From positions 1 to 56,861 of the forward strand of contig JBDHJS010000021.1 in assembly GCA_039586795.1 (NCBI GenBank): DNA of 56,861 nucleotides. Reading direction: 5' to 3'. Under the pieces are notes generated by a model. It did not search any database and was not told where the DNA came from. It worked only from the letters and a program-made list of their open reading frames with translations. The first letter of the stretch is position 1. Each line of letters starts with the position of its first letter. This document shows positions 1 through 56,861 of this stretch, one piece after another. The translations under genes were made by a program, and so were the position numbers. Source of the DNA: Gemmatimonadota bacterium (lineage in GTDB: Bacteria; Gemmatimonadota; Gemmatimonadetes; Palauibacterales; KS3-K002).

Positions 1-1
1 T

Positions 2-187
2 ACCGACGTCATGTCGATCGATCTCGATGTCGTCTGCGGCGTCTATGATCTCGAAACGGGAGCTGTCGTGGCGCCGCGCGAGAGCGGACAGGGGATCGTC
101 TTGGAGCCGGGGCTCGTGAAACCACCTTCATCGCTTGCCGAACTCGTACAATTAGGCATCCAGCTGGTGAGCGGAGAGTCGACGTGA
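2..187 (+). CDS. 3' end of a CDS truncated by the window edge; possibly the C-terminus of a beta-carbonic anhydrase-like protein
   Basis: Open frame from base 2 to TGA 185-187: TDVMSIDLDVVCGVYDLETGAVV...GEST*. 'GVYDLETGAV' resembles the C-terminal GxxYDLxTGxV motif of beta-CAs; no catalytic motifs are visible. Confidence 0.4.
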   Translation, partial: TDVMSIDLDVVCGVYDLETGAVVAPRESGQGIVLEPGLVKPPSSLAELVQLGIQLVSGEST

Positions 188-270
188 TACGCCGGGGTCG
201 TTGAGATGCGATTGGACGGGCGGCATTTCCGCGGCACGGTTGCGCTCCGATATCCACTCCGGATTGAAAC

Positions 271-570
271 ATGGAAGCTGACGAACTAAGAGAGATTATG
301 GAGTTCCTGCGTCAGCGTGTTGCCGTCGCAGCGAGCACGGACGAGTCGGTGACGATTCGGTTCGACGTACCATCAGTTGACGAGATGACGGCTGCGGGTC
401 TCAACGCTGACGGGAGTGAGAGAATTCTGGCTGCTGCATGGTGGGACGAAATGGTGACGGATGTGTTGGAAACGCCGGAGATGTGCGAGCCGGAGGACAC
501 GCCCGAAGAAGTGCTGGAGTTCGCTCGGGATGTCGTGTCGGAGTATATCCGCAAGCGCGCCGAGCTCTAA
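271..570 (+). CDS. Small acidic hypothetical protein (99 aa)
   Basis: ATG-started ORF filling the gap, protein-like composition; no family recognised. Confidence 0.7.
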   Translation: MEADELREIMEFLRQRVAVAASTDESVTIRFDVPSVDEMTAAGLNADGSERILAAAWWDEMVTDVLETPEMCEPEDTPEEVLEFARDVVSEYIRKRAEL

Positions 571-581
571 CAGGTAAGGGG

Positions 582-3500
582 TCAGCGTCCGGTAGCGGTG
601 CCCGACCCGACCAAGACGAACAGTCCCTGATTGGCTGGCACCAGAACCTGGGACAGATCCAACTCGGCGGCCTCTTGTAGTCCCTCCACGGCCGGTGCGC
701 GGGCGGGCATGCCAGAGAACCGGCCAAGCCATTCTTCGTCGAGCCGTAGACTCACCATCTCATCTTGTTGCGACCAGGATGCGAGGGCGATCAACAACCC
801 ATCGGGACGAACGTATGTCGTGGCCAGGATCCGTGGGTGATTTGTTGTGACCGGAGTGTCCTTCAGCCAGTAGCCCAGCATCTGACTCTCGGCGATCCTG
901 AACTCATCCATCAGCCTCCACACTGGACGCGGGTCTACGTTTCCGTAAAGACGCGCCGTCATCCCATAGAGCAACCCGCGGTAGGGGTGGCCGCCATCCT
1001 GCAACATCTCACCCATCAGACCGAAGGGCAGACCGGATACTTCGGTCAGCCAGTAGTCCTCATCCCGGTCATACTCGAAATACTCGCCAAACCACAGCCG
1101 CGAGATGAACGGGAAGTGCTCCATGTAGAGCATGGCGCTGTTTATGTGACCATCCCGAGGATTGAACTGGTTGGCCGAATGCAGATCGATGACCACTTCA
1201 TCCCGGTGCTCGTGGAGCACCGAGACCAGGCGCTTCACCGTCTCCCGACTGAAGGCGATGTCGTCGAGATACAGCCCATCGATCTTCTGGTTCTCCGCCA
1301 GCCAGTTGAGCCCTTCTATATAGTAGTTCGTCCAGCGTGAAGTCCCCTTGTTGAGCATCGCCGCGTCGTCCACCCGCCAGGCGTGCCAGGCCGAGTGGTA
1401 GTCATCCCCCAAGTGCTCCTGCATCCAGGAGTGCCCACCCCCGACCCCGTCGTTCAGGATCTCATCGCCCAGACTGCGCAGCCCGAACAGCTCGTAAGCA
1501 CGATAGGTCAACTCACGTATAGTGTTGTATAGCTTGACTTTAACGCCTTTAGCGTGAGCTTCTTCTATGTAGGCTTTCTGCAGATCCAGGTTGAAGAAGG
1601 GGTAGTTGATGTACGGGTTGATCTCGTTGGCATGGTGGATGTTCACCACCGTGCCGCCCCAGGCGCGAACCGAGTCCACCGGCACGTACCGGTGCACGAA
1701 TCGGGTGTTGAAGTGCGTCTGCGTGTCGATCGGCTTGAACGGCGTGAGCAGAAATCGGATGTTGAACTGCAATTCCTCGCCGGCCCGCATACGTCGCGAC
1801 CCCGAGTAGTTGAGCGCCGCCACGGCCGCTGCTTCAGTCTCGATCAGGATGCCGCCGCGGCCTTCGTTATACCACGATTCGGGCATGATGAGCGGCTGAT
1901 TCTGGTAGAAGTTCGTGTTGAGAGGGCGGACATACCCATCGTCGCGGAGCACCCATTGCAGGCCCTTGTGAACTCCGCCCAGCCAGACCCCTTCCTGATG
2001 GTTTTCGATCCGCCACTTCCAATCGACACGTTGTGGTCGCTTTCCGCCGCGCGATCCTAGTCCGAGCATGTACTCAGCGGCTTCCGGCTGTAGCGATATC
2101 GGTATGGCGATGTCGCTCACGGTAACATCACGCAGTGAACGCACCGTAATCCGATAGTCGAGCATGCCGTCGTACTCCAACGCACCCTCTACCCGTACCG
2201 CGAAATTCTCAGACTCACTGTCGGCGGTCCACTCAACTCGACTAAGCGCTACCTGTTGCACGGAGTAGTCTGAAGCACGCAGCGACTCGGTGCGTTCATC
2301 AACGATGATCTGCAATCCAATCGGTTGCGCGAGTAATGATTGTGGGGAATCAAGCAACTCTGTCAGCTCGGGACTAAAGTAGCTCAAGAGCTCATCCGGG
2401 AGCCCCGTCGCCCCGAGTTGGACGGTACGCCCGAGGATGTTCAGCGATCGGCCCTGGATGCCAACCGGGATGAACGGCTCGATGATGAAGTCAGAATCGG
2501 TACCTACGGTCGAATTGAGCCAGGCGAGCCGGGTCATCAGTTCCGGCTCGTCAAATCCGCTGTTAGTCGCCCTGCTGGATTGTACATCGATGGCCACACG
2601 GATCGTCTTCTGGCCTCGGTTGGTGCTCGATACCCTTACTTCACCCGAGTATTGGCCGGGCGCTGCGTCCTCGGGGATGGCGATTCCGATCCAGAGCGGC
2701 TGAACTGTTTCCGCGGCTACAGATACTTTCGTGGCGAACCGCTGACCCTTTTCGTCGATCCCCCCGCAATTGATGCAAGTGATCGCATCGGCTAGCGACT
2801 CGGGAAAGTCGTCGAATGTCACCCCAACGTCGGTCAGTGGCTCGTCGCCGGACACCACCGCGACCTGAAACGTGAAGTACTCGCCTCGCAGAGCCCGGCT
2901 GGCGAATTCGTCCGTTTGACCGCGCTGCGTCCAGTGATGCGGCAGGAAGTGGCGCATGCGCACGGGGTAGTCGCGGTGTTCGGGTACCAGGGCCCAGCCA
3001 TCGGTGGCGCCCGACATGAAGGCAGTGGCCTCCGGCTCGGTTGCGATCACCTCCATGGGGAAGAAGCTGTGAAACTTGTTCACTGATTGAATGTGCGTAA
3101 CGCGTGCCTGCGGGAGATCGTTCGGTGATCCGGTTCTTACGCGCCGTTCCCACTCCGCGTCCGCGGCCGATTCGATTTTGGGGTAGGTCACGCGCGGGTA
3201 GTAGCCGCCCGTTGATTCCCAAGGCATGTAGTAGACGTGGTAGATGGTGGAGCCAACGTTGGGCTGAAATACCACATCCCCAGAGGCGTTATCCACACGC
3301 AGCACCAGCGTGTTGGCGACGGGCTGGTTCGATGCCGCATCCAGGACCACGATCGACTTAGCTCCCGGATTCCGGTCATGCCGCCGCCATGGGATGGTGG
3401 CTTCAACGGCATCGACGCTGGTGCTATCGACCTCGACAACGGCCCGATGGTTTCCCCATGAGAGTCCTTCGGCACCTGCTGCGAGATGGGGCTCCCAGTT

Positions 3501-3647
3501 TCCGGCCTCGAAAATCACTCCGTCAACGAGATTGGGAAGGGTCGGTGCCCGGTATAGATCACTCGGTGCGTCAGGCTCACCGCAGGCGCAGAGTAGGGCG
3601 GCGCCGAAGAGGAGAAACGACAGGCTTCGTGTGGGAATACGTGTCAT
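582..3647 (-). CDS. DUF6067-like putative glycoside hydrolase domain lipoprotein (1021 aa)
   Basis: Lipobox-like LLCAC; motifs WGNHRAVV, IPWRRHD, NIHHANEINPYINYPF, DGLYLDDIAF and LWFGEYF, which I recall from DUF6067-family proteins. Confidence 0.75.
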   Translation of the reverse strand: MTRIPTRSLSFLLFGAALLCACGEPDAPSDLYRAPTLPNLVDGVIFEAGNWEPHLAAGAEGLSWGNHRAVVEVDSTSVDAVEATIPWRRHDRNPGAKSIVVLDAASNQPVANTLVLRVDNASGDVVFQPNVGSTIYHVYYMPWESTGGYYPRVTYPKIESAADAEWERRVRTGSPNDLPQARVTHIQSVNKFHSFFPMEVIATEPEATAFMSGATDGWALVPEHRDYPVRMRHFLPHHWTQRGQTDEFASRALRGEYFTFQVAVVSGDEPLTDVGVTFDDFPESLADAITCINCGGIDEKGQRFATKVSVAAETVQPLWIGIAIPEDAAPGQYSGEVRVSSTNRGQKTIRVAIDVQSSRATNSGFDEPELMTRLAWLNSTVGTDSDFIIEPFIPVGIQGRSLNILGRTVQLGATGLPDELLSYFSPELTELLDSPQSLLAQPIGLQIIVDERTESLRASDYSVQQVALSRVEWTADSESENFAVRVEGALEYDGMLDYRITVRSLRDVTVSDIAIPISLQPEAAEYMLGLGSRGGKRPQRVDWKWRIENHQEGVWLGGVHKGLQWVLRDDGYVRPLNTNFYQNQPLIMPESWYNEGRGGILIETEAAAVAALNYSGSRRMRAGEELQFNIRFLLTPFKPIDTQTHFNTRFVHRYVPVDSVRAWGGTVVNIHHANEINPYINYPFFNLDLQKAYIEEAHAKGVKVKLYNTIRELTYRAYELFGLRSLGDEILNDGVGGGHSWMQEHLGDDYHSAWHAWRVDDAAMLNKGTSRWTNYYIEGLNWLAENQKIDGLYLDDIAFSRETVKRLVSVLHEHRDEVVIDLHSANQFNPRDGHINSAMLYMEHFPFISRLWFGEYFEYDRDEDYWLTEVSGLPFGLMGEMLQDGGHPYRGLLYGMTARLYGNVDPRPVWRLMDEFRIAESQMLGYWLKDTPVTTNHPRILATTYVRPDGLLIALASWSQQDEMVSLRLDEEWLGRFSGMPARAPAVEGLQEAAELDLSQVLVPANQGLFVLVGSGTATGR

Positions 3648-3649
3648 GG

Positions 3650-6600
3650 TTACGGTTCCAGCTTTAGGGCTCGGAGAAGTAGGCTTCCGGAGAGATCGTA
3701 GAACAAGCCGGCGTACTCGCCAGCTTGCCGAGCGGTGATCTCGTGAAGGTCGGCACCGCGTTGCGCGGCGCTGATCAAGCCGGCAGCGAATCGTCCGACT
3801 TCGGAGTCTTCATCGTACATGACCGAGTCGAGCTCTTCGGTCTGATCGAGGGCTACTAGCGACGGGATCGCCAGTAGATCCAGCCTGTCCGAACGAGTCG
3901 CCTTACGTGTGGCACCAACCACGGTTTGAAAGGCTGCCCGCCCCCGGCCGCCTTCGCCCAGTCGTTCGGCTGTGTAGCCCAGAAGATACTGTACGAGCCG
4001 CTCCTCCGGCTCGTAGGGGCGGCCCTGGCCCAGGTGCTCGGGCCACTCGAGAGCTGCGTCGAGATGGCGTAGCGCATCCTCGTACGCATTCCTTTCCAGA
4101 GCATCGAGCGCCGCCAGCGTATGCGCCTGCTCGTACAGCCGATGGCTCTCCCGGGCATTCTCCGATGGAAGGACGTGTGTGGCATCCAGTATCGCGATGG
4201 CATCGTGGGGCCGATCGAGGTGATTGAGCGACTGCACCTGCAGAAGGTCGAGGTTGAAATCCCCGGGGAACAAGGCGCGCCCAGCGGTCGACTCCGCCAG
4301 TGCGTCGTCCCATCGCCGCTGCTCTTGCAGGTAACGCACCAAATGTATTCGGATCGTGCGGTTCGCACCGTCGAGCTCTACGGCGCGACGGAGATCCGCT
4401 TCCGGGTCTTGCTCACGCTGCTGCCGCAATAGGTAGGCCCTTGCCACGTATAGAGGAGCGAAGTCAGGCGCATCACCAAGTCCTTGCAACAGAGACGCCG
4501 CTTCATCCGATCGGTCACGAGCCCACAGATTCAGCGCCAGTAAATACTCCCATGCCCAGTGTTGGGTATTTCGCGCTGCCCACGCGAGGACCGGGAGTGT
4601 TTCGTGCCGGTAGGGGAATACGAGGTCGAGATCTTCTGCGGAGGGCAACAGGCCAGGGTCGTTCTCGAGCCACGCCAGCCAGGCGCCGAGGAGGGGATTC
4701 CAGGTGGCTTCTTTCCCCAATCGCAGCAGCTCTCGAGCATCGCTCTCAGCGCCGGTCTTTGTGTAGGCGATCGCTAGCTCGAGAAGCGTCTGATCGGGAT
4801 ACTCACTTCGCAAAGACGCAGTAAAGGAACTGGCCGACTCGGCGTCAGGCGCGTCCAGGAACGTCTCTGCCGCGGCGAAGTGATCCAGCGGATCGAGTTC
4901 GAGCAATTCCTCGTGCATCGCCGTCGCCAGTTCCGCATCTCCGCTTTTGCGGCCGATGATCGCGAGCACATGGCGTGCCGGAATGCTGTAGCGGTCATAG
5001 TCCAGGGCCAACCGCGCGTAGTGGGTTGCTTCTTGCCAGTCTCCGCTTGAGAGATGTAACTCGGAAAGCAGAACGTACGCCGCAGAGCGATAGGCCATCG
5101 AGCGGGCCGCCCAACCGTATGCCTCTCGGGCATCAACGGTGCGCCCCAGCGCTCGGTACAGGTTGCCGGCCACGAAGTTAGCGTCCGCGTCGTAGGCATC
5201 GAGTTGCAGAGTACGTGTGGCGTGCGTCAGGCCCTCCTCGTACAGTCCGCGCCGATAGGACAGGTCGGCGAGCCCGAGCAACGCGCCCCGGTGCCAGGGC
5301 TCTTCTTCCAACACGGACTCGAATCGCTTCCAGGCGGCGGCGTAGCGTCGGCCTTTCGCCAGTTCGCGTCCCTCGAAAAAGGCTCGATCGATCTCGGAGG
5401 TCTGAGTGAGAGCGCTTGCCTCCGTCGAAAAGGGTCGAGCCAGTTCCCGCGTTCGGGGATCCGAGGAGTACTCCAAACCCAGCGCAGGCAATTCCACACG
5501 GAAGTCTGTTGCATTGCGGAGATTGATGAGCCGTTCCGTCGGCTCGAGGGCCTTGAGCGCGATGGGTAGCTCGGCCAGCACTCTTTCGCCGGAGTACACG
5601 CGCAAGGTATCGGTGAGGTCCAGGAACGAGTTGAGTTCTACCTTTAGCCTTCCGCCCTCGACGCTCACGTGCATCGCTCCGTTCCTGGCGGCGTCGGTCA
5701 GTCCGCCGATCCCCTCCAGTGGGAACCAGGTCTCCGACCAGCGATCCGCCGCGCCGGGGTCGAATCCCGCCTGCGTGATCGGGTTCACGTCGGCCCCGGG
5801 GGAATACTGCACTAACAGTCGACCAGCCTGGAACTCGACGTACTGCCCGTCGGTGTCGGTGAGCAGTTCTTCCCAGACGCCACCCTCTCGGGACAGCGCC
5901 CACAGCCAGAGCTTCTGCCCGGGCATCTCTTCGTATCGTGACCACTGGCCGAACCCGTAATCGTCGTCGTGGTAGTAGCCACCGAAGAAGTCGTTCAGTT
6001 CGCCGACCACGTGATAGGACTTGTGTCCGGCAAACCTGTTGTTGGCATACTCGGGCAGGTAGCGGCCCTGGTCATCCACGGGCCAGGAGCGTTCGGCGCC
6101 CGAATGGGCGAGGTAGGCGTTGCCGGGGATCGCCATCTCCAGGTCGTCACGGGCGAACGCCGCCGCCGTCATCCAGTTGTAATAAGGCTGCTCCAGCGGA
6201 GTGGGGTTGTACCAGAGAACGTTCGTCTCGAAATAGGCACGATCGGCGGGCAGGCGAATCTCTACGCGCCAGTGCGTACGCGACGGCAGGTCCATCGTCC
6301 CCACGATACAGCTCACGCTTCCGTCGGGGTTTTCGCGGAGCGTGTAGTCGACCGGCGTGGCCGTGGCCGGCGTGTGGCCGATGACGCCGAAGTTGAACTC
6401 GATCCCGCCCGACGTCCACGGACCACGCAGCGCGATGTTCCTGAACTTCATCACCTCGTTGCGGTAGATGAATTCGTGGCCCGTACTCTTCACCACCGCG
6501 CCCCATACCTTTCCGCCCACCTCCGGTAGCACGAAGACCTCGATCAGGTCGTTCTCCAGGTGGACGACCTTCCACTCCCGGGGCACCCCTTCCTTCGCGT

Positions 6601-6793
6601 AGCCCTGGAAGGAGTGGTACGGATATAGCCGCGCGTCGCGGGTCAGGATCGGGATCGGGTTGGGCTCGGAGAACGGATACGTCGTGAGGGTCCGTGTCTC
6701 CTCCGAAACGCGCGCGGTCTGCGCGGCGGAGCTGGACCAGGGCGCTGCGACTGCAGCTGCCAATATGAGCGCGGTGCGGAGCATCGGTGGCAT
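3650..6793 (-). CDS. DUF5107 domain plus TPR-repeat exported protein (1047 aa)
   Basis: Signal peptide; LEND..VFVLPEVGGKVW, RGPWTSGGIEFNF, PGQKLWLW and YVEFQAG motifs of DUF5107; helical TPR-like C-terminal half. Confidence 0.85.
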   Translation of the reverse strand: MPPMLRTALILAAAVAAPWSSSAAQTARVSEETRTLTTYPFSEPNPIPILTRDARLYPYHSFQGYAKEGVPREWKVVHLENDLIEVFVLPEVGGKVWGAVVKSTGHEFIYRNEVMKFRNIALRGPWTSGGIEFNFGVIGHTPATATPVDYTLRENPDGSVSCIVGTMDLPSRTHWRVEIRLPADRAYFETNVLWYNPTPLEQPYYNWMTAAAFARDDLEMAIPGNAYLAHSGAERSWPVDDQGRYLPEYANNRFAGHKSYHVVGELNDFFGGYYHDDDYGFGQWSRYEEMPGQKLWLWALSREGGVWEELLTDTDGQYVEFQAGRLLVQYSPGADVNPITQAGFDPGAADRWSETWFPLEGIGGLTDAARNGAMHVSVEGGRLKVELNSFLDLTDTLRVYSGERVLAELPIALKALEPTERLINLRNATDFRVELPALGLEYSSDPRTRELARPFSTEASALTQTSEIDRAFFEGRELAKGRRYAAAWKRFESVLEEEPWHRGALLGLADLSYRRGLYEEGLTHATRTLQLDAYDADANFVAGNLYRALGRTVDAREAYGWAARSMAYRSAAYVLLSELHLSSGDWQEATHYARLALDYDRYSIPARHVLAIIGRKSGDAELATAMHEELLELDPLDHFAAAETFLDAPDAESASSFTASLRSEYPDQTLLELAIAYTKTGAESDARELLRLGKEATWNPLLGAWLAWLENDPGLLPSAEDLDLVFPYRHETLPVLAWAARNTQHWAWEYLLALNLWARDRSDEAASLLQGLGDAPDFAPLYVARAYLLRQQREQDPEADLRRAVELDGANRTIRIHLVRYLQEQRRWDDALAESTAGRALFPGDFNLDLLQVQSLNHLDRPHDAIAILDATHVLPSENARESHRLYEQAHTLAALDALERNAYEDALRHLDAALEWPEHLGQGRPYEPEERLVQYLLGYTAERLGEGGRGRAAFQTVVGATRKATRSDRLDLLAIPSLVALDQTEELDSVMYDEDSEVGRFAAGLISAAQRGADLHEITARQAGEYAGLFYDLSGSLLLRALKLEP

Positions 6794-6946
6794 GGTCGGT
6801 CTTCTTCAGGTTTTGGAGACGGGTGCCCGGGCTGTGTTCAAGCTACCCTGTGGACGACTCGCCCGCGAGCGGCCCTTTTCGCACGCGATCCGTCCGGCAA
6901 AACCTGTTTCGGTTGAACGCCAACGTGCCACCTTCTGTTTGATGGC

Positions 6947-8023
6947 CTAGCCGGCCTCCCGCCGCGCGATGCGGGTTCGGTGCTGTTCTTCCGTCCGCTC
7001 GCGTAGCGACTCCACCTGCATCGCCCAGCTGTGCTCGAGCCTTTGCTCGAGCATAGCTCGCTTTATCGCACCGACCTTGCTGTCGAAGCGCATGTGGATG
7101 TACAAAACCAGGTTTGTCCCCCGAAGCGGGTACTCCTCCGAGGCCGGGGCCAGCATCGCTAGCTTGATCAACGACTGGAGGTAGTGGCTCGCGTAGACCT
7201 GTTTGACCGCGATCGTCGTGTACGGCAACCCGCTTGCCGGCTCCCGTGAGATCATCATGTGATTCAACGTCGTTACCGGCTTCAGGCCGAAGTCTTCGAC
7301 GGCCCAGTAGTAGTGGTCCTCGATGTCACCCGCCGCGACGTCTGGGAAGCCGTACAGGTAACGATAGAGGCCGGGATCGTGGGCGAGGAAACTCCTGGAC
7401 CCGAAGATCACGGCCCTCACGTCTTCGGCGGCATCGAGCGGCTGCTCTTTATCGTGATAGATGGGTAATCCCTCGTTCCCCTCCATCAGATATCGATCGA
7501 GCTCGGCCACGAGTGTGCTTACCAGGAGTCTCGTCACGCGGCGCTCGTGATCGGGGTCGGACCAGTCGATTCTCTGCTCGAGCAGTTCGATCTGCTCGCG
7601 AGATAGCTTCACCTTGCATTTGCCGACCCGGCACTTGCGGAGTTCCTCGAAATCCACCTCCGGAAGGCGGAGCCGCCGCATGTCGTGCGTAGTCGGCGAG
7701 CTACCGAACACCCCGGCCTGAACGACGATTTCGTCTCCAGCGGACATGAGTTCGATGTCACTGTAGATCTCTGCCAGAGCGTCAACCGGCACTCGGATAT
7801 GCACCGCACTGACCACCGCCACTTCGCGAGGATCGTCTGTATCCAGGACTCTGACTACGACCCGTCGACCCTCCAGGGCCATCATATCGCGGCGATGAAA
7901 GCCGAAGCTCTCGGCGAACAGGCTAGTGAAGCTGGTCTGCGATTGACCCACGTCAGGTGCAATCAACAGCAGCGAACTCGCGATGACGGTTCGCCCTATA
8001 CAGGAGCGTAACGAGTAACGCAT
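6947..8023 (-). CDS. Exported hypothetical protein (358 aa)
   Basis: ATG at 8023 follows a GAGGAGG SD; N-terminal signal-like segment; conserved-looking motifs CRVGKCKVKL, YWAVEDFGLKP and KQVYASHY. Confidence 0.75.
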   Translation of the reverse strand: MRYSLRSCIGRTVIASSLLLIAPDVGQSQTSFTSLFAESFGFHRRDMMALEGRRVVVRVLDTDDPREVAVVSAVHIRVPVDALAEIYSDIELMSAGDEIVVQAGVFGSSPTTHDMRRLRLPEVDFEELRKCRVGKCKVKLSREQIELLEQRIDWSDPDHERRVTRLLVSTLVAELDRYLMEGNEGLPIYHDKEQPLDAAEDVRAVIFGSRSFLAHDPGLYRYLYGFPDVAAGDIEDHYYWAVEDFGLKPVTTLNHMMISREPASGLPYTTIAVKQVYASHYLQSLIKLAMLAPASEEYPLRGTNLVLYIHMRFDSKVGAIKRAMLEQRLEHSWAMQVESLRERTEEQHRTRIARREAG

Positions 8024-8034
8024 CGGGAGCCTCC

Positions 8035-8730
8035 TCAACTCGTCAGGATGAACCAGTCGAGACTGATCCCCACCGTCCAATGAATGATCGCGACGTACCA
8101 CATCGACCTGACCTTCAGGCTGACGGCACCGAAGACGAGGCCCCCGGGCACGGCGCTGAGCGTCTCGGCGAACGGCCGCCCAAAGTGCGCGATGACAGAT
8201 AGCGCTGTCTGCAGAGCGTTGGCCGAGCCGGCTCCGATGCGGTCCTTCAGTCCGTGTAGCAGCACACCACGGAACAGAACCTCCCAGGCAGCGAAATAGA
8301 GGAATTGCAGCAACGCGTAGGGTATGAATAGAGACAGCTCCGGTCGGATCTCTGGGTTGAGAGGGTAGACGAACCGGCTCTGCAGATTTCCCGAGCCGAT
8401 CTTGCCCGCGATGACCGCGAGCGGAATGCCGATCGCCAACCAGATGAGTCCGCTACGCCAGCGACCCAGGCCGAGGCCAAGCTCCGAGAGCCGCAACTTG
8501 AATCCGAAGCGACCGACCAGCACGGGTACGACTCCAAGGATGATCCCCGCACCGATGAAGTGCAGGTATGGCAGCACGGGTGGCTGCGTCATGCTGAGCG
8601 ATCCGCGAGCGCTAACCGTGGCGATGGTGTCGGCCCGAAGGAGGTAGTGGAATACAACTAGCGCGATGCTCGCGATGAGGATCAACGCCTCAGGTCGGAC
8701 CTTCATGAGGTCTGGGCGCGCGTGTGACAT
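8035..8730 (-). CDS. CPBP (CAAX protease/Abi) family intramembrane glutamic protease
   Basis: Multi-TM; WEVLFRG, AHFGRP..E and IIHW motifs; GGAGG SD 8 nt before ATG 8730. Confidence 0.85.
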   Translation of the reverse strand: MSHARPDLMKVRPEALILIASIALVVFHYLLRADTIATVSARGSLSMTQPPVLPYLHFIGAGIILGVVPVLVGRFGFKLRLSELGLGLGRWRSGLIWLAIGIPLAVIAGKIGSGNLQSRFVYPLNPEIRPELSLFIPYALLQFLYFAAWEVLFRGVLLHGLKDRIGAGSANALQTALSVIAHFGRPFAETLSAVPGGLVFGAVSLKVRSMWYVAIIHWTVGISLDWFILTS

Positions 8731-8735
8731 TCCGA

Positions 8736-9716
8736 TCACCTCCCGTTCCCGCGGAGCCAGTGAACCGTCTGAGCGATTCCCTCCCGAAGCGGGCGCGGCT
8801 GGTAACCCAACTCGTTGCGGCTGGCTGTGATATCAACGCGGCGATCCTCGAGAAATACACGCACCCAGCCGGGCGTGATCGAGGCGGCGATGCCAAGGTG
8901 CGTCAGCGCCTCTGAGCCACGCGCGACGGTCATCGCTGCCTTGGTGGGTAGCGGAATAGTGCGTCGCCGTGATCCGGATATGTCGGCGACTAGCTCCAGG
9001 AATTGGCGGAACGATACGTTTTCGGCGCCGCCCAGCATGTAGTGTTTGCCCGAGCGACCGTGCAGAGCCGCGGCTACGATGCCACCCGCCACATCCTCTG
9101 CGTGGACGTAGTTTGCCAGCACATCGTGATCGGCCAGCCGCAAGCGGAAACGCCCGGCTAGATAAAGCGCGATGACGCGAGTCACTCCGTTCGCATCGGT
9201 CAGCGGACCGGGCCCATACACGCGCGTCGGATGTAAGATGACGGCATTCAACCCATCCGCGGCGTACGCCTCGACAAGCTTCTCGCCCTCCAACTTCGTT
9301 GTCTCGTAAGCGGTCGGCCGCTGCGCCGAGTCACTCACCTGAGCCCGGCAGTATGGCGGCAACGTCAATACGGTTGAGACGTGCACGAAACGCTCGACAT
9401 CGTTGCACCTTGATGCTTCGAGTAACCGTTCGACGGCGCCGACGTTCACATCGCGAAACTCGAAGGGGTCCCGGGACCAGGCGCGCGCGCAGGCGGCGAG
9501 GTGAAAGACGGTCTGCACGCCCCAGGTAGCCGTTGTGAAGTCGGTCCCGTTTCGCAGATCTCCGGTGGTTACCTCGACTTGTCGTGCAACGTCGCAGTCA
9601 AGACGACCGGGATCGCGTACCAGTACCCGTACCGATTGGCCATCGTCGAGTAGCCTCTGTATCAAGTAGCGACCGATGAAGCCGGTCGCGCCGGTGACAA
9701 GAGTCCTTCCGTTCAT
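8736..9716 (-). CDS. NAD-dependent epimerase/dehydratase (extended SDR)
   Basis: LVTGATGFIG Rossmann motif, FHLAA, YETTK (YxxxK), VYGPG. Start 9716 forms an ATGA overlap with the upstream stop; the ORF-track N-terminal extension is spurious. Confidence 0.92.
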   Translation of the reverse strand: MNGRTLVTGATGFIGRYLIQRLLDDGQSVRVLVRDPGRLDCDVARQVEVTTGDLRNGTDFTTATWGVQTVFHLAACARAWSRDPFEFRDVNVGAVERLLEASRCNDVERFVHVSTVLTLPPYCRAQVSDSAQRPTAYETTKLEGEKLVEAYAADGLNAVILHPTRVYGPGPLTDANGVTRVIALYLAGRFRLRLADHDVLANYVHAEDVAGGIVAAALHGRSGKHYMLGGAENVSFRQFLELVADISGSRRRTIPLPTKAAMTVARGSEALTHLGIAASITPGWVRVFLEDRRVDITASRNELGYQPRPLREGIAQTVHWLRGNGR

Positions 9717-10645
9717 GTTCCACCTCCCGAGATTTCTAGCGCCGGCCGATAAGAGCGCAGGTGTGGAACCGGTGTCGCTTTCTTCTTCGGATTGAGAAGT
9801 GTGGCGAGCGCAGGCACTACCAGGGTCTGCAGGCCAACTGCCCACACGACCCCCGCCAGCGAATCGACTGCGTAGTGGTTCTGGGTATAGACGGTCGCCA
9901 TCACCACGCCGATCGCCTCGAGGCTCAGTAGCAGAGCCACGGGCCGGCTGAACCAGCGCCAGCCGATGATCGCGATGGTGACCGCAGCGGTCACATGCGA
10001 GCTTGGAAACGCGGCGCCTCGTGAGTCGCCCATCCCCTGAGCCACACGCACCAGCTTGTAGAAGAAACCTTCGGTCAACGGACCTTGGAATTGCGTGGCA
10101 AGGAAATGCGGCCCGTCCACGGGGAAGGCGATGTAGACCAGATAGCACCCAAGGTAGGTGACCGTCAGTCTCAGAATCACATCCCGCAGCGCCGTCTTAC
10201 GCTTTTGGGCCGCCAGAATCAGCGGCGGGATGAAGATCAACGGGTAGTAAACGAAATAGCTGAAGTGCAGGACTTCGCTCAGCCAGACCTGCGGAGCCGC
10301 GGCGATCCACACGTCGTGGAGGTGCGTGCCGAATATCGCTCGATCCAGAACGATTATCGGGGCATCGTTTGCTACCGCATGCAGGTGCGTCCGGAGGTAA
10401 TCGAGCTCCGTCCAGAACGCCATGACCCAGATCAGCGGGTAGAGATCGCGGAGCGTCGCCGTGGCTCGCGTAGGTGCGACCGGTGTGCGCGTCAGAAGGA
10501 CGGGCAAGGTTGCGGCGACTATATGAGCGATGAACACCAGTGGCGCGTAGCTCACTCGCCCGATCAACAGCGACCATACCGCAGCGAGCAGGATGTTGTA
10601 TCCCATCACCACTAAGTCGACGGGGTTGAGTCTTTGCGTGTTCAT
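9713..10645 (-). CDS. PAP2 superfamily membrane phosphatase/phosphotransferase (Aur1/IPC-synthase-like)
   Basis: Multi-TM; FPVDGPH, AFPSSHV and YTQNHYAVDSLAG motifs; ATGA overlap with the upstream gene and GGAGG SD. Confidence 0.88.
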   Translation of the reverse strand: MNTQRLNPVDLVVMGYNILLAAVWSLLIGRVSYAPLVFIAHIVAATLPVLLTRTPVAPTRATATLRDLYPLIWVMAFWTELDYLRTHLHAVANDAPIIVLDRAIFGTHLHDVWIAAAPQVWLSEVLHFSYFVYYPLIFIPPLILAAQKRKTALRDVILRLTVTYLGCYLVYIAFPVDGPHFLATQFQGPLTEGFFYKLVRVAQGMGDSRGAAFPSSHVTAAVTIAIIGWRWFSRPVALLLSLEAIGVVMATVYTQNHYAVDSLAGVVWAVGLQTLVVPALATLLNPKKKATPVPHLRSYRPALEISGGGT

Positions 10646-11616
10646 AGCCACCCCACCTCCTTGTACCAGATCGCCGTTTCACGAATGCCTCGGGCCAGGG
10701 CATACTCCGGCCGGTAACCCGTGTCGGCGAATATCTCGCGTACGTCGCAAACCCATCGATCCTGAGAGATCTCGCGCACGCGCTCGCGATTGAGGATCGC
10801 AGCCACGCGTCGCACCTTGGCGACGACTTCTACCGTGCGCGCAATCGGCCACGCGACCCGAGTAGGAATGCTGACCATGATGGGTTGCCGCTCCATCACG
10901 TTTCCTATCTCTCGAGCGAAATCGAGCCAGCGGATCAGTTGCGGGTGAGCCAGGCAATACGTCTGCCCGATCGTCTTCGGTGAGGTGGGTGCCGCGAGGA
11001 GCGCCCCTACGGCATCTTTTACGTAGATCACGTTCGCCTCGCGGTTCCAGCCGCCGACGGTGATGGCGAGCCCGCGTTGCACCATCTGGAACATCTTCAG
11101 TACGGCTCGTTCGCGCGGGCCGTAGACTGAAGACAGCCTCAAGACCGTTACGGGAACGCGATCGGCGTGAGCGTGGACGATCGCCTCGGCGAACAGCTTC
11201 GAGAGCCCGTAGTGCGAGAGCGGATGTGGGACCGTGTGCCGTGATAGTCTGTCGCCGTTGCGGCACGGACCGATCGCGGCGATAGAGGAAAGGAAAATGA
11301 CGCGCGGCGGCGTCTGCTGTGCCGCAGCCGCCTCAATTACGCGCGCAGTCCCTTCTGTATTGACGCTATAGTACTCGGCCGCCGTGCGCGCTTCGGTCAG
11401 CCCTGCGACGTGGTACACGATACTCGACCCGCGAATGATCTTCTTCAGTTCCTCGCTGTCGAGTCCGACCGGCGCCCATTCGATCTCGGCTCCTTCCAGC
11501 CAACCTCTCTGAGACCCGGGGCGTTCGACACATGCAACGTCGTCGCCTCGAGCTAGCAATGCTTCTATGAGATGGCTGCCAATGAAGCCGGCGCCTCCTG
11601 TTACTATCGTACGCAT
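10642..11616 (-). CDS. NAD-dependent epimerase/dehydratase (extended SDR)
   Basis: IVTGGAGFIGSHL, YHVAG, YGLSK and VYGPRE motifs; AGGAGG SD upstream. Confidence 0.92.
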   Translation of the reverse strand: MRTIVTGGAGFIGSHLIEALLARGDDVACVERPGSQRGWLEGAEIEWAPVGLDSEELKKIIRGSSIVYHVAGLTEARTAAEYYSVNTEGTARVIEAAAAQQTPPRVIFLSSIAAIGPCRNGDRLSRHTVPHPLSHYGLSKLFAEAIVHAHADRVPVTVLRLSSVYGPRERAVLKMFQMVQRGLAITVGGWNREANVIYVKDAVGALLAAPTSPKTIGQTYCLAHPQLIRWLDFAREIGNVMERQPIMVSIPTRVAWPIARTVEVVAKVRRVAAILNRERVREISQDRWVCDVREIFADTGYRPEYALARGIRETAIWYKEVGWL

Positions 11617-11765
11617 GATCATCCTCCTGCTTCAGTGCTTGCGTTGAAGCTGAGAGGGTGGGATCAAGTCAGGGTCAAGAAATAGGTGGGGTTACCAACA
11701 CTAATAACTATCATGAGGGGTGGAGTGACCTTGCTTGCGTGTTCTGAGGCCCTAGTCTTACCTGC

Positions 11766-13532
11766 TTGATGATGATCTTTGCGATTCGACGCTACTGCCG
11801 GCGGCTAGCGATACATGCCGCGTTGACTCTCACATTGGCGCCCTACGCCCATGCGCAAGAAGCGCGGGTGTCGGTCAAGCTGGACGGGCTGGACGGCGAA
11901 CTGCGGCGCAACGCGGAGACCGTGATGAGGATCGTGTCCGCCTCCAAGCGAGGCGCGTTGCCGACCGATCGCATCGAGCAGCTGTACGGAAGGGCGCCCG
12001 AAGAGATCCAGCTGGCTCTGCAGCCCTTCGGCTACTATCAGCCGGCGATCGAGTCCCAACTGGATAGCACGAGCTCTCGGTGGGTAGCGCACTTCTACGT
12101 CGACAAAGGTCCGCCGCTACCCGTTTCGCGTGTAGACATTCGGGTTACGGGCGAGGGTGAGAGCGATGAGGCTATTCGCCAGGCTATCTCCGAGTTCCCG
12201 CTCGCCGTCGGCGGCACGCTCCGTCATGATCTCTACGAACAGGGCAAGCTTGCGCTCGCCACCCTGGTAGCGGAGCGGGGGTTCTTGGATGCTGCGTTCG
12301 ACACCGCCGCCATCCGAATCGATCGCGATCGGTACACCGCCGAGATCGTCCTCCACCTGAATACAGGACCTCGATATTTCTTCGGTCCGGTCACCATCAA
12401 CCAGGACGTGGTCGACCCCCGTCTGCTCGAGGGCTATGTGACGTTCCAGCTGGGGGACACCTTCGACGTATCCAAGCTTGTCGAACTTCGGCAGGGTCTG
12501 AGCTCCAGCCCCTATTTCTCACAGGTTCAGGTCGTTCCGAAGCACCACGACGTTCAAGATCGCCGTGTCCCTATCGACGTGAGTGCCGAGCCACGCCGCA
12601 GGCAGCGGTTCGAATTTGGTGTCGGCTTTGGAACGGACACCAAGTTCCGCGGCAGTATCGAGGCTGACTTTAGAAGGATCAACCGAAGAGGTCACAACGC
12701 TACGGTCCGACTGGAGGCATCGCAGATTCGTAGGAGCGTCGCCGGCCAGTACCGATTCCCGCCCGTTTATCCAAGCACCGCGAGCTACTCGGTACTCGCA
12801 TTTGGCGGTGACATCAGCCCAAACTGGAGCACGACTCTTCGGGGTGCCGTCGGATTGAACCGTAGTCAGCTGCGCGGTCCGTTTCGCGAGGTCTTCTCTG
12901 TCACGTTTGACGCGCAGGATTTCGAGATCGCGTCTCGGCCCGGCACCTCGACCCTGCTAATCCTGGGCGGCAGCTATTCCTGGACAAAAGCTCGCGACCA
13001 GCTTGTCCCTCTGAGTGGAATCCACCTTCAGTTGGATGCCCTGGGAAGCATCGATGGGCTGCTCTCCACCGCCAGCTTCCTGCAGCTACATGCGATGGGG
13101 AAGTTCATTCGCGGACTGGGCTCGAAGACGCGCCTCATCGGGCGCGGCGAGCTTTCGAGGACTTTCACCTCTCAGTTTACCGCGCTGCCGCCGACGCTGC
13201 GGTTCGTCACGGGAGGAGACCGGACCGTTCGCGGCTACGCCTTCGAGACTCTGGGCCCCCGCGATCCGGAAGGGAACATCGTCGGCGGCGACCTATTGGT
13301 CATCGTCAGCAGCGAGCTCGACCGCGGCATCACGGAAAAGTGGCGGGTGGCGACCTTCGTCGACGCCGGAAACGGGCTGGCTGCCGAGGGGCAGTTCTTC
13401 TTGGCCGTAGGCGCCGGGGTTGGCGCTCGTTGGGTGTCGCCGGTCGGTCTGGTGCGCCTCGACCTGGCGTACGGCTTCGACGAGCCGAGCAAGTCTCTTA
13501 GAATTCACTTTAACTTTGGCCCCGATCTCTAA
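11766..13532 (+). CDS. tamA: Autotransporter assembly outer-membrane protein TamA (Omp85 family)
   Basis: POTRA segments (ALQPFGYY, GPRYFFG), GGDRTVRGY, SPVGLVRLDLAYG and C-terminal HFNFGPDL; immediately upstream of tamB. Confidence 0.92.
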   Translation: MMMIFAIRRYCRRLAIHAALTLTLAPYAHAQEARVSVKLDGLDGELRRNAETVMRIVSASKRGALPTDRIEQLYGRAPEEIQLALQPFGYYQPAIESQLDSTSSRWVAHFYVDKGPPLPVSRVDIRVTGEGESDEAIRQAISEFPLAVGGTLRHDLYEQGKLALATLVAERGFLDAAFDTAAIRIDRDRYTAEIVLHLNTGPRYFFGPVTINQDVVDPRLLEGYVTFQLGDTFDVSKLVELRQGLSSSPYFSQVQVVPKHHDVQDRRVPIDVSAEPRRRQRFEFGVGFGTDTKFRGSIEADFRRINRRGHNATVRLEASQIRRSVAGQYRFPPVYPSTASYSVLAFGGDISPNWSTTLRGAVGLNRSQLRGPFREVFSVTFDAQDFEIASRPGTSTLLILGGSYSWTKARDQLVPLSGIHLQLDALGSIDGLLSTASFLQLHAMGKFIRGLGSKTRLIGRGELSRTFTSQFTALPPTLRFVTGGDRTVRGYAFETLGPRDPEGNIVGGDLLVIVSSELDRGITEKWRVATFVDAGNGLAAEGQFFLAVGAGVGARWVSPVGLVRLDLAYGFDEPSKSLRIHFNFGPDL

Positions 13533-13533
13533 T

Positions 13534-16500
13534 ATGAAGAGACGTTTGCGACACTGGGCCAAGTGGACAATCAAGGGGCTTATCGCTCTGTCAGCCACGG
13601 TCCTCATCCTGATCTGGTTCGTGCTCGGAACCGAACCCGGCGCCCAGCTGACCTTGCGTCTCGTTTTGCCCCGGCTTCCTATCGATCTCCAGTTCAGTGA
13701 CGTGAGCGGTCGGTTGATGGGCCCGCTGGTGCTCACCGATGTCACGTTTGCCACGGGCCCGCTGGAGCTCGGCGCGGAGCGAGTGGCCCTCGACTGGCAA
13801 CCGCTCGAGCTGCTTCTCGATGATCGACTCCACCTGAGCGAGGTGCGAATGATCGGCTTCCGCGGCGCCGTTCGGGCCAGCGAGCCGGACAGCGCGCCAC
13901 CCTCGCTGCCCACCGAAACGACCGAATTGGCGAAGCCGAAAACCACTGGACTGCTACTACCGTTCGTGGTGGCCTTCGACGAGCTCCACCTGCAAGGAGA
14001 CTCGCTCGTCATCACGGATGAAGTTGCCGTGCGTGACTTTCGTCTGTCGGCTGCCGGTTCCCTCGACGATTATCGTGCGGAGTTGGCCGCGCTGTTCGAA
14101 GCGCCGGTGCTAGATGCGGCGGCCGTCGCGATATCGGGTAGGGGGTCTGTAAGCGAATTTGTTTTTGAGCGGTTGAGCGCTGATGTGCTCGATGGGAGAG
14201 TCCAGGGAACGGGCTCGCTCATCTGGCTGCCGGAAGTTGAATGGATCTTTAGCGTCGCCGCGGACGACTTGGCGCCAGCGCGCGTTGCCCCGCAGCCCGA
14301 GGACTGGCCCGGGCAAGTCGCGATGCGCGGCGCCGTGAGTGGGAGCATAAGGAACGGGGAATTACAGCTGCGAGCGGAGATCGATACGCTCTTTGGCTCG
14401 TTGCGCGACCAGCCGCTCGCCGGTACGGCTGCCGGGACAATACACGGTCCGCGGTACAGCATTGAAGCGCTGGACATCGACTGGGGTGAGGTCACTGTCA
14501 ACGCTATCGGTGTCGTCGCGACCGAGGAACTCGACCTCGATTTCCATATAGACGTTCCGGATCTCGCCGAAGTCCTACCTCGCTCGTCCGGCACACTCAG
14601 CGCGACCGGGCGCCTGAAAGGAACGTTGGCTACGCCGATCATTGTCGCCGACGCGGCGGCGCGCCACGTGTCGCTGGGGCAGGTCAAGTTGGGTGCTGCC
14701 GACGCGAGTATCGACGTGGATTGGATTAACGGACAAAGGAACGAGGCGTCGATCACGGCATCGCAACTAGAGATCCCGGGCCAGGTGATAGACTCGCTGC
14801 GAATAGATCTGCGGGGAGCCCGCGATTCGCACCAACTGGCGGCTGAAATCGTGAGCCGCGATGCGGACGTGTCGCTATCCGCGGTTGGCGGCTTTTCGGA
14901 ACGGTCATGGGCGGGCGAGCTGGTAGGCGTGAGCATCGACAGTCCGGAGTACGGCGGGTGGGGGGTCGCGGAACCGACGCGCCTCTCTGTCTCCGATAAC
15001 TCCGTCGTTGTCAGCCTGCTCTGTCTAAGGGAACGCGCTGGCGGAGTCTGCTTGGAAGGTAGCTGGGAGAAGGAGGTCGGCTGGCGTGCGGAAGCGGTAT
15101 TTAATGAGTTCCCTCTCGAGGTGCTGCGATTCGCGTTGCCGGAAGGTTGGGCATTGGAAGGCTCCGTGAGCGGCGAGCTCAGCGGCTCGGCCGTCCGTGG
15201 CTGGCCGCAGCAATTGGATCTCGATCTCCAACCTAGCGACGGAGAGCTGACCTACTTGCTTGCCGATAGCGCTCACGTGCTACGCTACCGGCAGGCCCGC
15301 CTGGCTGTCCATGCCGACCCGGACAGCACTCGAGCCCGGGTTGACATCGATTTGGCCGAAGCCGGGAAGGAAGACTACGGGTCGTTTGACCTGTACGCGA
15401 ACCTCCCTCCGCTTCGTGCTCTGGCAGATGAGTTTTCGCTGGAAGGGGAACCCCAGCGCGGTTGGTTGGGGGAGGCGGTTGTGAGGGACTTTCCTCTATC
15501 CCTGATCGACCTCGTCTTGCCGGAAGGGTGGGCCGCTGAGGGGACCGTGAGCGGCTCAATGGCGCTGGCCCTCATGGTCGACCGTCCGCAACGTCTCGCC
15601 GTCGATCTTTATCCGAGCGCTGGAGCGTTGACGTACGCGATCGGCGACAGTACCCACGGCATTCGCTACCGAGAAGGACATGTCGCCGTTCGGTCCAATC
15701 CGGACAGCTTGTGGGGGCAGGTCGACCTCCAGTTGTCCGAGGCTTCAGCGGATGAGTACGGCGCGCTGAGAATTCACGCTAACCTGCCGCCACTTAGCTC
15801 GCTAAGGACAGAAGTGGCCTCCGAGGGCTGGGGTGAAACGCTGATCGACGGGTGGGTGCTGGCTGCCTCTATGAATGACGCGCCGCTGTCACTCGCGAAA
15901 CCATTCCTTCCTAGCGGTATGTCGCTGTCCGGCGCCCTCGACGGCGAAATCGACGCCGACGTGGCGCCCGACGGCTCGCTCGGCGGCGAGATCAGGCTTC
16001 AGGCACAGAACGCGGCGATGCATCGACTGGTCGGACGAGAAGTGCGCACGGTGCGCATCGCCGACACCCGAATTTCCGGACGCGCCGGCGCCGAAGGTCT
16101 GCACGGTGACCTGGTATTGAAGTTCGCGCGACCGGACAGCGGGTCGTTGGCGACGATCACGGGCTCGTTGGGTTTTCCCAGTTACGTGAACCTTCACCAG
16201 GAGTTCACCGAACAGGCGTTGGAGGCGCGGATCGACGGCCAGATGGATCTTGGTTTGATCGATGCGCTCGTAGAAGGCCTGGCGGGCAGTAGCGGTCAGC
16301 TCGATATCGAGATCGACGTTGGAGGGACCGTAGATGAACCGCTCACCTCCGGCCACTACGTCGTCAATGGTCAGACGAACGTTCCCTCGCTGGGGTTGAC
16401 TCTGCGTGACATCGAAGTCAGAGCGACTTCCAGAACAAGGGGGGATTTCGAGATCGAGGGCGGTCTGAGCTCGGGAGCGGGTCGGCTGGCTATCAGTGGT

Positions 16501-17463
16501 CGCTCGCCACCGATCCCGTCCAGCGAGTCGCCGGCGCGCATCACGGTGCAGGGTTCCGATTTCCTGGCCGCCCAGACGGATCAGGTCACGCTTGTTGTGT
16601 CGCCGGACCTCGAGGTTCTGCTCACTGGAGAGCAAGTCATAGTCAACGGCGATGTTACCGTGCCACGCGCTGCGATTGAGATTCTGGAGGTCCCCGAAAC
16701 CGCCGCTTCCGTTTCTGAAGATGTCGTCTTCGTGGGCGATACTATCGTGGAAGAGCGTCGGCCGCTCGACGTATCGGCCGAGGTCAGGTTGGTGCTGGGC
16801 GAGGATGTGACGTTCAGAGGGTTCGGGTTTAGCACTCACCTGGATGGAACCATCGTGACAACCGAAACGCCAGGGCGGGGAACCGAAGGTCGCGGCGAGC
16901 TCGTCTTCAGAGAAGGGCGCTACCGCGGTTTCGGTCAGAGCCTTACGATCGATCCTGGTCGCCTCGTGTTCGCCGGCCCCGTAGATGATCCGACTCTCGA
17001 TGTCCGAGCCTACCGCCGGGCCGACGACGGAACCCGAGCGGGTTTTCTCATCGGCGGCACGCTCCAATCTCCCGAAGTTGAAGTCTGGTCGGACCCGGCA
17101 CGGTCGCAGCAAGAGGCTTTGAGCTACATCCTCTTTGGCCGTCCCCTGGACCAGGGCACGGAATCGGATCGCGCGCAGGCGGGGTCGGAAGCCGCTATCC
17201 TGGGCGGAAACATCCTGGCGATGAGCATGGCCACCAGGGTTGGTCTCGATGAAGCCCGCATCGAGACCGGTAACCGTCGTGAAGATGCCGCCTTCTACGC
17301 TGGCAAGTATCTCTCACCCAAACTATACGTGGCCTATGGTGTCGGCTTATACGAACCCGTGAACGTCATTCGCGTCCGCTACATCATATCCCGCAAGCTA
17401 TCCCTCCAGGCAGAGACAGGCTCTCGAGACAGCGGCGACATCCTCTATCGCATCGAATTCTAG
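13534..17463 (+). CDS. tamB: Translocation/assembly module TamB (1309 aa)
   Basis: ATG 13534, 1 nt after the tamA stop; N-terminal TM anchor, long beta-rich body, DUF490-type C-terminus (ALSYILFGR, GKYLSPKLYVAYG, DILYRIEF). Confidence 0.92.
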   Translation: MKRRLRHWAKWTIKGLIALSATVLILIWFVLGTEPGAQLTLRLVLPRLPIDLQFSDVSGRLMGPLVLTDVTFATGPLELGAERVALDWQPLELLLDDRLHLSEVRMIGFRGAVRASEPDSAPPSLPTETTELAKPKTTGLLLPFVVAFDELHLQGDSLVITDEVAVRDFRLSAAGSLDDYRAELAALFEAPVLDAAAVAISGRGSVSEFVFERLSADVLDGRVQGTGSLIWLPEVEWIFSVAADDLAPARVAPQPEDWPGQVAMRGAVSGSIRNGELQLRAEIDTLFGSLRDQPLAGTAAGTIHGPRYSIEALDIDWGEVTVNAIGVVATEELDLDFHIDVPDLAEVLPRSSGTLSATGRLKGTLATPIIVADAAARHVSLGQVKLGAADASIDVDWINGQRNEASITASQLEIPGQVIDSLRIDLRGARDSHQLAAEIVSRDADVSLSAVGGFSERSWAGELVGVSIDSPEYGGWGVAEPTRLSVSDNSVVVSLLCLRERAGGVCLEGSWEKEVGWRAEAVFNEFPLEVLRFALPEGWALEGSVSGELSGSAVRGWPQQLDLDLQPSDGELTYLLADSAHVLRYRQARLAVHADPDSTRARVDIDLAEAGKEDYGSFDLYANLPPLRALADEFSLEGEPQRGWLGEAVVRDFPLSLIDLVLPEGWAAEGTVSGSMALALMVDRPQRLAVDLYPSAGALTYAIGDSTHGIRYREGHVAVRSNPDSLWGQVDLQLSEASADEYGALRIHANLPPLSSLRTEVASEGWGETLIDGWVLAASMNDAPLSLAKPFLPSGMSLSGALDGEIDADVAPDGSLGGEIRLQAQNAAMHRLVGREVRTVRIADTRISGRAGAEGLHGDLVLKFARPDSGSLATITGSLGFPSYVNLHQEFTEQALEARIDGQMDLGLIDALVEGLAGSSGQLDIEIDVGGTVDEPLTSGHYVVNGQTNVPSLGLTLRDIEVRATSRTRGDFEIEGGLSSGAGRLAISGRSPPIPSSESPARITVQGSDFLAAQTDQVTLVVSPDLEVLLTGEQVIVNGDVTVPRAAIEILEVPETAASVSEDVVFVGDTIVEERRPLDVSAEVRLVLGEDVTFRGFGFSTHLDGTIVTTETPGRGTEGRGELVFREGRYRGFGQSLTIDPGRLVFAGPVDDPTLDVRAYRRADDGTRAGFLIGGTLQSPEVEVWSDPARSQQEALSYILFGRPLDQGTESDRAQAGSEAAILGGNILAMSMATRVGLDEARIETGNRREDAAFYAGKYLSPKLYVAYGVGLYEPVNVIRVRYIISRKLSLQAETGSRDSGDILYRIEF

Positions 17464-17478
17464 TTCCGAATCCCTTCG

Positions 17479-17507
17479 TTGACCCTGTAGTCGATCCTTA
17501 TTAGAGT
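17479..17507 (+). promoter_or_regulatory. Candidate sigma70-type promoter upstream of the lytic transglycosylase
   Basis: TTGACC (17479-84), 17 bp spacer, TAGAGT (17502-07). Confidence 0.5.
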
Positions 17508-17640
17508 GGTAGTCCCTGCTCGGCAGGCCCCGGGCCGTAGAACACCCGAATCCTAAGGCCTATCCCCCTATTACCCTTTCCTCGACACGCGAGGTATTGC
17601 GGGCAGAAGCAGAAAAAGCCCGTGGACCGATCGGAAGTCT

Positions 17641-18711
17641 ATGCGAAATAGTCACGCTTGGGTCATTCTGCTCGCGGCCGCGCTGGTCAGCTGTGCAGTG
17701 CCTGATAACCAGCGCGACAACGAGTCGGAGCAATCCCTACCGGCCGTTACGTGGGACATACCGATCGAGATGAACGAGGATGTCCAGCGGTGGCTGGACT
17801 ACTACACAACCCGGGGCCGGAGAAGCTTCGAGGTCTCCCTGGCACGCGCCGGTCGCTACGAGCGGCTGATGAGAGCGACATTCCGTGAAGCCGGCCTTCC
17901 CGAAGACCTCGTCTACATGCCGTTGATCGAGAGCGGCTTCGAGGCCACTGCCTACAGCCGGGCGCGTGCTCTTGGTCTATGGCAGTTCGTACCCAACACG
18001 GCGCGCATCTATGACCTCGAGATCTCTCACTGGGTGGACGAGCGCCTCGACCCCATCGCCGCGACGTATGCAGCCGCCGACTACCTGGGCGACCTGCATC
18101 GCGAATTCCGCGACTGGTACTTGACGTTTGCCGCCTACAACGCGGGGCCGGGGCGTGTGCACGGGGCAATCCGCAGGGCGGGGAGCCGGGACTACTGGGC
18201 GATCGTCGATCGGCGTGCACTGCCGCGGGAGAGCCGTGACTATGTGCCCAAGCTCATCGCCGCCGCGCTCATCGCCAAGCAGCCGGAGCAATACGGGATA
18301 AGGAAGCGGTTCAAGCCGATCCGCACATTCGATATAGCTTACGTGCCCGACGCCACCAGCCTCGATGTGGTGGCCGAAGCGGCCGGCGTTCCTCTCGACG
18401 ACATCCTCGCTCTCAATCTGCACCTGGTTCGCGGTGTGACGCCGCCCGGATTGCGCTACGCCGTGCGCATCCCCGCAGGTACCCCGCGCATATTCGCCGA
18501 AAACTACTCAAGGGTCCCGGCCGGCGAGCGTGTGCGTTCCGTGGTCCATATAGTGAGGCGGGGAGAAACTCTGGGCAGCATTGCCAGGCGTTATGGGGTG
18601 AGTCTGTCAGAGCTTCGCGCAGCCAACGGCGACGTCGACCCGCGGCGACTTCCGGCCGGACACCGGTTGATCGTCCCGGGAGTGCGCAATCTTCCCAGGG
18701 CCGCCGACTGA
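17641..18711 (+). CDS. mltD: MltD-like lytic transglycosylase lipoprotein with LysM domain
   Basis: Lipobox LVSC; SLT motifs LIESGF, ALGLWQF, AAYNAG and ESRDYVPK; C-terminal LysM HIVRRGETLGSIARRYGVS. Confidence 0.9.
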   Translation: MRNSHAWVILLAAALVSCAVPDNQRDNESEQSLPAVTWDIPIEMNEDVQRWLDYYTTRGRRSFEVSLARAGRYERLMRATFREAGLPEDLVYMPLIESGFEATAYSRARALGLWQFVPNTARIYDLEISHWVDERLDPIAATYAAADYLGDLHREFRDWYLTFAAYNAGPGRVHGAIRRAGSRDYWAIVDRRALPRESRDYVPKLIAAALIAKQPEQYGIRKRFKPIRTFDIAYVPDATSLDVVAEAAGVPLDDILALNLHLVRGVTPPGLRYAVRIPAGTPRIFAENYSRVPAGERVRSVVHIVRRGETLGSIARRYGVSLSELRAANGDVDPRRLPAGHRLIVPGVRNLPRAAD

Positions 18712-18741
18712 GCCAGAGCCTCCTTCAGGGGCAACAAGAAG

Positions 18742-18784
18742 TCGGTGATCGATAGACATAACATCTACCGATCACCGATCTTTC
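18742..18784. terminator. Probable bidirectional terminator between convergent genes
   Basis: Inverted repeat TCGGTGATCG.TAGA / TCTA.CGATCACCGA, flanked by AAGAAG and TCTTTC. Confidence 0.75.
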
Positions 18785-18804
18785 TCGAGTCCTAGCGTAA
18801 AGCG

Positions 18805-20958
18805 CTACGGAACCGGAAAGCCCCGGTCCCTCATCAGGGCGTCGATCGTAGCGTCACGTCCCCGGAACGCGCGATAAGCATCTGCCGGATCCACAGAATT
18901 CCTCACCGCGAACAGGTGCTCGACCAGTCGCGCCGCCAGCTCCTTGTCGTAAAAGCCGCCAGGCGCCTCGGCGAAGGCCTCCGCCGCGTCGGCCGTCAGC
19001 ACATCCGCCCAGATGTATGAGTAATACCCTGCCGAATATCCCTCGCCCGAGAAGATGTGTCCGAAATGCGGGCTTCGGTGACGCATCACGATCTCGTCGG
19101 GCATGTTCAGTCGCCGAAGCGCCCGCTGCTCGAATGCGTCCGGATCGAGCCTGGACGGATCCAGCGTATGGTACAACATGTCAACCAGCGCCGAGGCCAG
19201 GTACTCGGTCGTCTCGAATCCCTGGTTGAACGTCGCCGCGTTTCTGATCTTCTGGACCAGCTCAGCCGGGATCGGTTCACCGGTTTCAACGTGCAACAGG
19301 TAACCTTCGATGATCTTGTCCGTCAGGAGCCAGCGTTCGAGGAGCTGCGACTGAAACTCCGTGTAGTCACGTACGCCGCCATTCAGTGACGGGTAGGCGA
19401 CATTGGACGAGAGGTAGTGTAGCGCGTGGCCGAACTCGTGGAACAAGGTCTCCGCGTCGCTCCACGAAATCAGAACCGCTTCACCCGGCGCGCCCTTGAT
19501 GAAGTTGGAGTTATTCGAACCGAGCGTTGTGATCTTCTCGTCGAAAGTCTCGTGGCTTCGATAGGCCGTCGCCCAGGCGCCCGAGCGCTTGCCCGGACGC
19601 GCAAACGGATCGAGATACCACAGCCCGATATGGTCACCGCTCGTACGATCCGTGACTTCGTACACCGTCACGTCCTCATGAAATACGGGCACTGAGCCAT
19701 CTGTTATGGGCGTGAAATCGAAGTTGAACAGTTCGCCCGCCACGAAGTGCATGGCGGCGATCAGGTTGTCGAGCTGCAAGTATTGCTTGACCTCATCTGA
19801 GTCGAGATCATACTTGGCCTGGCGTACCTTCTCCGCGTAATAGCGGTAGTCCCACGGAGCGATCGTTATGCCCGCGCCTTCGGCGTCCGCGACGGCCTGC
19901 ATGTCGGCGACTTCCTCCGCCACTCGAGCGATCGCCGCCGGCCAAACGGCCTCGAGGAGCTCGAAGGCCCGATCCGGCGTCTTCGCCATCCGGTTCTCCA
20001 GGCGCCAGGCGGCGTAGTTCTCGTAGCCGAGCAGGTGGACTCGCTCGTTCCGCAGCTGGAGGATTTCCGTGATCAAGGCATTGTTGTCGTGTTCATCCCC
20101 GTTGTCGCCGCGGCTGTAATACGTTCTCCAGACCGTCTCGCGTAGATCACGCTCGTCGGAATAGGTCAGGAACGGGTCCATCGAAGAGCGTGTATTGGTG
20201 ATCGCGTACTGCCCCTCGTGGCCACGATCCGTGGCGGCCGCTGCCGCGGCACCAACGAACGCTTCCGGTAGACCGCCCAGTTGGTCTTCGTCTAAGTAAG
20301 TGACGTAGCCCTCTTCATCCGCCAGCACGTTGTTGGCGAACCGCGTGTGCAGCTCAGCAAGGCGCTGGTTGATTTCGGCGTAGCGTTCCTTCGCCTCTCC
20401 CGTCAGCGTCGCTCCGTTTCGCGCAAAACCGTCATAGACCAGCCAGAGCAGCCGCTGCTGGTCGGGGCGAAGCTCTTTCGCCTCCTCGCTCTCGTAGACC
20501 GTCCGGATTCGCTCGAACAGAGCTTGATTCTGTACGATCTTCGAGTTGAACTCGGCTAGCTTCGGCGCCATCTCCTGCTGGATCTCGCGAAACTCCGGTG
20601 ACGACAGGTTGGCGCCCCAGATGCCGAAGTAGCGCGTCACTCTGTTGAAATCCTTGCCCGCTCGTTCCATGGCGGCGATGGTGTTCTCGAACGTCGGTGG
20701 CTCGGGATTCGTGGCGATCGCCTCGATCTCGGCGAGATTGCGCTCCATCCCGGTTTCCAGCGCCGGCTTCAGGTCACCCAGGTCCATGAGGTCGAAGTAC
20801 GGCACGCCTCCGTAGGGTCCCGTCCACTCGGCGAGCAGGACGTTGCCGTTGGCGGCTGAGATCGCCATCTCGGCGGCCTCGTCGTCGGCCCGGTCGCCGC
20901 ACGCAACTGTGAGGATCAGTGCGACGACGCCTGCGGTCGTCTTTACAAGTGTGCGCAT
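18805..20958 (-). CDS. M3 family metallopeptidase (peptidyl-dipeptidase Dcp-like) lipoprotein
   Basis: HEFGH zinc motif, KRSGAW, DYTEFQSQ and HIFSGEGYSAGYYSY; lipobox TVAC; ATG 20958 after GAGGGG. Confidence 0.93.
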   Translation of the reverse strand: MRTLVKTTAGVVALILTVACGDRADDEAAEMAISAANGNVLLAEWTGPYGGVPYFDLMDLGDLKPALETGMERNLAEIEAIATNPEPPTFENTIAAMERAGKDFNRVTRYFGIWGANLSSPEFREIQQEMAPKLAEFNSKIVQNQALFERIRTVYESEEAKELRPDQQRLLWLVYDGFARNGATLTGEAKERYAEINQRLAELHTRFANNVLADEEGYVTYLDEDQLGGLPEAFVGAAAAAATDRGHEGQYAITNTRSSMDPFLTYSDERDLRETVWRTYYSRGDNGDEHDNNALITEILQLRNERVHLLGYENYAAWRLENRMAKTPDRAFELLEAVWPAAIARVAEEVADMQAVADAEGAGITIAPWDYRYYAEKVRQAKYDLDSDEVKQYLQLDNLIAAMHFVAGELFNFDFTPITDGSVPVFHEDVTVYEVTDRTSGDHIGLWYLDPFARPGKRSGAWATAYRSHETFDEKITTLGSNNSNFIKGAPGEAVLISWSDAETLFHEFGHALHYLSSNVAYPSLNGGVRDYTEFQSQLLERWLLTDKIIEGYLLHVETGEPIPAELVQKIRNAATFNQGFETTEYLASALVDMLYHTLDPSRLDPDAFEQRALRRLNMPDEIVMRHRSPHFGHIFSGEGYSAGYYSYIWADVLTADAAEAFAEAPGGFYDKELAARLVEHLFAVRNSVDPADAYRAFRGRDATIDALMRDRGFPVP

Positions 20959-21232
20959 AGTCTTGCGTCCCCCTCTGTTGGAATATTCGCTCACCATTCT
21001 AGCGGTCGGGTTTCCGCCGGGCAATCGTGATCTCTATCACGGAAAACGCTGAAGACATTCCCTCCTGACAAAGGGCCGATCACGACCACGACCATGTTGC
21101 CGACCAGCGTCTGAGCTAGCATGTTAGGAACAGCCCAAACATCTCCCACCTCTACGTGCGATTTGTCCCGCTCAGCTACGGAATAACGTCTAAGGCTGAA
21201 GAAATATCCGTCCATCAAGATGGGAGGCACCC

Positions 21233-22867
21233 ATGAGCAGGAATTCACCGCACCTAACCGCTCTCCTAATAGTTGCCCTTCTATTAGTGGGAGCGCCGGG
21301 CGCCCTGAGTGTGGAGCGTACGCAACAAGATGAAGGCGACAAGGCCCGGGTAGCGGTTGGCGAGATGACGTCAAGCGACGATGAGTGTACAGCCGGGATG
21401 ACCATGGCTATCAGCGACATGTTGTCTTCCGCGCTAGCCAATTCCGATAAGTTCGTCGTCGTCGATGATGTCGGGGCAATGGGGAACACGGGCATCGTCG
21501 TAAATGGCACGATAAAGAAGTTCGATCCCGAGAGCGGCGGAGGTATGCGGGCGCGGGCGCTACGAGAAGTCGGTGTGGACGAGAAATCAGCTGAGATAGA
21601 GATCGATTTTCGGCTCGTTGACGGCGGCAGCGGCCGCGTGCTCGAGTCAAAGTCCGTAAAGGCGAAATCGACCAACTGGGACGCTGACGACACAGGCGGA
21701 AGCTGGGTCGAGGACATCGTTCTAGCGGGGGCCCTGGGTGAGTACGACGGCGAGCCGATGGAGGATGCGATTCGCGAGGTCCTGGCTCGTGCCGTGGAGA
21801 TGATCGGCAAGGAGATTCCTGACGAGTACTTCCGGTTCACGGGCGAAGAGCAGCTAGGTGTAGCGGCAGGGGTCGCCGGCGGCGCGTCAGGGTCCGCGGG
21901 TGTGGCGGAAGACATGAGCCTGTTCACGAGGTATGATTTCGTGCCGGGCAACAAGATCATCTTCTATGACGACATGGCCGACGAAGAGGTCGGTGAGTTC
22001 CCCTATCGCTGGAACTTGGATTCGGGTGTATACGAGGTCGTCCGCTTCGGCGGCGAGTTCTGGATCATGGCAACAGATGATGGATCCGTTCGCCCCAGGA
22101 TCCCCGATGCGGAGCTTCCGACGAAATACACGGTCGAGCTGGAGTTCTACAATCACGGTCCGGAGTACACGGGCAACTACTTCTACTTGCATTGGGTCGG
22201 TGATGACGGCCGCAATATCGGGTCGTTCGGCGTCTACAGTAACGAGAGCACGTGGCTTGAGATCGGAGGCAGATCGCTTGCCGACAAGAAGCTGGCCACG
22301 GAGCTGACGAAAGGCATACACACCCTGCGAGTCATGGCCACAACGCGCTCTATCAAGTGCTACGTGGACGAAGAGCGTGTGTGCAACGTGCCGAAAGTGG
22401 AGGGCTTTGCTCCGGTCGGCTTCCGTCTACGCCACCGGCCTTACCGGGATCCCGACAACCCCACGTTGTTCAGGGGCTTCCGATTCGCTGAAGGCGGCAA
22501 GAGCATGCGCGATCAACTGGATGAGGACGGAAAGATCGTCACGCACGGCATACTCTTCGATTCCGGCTCATACACGATCAAGGGCGAGTCCTACAAGACC
22601 CTCGCCGATATCGGACAGCTCTTGCAGGATGACCCCGAGCTGAGACTGTCCATCGAGGGGCACACCGACAGCGATGGGTCGGAGGAACAGAATCAGGCCC
22701 TTTCACAGAATAGAGCGAACTCTGTCCTCGAGTACCTGATCGCCACCTACAGCATAGAGAGGGACCGACTGGAGGCTAAAGGGTGGGGAGAAGCGAAGCC
22801 GATCGATGCAAACGACTCGGCCGAAGGCAAGGCGAACAACCGGCGCGTTGAGCTCGTGAAACTGTGA
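21233..22867 (+). CDS. Exported OmpA-family protein with an N-terminal CsgG/HfaB-like domain
   Basis: Signal peptide; N-terminal ISDMLSSAL..SDKFVVVD and IDFRLVD...GRVL; C-terminal OmpA motifs ILFDSGS, IEGHTDSDG, NQALSQNRA and NRRVE. Confidence 0.85.
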   Translation: MSRNSPHLTALLIVALLLVGAPGALSVERTQQDEGDKARVAVGEMTSSDDECTAGMTMAISDMLSSALANSDKFVVVDDVGAMGNTGIVVNGTIKKFDPESGGGMRARALREVGVDEKSAEIEIDFRLVDGGSGRVLESKSVKAKSTNWDADDTGGSWVEDIVLAGALGEYDGEPMEDAIREVLARAVEMIGKEIPDEYFRFTGEEQLGVAAGVAGGASGSAGVAEDMSLFTRYDFVPGNKIIFYDDMADEEVGEFPYRWNLDSGVYEVVRFGGEFWIMATDDGSVRPRIPDAELPTKYTVELEFYNHGPEYTGNYFYLHWVGDDGRNIGSFGVYSNESTWLEIGGRSLADKKLATELTKGIHTLRVMATTRSIKCYVDEERVCNVPKVEGFAPVGFRLRHRPYRDPDNPTLFRGFRFAEGGKSMRDQLDEDGKIVTHGILFDSGSYTIKGESYKTLADIGQLLQDDPELRLSIEGHTDSDGSEEQNQALSQNRANSVLEYLIATYSIERDRLEAKGWGEAKPIDANDSAEGKANNRRVELVKL

Positions 22868-22945
22868 GGTAGAAGCACTACTAATAACGATTATATTTAG
22901 CTGTGCGTTGACCCCACCTCCATTCGACACTTCGTGAGGTGATAC

Positions 22946-23161
22946 ATGGCTGTGAGGAGAGTGAGGAACAGGAGCTTCCGTTCCGCGACCGTCCGTGGAT
23001 CGTGGGGTTGTCCGTTGACCAAGAGCCGCACCAACTGGTGCTACCGTATGTGCATGCCCGTTAACGGATTAGGCGCCTGCGGGCGGATCGCTCCCCACAC
23101 GTTGAGAGGTCGCACCGACCTGGCTATCGAGAAACAGCTCGCGAACGCGCGCACAAGGTAA
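22946..23161 (+). CDS. Small basic Cys-rich protein (71 aa)
   Basis: GAGGTG SD 4 nt before ATG; sits alone in the intergenic gap; followed by a strong terminator; C-x9-C-x3-C-x8-C followed by His. Confidence 0.7.
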   Translation: MAVRRVRNRSFRSATVRGSWGCPLTKSRTNWCYRMCMPVNGLGACGRIAPHTLRGRTDLAIEKQLANARTR

Positions 23162-23188
23162 CCAGGTTCATAATAGAGTTCAGAATAC

Positions 23189-23230
23189 AAACGCCCCGCA
23201 GTTCACCGAGAGCTGTGGGGCGTTTCTGTT
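23189..23230 (+). terminator. Rho-independent terminator
   Basis: AAACGCCCCGCAGTTC-accga-GAGCTGTGGGGCGTTT followed by CTGTT. Confidence 0.85.
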
Positions 23231-23314
23231 CCAGGACGCCGGCCACGTCCGCTTTTCCTCGCGCGTGAGCTCAGGCTGGCGCAGTTCTGAAATACCAGAT
23301 TAGCTTGCCTGGTC

Positions 23315-24298
23315 ATGGAAGAGGTTACTCGTCAACTCATCGAGCATGGATACCTGATCCTATTCGTCTGGGTGCTCCTGGATCAGGCGGGCCTGCCTTT
23401 GCCGTCGGCGCCCGCGCTACTGGCAGCTGGGGCCCTTGCCGGCCTGGGTGAACTGAGCCTCGCTGGGGTTCTGCTGACTGCGGCCGTCGCCTCTCTACCG
23501 GGTCACATCTTGCTTTACGATATCGGCCGGCGCCGCGGCGGACCCGTGCTCGGTCTGGCCTGCAGGATATCCCTCGAGCCGGATTCTTGCGTTCGCCGGA
23601 CGGAAGAGCTCTTCGTCCGTCACGGGGCACGAGCGATCTTCTTCGCCCGCTTCGTTCCCGCATTGGAAACTGTCGCCCCAGCACTCGCCGGCGTCTTCCG
23701 GATGCGCTTCAGCCGCTTCCTGCTCTTTTCATTATCGGGCATGGCAATGTGGCTGCTGATCTTTATCGGGCTGGGGTTTCTGCTCGACCAGCAGCTTGTT
23801 CGCGTCTCACAGCTCCTGGGCCGGCTTGGTGAAGGGATGTTCATCATATTGGGCGGCACGTTCGTGGCATATCTGGTCGCGAAGTATGTTCGGCGACAAC
23901 GATTCATCCGGGCTCTTCAGGTTGCCCGCATCACGCCAGATGAGCTGAAACGGAAACTGGACGCCGGCGACGACATTGAGATCGTCGATATGCGTCACGC
24001 GCTGGATTTCGAGGCCGAACCCGAGACGATTCCGGGGGCCAACTTCATTCCCCTCGAGGAGTTCGGCGAGCGATACAAGGAAATCCCGCACGACCGAGAA
24101 GTCGTGCTCTACTGTACTTGACCGAACGAAACGACGAGTGCCCGGGTGGCGCTTCTCCTCAGCAACCGTGGAATCAAGAAAGTCCGACCGCTCGCCGGAG
24201 GCCTCGAGGGTTGGCGCCGCCGCGGCTATCCGCTTGCTGGCGGCAAATCGCCCGTTAGCACTCCTCCCTCGTCAGTTGATGGCGAAGCAGTAGAATAA
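23315..24298 (+). CDS. DedA/VTT-rhodanese fusion, probable selenoprotein (Sec at TGA 24119-24121; 327 aa)
   Basis: DedA motifs (LDQAGLPLP, FFARFVP), then a rhodanese domain interrupted at VVLYCT*; the same frame continues PNETTSARVALLL..RGIKKVRPLAGGLEGW..RGYPL to TAA 24296-98. Confidence 0.85.
24135..24155 (+). promoter_or_regulatory. Candidate bacterial SECIS hairpin
   Basis: GAGUGCC-cgggu-GGCGCUU stem-loop; the G-containing apical loop begins about 21 nt 3' of the UGA. Confidence 0.6.
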
Positions 24299-24913
24299 GC
24301 CGTTCCCTCCGGTCCCCCGCAGGTTCTCCTGGCTGCAACCCCGCGAGCCGTGAGCGGAGTTCCATGATGAGGGGTTGGCGCCCCCGCCGGTGCGGTCGTG
24401 ATGCCCGACTTGGGCCGTCCCCTCGCCGTTGCTCGTCCAGTTCCTGCAGTTATCGTAGACTTCACCCGTGAAGGCGGTGCCGTCGAGATTTGAGCCCGTG
24501 AGAATGTCGTGCATGTTGGGACTGTCGCCTCGGCCGCGCACCATGTCCCCATTTTCCGTCAGAGCCGTCTCTTTGTTGATGTTGTTGTCTTCGCTATGCA
24601 GGTTGGCGACGCTTTCGGCGATCATCACGCCTTCGGCGTTGTACCACGGGCCAACACCGATTCGGTCCCGAGCGTGCACGGCCGGCTCGACGGTCGTCGC
24701 GACCGTGCTCAGATAGGCTCGCCACTCCAGACTTCCGGCGCCAACCGCCTCGGCCAACCTCTGACAGTGCTGGTCCGCGCCCGCTAGGCCGCCAAGATTT
24801 GCTCCGTCACCCGGTCCCACACTGGTGAGGAAGAAAGTCATCGGACGGTCCTGCCGCTCGGCCGGGACGCCCAAGAGCAACAATGCGACCAGTATCGCGG
24901 ACACCTTCGCCAT
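24272..24913 (-). CDS. Exported endostatin/C-type-lectin-like domain protein
   Basis: AAGGAG SD before ATG 24913; signal peptide; FFLTS, NLGGLAGADQHCQ, WRAYLS, ARDRIG.GPW and C-terminal FYCFA. Confidence 0.8.
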   Translation of the reverse strand: MAKVSAILVALLLLGVPAERQDRPMTFFLTSVGPGDGANLGGLAGADQHCQRLAEAVGAGSLEWRAYLSTVATTVEPAVHARDRIGVGPWYNAEGVMIAESVANLHSEDNNINKETALTENGDMVRGRGDSPNMHDILTGSNLDGTAFTGEVYDNCRNWTSNGEGTAQVGHHDRTGGGANPSSWNSAHGSRGCSQENLRGTGGNGLFYCFAIN

Positions 24914-25083
24914 CACAGGCTCCTTTCGCACGATTGTTGGTGTTGTTCGCACGGAATGTGGGTGCGCCCCTTTACTCTCGCTAGGGGTAGGGAGTGGCTG
25001 AGCAAGTGCAGGAATGTTGCTCGGCAGAATGGCTGGGCTCATCTTGTCCTCTAGTCCAACGCGGAAACCGAACGGCTGCCATT

Positions 25084-25800
25084 ATGGAATTTCCTAATTC
25101 ATATGCCGACCCTCGATACGCTGAAGCGTACGCGAAGCTCGAATTTCCCGGGACCTACTATCTGGCCTACCGTGATCTGCCGGACATCGTGCTCAAGCAT
25201 GCGAGTGGAACGCGAGCGCTGGATTTCGGATGCGGCACCGGCCGATCGACGAGATTCTTGCGGCGACACGGGTTCGATGTGATTGGCGTGGACATCGCGG
25301 CGAACATGATCGACCGGGCACGGGAGATCGACCCGGCCGGTGACTACCGACTCCTCCCGGAAGGAGATTTCGTCGAACTGGGAAACGACTCGTTCGATCT
25401 CGTGCTTTCGGCGTTCACCTTCGACAACATTCCCACCTTGGAGAGGAAAGTCAGCCTGTTTGCCGGCTTGAGGGGGCTTTTGAAGCCCGAAGGACGGATC
25501 GTGAATCTGGTCTCGTCGCCCGATATCTACCTTCATGAGTGGGCATCATTCTCTACTCGAGATTTCCCCGAGAATCGGGCGGCCCGTAGCGGAGACACGG
25601 TGAGGATCGTGGTCACCGACCTGGACGATAAGCGTCCAGTCGAGGACATCCTCTGGACGCATGACGCCTACCGGGACGTGTTTGATGCGTCGGGACTCAC
25701 GATCTTGGAAACGCACCGACCTCTCGCGACCGACGCTGAGCCCTTCGATTGGATCAACGAGACAGAGATATCGCCCTGGTCCATCTACGTGCTAGGTTGA
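25084..25800 (+). CDS. Class I SAM-dependent methyltransferase
   Basis: ALDFGCGTGRS motif I, VIGVDI, FDLVL and LKPEG. Confidence 0.9.
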   Translation: MEFPNSYADPRYAEAYAKLEFPGTYYLAYRDLPDIVLKHASGTRALDFGCGTGRSTRFLRRHGFDVIGVDIAANMIDRAREIDPAGDYRLLPEGDFVELGNDSFDLVLSAFTFDNIPTLERKVSLFAGLRGLLKPEGRIVNLVSSPDIYLHEWASFSTRDFPENRAARSGDTVRIVVTDLDDKRPVEDILWTHDAYRDVFDASGLTILETHRPLATDAEPFDWINETEISPWSIYVLG

Positions 25801-25852
25801 TCATGATACCGAATCCCGGATACCCCGAATCACCCAATTTCCTGGGGGCAGT

Positions 25853-26332
25853 ATGAAGCGCACCATTCAGTTCACTCTCAACGGCGAGTCCGTGAGCCTC
25901 GAGACCAATGCTGAGCGGAAGCTCCTCTGGGTCCTCCGTACTGACCTGGAATTGACCGGCACCAAATACGGTTGCGGCGCCGGTTTCTGCGGGTCTTGCA
26001 CGGTGGTCGTTGACGGAAAGGCCGTGCGATCCTGCGTGACAACGCTGAGTGACGTGGAGGGCGCCAGAGTGACCACGGTCGAGGGGCTGGCCGAGGGTGG
26101 CCGATTGCACGCGCTACAGGAAGCGTTCATTGAGGCCGGCGGCTATCAGTGCGGCTACTGCACGCCAGGGATGCTGATGAACGCCTACGGTCTGTTGCTC
26201 GAGAATCCAAGACCATCCAGAGACGAGATCATCGAGGGGATGGAGAACAACATCTGTCGTTGTTCCGCATACACGAGGATCGTCGAGGCGATTGAGCTGG
26301 CCTCCGGAGCGACGGGAGGCAGCCATGGGTGA
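25853..26332 (+). CDS. (2Fe-2S)-binding small subunit of a xanthine-dehydrogenase-family Mo enzyme (CoxS/IorA-like)
   Basis: GTKYGCGAGFCGSC, RSC, QCGYCTPG and NICRC. Confidence 0.95.
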   Translation: MKRTIQFTLNGESVSLETNAERKLLWVLRTDLELTGTKYGCGAGFCGSCTVVVDGKAVRSCVTTLSDVEGARVTTVEGLAEGGRLHALQEAFIEAGGYQCGYCTPGMLMNAYGLLLENPRPSRDEIIEGMENNICRCSAYTRIVEAIELASGATGGSHG

Positions 26333-28451
26333 TGCGACCCGGATGGACCGGCGTGATTTCGTGAAACTGCTGGGCGGCGGTATCGTCGTCGTCGTGAACC
26401 TTGGGCCGCTAACGCTTTTCAACACACGTTCCCCTGCGGGCTTCCAGCGCGGCTATCCAGAGGATATCAACGCCTACCTGCACATTGCGCAAGACGGAAC
26501 GGTGACCCTCTACTCCGGCAAGATCGAGATGGGGCAGGGCGTCATGACGTCGCTGACGCAGATGGCGGCAGAAGACTTGTCGGTTCGGTTAAGCTCGATG
26601 CGAATCGTCATGGGCGATACCGATACATGCCCGTGGGACATGGGTACGTTCGGGTCTCTCTCGACCCGTATGTTCGGACCCGCGGTGCGCGCCGCCGCCG
26701 CTCAGGCCAGGCTGATCCTAACCGACCTGGGCGCTCAGCGCTTCGGTGTATCTCGGGACGAGGTCGTGGTCGATAACGGAGTCGTCTGGCTGAAGGAAGA
26801 CCGCAGCAAGCATGTGACGTACGGTCAGTTGGCCAAAGGCCAGGCGATCACGCACACTGTCGATCAGAAGGCGGTGCTCCGCGCCGTCGAAGAGTTCAAA
26901 GTGATGGGCTCTTCGGCGGCTCGGCTCGACGGCCACGAGAAGGTGACGGGTGCGGCGGAGTACGCTGGCGACATAAAGCTTCCGGGGATGTTCTATGCGC
27001 GGATCCTTCGTCCTCCGGCGCACGGTGCGACGCTGAGACGCGTCGATACCTCCGCGGCAGAGGCCATGACGGGCGTCCGCGTCGTGAACCAGGAGGGCCT
27101 GATCGCCTGCCTGGCCCGAGATCCGGAAACGGCGGAGGCGGCACTCAAGCAGGTGGACGCCGACTTCGACCTGCCGACGCCCAGCGTCGATACAGAGAGT
27201 ATCTTTGACCATCTGGTGAACAACGCGCCACCGGCCAATGTGGAAGAAGAAGCGGGCGACTTGGAGGCCGGCCGAAGCGCGTGCGCTCAGACGGTCGACA
27301 CGTCCTATTACAACAGCTACGTCGCCCACGCGCCGCTGGAGCCCCACACAGCAGTCGCCCAGTTCGAGGACGGGAAACTGACGGTGTGGTCTTCCACTCA
27401 AGCGCCGTTCGGTCAGCAGCGGACCCTATCGAGAGAACTCGGCCTCGATCCTGACAACGTCCGCGTGATCACGCCGTACGTCGGCGGTGGGTTCGGCGGA
27501 AAAGTCGGCGGACTACAGGCCGAAGAAGCGGCGCGCCTGGCCATGTTCACGGGTGCGCCCGTCCAGGTCGCCTGGACCCGCGCCGAGGAGTTCTTCTACG
27601 ACACGTTCCGGCCGGCGGCCGTCATCAAGCTCGAGTCCGGCATTGACGAGAACGGCAGGATCTTGCTGTGGGACTATCATGTCTACGGCGCCGGCTCCCG
27701 CGGCTCGGATGTCTTCTACGACATTCCCAATCGAGCCGTGCAGGTCTACGGCGAGTGGGGAAGGGCTCCCCGTGGACTGCACCCGTTTGCGGTCGGCGCC
27801 TGGCGTGCGCCAGCGGCGAACAGCAACCGCTTCGCCGCCGAACAGCAGATCGATATCATGGCCTACTCGGCGGGTATCGATCCGCTGGAGTTCCGCTTGA
27901 AGAACACCACAGACAAGCGCATGATCGCAACGCTCGAAACGGTCGCCGATGCGTACGGCTGGAAACCGGCCGCAGCGCCGCGCGAGGATGGCCGAGGCCG
28001 GGGGCTGGCGTGCGGAATCGATGCCGAGACCTACGTAGCTCTCATCGCCGACGTCACCGTCGACACCGAGAGCGGCGCGGTCAAAGTCGACCGAATCGTA
28101 TGCGCTCAGGATATGGGTATCGTGGTCAATCCGGAGGGCGCGCGTATGCAGATGGAAGGGTGCATCGCGATGGGCCTGGGCTACGTATTCTCCGAAGAAA
28201 TCCGCTTCGAGGGTGGCAAGATCATCGACTCGAACTTCGGGACCTACGAGCTAGCTCGCTTCTCCTGGATGCCGAAGATCGAGACCGTGTTCGTCTCGAA
28301 TGACGATCTGCCACCCAAGGGCGGCGGCGAGCCCGCGATCATCAACATGGGAGCCGTGGTCGCGAACGCGATCTTCGATGCGACCGGCGCGCGGATCCGC
28401 AGATTGCCAATGACGCCCGAGCGAGTGCTAGCCGAGATCAGGGGCGCCTGA
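26325..28451 (+). CDS. Molybdopterin-binding large subunit (IorB/aldehyde oxidoreductase-like) with a Tat-like motif
   Basis: DRRDFVK twin-arginine motif; KIEMGQG, HAPLEP, VGGGFGGK, WRAP and GGGEP. Confidence 0.93.
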   Translation: MGDATRMDRRDFVKLLGGGIVVVVNLGPLTLFNTRSPAGFQRGYPEDINAYLHIAQDGTVTLYSGKIEMGQGVMTSLTQMAAEDLSVRLSSMRIVMGDTDTCPWDMGTFGSLSTRMFGPAVRAAAAQARLILTDLGAQRFGVSRDEVVVDNGVVWLKEDRSKHVTYGQLAKGQAITHTVDQKAVLRAVEEFKVMGSSAARLDGHEKVTGAAEYAGDIKLPGMFYARILRPPAHGATLRRVDTSAAEAMTGVRVVNQEGLIACLARDPETAEAALKQVDADFDLPTPSVDTESIFDHLVNNAPPANVEEEAGDLEAGRSACAQTVDTSYYNSYVAHAPLEPHTAVAQFEDGKLTVWSSTQAPFGQQRTLSRELGLDPDNVRVITPYVGGGFGGKVGGLQAEEAARLAMFTGAPVQVAWTRAEEFFYDTFRPAAVIKLESGIDENGRILLWDYHVYGAGSRGSDVFYDIPNRAVQVYGEWGRAPRGLHPFAVGAWRAPAANSNRFAAEQQIDIMAYSAGIDPLEFRLKNTTDKRMIATLETVADAYGWKPAAAPREDGRGRGLACGIDAETYVALIADVTVDTESGAVKVDRIVCAQDMGIVVNPEGARMQMEGCIAMGLGYVFSEEIRFEGGKIIDSNFGTYELARFSWMPKIETVFVSNDDLPPKGGGEPAIINMGAVVANAIFDATGARIRRLPMTPERVLAEIRGA

Positions 28452-29462
28452 GCCAGCCGGCATTGTAGATGAACGCGCTTGCTTTCGTACGGCGAGCGCC
28501 AAGGTCAGTGGGATGATCGCGATCAACAGCGGGAAGAAGCTTGATCCTGGTATCTCGGTCTCCCACAGGAAGGCCGCGTCAATGAACGCGATCGTTATGA
28601 ACACCACGGCGATCGCGACCCCTACGACGATCATCATCATCCCTGAATCGCGCAGCTCGTTCTTCGGTGTTGTGACCAGAGTATGGGTCACCGCAACCAG
28701 GGCGAGCACCAAATACGCGGTCATCAAGAGAGCGTAGTAGGGTCCGAAGGTGTGGTAGAACCTGGGGTGGAAGATCAACTCGACGATGAGGCAAATGATC
28801 AGAGCTCCCCAGGCCGCCCAGATCGTCACGGTCGCCAGACGATTCTCACCTATCCGCTTCGATTTCGGGAACAGCAGGAAGAACCGGAGGAGCAGCAAGG
28901 TCCAGAGCACCAGGGCCGCGACCTGAATGTGTGTTGCCACGCCGTCCCAACTGCCTAGATAGGGTCCCGGCGCCGCCGCACCCAGGGCGAGCCCGATGAA
29001 GGCAAGTCGTACTGCGTGCATGGTAGGAACGGTGAACAGCACCCATAACCCGAACCCGATGAACGAGAGCAGGATCAGCAGCCCACCGAGTCTCAGGTTT
29101 GCAGCGTCTGCAGATGGCTCACCATACACGATCCGGCCCGAAACAGTCTCGCCGTCCCGGTCGACGACCATCGTCAAAGATTCACCCGGTCGTCGCGACA
29201 ACGAGCGCGGCCAGCGCGAGTACATACCAAGGCTCTCGATCGGGATTCCCTCGACGGAGACCACGCGGTCGCCGGGCTGAAACCCCGCTTCGTCCAGCGG
29301 GCTGCCTTCCGGCACATGCAGTATGGAGTAATCAGGTTCGAATAGGGGGCCGGCGAAGCCGTCGTCCCGACGATCCATGCCACCGGCGATGGTCCAGATG
29401 GCGATCGCCAGGGTCGCGACCACGGCTCCCAGGCGAGTACGGTGGAGTGCGGAGCTATCCAT
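28428..29462 (-). CDS. PDZ-domain multi-pass membrane protein
   Basis: N-terminal TM, PDZ-like VPEGSPLDEAGFQPGDRVVSVEG, then about 7 TM helices with LRFFLLFP. Confidence 0.8.
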   Translation of the reverse strand: MDSSALHRTRLGAVVATLAIAIWTIAGGMDRRDDGFAGPLFEPDYSILHVPEGSPLDEAGFQPGDRVVSVEGIPIESLGMYSRWPRSLSRRPGESLTMVVDRDGETVSGRIVYGEPSADAANLRLGGLLILLSFIGFGLWVLFTVPTMHAVRLAFIGLALGAAAPGPYLGSWDGVATHIQVAALVLWTLLLLRFFLLFPKSKRIGENRLATVTIWAAWGALIICLIVELIFHPRFYHTFGPYYALLMTAYLVLALVAVTHTLVTTPKNELRDSGMMMIVVGVAIAVVFITIAFIDAAFLWETEIPGSSFFPLLIAIIPLTLALAVRKQARSSTMPAGSGAPDLG

Positions 29463-29644
29463 GAATAACCCTGTGCCCCAAAGATGGAGAAGCAAGGCCT
29501 TCAGGAGCAAGAGCTGTTGCGCGCCAGGATTCTCTTCTTCTAGAAGGAGCTTGCGGTCGTCGTGACGGGGGGTCCATTCTTCTTAGCGCTTTCAAGTTCC
29601 GCCCCGCTCTAGAGTCAGCTCTGCCCGTAGAAGGTAGTGACCTG

Positions 29645-31300
29645 ATGAAGAAGCCCGATGTTCTCTACAAGGCAGCTGAGACGCCGTCGGCGGGCGCCAC
29701 CATTACAGGGGGGTTCGCGCCCGGCGAGGTCCTGCCCGAATCGACCCGTCGACTTGGCTGGGCCGGTCTCGTCTACGCCGGCGGATTCACGGTCGGCTTC
29801 CCGGGGTGGCTTTTATTCGACATCAGCGCGGGTGTCGAACGGCCGTACTGGGGACTGAGGGTCACCGTCAATCTGTTGGCGATCGCGCTTGGGCTCGGCA
29901 TGTTCATTCTCGTTCGCTACTCCAAGCTGCGGCCGAGGCTACTACTCGACATCGGGCTCGTCTTCCTGGTCCTCGGCTCGTTCTTCCTGTCGATGACGGA
30001 GTTCTGGGGCGCCTGGCCGGAGTGGTCTGACGATGTGCTCTCCGGCTTTCTGGGGGTCCCTTGGGAGTGCTGCTGGATAATCACGTTCGCCCTGCTGGCA
30101 CCCAACACGCCGGGGAAGACGTTGATCGCCGCACTTGCCGCTGCCTCCACCGCGCCGTTCGTGTTCCTGCTTTCGAAGGCCGTCGGCGCGACGAGCGCCG
30201 AGGCGCCCGTCTCCTACTTGTTCGGGTACTTCTTGCTGTCCACGTACTTGTGTGCCGGCGTCGCGTTCCTGATTTCCATCGCCATGAACAAGCTCGCCCG
30301 GCAATTGAAGAAGGCCCGAGACGTGGGTAGTTACAAGCTCGTCAGGCGATTTGGTGCCGGTGGGATGGGCGAAGTATGGGTGGCACAGCACAAAATGTTG
30401 GCTCGACCGGCCGCCGTGAAGCTGATCAAACCGGAAGCACTGGGATCTGACGAGCGCAGCCGAAGAATGGCGGTACTTCGCTTCAGGCGCGAAGCTCAAG
30501 CGACAGCCGCCCTCACGTCATACCACACCATCGATCTCTACGACTACGGCGCGACGGAGGACGGCTCCTTCTACTACGTTATGGAGCTGCTGCGGGGGAT
30601 GAGCCTCGACTCCCTCATCGATCGCTTCGGGCCGGTCAGTTCAGGCCGAGTTGTCCACTTGATGCGCCAAGTGTGCCATTCGCTCGGCGAAGCTCATGCA
30701 AACGGTTTGATTCACAGAGACATCAAACCAGCAAACATTTTTGTTTGCCGAATTGGCCCCAGCTTCGACTACGACTTCATCAAGCTGCTCGACTTTGGTC
30801 TCGTGAAGGCGAGAGAGGCAGAGGAGGGGGGCACCGAGTTGACGGCAGAAGGTCTGACAACCGGAACTCCGGCCTACATGGCTCCCGAGATGGCGACTGG
30901 AAAGGGAACGATCGATGGGCGGGCCGACATCTATTGCCTTGGATGTGTGGGTTACTGGCTGCTCACGGGTCAGCGCGTATTCGATGGAGAGAGCGCGCTC
31001 GGCACGGTTGTCGCACATGTCCAGGAACAGCCCCTTCCACCATCAGAGCGTACCGAGTTGGAAATCCCTGCCGAATTGGAACTCATCATACTACGCTGCC
31101 TCGAGAAGGACCCCGCTGAGAGACCCCAAACTGCGACCGAACTGGATGAGCTGTTGGCGGCATGCGGCTCGATAAGCGAATGGGGCAACGAGCAGGCGCG
31201 GGAATGGTGGAATCTGCACGCTTCAGACCTTGACCCTTGGGATGAGATCGACGTCGACCGGGAACTCACGCCAGAAGAGATCATCAGGGTGGAAGACTAG
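29645..31300 (+). CDS. Membrane-anchored Hanks-type Ser/Thr protein kinase
   Basis: About 6 N-terminal TMs; GAGGMGEVW, AVK, HRDIKPANI, DFG, GTPAYMAPE and DIYCLG. Confidence 0.95.
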   Translation: MKKPDVLYKAAETPSAGATITGGFAPGEVLPESTRRLGWAGLVYAGGFTVGFPGWLLFDISAGVERPYWGLRVTVNLLAIALGLGMFILVRYSKLRPRLLLDIGLVFLVLGSFFLSMTEFWGAWPEWSDDVLSGFLGVPWECCWIITFALLAPNTPGKTLIAALAAASTAPFVFLLSKAVGATSAEAPVSYLFGYFLLSTYLCAGVAFLISIAMNKLARQLKKARDVGSYKLVRRFGAGGMGEVWVAQHKMLARPAAVKLIKPEALGSDERSRRMAVLRFRREAQATAALTSYHTIDLYDYGATEDGSFYYVMELLRGMSLDSLIDRFGPVSSGRVVHLMRQVCHSLGEAHANGLIHRDIKPANIFVCRIGPSFDYDFIKLLDFGLVKAREAEEGGTELTAEGLTTGTPAYMAPEMATGKGTIDGRADIYCLGCVGYWLLTGQRVFDGESALGTVVAHVQEQPLPPSERTELEIPAELELIILRCLEKDPAERPQTATELDELLAACGSISEWGNEQAREWWNLHASDLDPWDEIDVDRELTPEEIIRVED

Positions 31301-31305
31301 TCCGA

Positions 31306-34300
31306 TCAATACCTGAAGGCGCTGAACTTCACCCGGAAGAACAGCGAGTACAGCACGGGCACCAGCCCCAGCGTCAAAAGCGTCGCGAACATCAATCCAA
31401 AGATGATGGCGATTGCCATCGGCTCCCACATCGGCCCGCCACCCAACCACAGCGGTAGCAAGCCGCAAACCGTTGTCGCCGTCGTCAGCAGGATGGGGCG
31501 CAGCCGTCGCTGCGCCGCCTCGACGATCGCACGCTCCGGTTCCAATCCGTTCTCCTCGATCTCGATGCCGATCCGGTCGATCAGTACGATGGCGTTATTG
31601 ATCACGATGCCGGCCAGAGCGATGATCCCGAGCAGCGTCATGAAGCCGAAGTAGGACTTCGCCACGATCAAGCCAACGGTCACGCCGATGATGCCGAGGG
31701 GGATCGTCAGCAAGATGATGATGGGTCGGCGAATCGAGTTGAATTGGATCACCAGCAGCATGATGATGATCAGCAAGGCGATCGGTAGCTTCTCGTTGAT
31801 AGACGCATTCGCTTCGCCCGACGTCTCGACTTCTCCGCCTAGCTCCCACCGATATCCCAGCCCCCAGTTAGAGCTTTCCGCCTCCAGCCACGGGGTCATC
31901 GCCGCGACGACCTCGAACGCCGTGTAGCCGGGCTGCAGCTGCGAGCTGACCGTCACGGTCTTGAGGCGATCCCGCCTGAGGATCTTCGCCGGTTCCCAGG
32001 CGATCTCCACGTCGGCCACCTGCTTCAACGGAACCGACTGTCCACTCGCCTGCGCATAGACATTGAGGCTTTCAAGCTTCCCAGCGTCGCGTCGGTCGGC
32101 CGCTACCGAGCGCAGGGTAATGGGGATCAGCTTGTTGTCCTCTCGGTACTCGCTCATCTCGAACCCGCTGAGACCAGCCTGCAGCGAGAGGGCGATGTCC
32201 TGGTTCGTGACGCCGGCCCGGCGGGCGCGGGGCTCGTTAACGTTGACCAGTAGCTTCTTGGTCCAGCGTCCCCAGTCGTCGTTTACGTTGCGGGTCCCCA
32301 GAACCTGCTCCAGCTGAGCTTTCACTCGGTCGACAATGTTGAAGATCGCGTCAGGCTCACGGCCGAGAATCCGGATCTGAACCGGCGCTTCCAGCGGCGG
32401 CCCGTTCTCAATGCGAGCCAGCGTCGCTGTCAGGTCCGGATAGTTCTCGAAGGTGAACGAATCGATGCGCGCCATGTAGTCGTCGAGCAGTTCCTGCGAC
32501 GACGCGTTCACCAGGATGAACGCGTAATTGGGACTTGCAGGCTCCGGGTTGAACGATAGCAGGAAGCGGGGCCCGCCCTGTCCGATGAAAGAGGCCCAGC
32601 TGGTCACGCCCTCGGGTCGTTCGCCGTTGACGAGCAACTGGTCGGCCATGAACGCTTCTATGCCGCGCACGACCTCTTCGGTCCGCTCGATCGATGTTCC
32701 GACCGGAAGCTCGAACTCGGACTTGAAAAATGCTTTGTCGGTGGGTGGGAAGAAGATCTGGGGTACAATGCCGAGTCCCATCCCGGCGAGCATGAACGCG
32801 ATGATCGCGGCCGCCACCGTTAGCGTGCGGTGACGGAGGGCGAGAAGCAGTGCGCCCCGGTAACGACTGTAGAACGAAGTAGAATACTTCAAGCCGCCGG
32901 GGTCGGCCTTCGGTTTGACGAATTTTACCGCCAGCAGCGGGATCATCGTTAGCGCGAGGATCCAAGAGGAAAGAAGAGTTATAGCGACGACCTTGAACAG
33001 CGGTGCGACGTATTCGCCTGTTGTCGATTCGGCGAGGTAGATGGGCAGGAACGCCGCGACGGTCGTGAGCGACGAGATCAGTAAAGGAACGCGCAGTTCC
33101 GCCGCCGAGTCCACCGCCGCCTCTACCGCACCCTTGCCCTCGGACATCTGCACCTGGATCGACTCCACCATCACTATGGCGTTGTCGACCAACAACCCGA
33201 GTGAGATGATCAGCGCGGCCAGCGACACCTTGTTGAGGCCGATGTCGAGCAGCGACATGATGAGCAGCGCCATGACGATCGCCATGGGAATCAGGCTGGC
33301 TACCACGAACCCGGTGCGCAGGCCTAGGAACAAGAGCATGACCAGGACGACGACCACGATCGCCTGTTGGAGACTACTCACGAAATCACCGATCGCCCGG
33401 TCGACTTCCGCCGGCTCGAAGGCTACGACATTGAACTCTAGTCCGATCGGGTACAGAACCTGGAGGCGCGCCAGGGTCTCCCGAACCCGCTCACCCAACC
33501 TGACGATGTTGCCTCCGTCGCGAAGCGAGATAGCGATCGCCAGTGCCGGCTCCCCTGTAGCGGAGACCTTGCTTTGAGGCGGGTCGATGTAGCCGCGCTC
33601 TACGGACGCGATGTCTTCAAGGAATAGGAACTCGTTGGTGCCCGGAAGGCTGATAACAGACCGTCGTAACTGCTCGACTGTCTCGAAGTTACCCGAGGGT
33701 TCCAGGATGATGCGGTCGACGCCGGCGGTCACTTCGCCGCCCGGCAATACGATGTTGCGGCTTTGCAGGATCTGGCCCAGCAAAGTCGGCGAGATCCCGA
33801 GCTCCGACAACCTGGCGTTGTTGTACTCTACGAAGACGCGCTCTTCCTGAGCCCCGAAGATGTCGACCTTGGCTACTTCTTCGATCAACAACATCTCGTC
33901 GCGTACTTCGTCCGCCACATCCCTCAGCTCGGCATAGGTGAAGCCTTCGCCGGTCAACGTGATCACCGTACCGAAGACGTCGCCGAAATCGTCGTTTACG
34001 TCCGGACCGATCACGCCCTCGGGAAGCTCCGCGCTCGCCCGGTCGACCTTGCGTCGCAGGTCATCCCAGATCGGCCGCATCTCTTTGTACGACGCCTTGA
34101 TGTTGACGAAGATCACTGAGACACCGGCTTTCGACTCGCTCTGCACGAAATCGAGCTCCGGCATTTCCATGATCGCTTTCTCGAGCTTGTCGGTGACCAG
34201 CATCTCGACGCGCTCCGGGCTGGCGCCCGGAAACAGCGTCATGACTTGGGCGGTGCGGATGATGAAGCCAGGGTCTTCAGAGCGCGAAAGACTGCCGTAG

Positions 34301-34383
34301 GAGATCAGGCCGCCCAGTAGAATGAAGACCAGGGCGACTAGGGTGACGCGGCTACGCTGAATCGCGGCGTTGGTGATGTTCAT
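31306..34383 (-). CDS. RND efflux permease (AcrB/AcrD/AcrF family)
   Basis: 1025 aa; GLLVDNAIV, GIVINNAIVL and RLRPILLT. Confidence 0.95.
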   Translation of the reverse strand: MNITNAAIQRSRVTLVALVFILLGGLISYGSLSRSEDPGFIIRTAQVMTLFPGASPERVEMLVTDKLEKAIMEMPELDFVQSESKAGVSVIFVNIKASYKEMRPIWDDLRRKVDRASAELPEGVIGPDVNDDFGDVFGTVITLTGEGFTYAELRDVADEVRDEMLLIEEVAKVDIFGAQEERVFVEYNNARLSELGISPTLLGQILQSRNIVLPGGEVTAGVDRIILEPSGNFETVEQLRRSVISLPGTNEFLFLEDIASVERGYIDPPQSKVSATGEPALAIAISLRDGGNIVRLGERVRETLARLQVLYPIGLEFNVVAFEPAEVDRAIGDFVSSLQQAIVVVVLVMLLFLGLRTGFVVASLIPMAIVMALLIMSLLDIGLNKVSLAALIISLGLLVDNAIVMVESIQVQMSEGKGAVEAAVDSAAELRVPLLISSLTTVAAFLPIYLAESTTGEYVAPLFKVVAITLLSSWILALTMIPLLAVKFVKPKADPGGLKYSTSFYSRYRGALLLALRHRTLTVAAAIIAFMLAGMGLGIVPQIFFPPTDKAFFKSEFELPVGTSIERTEEVVRGIEAFMADQLLVNGERPEGVTSWASFIGQGGPRFLLSFNPEPASPNYAFILVNASSQELLDDYMARIDSFTFENYPDLTATLARIENGPPLEAPVQIRILGREPDAIFNIVDRVKAQLEQVLGTRNVNDDWGRWTKKLLVNVNEPRARRAGVTNQDIALSLQAGLSGFEMSEYREDNKLIPITLRSVAADRRDAGKLESLNVYAQASGQSVPLKQVADVEIAWEPAKILRRDRLKTVTVSSQLQPGYTAFEVVAAMTPWLEAESSNWGLGYRWELGGEVETSGEANASINEKLPIALLIIIMLLVIQFNSIRRPIIILLTIPLGIIGVTVGLIVAKSYFGFMTLLGIIALAGIVINNAIVLIDRIGIEIEENGLEPERAIVEAAQRRLRPILLTTATTVCGLLPLWLGGGPMWEPMAIAIIFGLMFATLLTLGLVPVLYSLFFRVKFSAFRY

Positions 34384-34395
34384 GGTTGTGTCAGC

Positions 34396-35499
34396 TCACG
34401 AGCCGTTGACAGGCAGCTTGACCTGGAGCCCGGGTTCGATCTTGCTCCAGCCTGCCGTGACCACGCGATCGCCGTCCTCGAGCCCCTCCAACACCTCCAA
34501 CCCATCAGCCGTCAACTCACCCACTGAGACAGGGCGCCGTTCCACGACGCCGAGGCCCTCATCAGTAGGTTGCACCACGAAGACGAACCGACCGTCGCGA
34601 TCTTCGCCGACCGCAGCAGCCGGCAGAACGTAAACGACCCGCTGGCTTTGCGATTCGAAAAGGAATCCGATCTCGCATGCCATTCCGGGACGAATGTTGC
34701 CGCCGCTCTCCGCCAGGCGAACGGTGACGGGGAACGTAAGTCCGGCGCCGGTCGCCGAGACGCCAACCTCAGTGACGACGCCCGAAAATTCCCGATCAGG
34801 AAGGGCATCGAAGGTGGCGGTGACTTCAGCGCCCACGACGACGTCTCGGATGAGCACTCCAGGAACACCGACGGCGACTTCCAGGTTTGAGCCCGAGGTG
34901 AGAAGAATGACGACCTGACCTGTCTGAACATTTTCGTTTACCTCGACGCTGACCGAGGCCACAGCTCCGGCAACCGGGGCCGTAAGGCGAGTGTAGCTGA
35001 GCTGCAAGCGCGCGAGCTCCAATTCGCGCTCATAGGCATTCACCGATGATGCGGCCGACTCTGACGCGGTGCGAGCCGCATCGAGCTCGCTGCGGGAGAG
35101 GTTAGCGTTCTCGTAGAGCTGGCGGGCGCGGGCGTAGTCGGCCTCGGCGTTTCGAGCTTGAGCGCGGGCTTGCGACAGACCGGCTTCGGCACGTTGAACC
35201 TGGAGTCGATAGTCCTCGTCGTCGAGCTCCGCTATCAGTTGTCCGGCCCCGACGCTGTCACCGACCTGAACGGGGATTCGTCTGACGGTTCCGGGAACCT
35301 TGAAGCTGATCCGTGACTCGACTCCGGCGCGTGCAGTGCCGGAGAATGACCGTATCCGGTTGCCGCCCGTCGAGTAAGCCACCTGGTAGCGCACGGGCCG
35401 GAAGACCGCTTCGGGCTCTTCGCTTTCGGCGCATGCCTGAAGCATCGATAGGGCGATCAGGCCGGCGATGTGAAATGGGGATCGGTCGCTATGTAACAT
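34396..35499 (-). CDS. RND periplasmic adaptor (membrane fusion protein)
   Basis: Lipobox-like LQAC; ISFKVPG..VQVGD, coiled coil, LTAPVAG and GLEDGDRVVTAG. Confidence 0.93.
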   Translation of the reverse strand: MLHSDRSPFHIAGLIALSMLQACAESEEPEAVFRPVRYQVAYSTGGNRIRSFSGTARAGVESRISFKVPGTVRRIPVQVGDSVGAGQLIAELDDEDYRLQVQRAEAGLSQARAQARNAEADYARARQLYENANLSRSELDAARTASESAASSVNAYERELELARLQLSYTRLTAPVAGAVASVSVEVNENVQTGQVVILLTSGSNLEVAVGVPGVLIRDVVVGAEVTATFDALPDREFSGVVTEVGVSATGAGLTFPVTVRLAESGGNIRPGMACEIGFLFESQSQRVVYVLPAAAVGEDRDGRFVFVVQPTDEGLGVVERRPVSVGELTADGLEVLEGLEDGDRVVTAGWSKIEPGLQVKLPVNGS

Positions 35500-35709
35500 T
35501 GAAGCAAGCTCCGGAATCGGGGTCGTGGATCACGAAGGGCGGGCTCGCCTTTCTGTGCTGAGTGATGCTTGGATGAACGTCGAGATTAGACTGGGCATCA
35601 CTCGACTGTCAAGTTTGTTGCCCGTATGTTCGAGTATTCTGACCAGATTGGGCAGGCTCGCGGGTTCGGTATCCCCCGGCCGCTCAGCATCGCTCGATGG
35701 AGGTTCCAA

Positions 35710-38073
35710 GTGTTGCTCCGACGTGTAACGCTGCTCGCCGTTCTGGCATTCCTTCTGCTCCCCGACGGTACTTCGGCGCAGACAACAGACACGGTTACGA
35801 TCGGCTTCGTCGCAGACGGTCGTTACCTGCGCCACGCGGATTTGACGGAGCTGCTGCAAGAGGAGATCCGCGACTTGCTCTCCGGTGAGTTCATCGTCCG
35901 GATGCCTACGAGCGCCTATCTGGAGGCGGATTTCACCATCCAGGGTATTGAGGACGCGCTCGACAGCCTGCTGAGCGATGCGGACGTCGATATCGTCGTC
36001 ACCTTCGGGGCGATCAGTTCCCACGTCGCGGCGAGCCGTCGAGACCTTAGCAAACCCGTCGTAGCAACTGTAGTCATCGATCGAGAGCTACAAGGAATCG
36101 AGATAGCCGAAGGCGGTGGCAGCGGGGTCGCCAATCTCAGTTACATCGCGCTGGCCGAGACGGATGAGATCGGCACTTTCCAGGAGATCGCGCCGTTCCG
36201 TCGAATTGCCTTCCTGGTTAACGGACCGCTGGCCGAGGCAGTCCCACAGTTATCACAAAACCTGCAGGCGGCGGGGCAGGCAGTCGGCCTGGATCCCGTA
36301 CTTATTCCGGTCGGGCTGACCAGCAGGCCAACGCTTGCCGCCCTCGATGACGCCGCGGTTGACGCCGTCTACGTACTCCCGCAATTCCAGCTTTCAGAGG
36401 ACGATTGGGAGCGCCTCGTCCAGGGATTCATCGATCGGCGGTTGCCGAGTTTCAGCTGGTTCGGACGATCCGAAGTGGCCGATGGGATCTTGGCCGGGCA
36501 GCGCCCGGAGAGGTTTGCGCAGCGCATCGCCCGGCGCGTAGCGCTCAACATCCAGGCCATACTCCTGGGTGAAGACCCCTCCTCACTGCCGGTAACGTTC
36601 GCTCCCCAGTCGAGCCTAGCGATAAACATGGCTACGGCGCGCGCCATCAATATGTACCCTCCATGGAAGGCGGTCACCGAAGCTGAGCTCATCAACGACG
36701 TACGGAGCGTAGTGGAGCGCGAGTGGTCTTTGGCGAGCGCTGTGCGCGAAGCCGTGGAAGTCAATCTGGATCTGGCGGTAGCAGATCGAGCTGTTGCAGC
36801 AGGTGACAAGGAGATTGGGATCGCCCGGGCTGACCTGCTGCCGCAGATCGATCTCGACCTCAATTGGAGCGTGATCGACAATAGCCAGGCGGAGTCGGGG
36901 GTCAGCTTCCGTACCGAAAGACTGCTGACCGGGCAGGCGACTCTGACGCAAGTGATCTACGCGGATCCGCTGTGGGCGAACTACTCGATCCAGAAGTCCG
37001 TTCAGGAGTCGCGCGTGCAGGACAGGGAGATCACCTGGCTGGACGTCGCGTTCGATGCCGCCGTCACGTACCTGGACGTACTCAAGGCGAAGACGATCGA
37101 GCGGATCGAGCGGGAGAACCTGAATATCACCCGAGAGAATCTCGAGTTCGCCGAAGTGCGACGCGCCGTCGGTTCTGCCAGCCCAGGCGAAGTCTTTCGT
37201 TGGGAGAACCAGATCGCTAACAACCGGCAGGCCGTGATCAACGCGAACGCGTTGCGGAATCTGGTCGAGATCGAGCTCAACCGCCTGTTGGACCGCCCGC
37301 TAGAGGAGTCGTTCGCAACCGCGGAAACCGATCTTGCTGACCCTCAGCTGCTCACCAACCAGAGCCGCCTCGCTCCCTATCTTGCCAACCAATGGAGCTT
37401 CAAGGTCTTTCGCGGCTTCATGGCCCAGGAAGCGCTGGATGCATCGCCCGAGCTCAGGGCGCTCGATGCCCTGGCGGCAGCACAACGGCGGGCGCTAACA
37501 GCGGCGGACCGTGAGTTCTACATCCCGAAGCTCGCGCTACAGGCATCGCTCGACGACGTACTCTCGAGCGGTGGAAGCGGCACGCTGTTCCCAGGCTTCG
37601 AGGATACGCGTTGGACCCTAGGCTTCGCTCTGAGCTATCCGTTGTTGACGGGTGGCGCCCGCTTCTCCGTGCGGAGTCAGGCGGTCGAGGAGCTGGCTCA
37701 GGTTGAAGCGCAGCGCGACGCCACGGCCCAGCGCGTTGAGGGTCGAGCGCGTTCGGCCCTGCACACGATGGGCGCGGCGCTGGCCAATATCGAACTATCG
37801 CGCGACGCCGCCGATGCGGCGCGGAGCAACTTCGAGCTGGTGCAGGATTCTTATAGTCGGGGCCAGACATCTATTATCACCTTGCTTGATGCGCAAAACA
37901 CCGCCCTCATCGCCGAACTGCAGGCGTCGAACGCGATATACGACTTCTTGATCGAGCTGATGAGGGTCGAGCGGGCCGCCGGCCGTTTCGACTTCTTCGC
38001 CTCCGCTGAAAGCCGCGATGCGTTCTTCGACCGGCTCGACGCTTACTTCGCGCAGGGCGGGCTCGAGCCGTAG
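35710..38073 (+). CDS. TolC-family outer-membrane factor fused to an N-terminal ABC-type substrate-binding-like domain
   Basis: GGAGG SD before GTG 35710; N-terminal half ends ILLGEDPSSLPV...LAINMATARAI (ABC_sub_bind-like); C-terminal OEP repeats (ADLLPQIDL, YSRGQTSIITLLDAQ). Confidence 0.85.
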   Translation: MLLRRVTLLAVLAFLLLPDGTSAQTTDTVTIGFVADGRYLRHADLTELLQEEIRDLLSGEFIVRMPTSAYLEADFTIQGIEDALDSLLSDADVDIVVTFGAISSHVAASRRDLSKPVVATVVIDRELQGIEIAEGGGSGVANLSYIALAETDEIGTFQEIAPFRRIAFLVNGPLAEAVPQLSQNLQAAGQAVGLDPVLIPVGLTSRPTLAALDDAAVDAVYVLPQFQLSEDDWERLVQGFIDRRLPSFSWFGRSEVADGILAGQRPERFAQRIARRVALNIQAILLGEDPSSLPVTFAPQSSLAINMATARAINMYPPWKAVTEAELINDVRSVVEREWSLASAVREAVEVNLDLAVADRAVAAGDKEIGIARADLLPQIDLDLNWSVIDNSQAESGVSFRTERLLTGQATLTQVIYADPLWANYSIQKSVQESRVQDREITWLDVAFDAAVTYLDVLKAKTIERIERENLNITRENLEFAEVRRAVGSASPGEVFRWENQIANNRQAVINANALRNLVEIELNRLLDRPLEESFATAETDLADPQLLTNQSRLAPYLANQWSFKVFRGFMAQEALDASPELRALDALAAAQRRALTAADREFYIPKLALQASLDDVLSSGGSGTLFPGFEDTRWTLGFALSYPLLTGGARFSVRSQAVEELAQVEAQRDATAQRVEGRARSALHTMGAALANIELSRDAADAARSNFELVQDSYSRGQTSIITLLDAQNTALIAELQASNAIYDFLIELMRVERAAGRFDFFASAESRDAFFDRLDAYFAQGGLEP

Positions 38074-38098
38074 ATTGACTCGGCCGGAGGACAGATAG

Positions 38099-38128
38099 CG
38101 CCGGGACCGCCCGTGTCCGGTCCTGGCG
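38099..38128 (+). terminator. GC-rich hairpin after the TolC fusion gene
   Basis: CGCCGGGACCG / CGGTCCTGGCG stem; no U-tract. Confidence 0.45.
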
Positions 38129-38213
38129 GCCCGCTGCGCATAACCATCCAGAACGTCAGATTCCGGGCCTAACTACCGGTAATCCGCGCAACCTAGTACG
38201 AGGAGAGAGCACC

Positions 38214-39866
38214 ATGCGGTATGCGTCTATAGTGGCAGGTCTTGTATTGATCTTTGCGGCTTGTTCCGGCGACGATCAGCCGGCAGATGATATCGGCCTG
38301 GCAGCAGGAAGCGTGGCGGTCGAAGTCACGGACGCCTCGGGAACGCCGCTCGGGACCGTCGTGCTGACACAATCATGCAGCGACGACGCTGTTGTTCATC
38401 TGGGGCGCGGTATGGCGCTGCTCCACAGCATGACCTACGAGGCGGCGCGGGCTGAGTTCGCTTCGGCGGTGGGAACCGATGGCGAATGCTCCATGGGATA
38501 CTGGGGACAGGCGATGACCTACGTGCACCCGCTCTGGTCTGACCCACCGAGTCAGCAGGATTTCGATCGCGCCCGCGGGCTGCTCGATAAGGCACGGGCC
38601 AGCGCCGAAGGCGATCACGAGATGGCCTATGTTGACGCTTTGGACGCCTACTTCGCGGCAGGTCGTGGTGACTCGGAGAAACCCAACCTGGTTGGCTTCG
38701 AGAACGGTTGGCGCGCGTTCCACGAGAAGTATCCCAACGACCCCGAAGCGACCGCCTTCTATTCCCTGGCTCAATTGTCCACGGTCGACCCGGGTGACAA
38801 GACGTTCGCGAAACAGAAGGCTGCGGGCTCCATGGCCGAGGGTTTACTAAGGCAAATTCCCATGCACCCCGGCGCTCACCACTACGTCATCCACGCCTAC
38901 GACAACCCGGCGCTGGCCGAGTTGGCTGTGGAGGTGGCGCGAAGTTACGGCAACGTAGCTCCCGAGATCCCTCACGCGTTGCATATGCCGACGCATACGT
39001 TCACACGGCGAGGCCTTTGGGAGGAATCGATCGATTGGAACCGTCGGTCGGCCGATGCAGCGCTGAACTTCCCGGTCGGCGATCAGATCTCGCTCCACTA
39101 TTTCCACGCGCTGGACTACCTGGCGTATGCCTTTCTGCAGACCGCCGAGGACAAGAAAGCGATGGAAGTGATGGAGGAGATGAACAACGTTAGGCCGCCA
39201 TATCAGCCGCACGTGGCCAGCGCCTACACGTTCGCCGCCGTACCCGCCCGCTTGGCTCTCGAGCGGCATAAGTGGGCCGATGCCGCGGGACTCGAGCCCC
39301 GACAGCCCAGCGCTTATCCGTGGGAGACCGCGCCAGCCATGGAGGCGATCACCTACTTCGCTCGGGCGCTCGGCGCCGCGCGCAGCGGGCGGTTCGAGCA
39401 GGCGCGCGACGACCTGGCGGTCCTCACGGCGTTCCAGCAGAAGGTCGCCGCGGGTAACGCCTATTGGGGGACGCAGGTCGAGATTCAGCGGCTTTCCGCT
39501 CTGGCATGGCTGAAGTTCGAAGAGGGTGATCGCCAACAGGGGCTGACGACGATGCGCGCCGCCGCCGAGCTCGAAGCGAGCACGGAGAAGCACCCTGTAA
39601 CTCCAGGGGAAGTGCTTCCAGCGCGCGAGTTGCTGGGCGACATGCTTGTTGAGCTGGAACGACCCGGGGAGGCTCTTGCTGAATACGAGGCGGCGCTGGA
39701 CCGCAGCCCCAACCGTTTCAATAGCCTGTACGGTGCCGGACGCGCGGCCGAGCTGAGCGGCGATGAGAACACGGCACAGCGATACTACCGAGCGCTCCTC
39801 GAGGTAACGGCGAACGCCGATACGGAACGGAAGCGCCTGAAGCATGCGAAGGAGTACGTAGGCTAA
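38214..39866 (+). CDS. TPR-repeat lipoprotein
   Basis: Lipobox FAAC; CSMGYWG.AM, HPGAHHYVIHAYD and HALHMPTHTF motifs; TPR helices. Confidence 0.85.
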   Translation: MRYASIVAGLVLIFAACSGDDQPADDIGLAAGSVAVEVTDASGTPLGTVVLTQSCSDDAVVHLGRGMALLHSMTYEAARAEFASAVGTDGECSMGYWGQAMTYVHPLWSDPPSQQDFDRARGLLDKARASAEGDHEMAYVDALDAYFAAGRGDSEKPNLVGFENGWRAFHEKYPNDPEATAFYSLAQLSTVDPGDKTFAKQKAAGSMAEGLLRQIPMHPGAHHYVIHAYDNPALAELAVEVARSYGNVAPEIPHALHMPTHTFTRRGLWEESIDWNRRSADAALNFPVGDQISLHYFHALDYLAYAFLQTAEDKKAMEVMEEMNNVRPPYQPHVASAYTFAAVPARLALERHKWADAAGLEPRQPSAYPWETAPAMEAITYFARALGAARSGRFEQARDDLAVLTAFQQKVAAGNAYWGTQVEIQRLSALAWLKFEEGDRQQGLTTMRAAAELEASTEKHPVTPGEVLPARELLGDMLVELERPGEALAEYEAALDRSPNRFNSLYGAGRAAELSGDENTAQRYYRALLEVTANADTERKRLKHAKEYVG

Positions 39867-39892
39867 GCTTCCTGGTAGCGCACCGTAAGATG

Positions 39893-39924
39893 ATAGGCGC
39901 CGTGAGACCATTCGCGGCGCCTAT
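39893..39924 (+). terminator. Hairpin downstream of the TPR lipoprotein gene
   Basis: ATAGGCGCCGTGA-gaccat-TCGCGGCGCCTAT. Confidence 0.6.
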
Positions 39925-40010
39925 TGCATCGGGCCAGCGTTGCTAGTCAGACGGGCAGGGCGCATCTTTCCCTTAGCCCTGACCGGCTTCTCTCAATCGT
40001 TTGATGGCCG

Positions 40011-41291
40011 ATGACACCGCTACGGTCTCCTCTGACCTGGTTGGCTCGATCGCCGGGACGAGCGTTTGTCATCATCTTTCTGCTGGGCTTTTCGATTCGC
40101 CTTTTCTTCCTGACCAAGGTCTCTGAACGCTACATCCTACCCCACGATCGCTGGGAGAGTCAGGCGATCGCTACGGCGATCGTTGAACGCGGTGAGTTTG
40201 CCGATCCTTACATGGTCCCTACAGGGCCAACCGCACACCTGCCACCGCTCGTCCCGGGCCGCATCGCTCTGTTCTGGGGTGTTTTTGGGATGAACCGGGT
40301 CGGCGGTTACGCGGCCATCATATTCGAACTCGCCGTGTTCTCGGTGCTTTACGCGCTGCTCCCTTGGTTCGGCGGAAAACTCGGTCTGGGCAGACAAGCC
40401 GGTGTGCTGGGCGGCATAGCCGGTGCGCTTGTCGTGGTTTGGCCCGGTAACGGGGAAGCGCTCGCCGGAATTGTAATTGGCCTCCTGGCGATTGTCTTTC
40501 TGCGTCGCTGGACTGAGGGGCTCGGTTCGATTGTCGGGAGCGTATTGCTTGGCCTTGCCTGCGGCGCGGCGTTCCATCTGCAACCAGTGCTGTTACCGGT
40601 AGTGCTCGGCTGGATGGTCTTCGAGTTATGGTGGAGTCGAGATCGGCGGAAGTGGTATCTGTCGACGTTCATGGCGCTGGGCATGATAGCCGCCTGTATT
40701 CCCTGGGGGTGGAGAAACTACAACACCTTTGACGAAGTGTTCTTCATCCGTAGCAACCTGGGCCTCGAGTTGCGTATGGGGAACCACGAAGGTGCCTACG
40801 GCGCCATGCGCGTGATGGACGTTACCCAGGAGCATCGTCACCCACGCACTCACTTGGAGGAAGCGCGCCTGATCCAGGAACTGGGTGAGATCGAGTACAT
40901 GCGCTTGGCAAAGCTAGAAGCGCTCGATTGGATCAGAGCCAACCCGGGTGAGTTTCTGAAGCTAACGGTCTCACGGGGCGCTCAGTTCTGGTTCGGGCCC
41001 TTTCACGCGCCGGGTACCGCGCTGGCCGTCACCGGGCTCACCTTGCTCGCCTTCATCGGTGCCTGGCGATCGTTGCCGCGGATGGGTCACCCCTACCGTG
41101 CGGCTCTCATCGCGCCCCTCATCTACTACCCGCTGATATACTACGTTGTCGCCTACATGCCCCGGTATCGCGTACCCCTCGACTGGATCCTCTACCTGCT
41201 AGCTGGAGCTGCCGTCTGGCGATGGCTCAAAGGGCGGCCAGGGTCTGCAGATCCCCGCCTTGTAGTACGAGGCGAACCGTACATACCTTGA
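40011..41291 (+). CDS. GT-C (ArnT/PMT-like) polytopic membrane glycosyltransferase
   Basis: About 11 TMs; PTAHLPP, PWGWRNY..F, SNLGLELRMGN and PRYRVP. Confidence 0.75.
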   Translation: MTPLRSPLTWLARSPGRAFVIIFLLGFSIRLFFLTKVSERYILPHDRWESQAIATAIVERGEFADPYMVPTGPTAHLPPLVPGRIALFWGVFGMNRVGGYAAIIFELAVFSVLYALLPWFGGKLGLGRQAGVLGGIAGALVVVWPGNGEALAGIVIGLLAIVFLRRWTEGLGSIVGSVLLGLACGAAFHLQPVLLPVVLGWMVFELWWSRDRRKWYLSTFMALGMIAACIPWGWRNYNTFDEVFFIRSNLGLELRMGNHEGAYGAMRVMDVTQEHRHPRTHLEEARLIQELGEIEYMRLAKLEALDWIRANPGEFLKLTVSRGAQFWFGPFHAPGTALAVTGLTLLAFIGAWRSLPRMGHPYRAALIAPLIYYPLIYYVVAYMPRYRVPLDWILYLLAGAAVWRWLKGRPGSADPRLVVRGEPYIP

Positions 41292-41312
41292 AGTGGTCTC
41301 CGCGTACATATC

Positions 41313-41370
41313 GTCTAAATAATTGCAAAATGATAGGTTAAATGATTCACATGATAGCCTACATGATCGC
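41313..41370. repeat. AT-rich degenerate element, copy 1 (TGAT-periodic)
   Basis: 41335-41367 matches 53613-53645 at 26/33 positions without gaps. Confidence 0.6.
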
Positions 41371-41520
41371 TGCGAATCGTGACGGCCGTGGCCAGAGAAG
41401 GGCAGCCGATGGGTCTTTCAGGCCGCTCCTTGCGTGACTACACACGTTTGTGGCATTGTACCCCTTACCTCCGGCGACAGCCCTAACGCGTTGCAAGGAC
41501 CCCTGAAAGCGAGCGTTATC

Positions 41521-42324
41521 ATGCTACGCCGCAGGATTTACCTGTCGGCCCTTATCTTCGGTCTGGCCATCACTCCCACCTGGCTGGGCGCCCAGGGACG
41601 CTCAGATGTTTGCGACGAAGACCTCGAGGAGTTGGCCCGGGGTCCCCACGGCTATAGGCAACGTGACGGACGCTGTGAGGGCGTATTTGCGCAGCCGGTC
41701 GGTGGGACTCCGTTATTCGTCGTGTCACTCACCCAGTACTTCGAGTACGAAGAAATCGGTCCCGGCGACTCGTTGATCGTCGAGTGGCCGGCGCCTGCCG
41801 GTCCCGAGGTCAGCTTGCGGGCGGAGGGTATCAGCCCGGGCTTGCACTATCGGATGGACGCCGTCCGCCCAGCGGGAAGCAACTCGTTCAGCTGGCCGGC
41901 CGACATTCTTGTCGCCCAGGGTATCGACCGGGACGATATCGGAGTCCTGGCGTGGATCAACCGAAACGTCGGTGATCGTAAGCGAACCGTGCTGTTGCCC
42001 CTGAGGGTGCGACCGCCCGACGAAAGGGCCGGCTGCGGACCGTACACGATGACGGTGTGGACAGGGCCGCGGCTTGAGGAGGTGTTCGTCACCTTGGCGC
42101 CCATCGATGCGGACGGTCGACCGGGTATGGCGATATGGGACGCCAGGCCATTGGGCTGGAGGTACTATCCGGCGGAGTCGGCGATCGCCATCCCGCTGCC
42201 CGAACTGGAAGCTAGCGGCTTTTACTACGTCAAAGTTGCCGGCGAACGGCGCGGCGGGGGCTCGAGCACAGTGGAGGCCTGGCTCTATCATCCAGGTGCG
42301 CCTCTCCCCGGCTGCTCCGACTGA
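41521..42324 (+). CDS. Exported hypothetical protein (267 aa)
   Basis: Signal peptide ending LGAQ; GYRQRDGRCEG and HYRMDA motifs; four Cys. Confidence 0.75.
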   Translation: MLRRRIYLSALIFGLAITPTWLGAQGRSDVCDEDLEELARGPHGYRQRDGRCEGVFAQPVGGTPLFVVSLTQYFEYEEIGPGDSLIVEWPAPAGPEVSLRAEGISPGLHYRMDAVRPAGSNSFSWPADILVAQGIDRDDIGVLAWINRNVGDRKRTVLLPLRVRPPDERAGCGPYTMTVWTGPRLEEVFVTLAPIDADGRPGMAIWDARPLGWRYYPAESAIAIPLPELEASGFYYVKVAGERRGGGSSTVEAWLYHPGAPLPGCSD

Positions 42325-42339
42325 GCTGCGGAGATCCCG

Positions 42340-43437
42340 ATGCTTCCCTCGTGGATCCTTCAGATCGCCACGATCGTCGGTGGTATCGCCGCGGTCATCG
42401 GTCTGTGGGAGCGTATCAGTCGCCGGCGTCAGAAGCGCGGGGAAGGGGCGCCGCCACGCCGACTACCCAGGCCGCCGCTCTGGAAGCAACTGACTGTCGC
42501 CATCGGCATCCTGCTTCCAATTCCCATCATAGCCGTTCTGGCGATTGGCCGAGCATCCTCCGCCGACGTATCGCTAGACCTCTCAGTCTCCGGCGCCAGC
42601 TTTGAGCTGGCAATGGAGGCGCCGCTGCTCTGGGAGCCGCTCCGCCTGAGCGAGCTTGGGGCGTTCGACCTTCGTGAGATCGAGACGCCGGTGGAATGGG
42701 TCGATGGAACGGGTGAACCGTTTGGCGTGCTCGAGGCGACGTCCCTCACTCTGTCGGCTGCGGAGGGCGGTCCGGAAACCGCAATCTATCTCGACGATGT
42801 CCGACCTCCGGATGGGACTGCTGTCTCGGTGCTCGCTCTCGACGAGCCCGGCTATTTTCGACTCGCCCTGACGAAGGCGACTGTCGAACCCAAGGTGTCC
42901 GTAGATGGGGAGATCGAGATCGTCGTCCCGGCAGTGCTGGTGATGGCCTACGACTTCGAACCGGGCAGCTTTCGTCTCGTGCCCTCCACCGACCAGATTA
43001 CGCTCGATCTCACATTGTACGCTGATTCAGCGAATACGGCGTTATCCGATCTGAGGATCAAGAACCTCGAGCTGTACAGAGTGGACCGGTATCGACAGGG
43101 CACGGAGCCAATGGACCGCATGGTCTCTACCGTACTGTCCGGGACAATCAGCTTCCCATATCTGAATCGGTCCCTGCGCCTGGGCGATGGTGACGAGTTG
43201 TGGCTAGCCGGCACCGAGGGCGAACTAGATCTCCTGCTGGTCGGTGCGGCGATCGACTTGGAGTACTCCGGCAGCGTGAGCGGTTTGCGGACGGGCACCG
43301 CGGAACTCAGTCGTAGCATCATGCCGCGACGCGGAGAGGTTTGGCTGGCTCGGTATGCATTGATCACCGTGCCGCTGGCGCTGTTGTATCTGACGGCGCT
43401 GTACGGAGTGATTCGCTGGTGGCGAAAATGGGCATGA
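42340..43437 (+). CDS. Hypothetical membrane protein (2 N-terminal TMs, beta-rich domain, C-terminal TM)
   Basis: GGAG SD; hydrophobicity pattern; ATGA overlap with the next gene. Confidence 0.75.
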   Translation: MLPSWILQIATIVGGIAAVIGLWERISRRRQKRGEGAPPRRLPRPPLWKQLTVAIGILLPIPIIAVLAIGRASSADVSLDLSVSGASFELAMEAPLLWEPLRLSELGAFDLREIETPVEWVDGTGEPFGVLEATSLTLSAAEGGPETAIYLDDVRPPDGTAVSVLALDEPGYFRLALTKATVEPKVSVDGEIEIVVPAVLVMAYDFEPGSFRLVPSTDQITLDLTLYADSANTALSDLRIKNLELYRVDRYRQGTEPMDRMVSTVLSGTISFPYLNRSLRLGDGDELWLAGTEGELDLLLVGAAIDLEYSGSVSGLRTGTAELSRSIMPRRGEVWLARYALITVPLALLYLTALYGVIRWWRKWA

Positions 43438-44960
43438 GTCAACGGTCGATTCGGTGTCTGTTGGTCGGTGTGGCGGTGTTAGCCGGCTTCGCGGGTATCG
43501 GAACCACGCCGACACTCGCGCAAGAAGCGGAAACGATCAGTCCCGAGATGACCGAGGCGCAGGTGCGGGCGATCCTCGGCCCCCCTTTCAAAGTGCGAAC
43601 GCTGGGAGACTTCTCTTACTACTTCTACGACAACGAGTGCGATGAGTGCGGTCGCGACCTCGTCATCTTCCAGGATGGCGCGGTTGTCAACTGCGTCTTC
43701 TCGCATCCCAGCCGCGTGTACACGGGCGTCAGCTCACTGCAGGGCCTGCCAGAGGAACTCTGGAAAGAATCGGAGGCGGCGATTCGCCCGGTCGTCTATG
43801 CAGACAGAGCGGTGGCGTCGGGGAACGCTGAACACGTCCCGGAAGTGGCGAAGCGGCTCATCGTGCATGTCATCGGCTACTTCGAAGAGGGTTTGGCCGA
43901 ACAGCTAGGCGCCGGGATCATTTTTGGTGCGGACGATGAGCGGATCTACATAGTCACCGCCGATCACGTTCTCCGTTTCCGTGGCTCGGTCGCGGAAGAG
44001 GTGCGCGTGGCCTTCAGAGACAACCCGCAGGAGCTCGTCGCGGCGGAACGGGACACGGCTCATCCGCAACTCGATCTAGCCGTCGTCAGCGTGCCCCGCG
44101 AATGGGTCAGGGCGTTCGAAGACGGTGCTCCAGGCCTGGACCGTCTGGGCAACGTGAACGCTCTCAAGACCGGCGACCCGGTCACGCCGATGGGCTGCCC
44201 CAACGGTGAGTGCTGGTCGCCGCCCACGACTCCGGACCGGGTTTTCGCGAAGGGCCAGTTCTCGCTCAGCTTCGAAACCGTATCGATCACGACCGGCTAT
44301 TCGGGCGGCGGACTGTTCAACGAGTGGTGGGAAGTCGTGGGAATGATCACGGCTCGTGAAGGGCAGATCGCGCGCGCCGACGCGATCCCCATCGGCACAG
44401 CGCTCGATGCAGTGTCGGAGTGGGACTACCCCACACAGCTCAGAAAGCCGTCGGTCCCGCGTGGCGGATATCGAAGCACGATCGAAATGATGTTCCTGTC
44501 ATCGGGCGACTCGGGCGGACTGCAGGACGATCGGTTTCCTTCGGCACGCCTCACCTATTCGCACATGTTGAGACCCAACTATGGCTGGCACGTTGGCGGC
44601 CTCCGTCTGGCACCGGAGAATCTCAGCCTGATGGCGGCGGTAGGAGGTCTGAGCGCCCGCCTCCGGACGGGGCGATTCGCGGCACGACCGTTCGTCGAGA
44701 TCGGGTATGGGCGGATGGAGGGACGCTATGATGCCGGCGGCTACTTCATCGATGACGGTGAAGGCGTCACGTACGTGCCGATCTGGAACACACTGGAGAC
44801 CGAGGGGCTGGGAGCTGGCCTGGGCATCGATCTGGAATTCCTGGTCGTCCCCCACGTCATGCTCGAGTTCCTGGGCGGCTACTGGTGGTTCGACGCGCCG
44901 GAGGAAGCGCCGCCGCTACCCGACATCGTGTTTGGTGCCGGCCTGCGGTTCGGTATCTAA
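43434..44960 (+). CDS. Exported trypsin-like serine protease with a BamE/SmpA-like N-terminus and a C-terminal beta-barrel-like domain (508 aa)
   Basis: MTEAQVRAILGPP; triad motifs VTADHV, LDLAVV and GYSGGGLF; alternating beta-strands ending FGAGLRFGI. Confidence 0.8.
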   Translation: MSQRSIRCLLVGVAVLAGFAGIGTTPTLAQEAETISPEMTEAQVRAILGPPFKVRTLGDFSYYFYDNECDECGRDLVIFQDGAVVNCVFSHPSRVYTGVSSLQGLPEELWKESEAAIRPVVYADRAVASGNAEHVPEVAKRLIVHVIGYFEEGLAEQLGAGIIFGADDERIYIVTADHVLRFRGSVAEEVRVAFRDNPQELVAAERDTAHPQLDLAVVSVPREWVRAFEDGAPGLDRLGNVNALKTGDPVTPMGCPNGECWSPPTTPDRVFAKGQFSLSFETVSITTGYSGGGLFNEWWEVVGMITAREGQIARADAIPIGTALDAVSEWDYPTQLRKPSVPRGGYRSTIEMMFLSSGDSGGLQDDRFPSARLTYSHMLRPNYGWHVGGLRLAPENLSLMAAVGGLSARLRTGRFAARPFVEIGYGRMEGRYDAGGYFIDDGEGVTYVPIWNTLETEGLGAGLGIDLEFLVVPHVMLEFLGGYWWFDAPEEAPPLPDIVFGAGLRFGI

Positions 44961-44968
44961 CGGAGGAA

Positions 44969-47050
44969 ATGACAGTGTATCGTATCCGGGGGAGGTTTGG
45001 CTGGCCGATGGCGACGGCGGCTGCCGCCCTCATCCTCGTCGCGGCCTGCGAGGAGTTCACGGCCGAAGACCTCGTGAGGGTCCAGATCCAGCAGGCGCAT
45101 GCCTGGCCCGACACGCTGGACGTTGCCGAAATCGCCACGCTGACGGTCGATGTGCTGGACTCTGAGGGCCGGAACATCGCGGGGATCGAAGTCGACTGGC
45201 AGACGACCGACTCATCGATTGTCCAGCTGTCGACGGTCCTGCCGCCAGAAGAGGGCACAATCCGTGACACGCTGGAAGCTCGGCTTAGTGCTGTGGTTGC
45301 CACCCATGCTGTGGGCTCTACAGAGATCATCGCCTACGTCGATCGGCCGGGGTTCGAGCGAGCCGAGCTCACGTTTCCGATAGAAGTTGCGCGTATCGCC
45401 TGGCCCGATTTCGTCACCGTTTCCGCGGTCGACATCGTCGACGTTGAGACAGGAAACGCCGACAGGGCGCTGACCGGCGAACTGAGCGCCGAGTGGCAGT
45501 CCAGTGATCCGGCTACGCTCAAGGTCAATCGCCTGGAGTCGAATCCGCTACAGGCAACAGTAACCGGCTACGCTTCAGGAACGGCTGAGATCGTCATCGC
45601 GATAGAGGGTGACCGCATCAAGCCAGCGGGATTTCGCGTACCGATTGTCGTGTCGGGGATGCTCATCACGGAGGCGGAGCCCTGGCCGGAGTCGATCAAC
45701 GTCACCAACATCGATACGGTGGAGGTGGAGATACGGGACGCCGATGGTAACCCCATGCCGGGCGTTACCGTCACCTGGCGTTCCAGCAACGAGGGTGTAC
45801 TAACAGTTGACTCACTCGATGTGTACAGTGCAGTGGTGACTACCTCGGCTCGCGGAGGAGCCGAGGTCATCGCAACGGCGGGCGGAGCAGGTTTCCAGCC
45901 GGCCGAGTATCGAGAATGGATTAGTGTAAGGCAGAAGTGGAGCGCGGTGGACCTCGGGTTTCGACATACGTGTGCCCTCTCGGTCGATGGGACGGCCTAT
46001 TGTTGGGGTCGAAACCTGCAGGGAGAATTGGGCACGGGAGACTTCAATCGTCGCCTGGTCCCGGATCGAGTGGCGACCTTCCTCAAGTACCAGGAGATAC
46101 GAGCCGGCGGAGTATTGAGAGGATCGCCTCAGGGTGAGGCCGCCCACACGTGCGGACGGTTTGGCGGGCGTGTTCAGTGCTGGGGGAGCTACCAGCAGAG
46201 ACAGCTAGGCGATGGTTCGGGACCCTGCGCCTGGCGTGACTGGCCTTCCGAGTGTGGTCAACCCGTTCCCGTCGATGCCGATGTGATTCAGGACGTCCAG
46301 GTGATTAGTATGGACGTGGGCGGCCGCTTCACATGCGCCGCCGGCGACACGATCGACGATTCGAATTTCACGCACTGTTGGGGCGAGCTGAGCGAGTCCA
46401 ATATGGGCTCAGACCCCGCTGCAGGCGGCGAGCACATGTGCACGTATCGACATCCGCGTTCGTTTTGCATTGGCGATAACCGGCTGGGGCAACTCGGCAA
46501 GGGAACGACAAGTGATACCGTCTTGTTGCCGGTGAGGCGTTCAGAAAACCAATTTCTTGACGCGCGGGCTGGCGACGGTTCCGATGCAGAAGGTGCGGGC
46601 GGTGAACACTCTTGCGCCGCTCGCGATGGGGATGTCTGGTGCTGGGGTTCGAATGAGTATGGGCAGCTGGGTACGACGTCGGCGAACGACGATTGCGGTG
46701 GCACACCGTGCAGCGTGTGGGCGACCCGGGTTCGTGGGCTCGGCGTGAACGTTGATTCCATCGCCCTCGGTATGTGGCATACATGTGCCATCGCATCCGG
46801 CGACGTCTATTGTTGGGGAGCGGGGAACTATGGCCAACTCGGCGATGGCTCGATGCAGAACAGCATAGTGCCCGTGCTCGTGGACGGCGGCCATACCTTC
46901 CTCTCGATCAGCGCCGGTGGAGAACACACGTGCGGTGTTATTGAGGATGGCTCGCTGTACTGTTGGGGAAGGAATGTCCTTGGGCAGCTAGGCGACGGAT
47001 CAACGACCGATGCGGGGACGCCAGTTAGGGTGTCGGAACCTTCCGGTTGA
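44969..47050 (+). CDS. Lipoprotein with three Ig-like domains and RCC1/BLIP-II repeats (693 aa)
   Basis: GGAGG SD; lipobox VAAC; three WP(D/E)...W(Q/R)(T/S)(T/S)(D/N) units; repeated HTC...CWG.N..GQLG. Confidence 0.88.
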   Translation: MTVYRIRGRFGWPMATAAAALILVAACEEFTAEDLVRVQIQQAHAWPDTLDVAEIATLTVDVLDSEGRNIAGIEVDWQTTDSSIVQLSTVLPPEEGTIRDTLEARLSAVVATHAVGSTEIIAYVDRPGFERAELTFPIEVARIAWPDFVTVSAVDIVDVETGNADRALTGELSAEWQSSDPATLKVNRLESNPLQATVTGYASGTAEIVIAIEGDRIKPAGFRVPIVVSGMLITEAEPWPESINVTNIDTVEVEIRDADGNPMPGVTVTWRSSNEGVLTVDSLDVYSAVVTTSARGGAEVIATAGGAGFQPAEYREWISVRQKWSAVDLGFRHTCALSVDGTAYCWGRNLQGELGTGDFNRRLVPDRVATFLKYQEIRAGGVLRGSPQGEAAHTCGRFGGRVQCWGSYQQRQLGDGSGPCAWRDWPSECGQPVPVDADVIQDVQVISMDVGGRFTCAAGDTIDDSNFTHCWGELSESNMGSDPAAGGEHMCTYRHPRSFCIGDNRLGQLGKGTTSDTVLLPVRRSENQFLDARAGDGSDAEGAGGEHSCAARDGDVWCWGSNEYGQLGTTSANDDCGGTPCSVWATRVRGLGVNVDSIALGMWHTCAIASGDVYCWGAGNYGQLGDGSMQNSIVPVLVDGGHTFLSISAGGEHTCGVIEDGSLYCWGRNVLGQLGDGSTTDAGTPVRVSEPSG

Positions 47051-47235
47051 CGAAGCCATTTCCCTCTAGTCCCTTATCGCAAATAAGAGATTGCCGCCTG
47101 ACGGGCCTACCGATCAAGCGGCTCGTCGCTTGACCCGCGGCCGCTACGTGCCAGCGCTGGCGCAAGTGGTTAGCTTCTAGTTGAGTCCTTGATACCGAGC
47201 GGCGCAACCAGATAACTCGTCCATGGTGGCCTGCG

Positions 47236-48729
47236 GTGGATCTACGCACCAAACTCGTCTTCGCTCTCGTAGCCGTTTCCCTGGGCAGCATGCTGGCGAT
47301 TGGCGCCCTGTCACATACGATCGCGAGTGATCTGCTCCGGAAGAAGACGGAGCGCCAATTGCACTCCCTGGCGGAGACGAAGCGCGACGACCTCGAGAAC
47401 GTGGTACTGGGATGGCAGGACCGAGTTGCGCTCATCGCCAGTCGAACGCAGCTGCGGCGAAGTCTGGACGCCTTCAACCGAACGGGCAGTCGAGAGCAGC
47501 AGCAGCAGATCCGGCGAATCCTCCGTGATGCGCGAACCTCCTCTCAAGTCGTACAGCTCCTCGCCATCTATGATCTCGAGGGCGAACTCGTGGCGTCCGA
47601 CTGGAGTGAGGAGGAGTGGGCCGATGTCGGACTCGAGCCAACGATGCCGAGCGGTGCCCGCGAGGAAGTAAGCTACCCGGAGATCCACTTCACGAATGGC
47701 GATGATCCGTTGGCCAGATTCGTCACACCGTTGAGTCTGGACGGCGATCGGATCGGAGCGCTGGAGGTCGTGTTGAGCGCTCGCGAACTCGTCTCTCTGA
47801 CCGAGAACATCAATGGGCTGGGCGACACCGGCGAGACGATGGTCGTCCTGCGAGATGCGGTGGGGGTCCCGCGGGCTCTGCATCCGGTGCGCGACCGGGC
47901 CGTGGAGCGCCCGGGCGTGGCTCAACCCGAAAGACCCGACGACCCCGCGACGTTGGCGATTGAAGGTCGAGATACGGTGATGTTGGAGGGACTCCGCGAT
48001 TACCGCGGTGAGCCTGTCTGGGCGGCAACGCGATTCCTGCCGTCGGTGGGTTGGGGCGTGGTGGTCAAGTTCGACGCCACTGAAGAGCGGGCAACGATTC
48101 TTTCATTGCGCAGCGAGTTGGCCTGGTTGGTTCTCTCGCTTGCCGCTTTCGCGATCGTGCTGGGTACGTTCTTGGGCTTGCGTTTGGCCAAGCCGATTCA
48201 CGACCTGGCGGGAGTCGCGAACCAGATCCGCCTCGGCGAGCTCAGCGCTCGGGCGAAGGTCGTGAGGGAAGACGAACTGGGCCTTCTGGCTCGTACATTC
48301 AACGAGATGGCGGAGGAGCTGGAGCAACAGCTGACGCTGCTGCATGAGTTTCAGAAGTACTTCGAGTTCTCTCTCGACATGCTGTGCATCGCTGGGACGG
48401 ACGGCTACTTCAAGCGAGTGAATCCCGCGTTCGAGCGCACATTGGGCTGGTCGGCCGAAGAGCTTCTCAGTCAGTCGTTCATGGATTTTGTTCACCCCGA
48501 CGACGTGGAGTCGACGGCCTACGAAATCGAGAGACTCTCTCAAGGTATACCGACGATCTCCTTCGAGAACCGCTACCGCTGTAAGGATGGCAGCTATAAG
48601 AGCTTGCTGTGGAAGTCGTATCCCGAGGCGGAAACGGGGTTGCTCTATGCCATCGCTCGTGACATCACCGAGCTGAAGCAAGCGCGCGAGCAACTGCGAA
48701 TTGCATACGATTCTGACGCCAGCGAGTAA
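47236..48729 (+). CDS. Membrane sensor: TM-Cache-like-TM-HAMP-PAS, with no output domain
   Basis: HAMP KPIHDLA...EDELGLLARTFNEMA; PAS DGYFKRVNPAF...FVHPDD...ENRYRCKDG...ARDITE; stop 18 aa later. Confidence 0.85.
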   Translation: MDLRTKLVFALVAVSLGSMLAIGALSHTIASDLLRKKTERQLHSLAETKRDDLENVVLGWQDRVALIASRTQLRRSLDAFNRTGSREQQQQIRRILRDARTSSQVVQLLAIYDLEGELVASDWSEEEWADVGLEPTMPSGAREEVSYPEIHFTNGDDPLARFVTPLSLDGDRIGALEVVLSARELVSLTENINGLGDTGETMVVLRDAVGVPRALHPVRDRAVERPGVAQPERPDDPATLAIEGRDTVMLEGLRDYRGEPVWAATRFLPSVGWGVVVKFDATEERATILSLRSELAWLVLSLAAFAIVLGTFLGLRLAKPIHDLAGVANQIRLGELSARAKVVREDELGLLARTFNEMAEELEQQLTLLHEFQKYFEFSLDMLCIAGTDGYFKRVNPAFERTLGWSAEELLSQSFMDFVHPDDVESTAYEIERLSQGIPTISFENRYRCKDGSYKSLLWKSYPEAETGLLYAIARDITELKQAREQLRIAYDSDASE

Positions 48730-48737
48730 CGCTCCAC

Positions 48738-49694
48738 GTGGCCTATATTCATCTCTTCGGCGGCCTCATCTACCTGCTTCTGGGTGGCGATCTACTCGTA
48801 CGGGGTGCGGTAGCGCTAGCGCGTCGTGCGCGGGTGGCGCCGATTGCGATAGCCTTGAGTGTGGTCGCACTCGGCACATCTCTTCCGGAGCTGGTAGTGA
48901 CGCTCGAAGCGGTCATTGGCGGATATCAGGGCATCGCGATCGGCAATGTGGTCGGCAGTAATATCGCCAATGTACTTCTGGTCATCGGCCTGGCGGCCGT
49001 CGTGTTCCCCTTGCCAAGCGGTGAGCGCACGGCGCGCCGTGACAGCCTCGTCATGATCGGCGTCAGCGCGGTGTTCGTGGCGCTGTGTTTCGTTGGCTAC
49101 CTGGGCCTGCTTGCGGGCGTAGTGCTCTTGTCTGGTCTGGTTGTGCTGGTGCTTTTCAACGTGCGGCGCGCCGCTCTCGCGCAACGCGCGGCCGATCGTG
49201 GCGCTCCACTCGATTGGGTGCTCGGCCTACCCAGCAAGACGGGTATGATCGCGCTCTTCATCACCCTCGGCATGATCGGTTTGCCGCTGGGGGCGACCAT
49301 GCTGATCCGAGCTGCCGTGGAGGTCGCCGAGCAATTGCAGGTATCGGATGCGGTGATCGGTTTGACTGTGATCGCGGTCGGCACCTCATTGCCGGAGCTG
49401 GCGACGAGCGCCGTCGCGGCATTTCAACGACAGGCGGGGGTTGCGGTCGGTGCGGTGATCGGCAGCAACACATTCAACGTGCTCGTTATCATGGGTCTGG
49501 CAACGGCGGCGTCCCCAAGCCCCATAGACGTGCCACCGGGCTTCCTGTCACTCGACCTCCCGGTGATGCTCGGCTCGTCGATCGTGCTCGCATTGCTCGT
49601 CTGGCGGGGACGACCCATCGGTCGATGGGTGGGGGCAATCTTTCTGACAGCTTACGCCGCTTATCTCTTCGTCCTGATCAGTACAGCAACATGA
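48738..49694 (+). CDS. Calcium/sodium (cation) antiporter, YrbG-like
   Basis: Two alpha-repeats: GTSLPEL...GNVVGSNIAN and GTSLPEL...GAVIGSNTFN. Confidence 0.93.
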   Translation: MAYIHLFGGLIYLLLGGDLLVRGAVALARRARVAPIAIALSVVALGTSLPELVVTLEAVIGGYQGIAIGNVVGSNIANVLLVIGLAAVVFPLPSGERTARRDSLVMIGVSAVFVALCFVGYLGLLAGVVLLSGLVVLVLFNVRRAALAQRAADRGAPLDWVLGLPSKTGMIALFITLGMIGLPLGATMLIRAAVEVAEQLQVSDAVIGLTVIAVGTSLPELATSAVAAFQRQAGVAVGAVIGSNTFNVLVIMGLATAASPSPIDVPPGFLSLDLPVMLGSSIVLALLVWRGRPIGRWVGAIFLTAYAAYLFVLISTAT

Positions 49695-49708
49695 CTCGGA
49701 GTGTTCGA

Positions 49709-50926
49709 CTAATCAGTCAGAACCTCTTCACCATCAAGCTTGGCAACGATCACCGCACCGCACGAATCACTCAGCACGTTCACCGAAGTGCGGAACATGT
49801 CGAGCACCCGATCAACGGCCAGCACGATGGCCACGCCTTCCAGCGGCAGCCCAACCGCCGCCAGGATAATCGACATCATCACCAGACCGGACATCGGAAC
49901 GCTAGCGGCGCCAATCGATGCGAGGAGCGCCGTCACGACGATGATCAACTGCTCGCCCAAGTTGAGTCCGATTCCGTAGACCTGCGCAATGAAGATCGTC
50001 GCCACGCACTCGTACAAAGCCGTGCCGTCCATGTTGACGGTCGCACCGATTGGCAGAACGAAAGACGAGATCTTCTCGGACACCTTCGAGTTATCGGTCA
50101 CCGCTTTCATCGTGAGAGGTAGCGTCACGATGGTAGAACAGGTCGAGAATGCGGTGACGAGGGGCGGCGGCATGCCGCGATAATGCCGCCATGGGCTTCG
50201 GCGGGTGATCAGGTAGACCAGAAAGGGGAGCGTCACCGTCGCATGGATGAAGAGCCCGATCAGGACGACGATGAAGTAGAACCCGAGCGATCGAAACGCT
50301 TCGAAACCGGTCGTAGCGACGATTACCGCGTTGATGCCGAACACTCCGAGTGGAGCGGCCCAGATGACGAAGCGGGTCAGCTTGAGCATCGCTTGAAAGG
50401 CGGCCTGGAAGAAATCCCCCAGTTGCGTACGGTACGGATCGTCGAGTTGCGTGATGAAGTAGCCGAGCAGGATACAGAAGAAGATCACGGGCAGAACCTG
50501 GCCTTCGGCCAGCGCCTCGAACGGGTTCTCCGGTATGATGTTGATGAGTATCTCACGAACGCTGCGCTGCGCCGCCGGGACCTGAGTGACGGTTTCCTGA
50601 AGCTGGATCGCCGAATTGACGCCAGGCCTGAAGATGTTCACGAGGATCTGGCCGGTTAGGATAGCCAGCAGGCTGCTGAGCACGTAGTAGCCGAACGTTC
50701 GGGCGCCGAGCAGGCCGAGGTCTCTTCGCTCGCCGACACTGATCACGGCCGCCGTGATCGACGTGATGATCAGCGGCATGATCGCCATGCGGAGTAGGCG
50801 GAGGAAGACGTCAGAGAGGGGCTGTGCAATGGGGACGATCGAATTGCCGAAGACCCTGCCGGCTATGATGCCGCCGAACAGGCCTGCGAAGATCCAGAAT
50901 GTTAGCGATTTGTATGGGATGCGCAT
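49709..50926 (-). CDS. Dicarboxylate/amino acid:cation symporter (DAACS)
   Basis: FLRLLRM, AFSTCS, GATVNMDGTA and DRVLDMFRTSVNV; start uncertain (50926 vs 50983). Confidence 0.92.
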   Translation of the reverse strand: MRIPYKSLTFWIFAGLFGGIIAGRVFGNSIVPIAQPLSDVFLRLLRMAIMPLIITSITAAVISVGERRDLGLLGARTFGYYVLSSLLAILTGQILVNIFRPGVNSAIQLQETVTQVPAAQRSVREILINIIPENPFEALAEGQVLPVIFFCILLGYFITQLDDPYRTQLGDFFQAAFQAMLKLTRFVIWAAPLGVFGINAVIVATTGFEAFRSLGFYFIVVLIGLFIHATVTLPFLVYLITRRSPWRHYRGMPPPLVTAFSTCSTIVTLPLTMKAVTDNSKVSEKISSFVLPIGATVNMDGTALYECVATIFIAQVYGIGLNLGEQLIIVVTALLASIGAASVPMSGLVMMSIILAAVGLPLEGVAIVLAVDRVLDMFRTSVNVLSDSCGAVIVAKLDGEEVLTD

Positions 50927-51027
50927 TCGCGCAAGATGCGCCGCCGGCGTGCTGTGCGGAAGGGGCGGTTGAACATTCAGCACGGAACGGTTCGGGCGCT
51001 GACACCTAGTGTCCTGCGCGGCCGTAT

Positions 51028-51047
51028 TGGTATAGTGTCACGACACT
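51028..51047 (+). promoter_or_regulatory. Extended -10 element overlapped by a palindromic operator candidate
   Basis: TGgTATAGT (51028-36) overlapping AGTGTC-ac-GACACT (51034-47). Confidence 0.45.
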
Positions 51048-51102
51048 CTCAAGTCTGGCCCCATCCTGAGCACCAGTAGTCCTATAATAGGAATCGCACC
51101 CT

Positions 51103-53559
51103 ATGCTAGAGACCGTACACGATCTGCGATCATCCTTTCGAACTCTACTCCGACGACCCTTCTATCCCATCGTAGCTGTGAGCATCCTGGCGTTGGGGCT
51201 TTCGGCCAGCATCGCCGTGTTCACGTACATCAATGGGTTTTACCAGCCGTTTCCGGGCGTCGAGGGTAGGGGGCTGGTTCGGATGTACGGCGTCACCGAA
51301 GAGGACGCCTTTCAGGAAATTCCGTACCTGGATTTCCTCGACTACAAGGAGGGAGCCGGGCGGTCGTTCGAGCAGATCGCTGCGGTTCAGCCGTTCTACG
51401 CGGCGAGCGTGCGTCTCGAGAATATGACCGAAGTGGCGTTTCTCGAGGCGGTCTCGGGAGACTTCTTCTCCGTGCTCGGTATCGAGACGGCGATCGGTCG
51501 GGGAATAGTGTCTGAAGATGACCGGCCGGGGGCGGAGCCCGTGGCGGTGATTTCCTACGACTGGTGGCAACGCAGCTTCAACGCCGACCCGGCTGTGATC
51601 GGAACCACCATCTATCTCAACTACCGTCCCTTCATCGTCGCTGGCGTGGCGTCGCCCGAGTTCCTGGGCTCGGCCGCGAGCTTCCGGCCCGATGTGTGGA
51701 TTCCCATCGCGCCGTTCAAGGACAGGTACACGCGCTGGGCTCAGTTTGCGGAGAACCGGGACATCCCGCTTGTCAGGGTATACGGTCGACTGCGCTCCGG
51801 GACCGGTGATGAGCAGGCGGTGGCCGAACTAGCGACGCTGGCGCTGGGCCTGGACGAGGCCTACCCGCGGGAGGACTCGCGTCGTGTTCGCCTCGGCGCG
51901 CCGACGTGGATCGATCCACGCGCCCGCCTGGCAGAGTGGCCAACGGTGCGGCTGATGATGGCCACCGCGGCCGGTCTCTTACTGCTGGTCTGTGCCAATG
52001 TGGCGAACTTGTTGTTGGCCGTTGCCACCGGCCGTCAGCAGGAGCTGTCGATGAGAGCCGCGCTGGGCGCTTCCCCCGGACGCCTCGTCCGCCAGGTGAT
52101 GATCGAGAACGTCACACTTTCGGTATTAGCCGGCGCCGTGGCGTTGGCTCTGGCGAGCCCGCTAAGCGTGCGGCTCGGTTCGTACTTCGCCCGACCGAGC
52201 GTGTGGGGGGCAAACGTGTCGCGCGAGGCGGCAATCGATCTAGAAGTGGTGTTGTTCGCCCTCGGTATCTCGGTGATCACCGGAGTACTGGCTGGACTAC
52301 TACCGGCGATCCGGGCGTCGCGACGAGATCTTGTATCGACGCTCAGACCGGACGCTGTGGGCCGTCGACCGCGACGAATGCTCGGCAAGCGAACGCCGGG
52401 GGTCCACAACACGTTGGTCACTACTCAGGTCGCGCTTTCCATAGTCTTGTTGGTCGTAGCCGGACTCGTGCTTCGCACGTTGGCCTCGGTCGTCAGCCTC
52501 GATCCCGGGTTCGCGTACGACCAACTGGTAGTGACGCACGTTTCCACGAGCAGTACGAATCTCGAAGTCGAGGAGCGAGATCACTTTTTCCGAGACATGC
52601 CAGCGCGGCTGGCCGAGGAGCCTTGGGTGAACTCCGCGACCGTGGCCGACTATCCATTGTTGTCTCCGCACATGTCCGCCGACTTGCAGTTGGAAGGGCA
52701 GGATGATCCAACAGCCCTGGTGTACTCAAGGGTCATTCCAGGCTTTTTCGAAGCGCTTGGCATCGACGTGGTGCAAGGGAGAGGCTTCGAGGCCTACGAC
52801 ACGATCGGCTCGACCGATGTCGCCATGATCAACCAGGCTTTGGCGACGCGGTTTTTCCCGGGTGACCATCCCATCGGGCGCCGAATTTGGTGGACCCAAG
52901 CCGATGAGAGCGTTCGCGAGTTCGAGATCGTCGGAATCGTCCGTGACACCAAGACGCAGGATTTCATGTCGGAGCCGGAGGCGACGGTCTATTTCGCTTA
53001 CCCGCAGTTCCGTTACCCAACCGGCAGCGCGCTTATCCTGGCGACTAACATTGACCCCGGAGCCTCAATCCCCTCGCTCTACCGTTGGCTACGCGACTAT
53101 GAGCCCCACCTGGCCATAGTCAACGTCATCCCCTACAGGCGGGTTGTTAGCGGGATCCTCTACACACAGAGGATGAACGCCGAGATGTTCTCCGCACTCG
53201 CGTTTCTGGGGCTAGTCCTCGCTGCCGTGGGGATCTTCAGTGTGATGAGCCTGGCGGTTAGCCGTAGAACGCGGGAGATCGGTATACGCACCGCGATAGG
53301 CGCCCAACGGACCGACATCGGTCGCTTGGTGGTCGCCCAGGCGATGGTGCCAGTGGGTGTCGGCTTGCTCATCGGACTGGGCGCCTCCTTCGCCGCGGCC
53401 GGACTGGTTCGAGGCTTGCTGTTTGGCGTGGAGCCGACCGATCCGACGACGCTCTTTGCCGGTTCGCTGGTGCTGATCGTGGCGGCCTTAGTGGCGGCCT
53501 ACCTGCCGGCACGGCGGGCGGCGAGCGTCGACCCGATCATCGCGCTGAGACAGGAGTAG
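51103..53559 (+). CDS. Duplicated MacB/FtsX-type ABC permease (ADOP-like)
   Basis: Two MacB_PCD+FtsX halves; LLLVCANVANLLLA, RAALGAS, RRTREIGIR.AIGA and PARRAASVDP..ALR. Confidence 0.93.
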   Translation: MLETVHDLRSSFRTLLRRPFYPIVAVSILALGLSASIAVFTYINGFYQPFPGVEGRGLVRMYGVTEEDAFQEIPYLDFLDYKEGAGRSFEQIAAVQPFYAASVRLENMTEVAFLEAVSGDFFSVLGIETAIGRGIVSEDDRPGAEPVAVISYDWWQRSFNADPAVIGTTIYLNYRPFIVAGVASPEFLGSAASFRPDVWIPIAPFKDRYTRWAQFAENRDIPLVRVYGRLRSGTGDEQAVAELATLALGLDEAYPREDSRRVRLGAPTWIDPRARLAEWPTVRLMMATAAGLLLLVCANVANLLLAVATGRQQELSMRAALGASPGRLVRQVMIENVTLSVLAGAVALALASPLSVRLGSYFARPSVWGANVSREAAIDLEVVLFALGISVITGVLAGLLPAIRASRRDLVSTLRPDAVGRRPRRMLGKRTPGVHNTLVTTQVALSIVLLVVAGLVLRTLASVVSLDPGFAYDQLVVTHVSTSSTNLEVEERDHFFRDMPARLAEEPWVNSATVADYPLLSPHMSADLQLEGQDDPTALVYSRVIPGFFEALGIDVVQGRGFEAYDTIGSTDVAMINQALATRFFPGDHPIGRRIWWTQADESVREFEIVGIVRDTKTQDFMSEPEATVYFAYPQFRYPTGSALILATNIDPGASIPSLYRWLRDYEPHLAIVNVIPYRRVVSGILYTQRMNAEMFSALAFLGLVLAAVGIFSVMSLAVSRRTREIGIRTAIGAQRTDIGRLVVAQAMVPVGVGLLIGLGASFAAAGLVRGLLFGVEPTDPTTLFAGSLVLIVAALVAAYLPARRAASVDPIIALRQE

Positions 53560-53585
53560 GGGAGGTGTAACAGAAAAGCTCAGGT

Positions 53586-53650
53586 CATGACAGCTAAGTG
53601 ATGGCTTCATTAAGGTTACGTGATTTAGGTGATAGCCAAGATGATAGGGC
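53586..53650. repeat. AT-rich degenerate element, copy 2 (TGAT-periodic)
   Basis: Direct-orientation match to 41335-41367; lies between convergent stop codons. Confidence 0.6.
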
Positions 53651-54696
53651 TAGTGGGGGCTGTCAGATGAGGTGCTGCTCACATTCGGGGTGGCGGACTT
53701 GAAGAGGTCGACGGCAACCCGGACCGCGCCGACCGCGATACCGATGTAAGCCGTGAAGAAGCGCCAGAGTACGGTATAGGAGAGGATGAGGGCGCCGGGT
53801 ACCACTCCGGTCATCAGCCCTATGGTAGTTACCTCGGCGACGCCGCTGCCGCCAGGACTGGGGGCGACGACGATGACCGCGAATTGCAGGGCCTGACGTC
53901 CGATCACCGAGAAGGCGTCGGCGTTCACGCCGAGTGCGGCGAGCACTGCCACCCCTACCAGACAACGGGCGAGTAGGGCGAGGAAGCCCAGGGCGACATT
54001 GATCAGCCACGCACGCCTCCCACTCCCCGTCTGTTTGAATTCTCGTATCGCACCGCGGTAGCGCGCGCCGGCTCTCAAGATCTTCCGGCCGCCCCGACTG
54101 CGTCTAAATGATCGTATCGAAACGAGAACTCGGGTGATCTGCCGAGGGAAGAGTGTGACGGCGATGGCGGCCAGCACGGCGATGCCGACCATGGCGATAA
54201 GCCCGCGCAGTAGTCCGCCCAGGGCGACGTTACCATCGAGAATGAGGTACCAGAGGCCGGCTCCGGCGAGGGTGACAAGGGCGATCAATCCGCTAACCCA
54301 ATTCACGCTGAGCACGGCCAGCGTATCGTGGGCGTGGAGGCCCTTTCTGCGCAGGATGAAGTACTGCGCCGGGCCGCCCCCCAGCTGCATGGGCGTTACA
54401 CCGGCGGCGAAAATCAAGTAGAGAAAGACGTGCAGGCCGTCCCACCAGCGAAAACCCGGCTTGAGCTCCCGGGCGACGACCCAGAAGCGAGCGCCACCCA
54501 GAGCCATGTCGGTTAGCGCGAGGAGCGCGGCGAGGATCAGAAGACCGGTCGTCGCGTCCGATAGCGCGGCGAACACGGATTCGCTCTCGGCCCCGGCGCT
54601 CCAGCGGACGGCCGCGTAGCCACCGACCGTCAGCAGGACGAACATCAGGATGCCAAGGGCGATCTTCTCGCGCGAGACCGGGGCTTGCTTCCGCAC
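53650..54696 (-). CDS. Lysylphosphatidylglycerol-synthase TM / flippase-like (UPF0104) protein
   Basis: VTPMQLGGGP, APSPGGSGVAE and LWRFFTAY; multi-TM. Confidence 0.88.
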   Translation of the reverse strand: MRKQAPVSREKIALGILMFVLLTVGGYAAVRWSAGAESESVFAALSDATTGLLILAALLALTDMALGGARFWVVARELKPGFRWWDGLHVFLYLIFAAGVTPMQLGGGPAQYFILRRKGLHAHDTLAVLSVNWVSGLIALVTLAGAGLWYLILDGNVALGGLLRGLIAMVGIAVLAAIAVTLFPRQITRVLVSIRSFRRSRGGRKILRAGARYRGAIREFKQTGSGRRAWLINVALGFLALLARCLVGVAVLAALGVNADAFSVIGRQALQFAVIVVAPSPGGSGVAEVTTIGLMTGVVPGALILSYTVLWRFFTAYIGIAVGAVRVAVDLFKSATPNVSSTSSDSPH

Positions 54697-54698
54697 GG

Positions 54699-55346
54699 TC
54701 AGCCACCCCAGAGGTTGAAATCGTGGTTGAACTTGAGAATGAGCTGGCGTCTAAATGGCCCGCTCAGCGAGTTGACTCCCTGGGCCTCGTTGTAGACGAA
54801 GAAGAACCCAGTCCCTGCCCGGTTCAGCCTGGCGAAGCGGATGTTGGCGGACCAGCCGGCATCGTCCTGGTGAGTCGAGACGCTCCAGTCGCCGTCCCAG
54901 TTGATGTTGAACCCGCTGCCGGCGCCTCGTTGCATACGTCGCGCCATGCCGCCGCTCTCCTGAAGATCGAAATCGCGGATCGCCTCGCCCTGGACGATGC
55001 CCTCGACATCGGAGTCCAACATCCAGAGTCCGATGTAGAGCGCCTTGTCGTCGAACAGCACGAATAAATGGGTCTCTTGGGTTGCCGGTTCACCATCGCG
55101 AGGAACTCTCGGCGTGAATTCGCCGGTGGGCTGGATCGTCGCCCAGGTATCTTCGTCGAGCATCCCATCGATGACCGGAGCGACCTCCACACGGCTGGCG
55201 GCCACGCGCCGGGCTGGTGCTGAATAATAGATGTCCGAGAGACTGGCTCCCGGGGCGCCGCTGTCAACCTGTTGCGTCCATGCCTGCGAAGCGCTGGTCG
55301 CCAGGAGGAGCAGAAGCGGTGGTAGGCGATAGGGCGATCCTGCCAT
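54699..55346 (-). pseudogene. Internally deleted CBM9-like/DUF5916-type gene (in frame, 215 aa); relic or mini-protein
   Basis: Has the N-terminal APVIDGMLDE.TW and P.DGEPATQET, a middle FNINWDGDW...GWS and the family's C-terminal ANIRF...GTGFFFVYNE, but lacks the long intervening regions. Confidence 0.6.
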
Positions 55347-55577
55347 CAAGCACTCATAACATGTAATCAGGTTCCGTGGGGCAGCGCCGTTTGGGGAACG
55401 TAGCGATGGCCAATCTTATCGGCCTTGGGGCTACGCAACAAGGCAATTACCAACGAGTCAGTGGCGTTGCACTCTTTCCCGCTGTTCCGGCAGATTGTAT
55501 AGTGGAACCACCGGGAAGATTCCTCGTGTGTCGAATGGCCCCACTAGACCCCTACCGGCTACTGACGAGGGGGCGCC

Positions 55578-56246
55578 ATGTCTAGGAAGTATGTGTCGAA
55601 CAAGGATGAATCGGTCCGCATCTTTGAGGGCGACATTCTCGAGTTCTTCACCCACGTCCACCCTGCAGTGCCACATCTCCTTTTTCTACCGGTGATCGGG
55701 CTCACGATCTATCTGAGCTATTCGGCGGGCACAGGGGCGGGGCGCATGGCCACGATGTTTGCGGTCGGGGTCCTGCTGTGGACGATTGCGGAGTACATCG
55801 TACATCGCTGGGTGTTTCATCTTGGTCCCCAGCTAGAAGGCGAGGTACGAGACATCGTAGCAGCGTTGGAGCCAGGCGAACCGGCGTTTCGTCACATGAA
55901 AGGGTTCAGGCAAAGACACTATTTCTTGGCGCATGGAGTTCATCACGACTTCCCAAACGATAGTCGCCGACTGGTCATGCCGCCTTCGCTGAGCATCCCG
56001 CTGGCGATCATCTTCTTCTCGGCGTTCTGGATCATCGCTGGCCCCAACGATGGGCCGGCGGCGTTCGCGGGGTTCGTGCTGGGTTATCTGGTGTACGACA
56101 CGATTCACTACGCGACACACCACTTTTCGCTAAAGGGCCCGCTGCTTCTGTACCTGAAGAAGAAGCACTTGAGGCATCATTATCAGGACTCGACGAGGGA
56201 CTTCGGGGTTTCCAATCCGCTTTGGGATTTTGTTCTTCGTACGTAG
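55578..56246 (+). CDS. Fatty acid hydroxylase / sterol desaturase family (FA2H/Scs7-like)
   Basis: His boxes EYIVHRWVFH, HGVHH, YDTIHYATHH and HLRHH; RLVMPP; FGVSNPLWD. Confidence 0.92.
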   Translation: MSRKYVSNKDESVRIFEGDILEFFTHVHPAVPHLLFLPVIGLTIYLSYSAGTGAGRMATMFAVGVLLWTIAEYIVHRWVFHLGPQLEGEVRDIVAALEPGEPAFRHMKGFRQRHYFLAHGVHHDFPNDSRRLVMPPSLSIPLAIIFFSAFWIIAGPNDGPAAFAGFVLGYLVYDTIHYATHHFSLKGPLLLYLKKKHLRHHYQDSTRDFGVSNPLWDFVLRT

Positions 56247-56279
56247 TGGGAATGGGAGTGTGGAAACCGAACTGAATTC

Positions 56280-56391
56280 TCGAATCGGATTCAACGATTC
56301 CCACATTCTGGATTTTGGAACTGTGAGGTAACCGCAGGCAACGCTTTACTTCGGCGACTCCAGAATGAGGGATTCGTCAAGTCCGATTCGA
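56280..56391. repeat. Long imperfect inverted repeat (33-bp arms); possible structured RNA or MITE/REP-like element
   Basis: 56280-56312 vs the reverse complement of 56359-56391: 28/33 identical. Confidence 0.7.
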
Positions 56392-56522
56392 TAATCCCTA
56401 ACCCCCCAAGGTACTAGCGGCCTCCCCAATCATTCCCCAGGTTCATAGCGTTGCGTGCGCTCCACCATCTCACCTCTCGCTTCTTTGAGCCAATCGGCTC
56501 CTTCACAGAAAGGGGGAGCGCC

Positions 56523-56861
56523 ATGATCAGGCGACTGCTACTGAACACGCTATTCGTCTTTCTTCTCCCGCTCGACGGCCTGGGCCAGGATGAGGGCTTC
56601 CAATTCGATGTCGTGGCCGAAGTGCCGACGACATCGGTGAAGAACCAGGCGCGGACCGGGACCTGCTGGAGCTTCGCGACAACGTCGTTCATCGAGACGG
56701 AGTTGATCCGGCAGGGGAAAGACCCGCTGAACCTGTCGGAGATGTTCTTCGTCCGGATGACCTATCCTCAAAAAGCAGATAACTATGTGCGCCTTCATGG
56801 GAACACGGTGTTTGGCCCCGGAAGCCTTGGGCAGGACGTGATACGGGTCATTCGTCGTTAC
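56523..56861 (+). CDS. C1 family cysteine aminopeptidase (PepC/bleomycin hydrolase-like), N-terminal part, truncated by the window edge
   Basis: GGGGAG SD; MIRRLLL...TSVKNQARTGTCWSFATTSFIETE...LSEMF contains the papain-type Q..CW motif; absent from the ORF track because it has no stop in the window. Confidence 0.92.
   Translation, partial: MIRRLLLNTLFVFLLPLDGLGQDEGFQFDVVAEVPTTSVKNQARTGTCWSFATTSFIETELIRQGKDPLNLSEMFFVRMTYPQKADNYVRLHGNTVFGPGSLGQDVIRVIRRY

Follow-up and report, generated by a model that had tools for sequence, protein, structure and literature searches.

A DedA-rhodanese fusion gene whose in-frame UGA very probably encodes selenocysteine

The locus and its reading frame

Within the window (the whole 56,861-nucleotide stretch of DNA analyzed here), a gene opening with an ATG is interrupted, directly after the peptide VVLYCT, by an in-frame TGA at codon 269 (Table 1). 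The sequence-only reading had remarked that the open reading frame halts in the middle of a rhodanese domain and that the same frame runs on for 58 codons, and our own reading of the frame bears this out: the post-TGA segment (PNETTSARVA...VRPLAGGLEGW...GYPL) is terminated by a TAA at positions 24296 to 24298. The database entry for the gene is a 268-amino-acid product ending at the UGA. In the read-through protein, both PF09335 (DedA/VTT; 61.8 bits versus a gathering score of 33.9) and PF00581 were found above their cut-offs, and the motif at the site, with the UGA read as selenocysteine (Sec), would be C267-T-U269-PNE.

Table 1. Features of the DedA-rhodanese gene, with positions in the window
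Feature	Position	Strand	Remarks
Full gene	23315..24298	+	Read-through product (UGA as Sec) of 327 aa; DedA/VTT membrane domain and C-terminal rhodanese
DedA/VTT domain, residues 29-154	23399..23776	+	UptA/DedA-like; below NCBIfam UptA cut-offs
C83-x8-C92 pair (CRISLEPDSC)	23561..23590	+	In helix-turn-helix of DedA domain; not present in E. coli YqjA; predicted to face the cytoplasm
Rhodanese domain, residues 207-302	23933..24220	+	Complete only with UGA read through
C267	24113..24115	+	Aligned with canonical rhodanese active-site cysteine (3tp9, 6pfz, 5ve3 chains); 189/189
In-frame UGA	24119..24121	+	Predicted Sec269; Cys in orthologues; two residues past canonical catalytic position
Predicted SECIS hairpin, GAGUGCC[CGGGU]GGCGCUU	24136..24154	+	Invariant loop G at 24144; loop begins 21 nt past UGA

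The TGA is not an assembly error, since a contig from an independent, second public run spans positions 24062 to 24568 and carries the same TGA without a single differing letter, a comparison of contigs rather than of raw reads; the sequencing error that the sequence-only reading had allowed for at this codon was thus not encountered. In a contig from another public run the TGA was likewise unchanged, but this contig extends only about 15 letters past it and was not counted as bridging. Two 151-nt contigs from an RNA run fall within the gene, with the UGA outside both, and do not establish its transcription. The public runs in which the stretch was found derive from marine or sediment metagenomes.

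The gene is a solitary one, flanked on one side by an OmpA-domain gene and on the other by a convergent gene. The former (positions 21233 to 22867, forward strand) encodes a CsgG-like domain fused to an OmpA C-terminal domain and does not lie beside the gene in relatives; the latter (24272 to 25042, reverse strand) shares 27 bases with the 3' end of the selenoprotein gene and has weak DUF1554 and LenA/LenB-like matches, all below cut-off. Across 140 loci, no neighbor was conserved between lineages, with synteny confined to the clade level (at most 11 of the 140), and no recurrent neighbor pointed to sulfur or selenium metabolism. A promoter and terminator scan of the gene's strand yielded nothing informative save one terminator-like site at 23234 to 23250.

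Signals and machinery for selenocysteine insertion

A hairpin close to the UGA had already been pointed out in the sequence-only reading, and as far as its position is concerned, this observation stands: the bacterial SECIS model, as given in PMC13188914, has a G in the first two loop positions and a loop 16 to 37 nt from the UGA, and the hairpin agrees with that model in having its loop at 21 nt and a G at loop position 2. Its stability, however, is unremarkable. Compared with shuffled sequences, the hairpin was not more stable (z = 0.04 for positions 24119 to 24160 and -0.92 for 24130 to 24160), and in an 82-nt fold a different structure was preferred, with the hairpin absent from the best fold. 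An Rfam scan of positions 22800 to 24500 gave no match, and a loose filter for a hairpin plus the motif let through 3076 TGA sites in the GC-rich genome to which the window belongs, too unspecific to delineate a selenoproteome. Since the single-sequence fold is no better than shuffles, the significance of the hairpin lies wholly in its conservation.

This conservation was evaluated in a set combining metagenome and genome loci, with 161 Sec sequences, 154 of them unique; the metagenome part came from a scan, returning at least 120 loci, with a pattern that constrained part of the 5' stem but neither the loop nor the 3' strand. The second loop base is a G in all 154 unique Sec sequences versus 2 of 18 Cys forms, and four or more contiguous stem pairs are present in 149/154 versus 1/18. 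When the same peptides were synonymously recoded over 500 rounds, the number of sequences with at least four pairs averaged 27.8 and never exceeded 47, compared to the 149 observed. Among 65 hand-picked diverse sequences, the covariation score was 0.290, versus 0.106 after shuffling and at most 0.166 with slid partners, and changes on both sides of the stem were seen in 53 cells, versus a shuffled mean of 21.8. Judged by this conservation and covariation, the hairpin is the predicted SECIS element of the gene. The codon that provides the loop G encodes R277, which is found in 75 of 76 Sec forms versus 56 of 113 Cys forms; being near-invariant in the former and present in only half of the latter, this residue tracks the SECIS rather than catalysis. 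The RNA element thus appears to shape the protein, fixing an amino acid that drifts in the Cys forms.

Two further genes with an in-frame TGA were observed in the same genome, outside the window. One (C80, TGA at 39453, reverse strand; L240) is a SelT/SelW/SelH (Rdx) CxxU selenoprotein gene, scoring above the NCBIfam cut-offs, and the loop of its hairpin likewise starts 21 nt after the UGA. The other is a DUF411 (PF04214) gene (C22:122107-122604, reverse strand; L239/L241), in which the TGA lies in the motif KSPT-U-GCC. A TGA was found inside 23 of 26 matches to this family, and 19 of the 20 loci inspected had it at the KSPT-U-GCC position, together with a conserved hairpin with the loop GGKTC. 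DUF411 is absent from Table 1 of PMC13188914, and a literature search joining DUF411 and selenoprotein found nothing.

The machinery for Sec insertion, the presence of which the sequence-only reading had left to be established, is complete (selA, selB, selC and selD): in the genome to which the window belongs (4.68 Mb, 97.8% complete), selA, selB, selD and a tRNA-Sec all score above curated cut-offs, and selD itself contains an in-frame TGA. This genome probably belongs to the Gemmatimonadota, going by how NCBI names one protein of a related cluster. Among the 120 database homologues listed, 98 have CxCPNE, in line with the earlier expectation of YCxCPNE in DedA-rhodanese fusions, and 21, including the window's own product, end exactly at YCT, YCS or FCT, as judged, for most of them, from the protein ends; one ends earlier. 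The gene is present in 5 of 30 other genomes of the family, in all five with the TGA, and a sample of 401 genomes from the phylum added one more genome, with a protein of 45% identity and, again, a TGA. In a different phylum, apparently Acidobacteriota, 53 of 301 genomes contained the gene, and a search of genome contigs for related loci gave a single locus.

The survey of Sec machinery covered 59 genomes with the gene, namely, 52 of these 53 (one unpublished genome was dropped), six relatives and the window's own genome. A TGA occupies the site in 42 of the 59 and a Cys codon in the other 17, and selA or selB was found above cut-off in 42/42 TGA genomes (both genes in 40) compared to 3/17 Cys genomes; these counts include kin and are hence not independent, for which reason no P value is attached to them. 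One genome (G492) with TGT at the site, and its single TGA elsewhere, was counted as Cys, and another (G008), with only a 3' remnant, was left out of the counts. In this remnant (L042; G008:C71:40-171, reverse strand), the gene is present only from about residue 272 onward, with the SECIS, and is joined to an unrelated membrane-protein sequence that lacks the UGA; it might be either a deletion remnant or a chimeric contig. Over 38 codons compared with three relatives, 19 to 21 of 26 to 30 differences downstream of the UGA fall on third positions, as they do upstream, which indicates purifying selection on the downstream part. Alternation of TGA and Cys at this column, with coding conserved behind it, was what the sequence-only reading had left to an alignment of homologues, and it is indeed present. 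A divergent subgroup (L230 and L232 to L235, in G721, G478, G609, G619 and G588) has L, A or I, not P, after C-T-U, yielding U-LRE, U-LNE, U-ARE and U-IRE; it retains the SECIS sequence and would be missed by the metagenome pattern.

Thinning 189 fused proteins at 80% identity left 123, and on a quick, unrooted IQ-TREE phylogeny of these, Sec and Cys forms interleave, with 15 Sec/Cys changes needed and 6 of these forced by well-supported branches. Since all Sec forms have a single SECIS register in common, the simplest reading would be that the Sec form is old and has reverted to Cys repeatedly; the unrooted tree itself gives no direction.

That the TGA is instead a true stop, a nonsense lesion, an error or a codon for some other residue (Trp or Cys) is hardly credible, even with databases carrying a shortened product for this gene and for 20 homologues that likewise end at the UGA site. 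Such a reading is contradicted by the strict co-occurrence of the TGA with selA/selB, by a conserved SECIS that is absent from the Cys forms, by purifying selection downstream, by the alignment of the site to Cys and by the independent contig. We rejected a nonsense lesion because the TGA is common to several lineages and is followed by conserved coding sequence, and a sequencing error because the TGA is present in the independent contig and in relatives; a code-4 reading as Trp was rejected as well, the codon for Trp in this gene being TGG. By sequence criteria, the apparent stop codon almost certainly encodes Sec, with insertion predicted at codon 269 and the gene predicted to make a full-length DedA-rhodanese selenoprotein. 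The earlier assignment of residue 269 as Sec is therewith supported: neither a genome devoid of Sec machinery nor a sequence error nor a TGA unique to this strain, any of which would have spoken against it, was encountered.

The rhodanese loop, its relatives and the membrane domain

An AlphaFold2 model of the protein (mean pLDDT, 85.2; pTM, 0.71) shows a helical membrane domain and a rhodanese domain, the latter matching single-domain rhodaneses with Z-scores of 13 to 15.6 and root mean square deviations of 1.9 to 4.9 A. The structure searches returned rhodanese matches only and barely probed the DedA part. Because C267 aligns with the canonical catalytic cysteine, the Sec would lie two residues past the usual catalytic position, and in all three printed alignments with solved rhodaneses the loop contains a two-residue insertion. 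C83, C92, C267 and C/U269 are invariant throughout the alignment of 189 Sec and Cys forms, as are P270 and E272 (these two partly through the selection of rows), and the loop has no conserved basic residue. The active-site loop of GlpE-type thiosulfate sulfurtransferases comprises six residues, including a basic one. The protein studied here shares with that type the rhodanese fold and the Cys at the first loop position, whereas its loop is two residues longer and has an invariant Glu and no conserved Arg or Lys.

Sec-containing rhodaneses had been reported before, as was stated in the sequence-only reading, and the CxU type is in fact already catalogued, as 'form 3' (NF041203, rhodanese_LYCAU) in the 119-family table of PMC13188914, where the other rhodanese selenoprotein forms listed have the motifs UxxS, UxxG and UxxxxU. 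NF041203 is the best NCBIfam match of our protein, with which it shares the Y-C-x-U-P-N-E loop, the Sec position and the SECIS register and stem. However, its known members are stand-alone proteins of about 126 to 150 aa with N-terminal signal peptides, whereas the window encodes a 327-aa DedA fusion in which the rhodanese domain is predicted to be cytoplasmic. On the NF041203 model, the window's protein scores 82.7 bits as a whole and 84.6 bits for the domain alone, against a cut-off of 115; three stand-alone loci scored 176 to 188 bits, and two other sequences tested scored 97.5 and 40.7.

Among the metagenome loci listed, at least 120 in number, the fused form outnumbers the catalogued stand-alone form 91 to 19, with 10 too short or unclear; the 91 comprise 54 with a DedA domain, 33 with a linker recognized by pattern and 4 more recognized by eye. 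On visual inspection, a signal or lipoprotein peptide opens all but one of the 19 stand-alone proteins (the 18 are L057, L061, L062, L068, L072, L087, L089, L091, L112, L116, L121, L127, L128, L131, L132, L158, L161 and L169), L113 being the exception. The NF041203 type thus looks exported, and the DedA-fused domain looks cytoplasmic. In summary, the protein is a DedA-fused, predicted cytoplasmic version of a known selenoprotein type and, by the cut-off of NF041203, falls outside that family.

The words DedA, VTT and SNARE do not occur in the text of PMC13188914, and the fusion is absent from that 2026 inventory as far as this text goes. A term search of the BSepDB and deep-Sep main texts for DedA or VTT was also negative, the CxU sequences in the deep-Sep supplements are all stand-alone, a full-text literature search joining selenoprotein, DedA and rhodanese found nothing, and none of the titles listed for DedA plus rhodanese concerned selenium. 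The two-domain architecture and length are shared with the COG0586 DedA-rhodanese fusions containing YCxCPNE, such as P. aeruginosa PA1209 and records from Ralstonia, Xanthomonas and Cupriavidus (the latter three named 'DedA family protein/thiosulfate sulfurtransferase GlpE'), which, unlike the protein described here, have Cys in place of Sec and no SECIS. In five longer Cys-form proteins (P0136 to P0140), the DedA-rhodanese part is followed by an RND membrane-fusion, outer-membrane efflux or PF05099 domain; these may be real fusions or read-through artifacts and are too few to interpret.

The sequence-only reading had described the protein as resembling a membrane transporter or flippase. A DedA/VTT membrane domain is indeed present, homologous to YqjA (hhalign probability, 97.4), but the likeness to a flippase is doubtful, two of the four residues for undecaprenyl phosphate (UndP) flipping being missing. 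UndP flippases are defined by E39, D51, R130 and R136 (YqjA numbering) at the tips of the re-entrant helices (PMC10127716). In the family studied here, an acidic residue is retained at the position of E39 (E or D in 182/189) and a basic one at that of R130 (K or R in 188/189); the equivalents of D51 (A, V, L or I) and R136 (S, N or G; E in the window's protein) are lost family-wide. The best NCBIfam matches of the membrane part are UptA models, at 62 to 66 bits against cut-offs of 250 to 300. Compared to UptA, YqjA and YghB, the protein thus shares the DedA fold with two re-entrant helices and the E39 and R130 equivalents but differs in the loss of the other two, in the extra C83/C92 pair and in the extra rhodanese domain. 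The pair is also present in a 29%-identical homologue from Cupriavidus metallidurans, in which all four Cys positions are kept. Basic segments lie at residues 70 to 105, 128 to 134 and 189 to 206, and from these positive-inside charges we infer that both the C83/C92 pair and the rhodanese domain face the cytoplasm. Residues 81 to 90 have a pLDDT of about 65 in the AlphaFold2 model.

Possible functions of the fused selenoprotein

We tentatively propose the following mechanism, to which, as a whole, we give somewhat less than an even chance. SelB-tRNA(Sec) would bind the hairpin 21 nt downstream and insert Sec at codon 269, giving a DedA protein of the inner membrane whose rhodanese domain lies in the cytoplasm. 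The C267-x-U269 loop would act as a thiol/selenol redox or chalcogen-carrying center, not as a classical one-Cys thiosulfate sulfurtransferase, and would exchange disulfides or sulfane sulfur or selenium with C83/C92 on the same face of the DedA domain. Such a relay might couple this chemistry either to gating of the membrane domain or to the transport of a small species containing sulfur or selenium. Sec usually takes the place of a redox-active Cys, and since it is placed at the second loop position, residue 269 would be the attacking nucleophile.

The YeeE-YeeD (TsuA/TsuB) system for thiosulfate uptake, which works by a Cys relay and combines a membrane protein with conserved Cys and a cytoplasmic sulfur-carrier partner, provides a functional analogy only: its folds are unrelated to those of the window's protein, no homology is claimed, and transport here is predicted. 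YeeE is among the selenoprotein families listed in Table 1 of PMC13188914. By analogy, the transport reading would be favored by a link between one of the DedA proteins of C. metallidurans and selenite uptake, given at second hand in PMC8679861, PMC11422209 and PMC10470534. On the other hand, stand-alone CxU rhodaneses act without the DedA pair, and their loop can hence dispense with C83/C92; one paralogue (L231) has kept C83/C92 and lost the second rhodanese Cys, which, by its sequence, likewise speaks against the relay; and the lack of conserved sulfur or selenium neighbors counts against the mechanism. The four invariant thiols would, moreover, fit metal binding equally well.

Other functions can be envisaged for the same selenoprotein. 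The DedA part might be a flippase or scramblase for lipids, UndP or other, switched by the CxU rhodanese acting as a sensor of redox state or persulfide, an idea we regard as rather unlikely: the rhodanese fusions do sit in the COG0586 subfamily together with all known UndP flippases (PMC10127716), and the retained E39 and R130 equivalents and the UptA models as best membrane matches point the same way, yet the D51 and R136 equivalents are gone and the UptA scores remain far below cut-off. Furthermore, deletion of PA1209 in P. aeruginosa left fosmidomycin sensitivity and envelope integrity unchanged (PMC12893004), although redundancy could hide a role and the comparison is based on the shared DedA-rhodanese architecture rather than on established orthology. 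Unlikely to a slightly greater degree is the binding of a soft metal or metalloid (Cu, Hg, Zn or As) by C83, C92, C267, U269 and Glu272, for uptake, export or reduction. C-x-C/U-P-x-E would resemble a ligand set, the rhodanese fold is also used by As/Sb reductases and ChrE, and a link of DedA proteins to the extrusion of indium has been described (PMC8679861); against this, no metal-resistance neighborhood recurs among the 140 loci, and the match to ChrE is weak (35.9 bits versus a cut-off of 120). Finally, the rhodanese could be an ordinary sulfur or selenium transferase working via C267, for which DedA would serve as a membrane tether and U269 just as a resolving or protective residue. The canonical position of C267 and the fold match to GlpE-type single-domain sulfurtransferases (Z-scores of 13 to 15) agree with this, but the longer, acidic loop without a conserved basic residue does not, and a passive role of residue 269 would sit oddly with the recurrent placement of Sec there and not at 267; we consider this explanation improbable.

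In a bolder reading, DedA-rhodanese fusions would unite transporter and reductase for selenium or sulfur species in a single chain: C83/C92 and C267/U269 would form a relay of four thiols at the cytoplasmic face, receiving substrate that passes via a DedA domain no longer flipping lipid. We offer this reading of a transporter-reductase as speculation, with a low likelihood.

The CxU motif is already catalogued and its fusion to DedA is the new part, the function proposed for it being hypothetical. With the gene systematically cut at the UGA in annotation, as in the homologues ending there, a common membrane selenoprotein is missing from the catalogues. DedA-rhodanese fusions are without a known role, and the predicted Sec points to residue 269, not to the canonical rhodanese Cys, as the reactive one; the invariant C83/C92 pair is a second target, and four point mutants make the question testable. 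If the transporter-reductase reading is true, the Sec form would count as a polytopic membrane selenoprotein widespread among bacteria of soil and sediment, concealed in databases as a 268-aa fragment and possibly involved in selenium acquisition itself.
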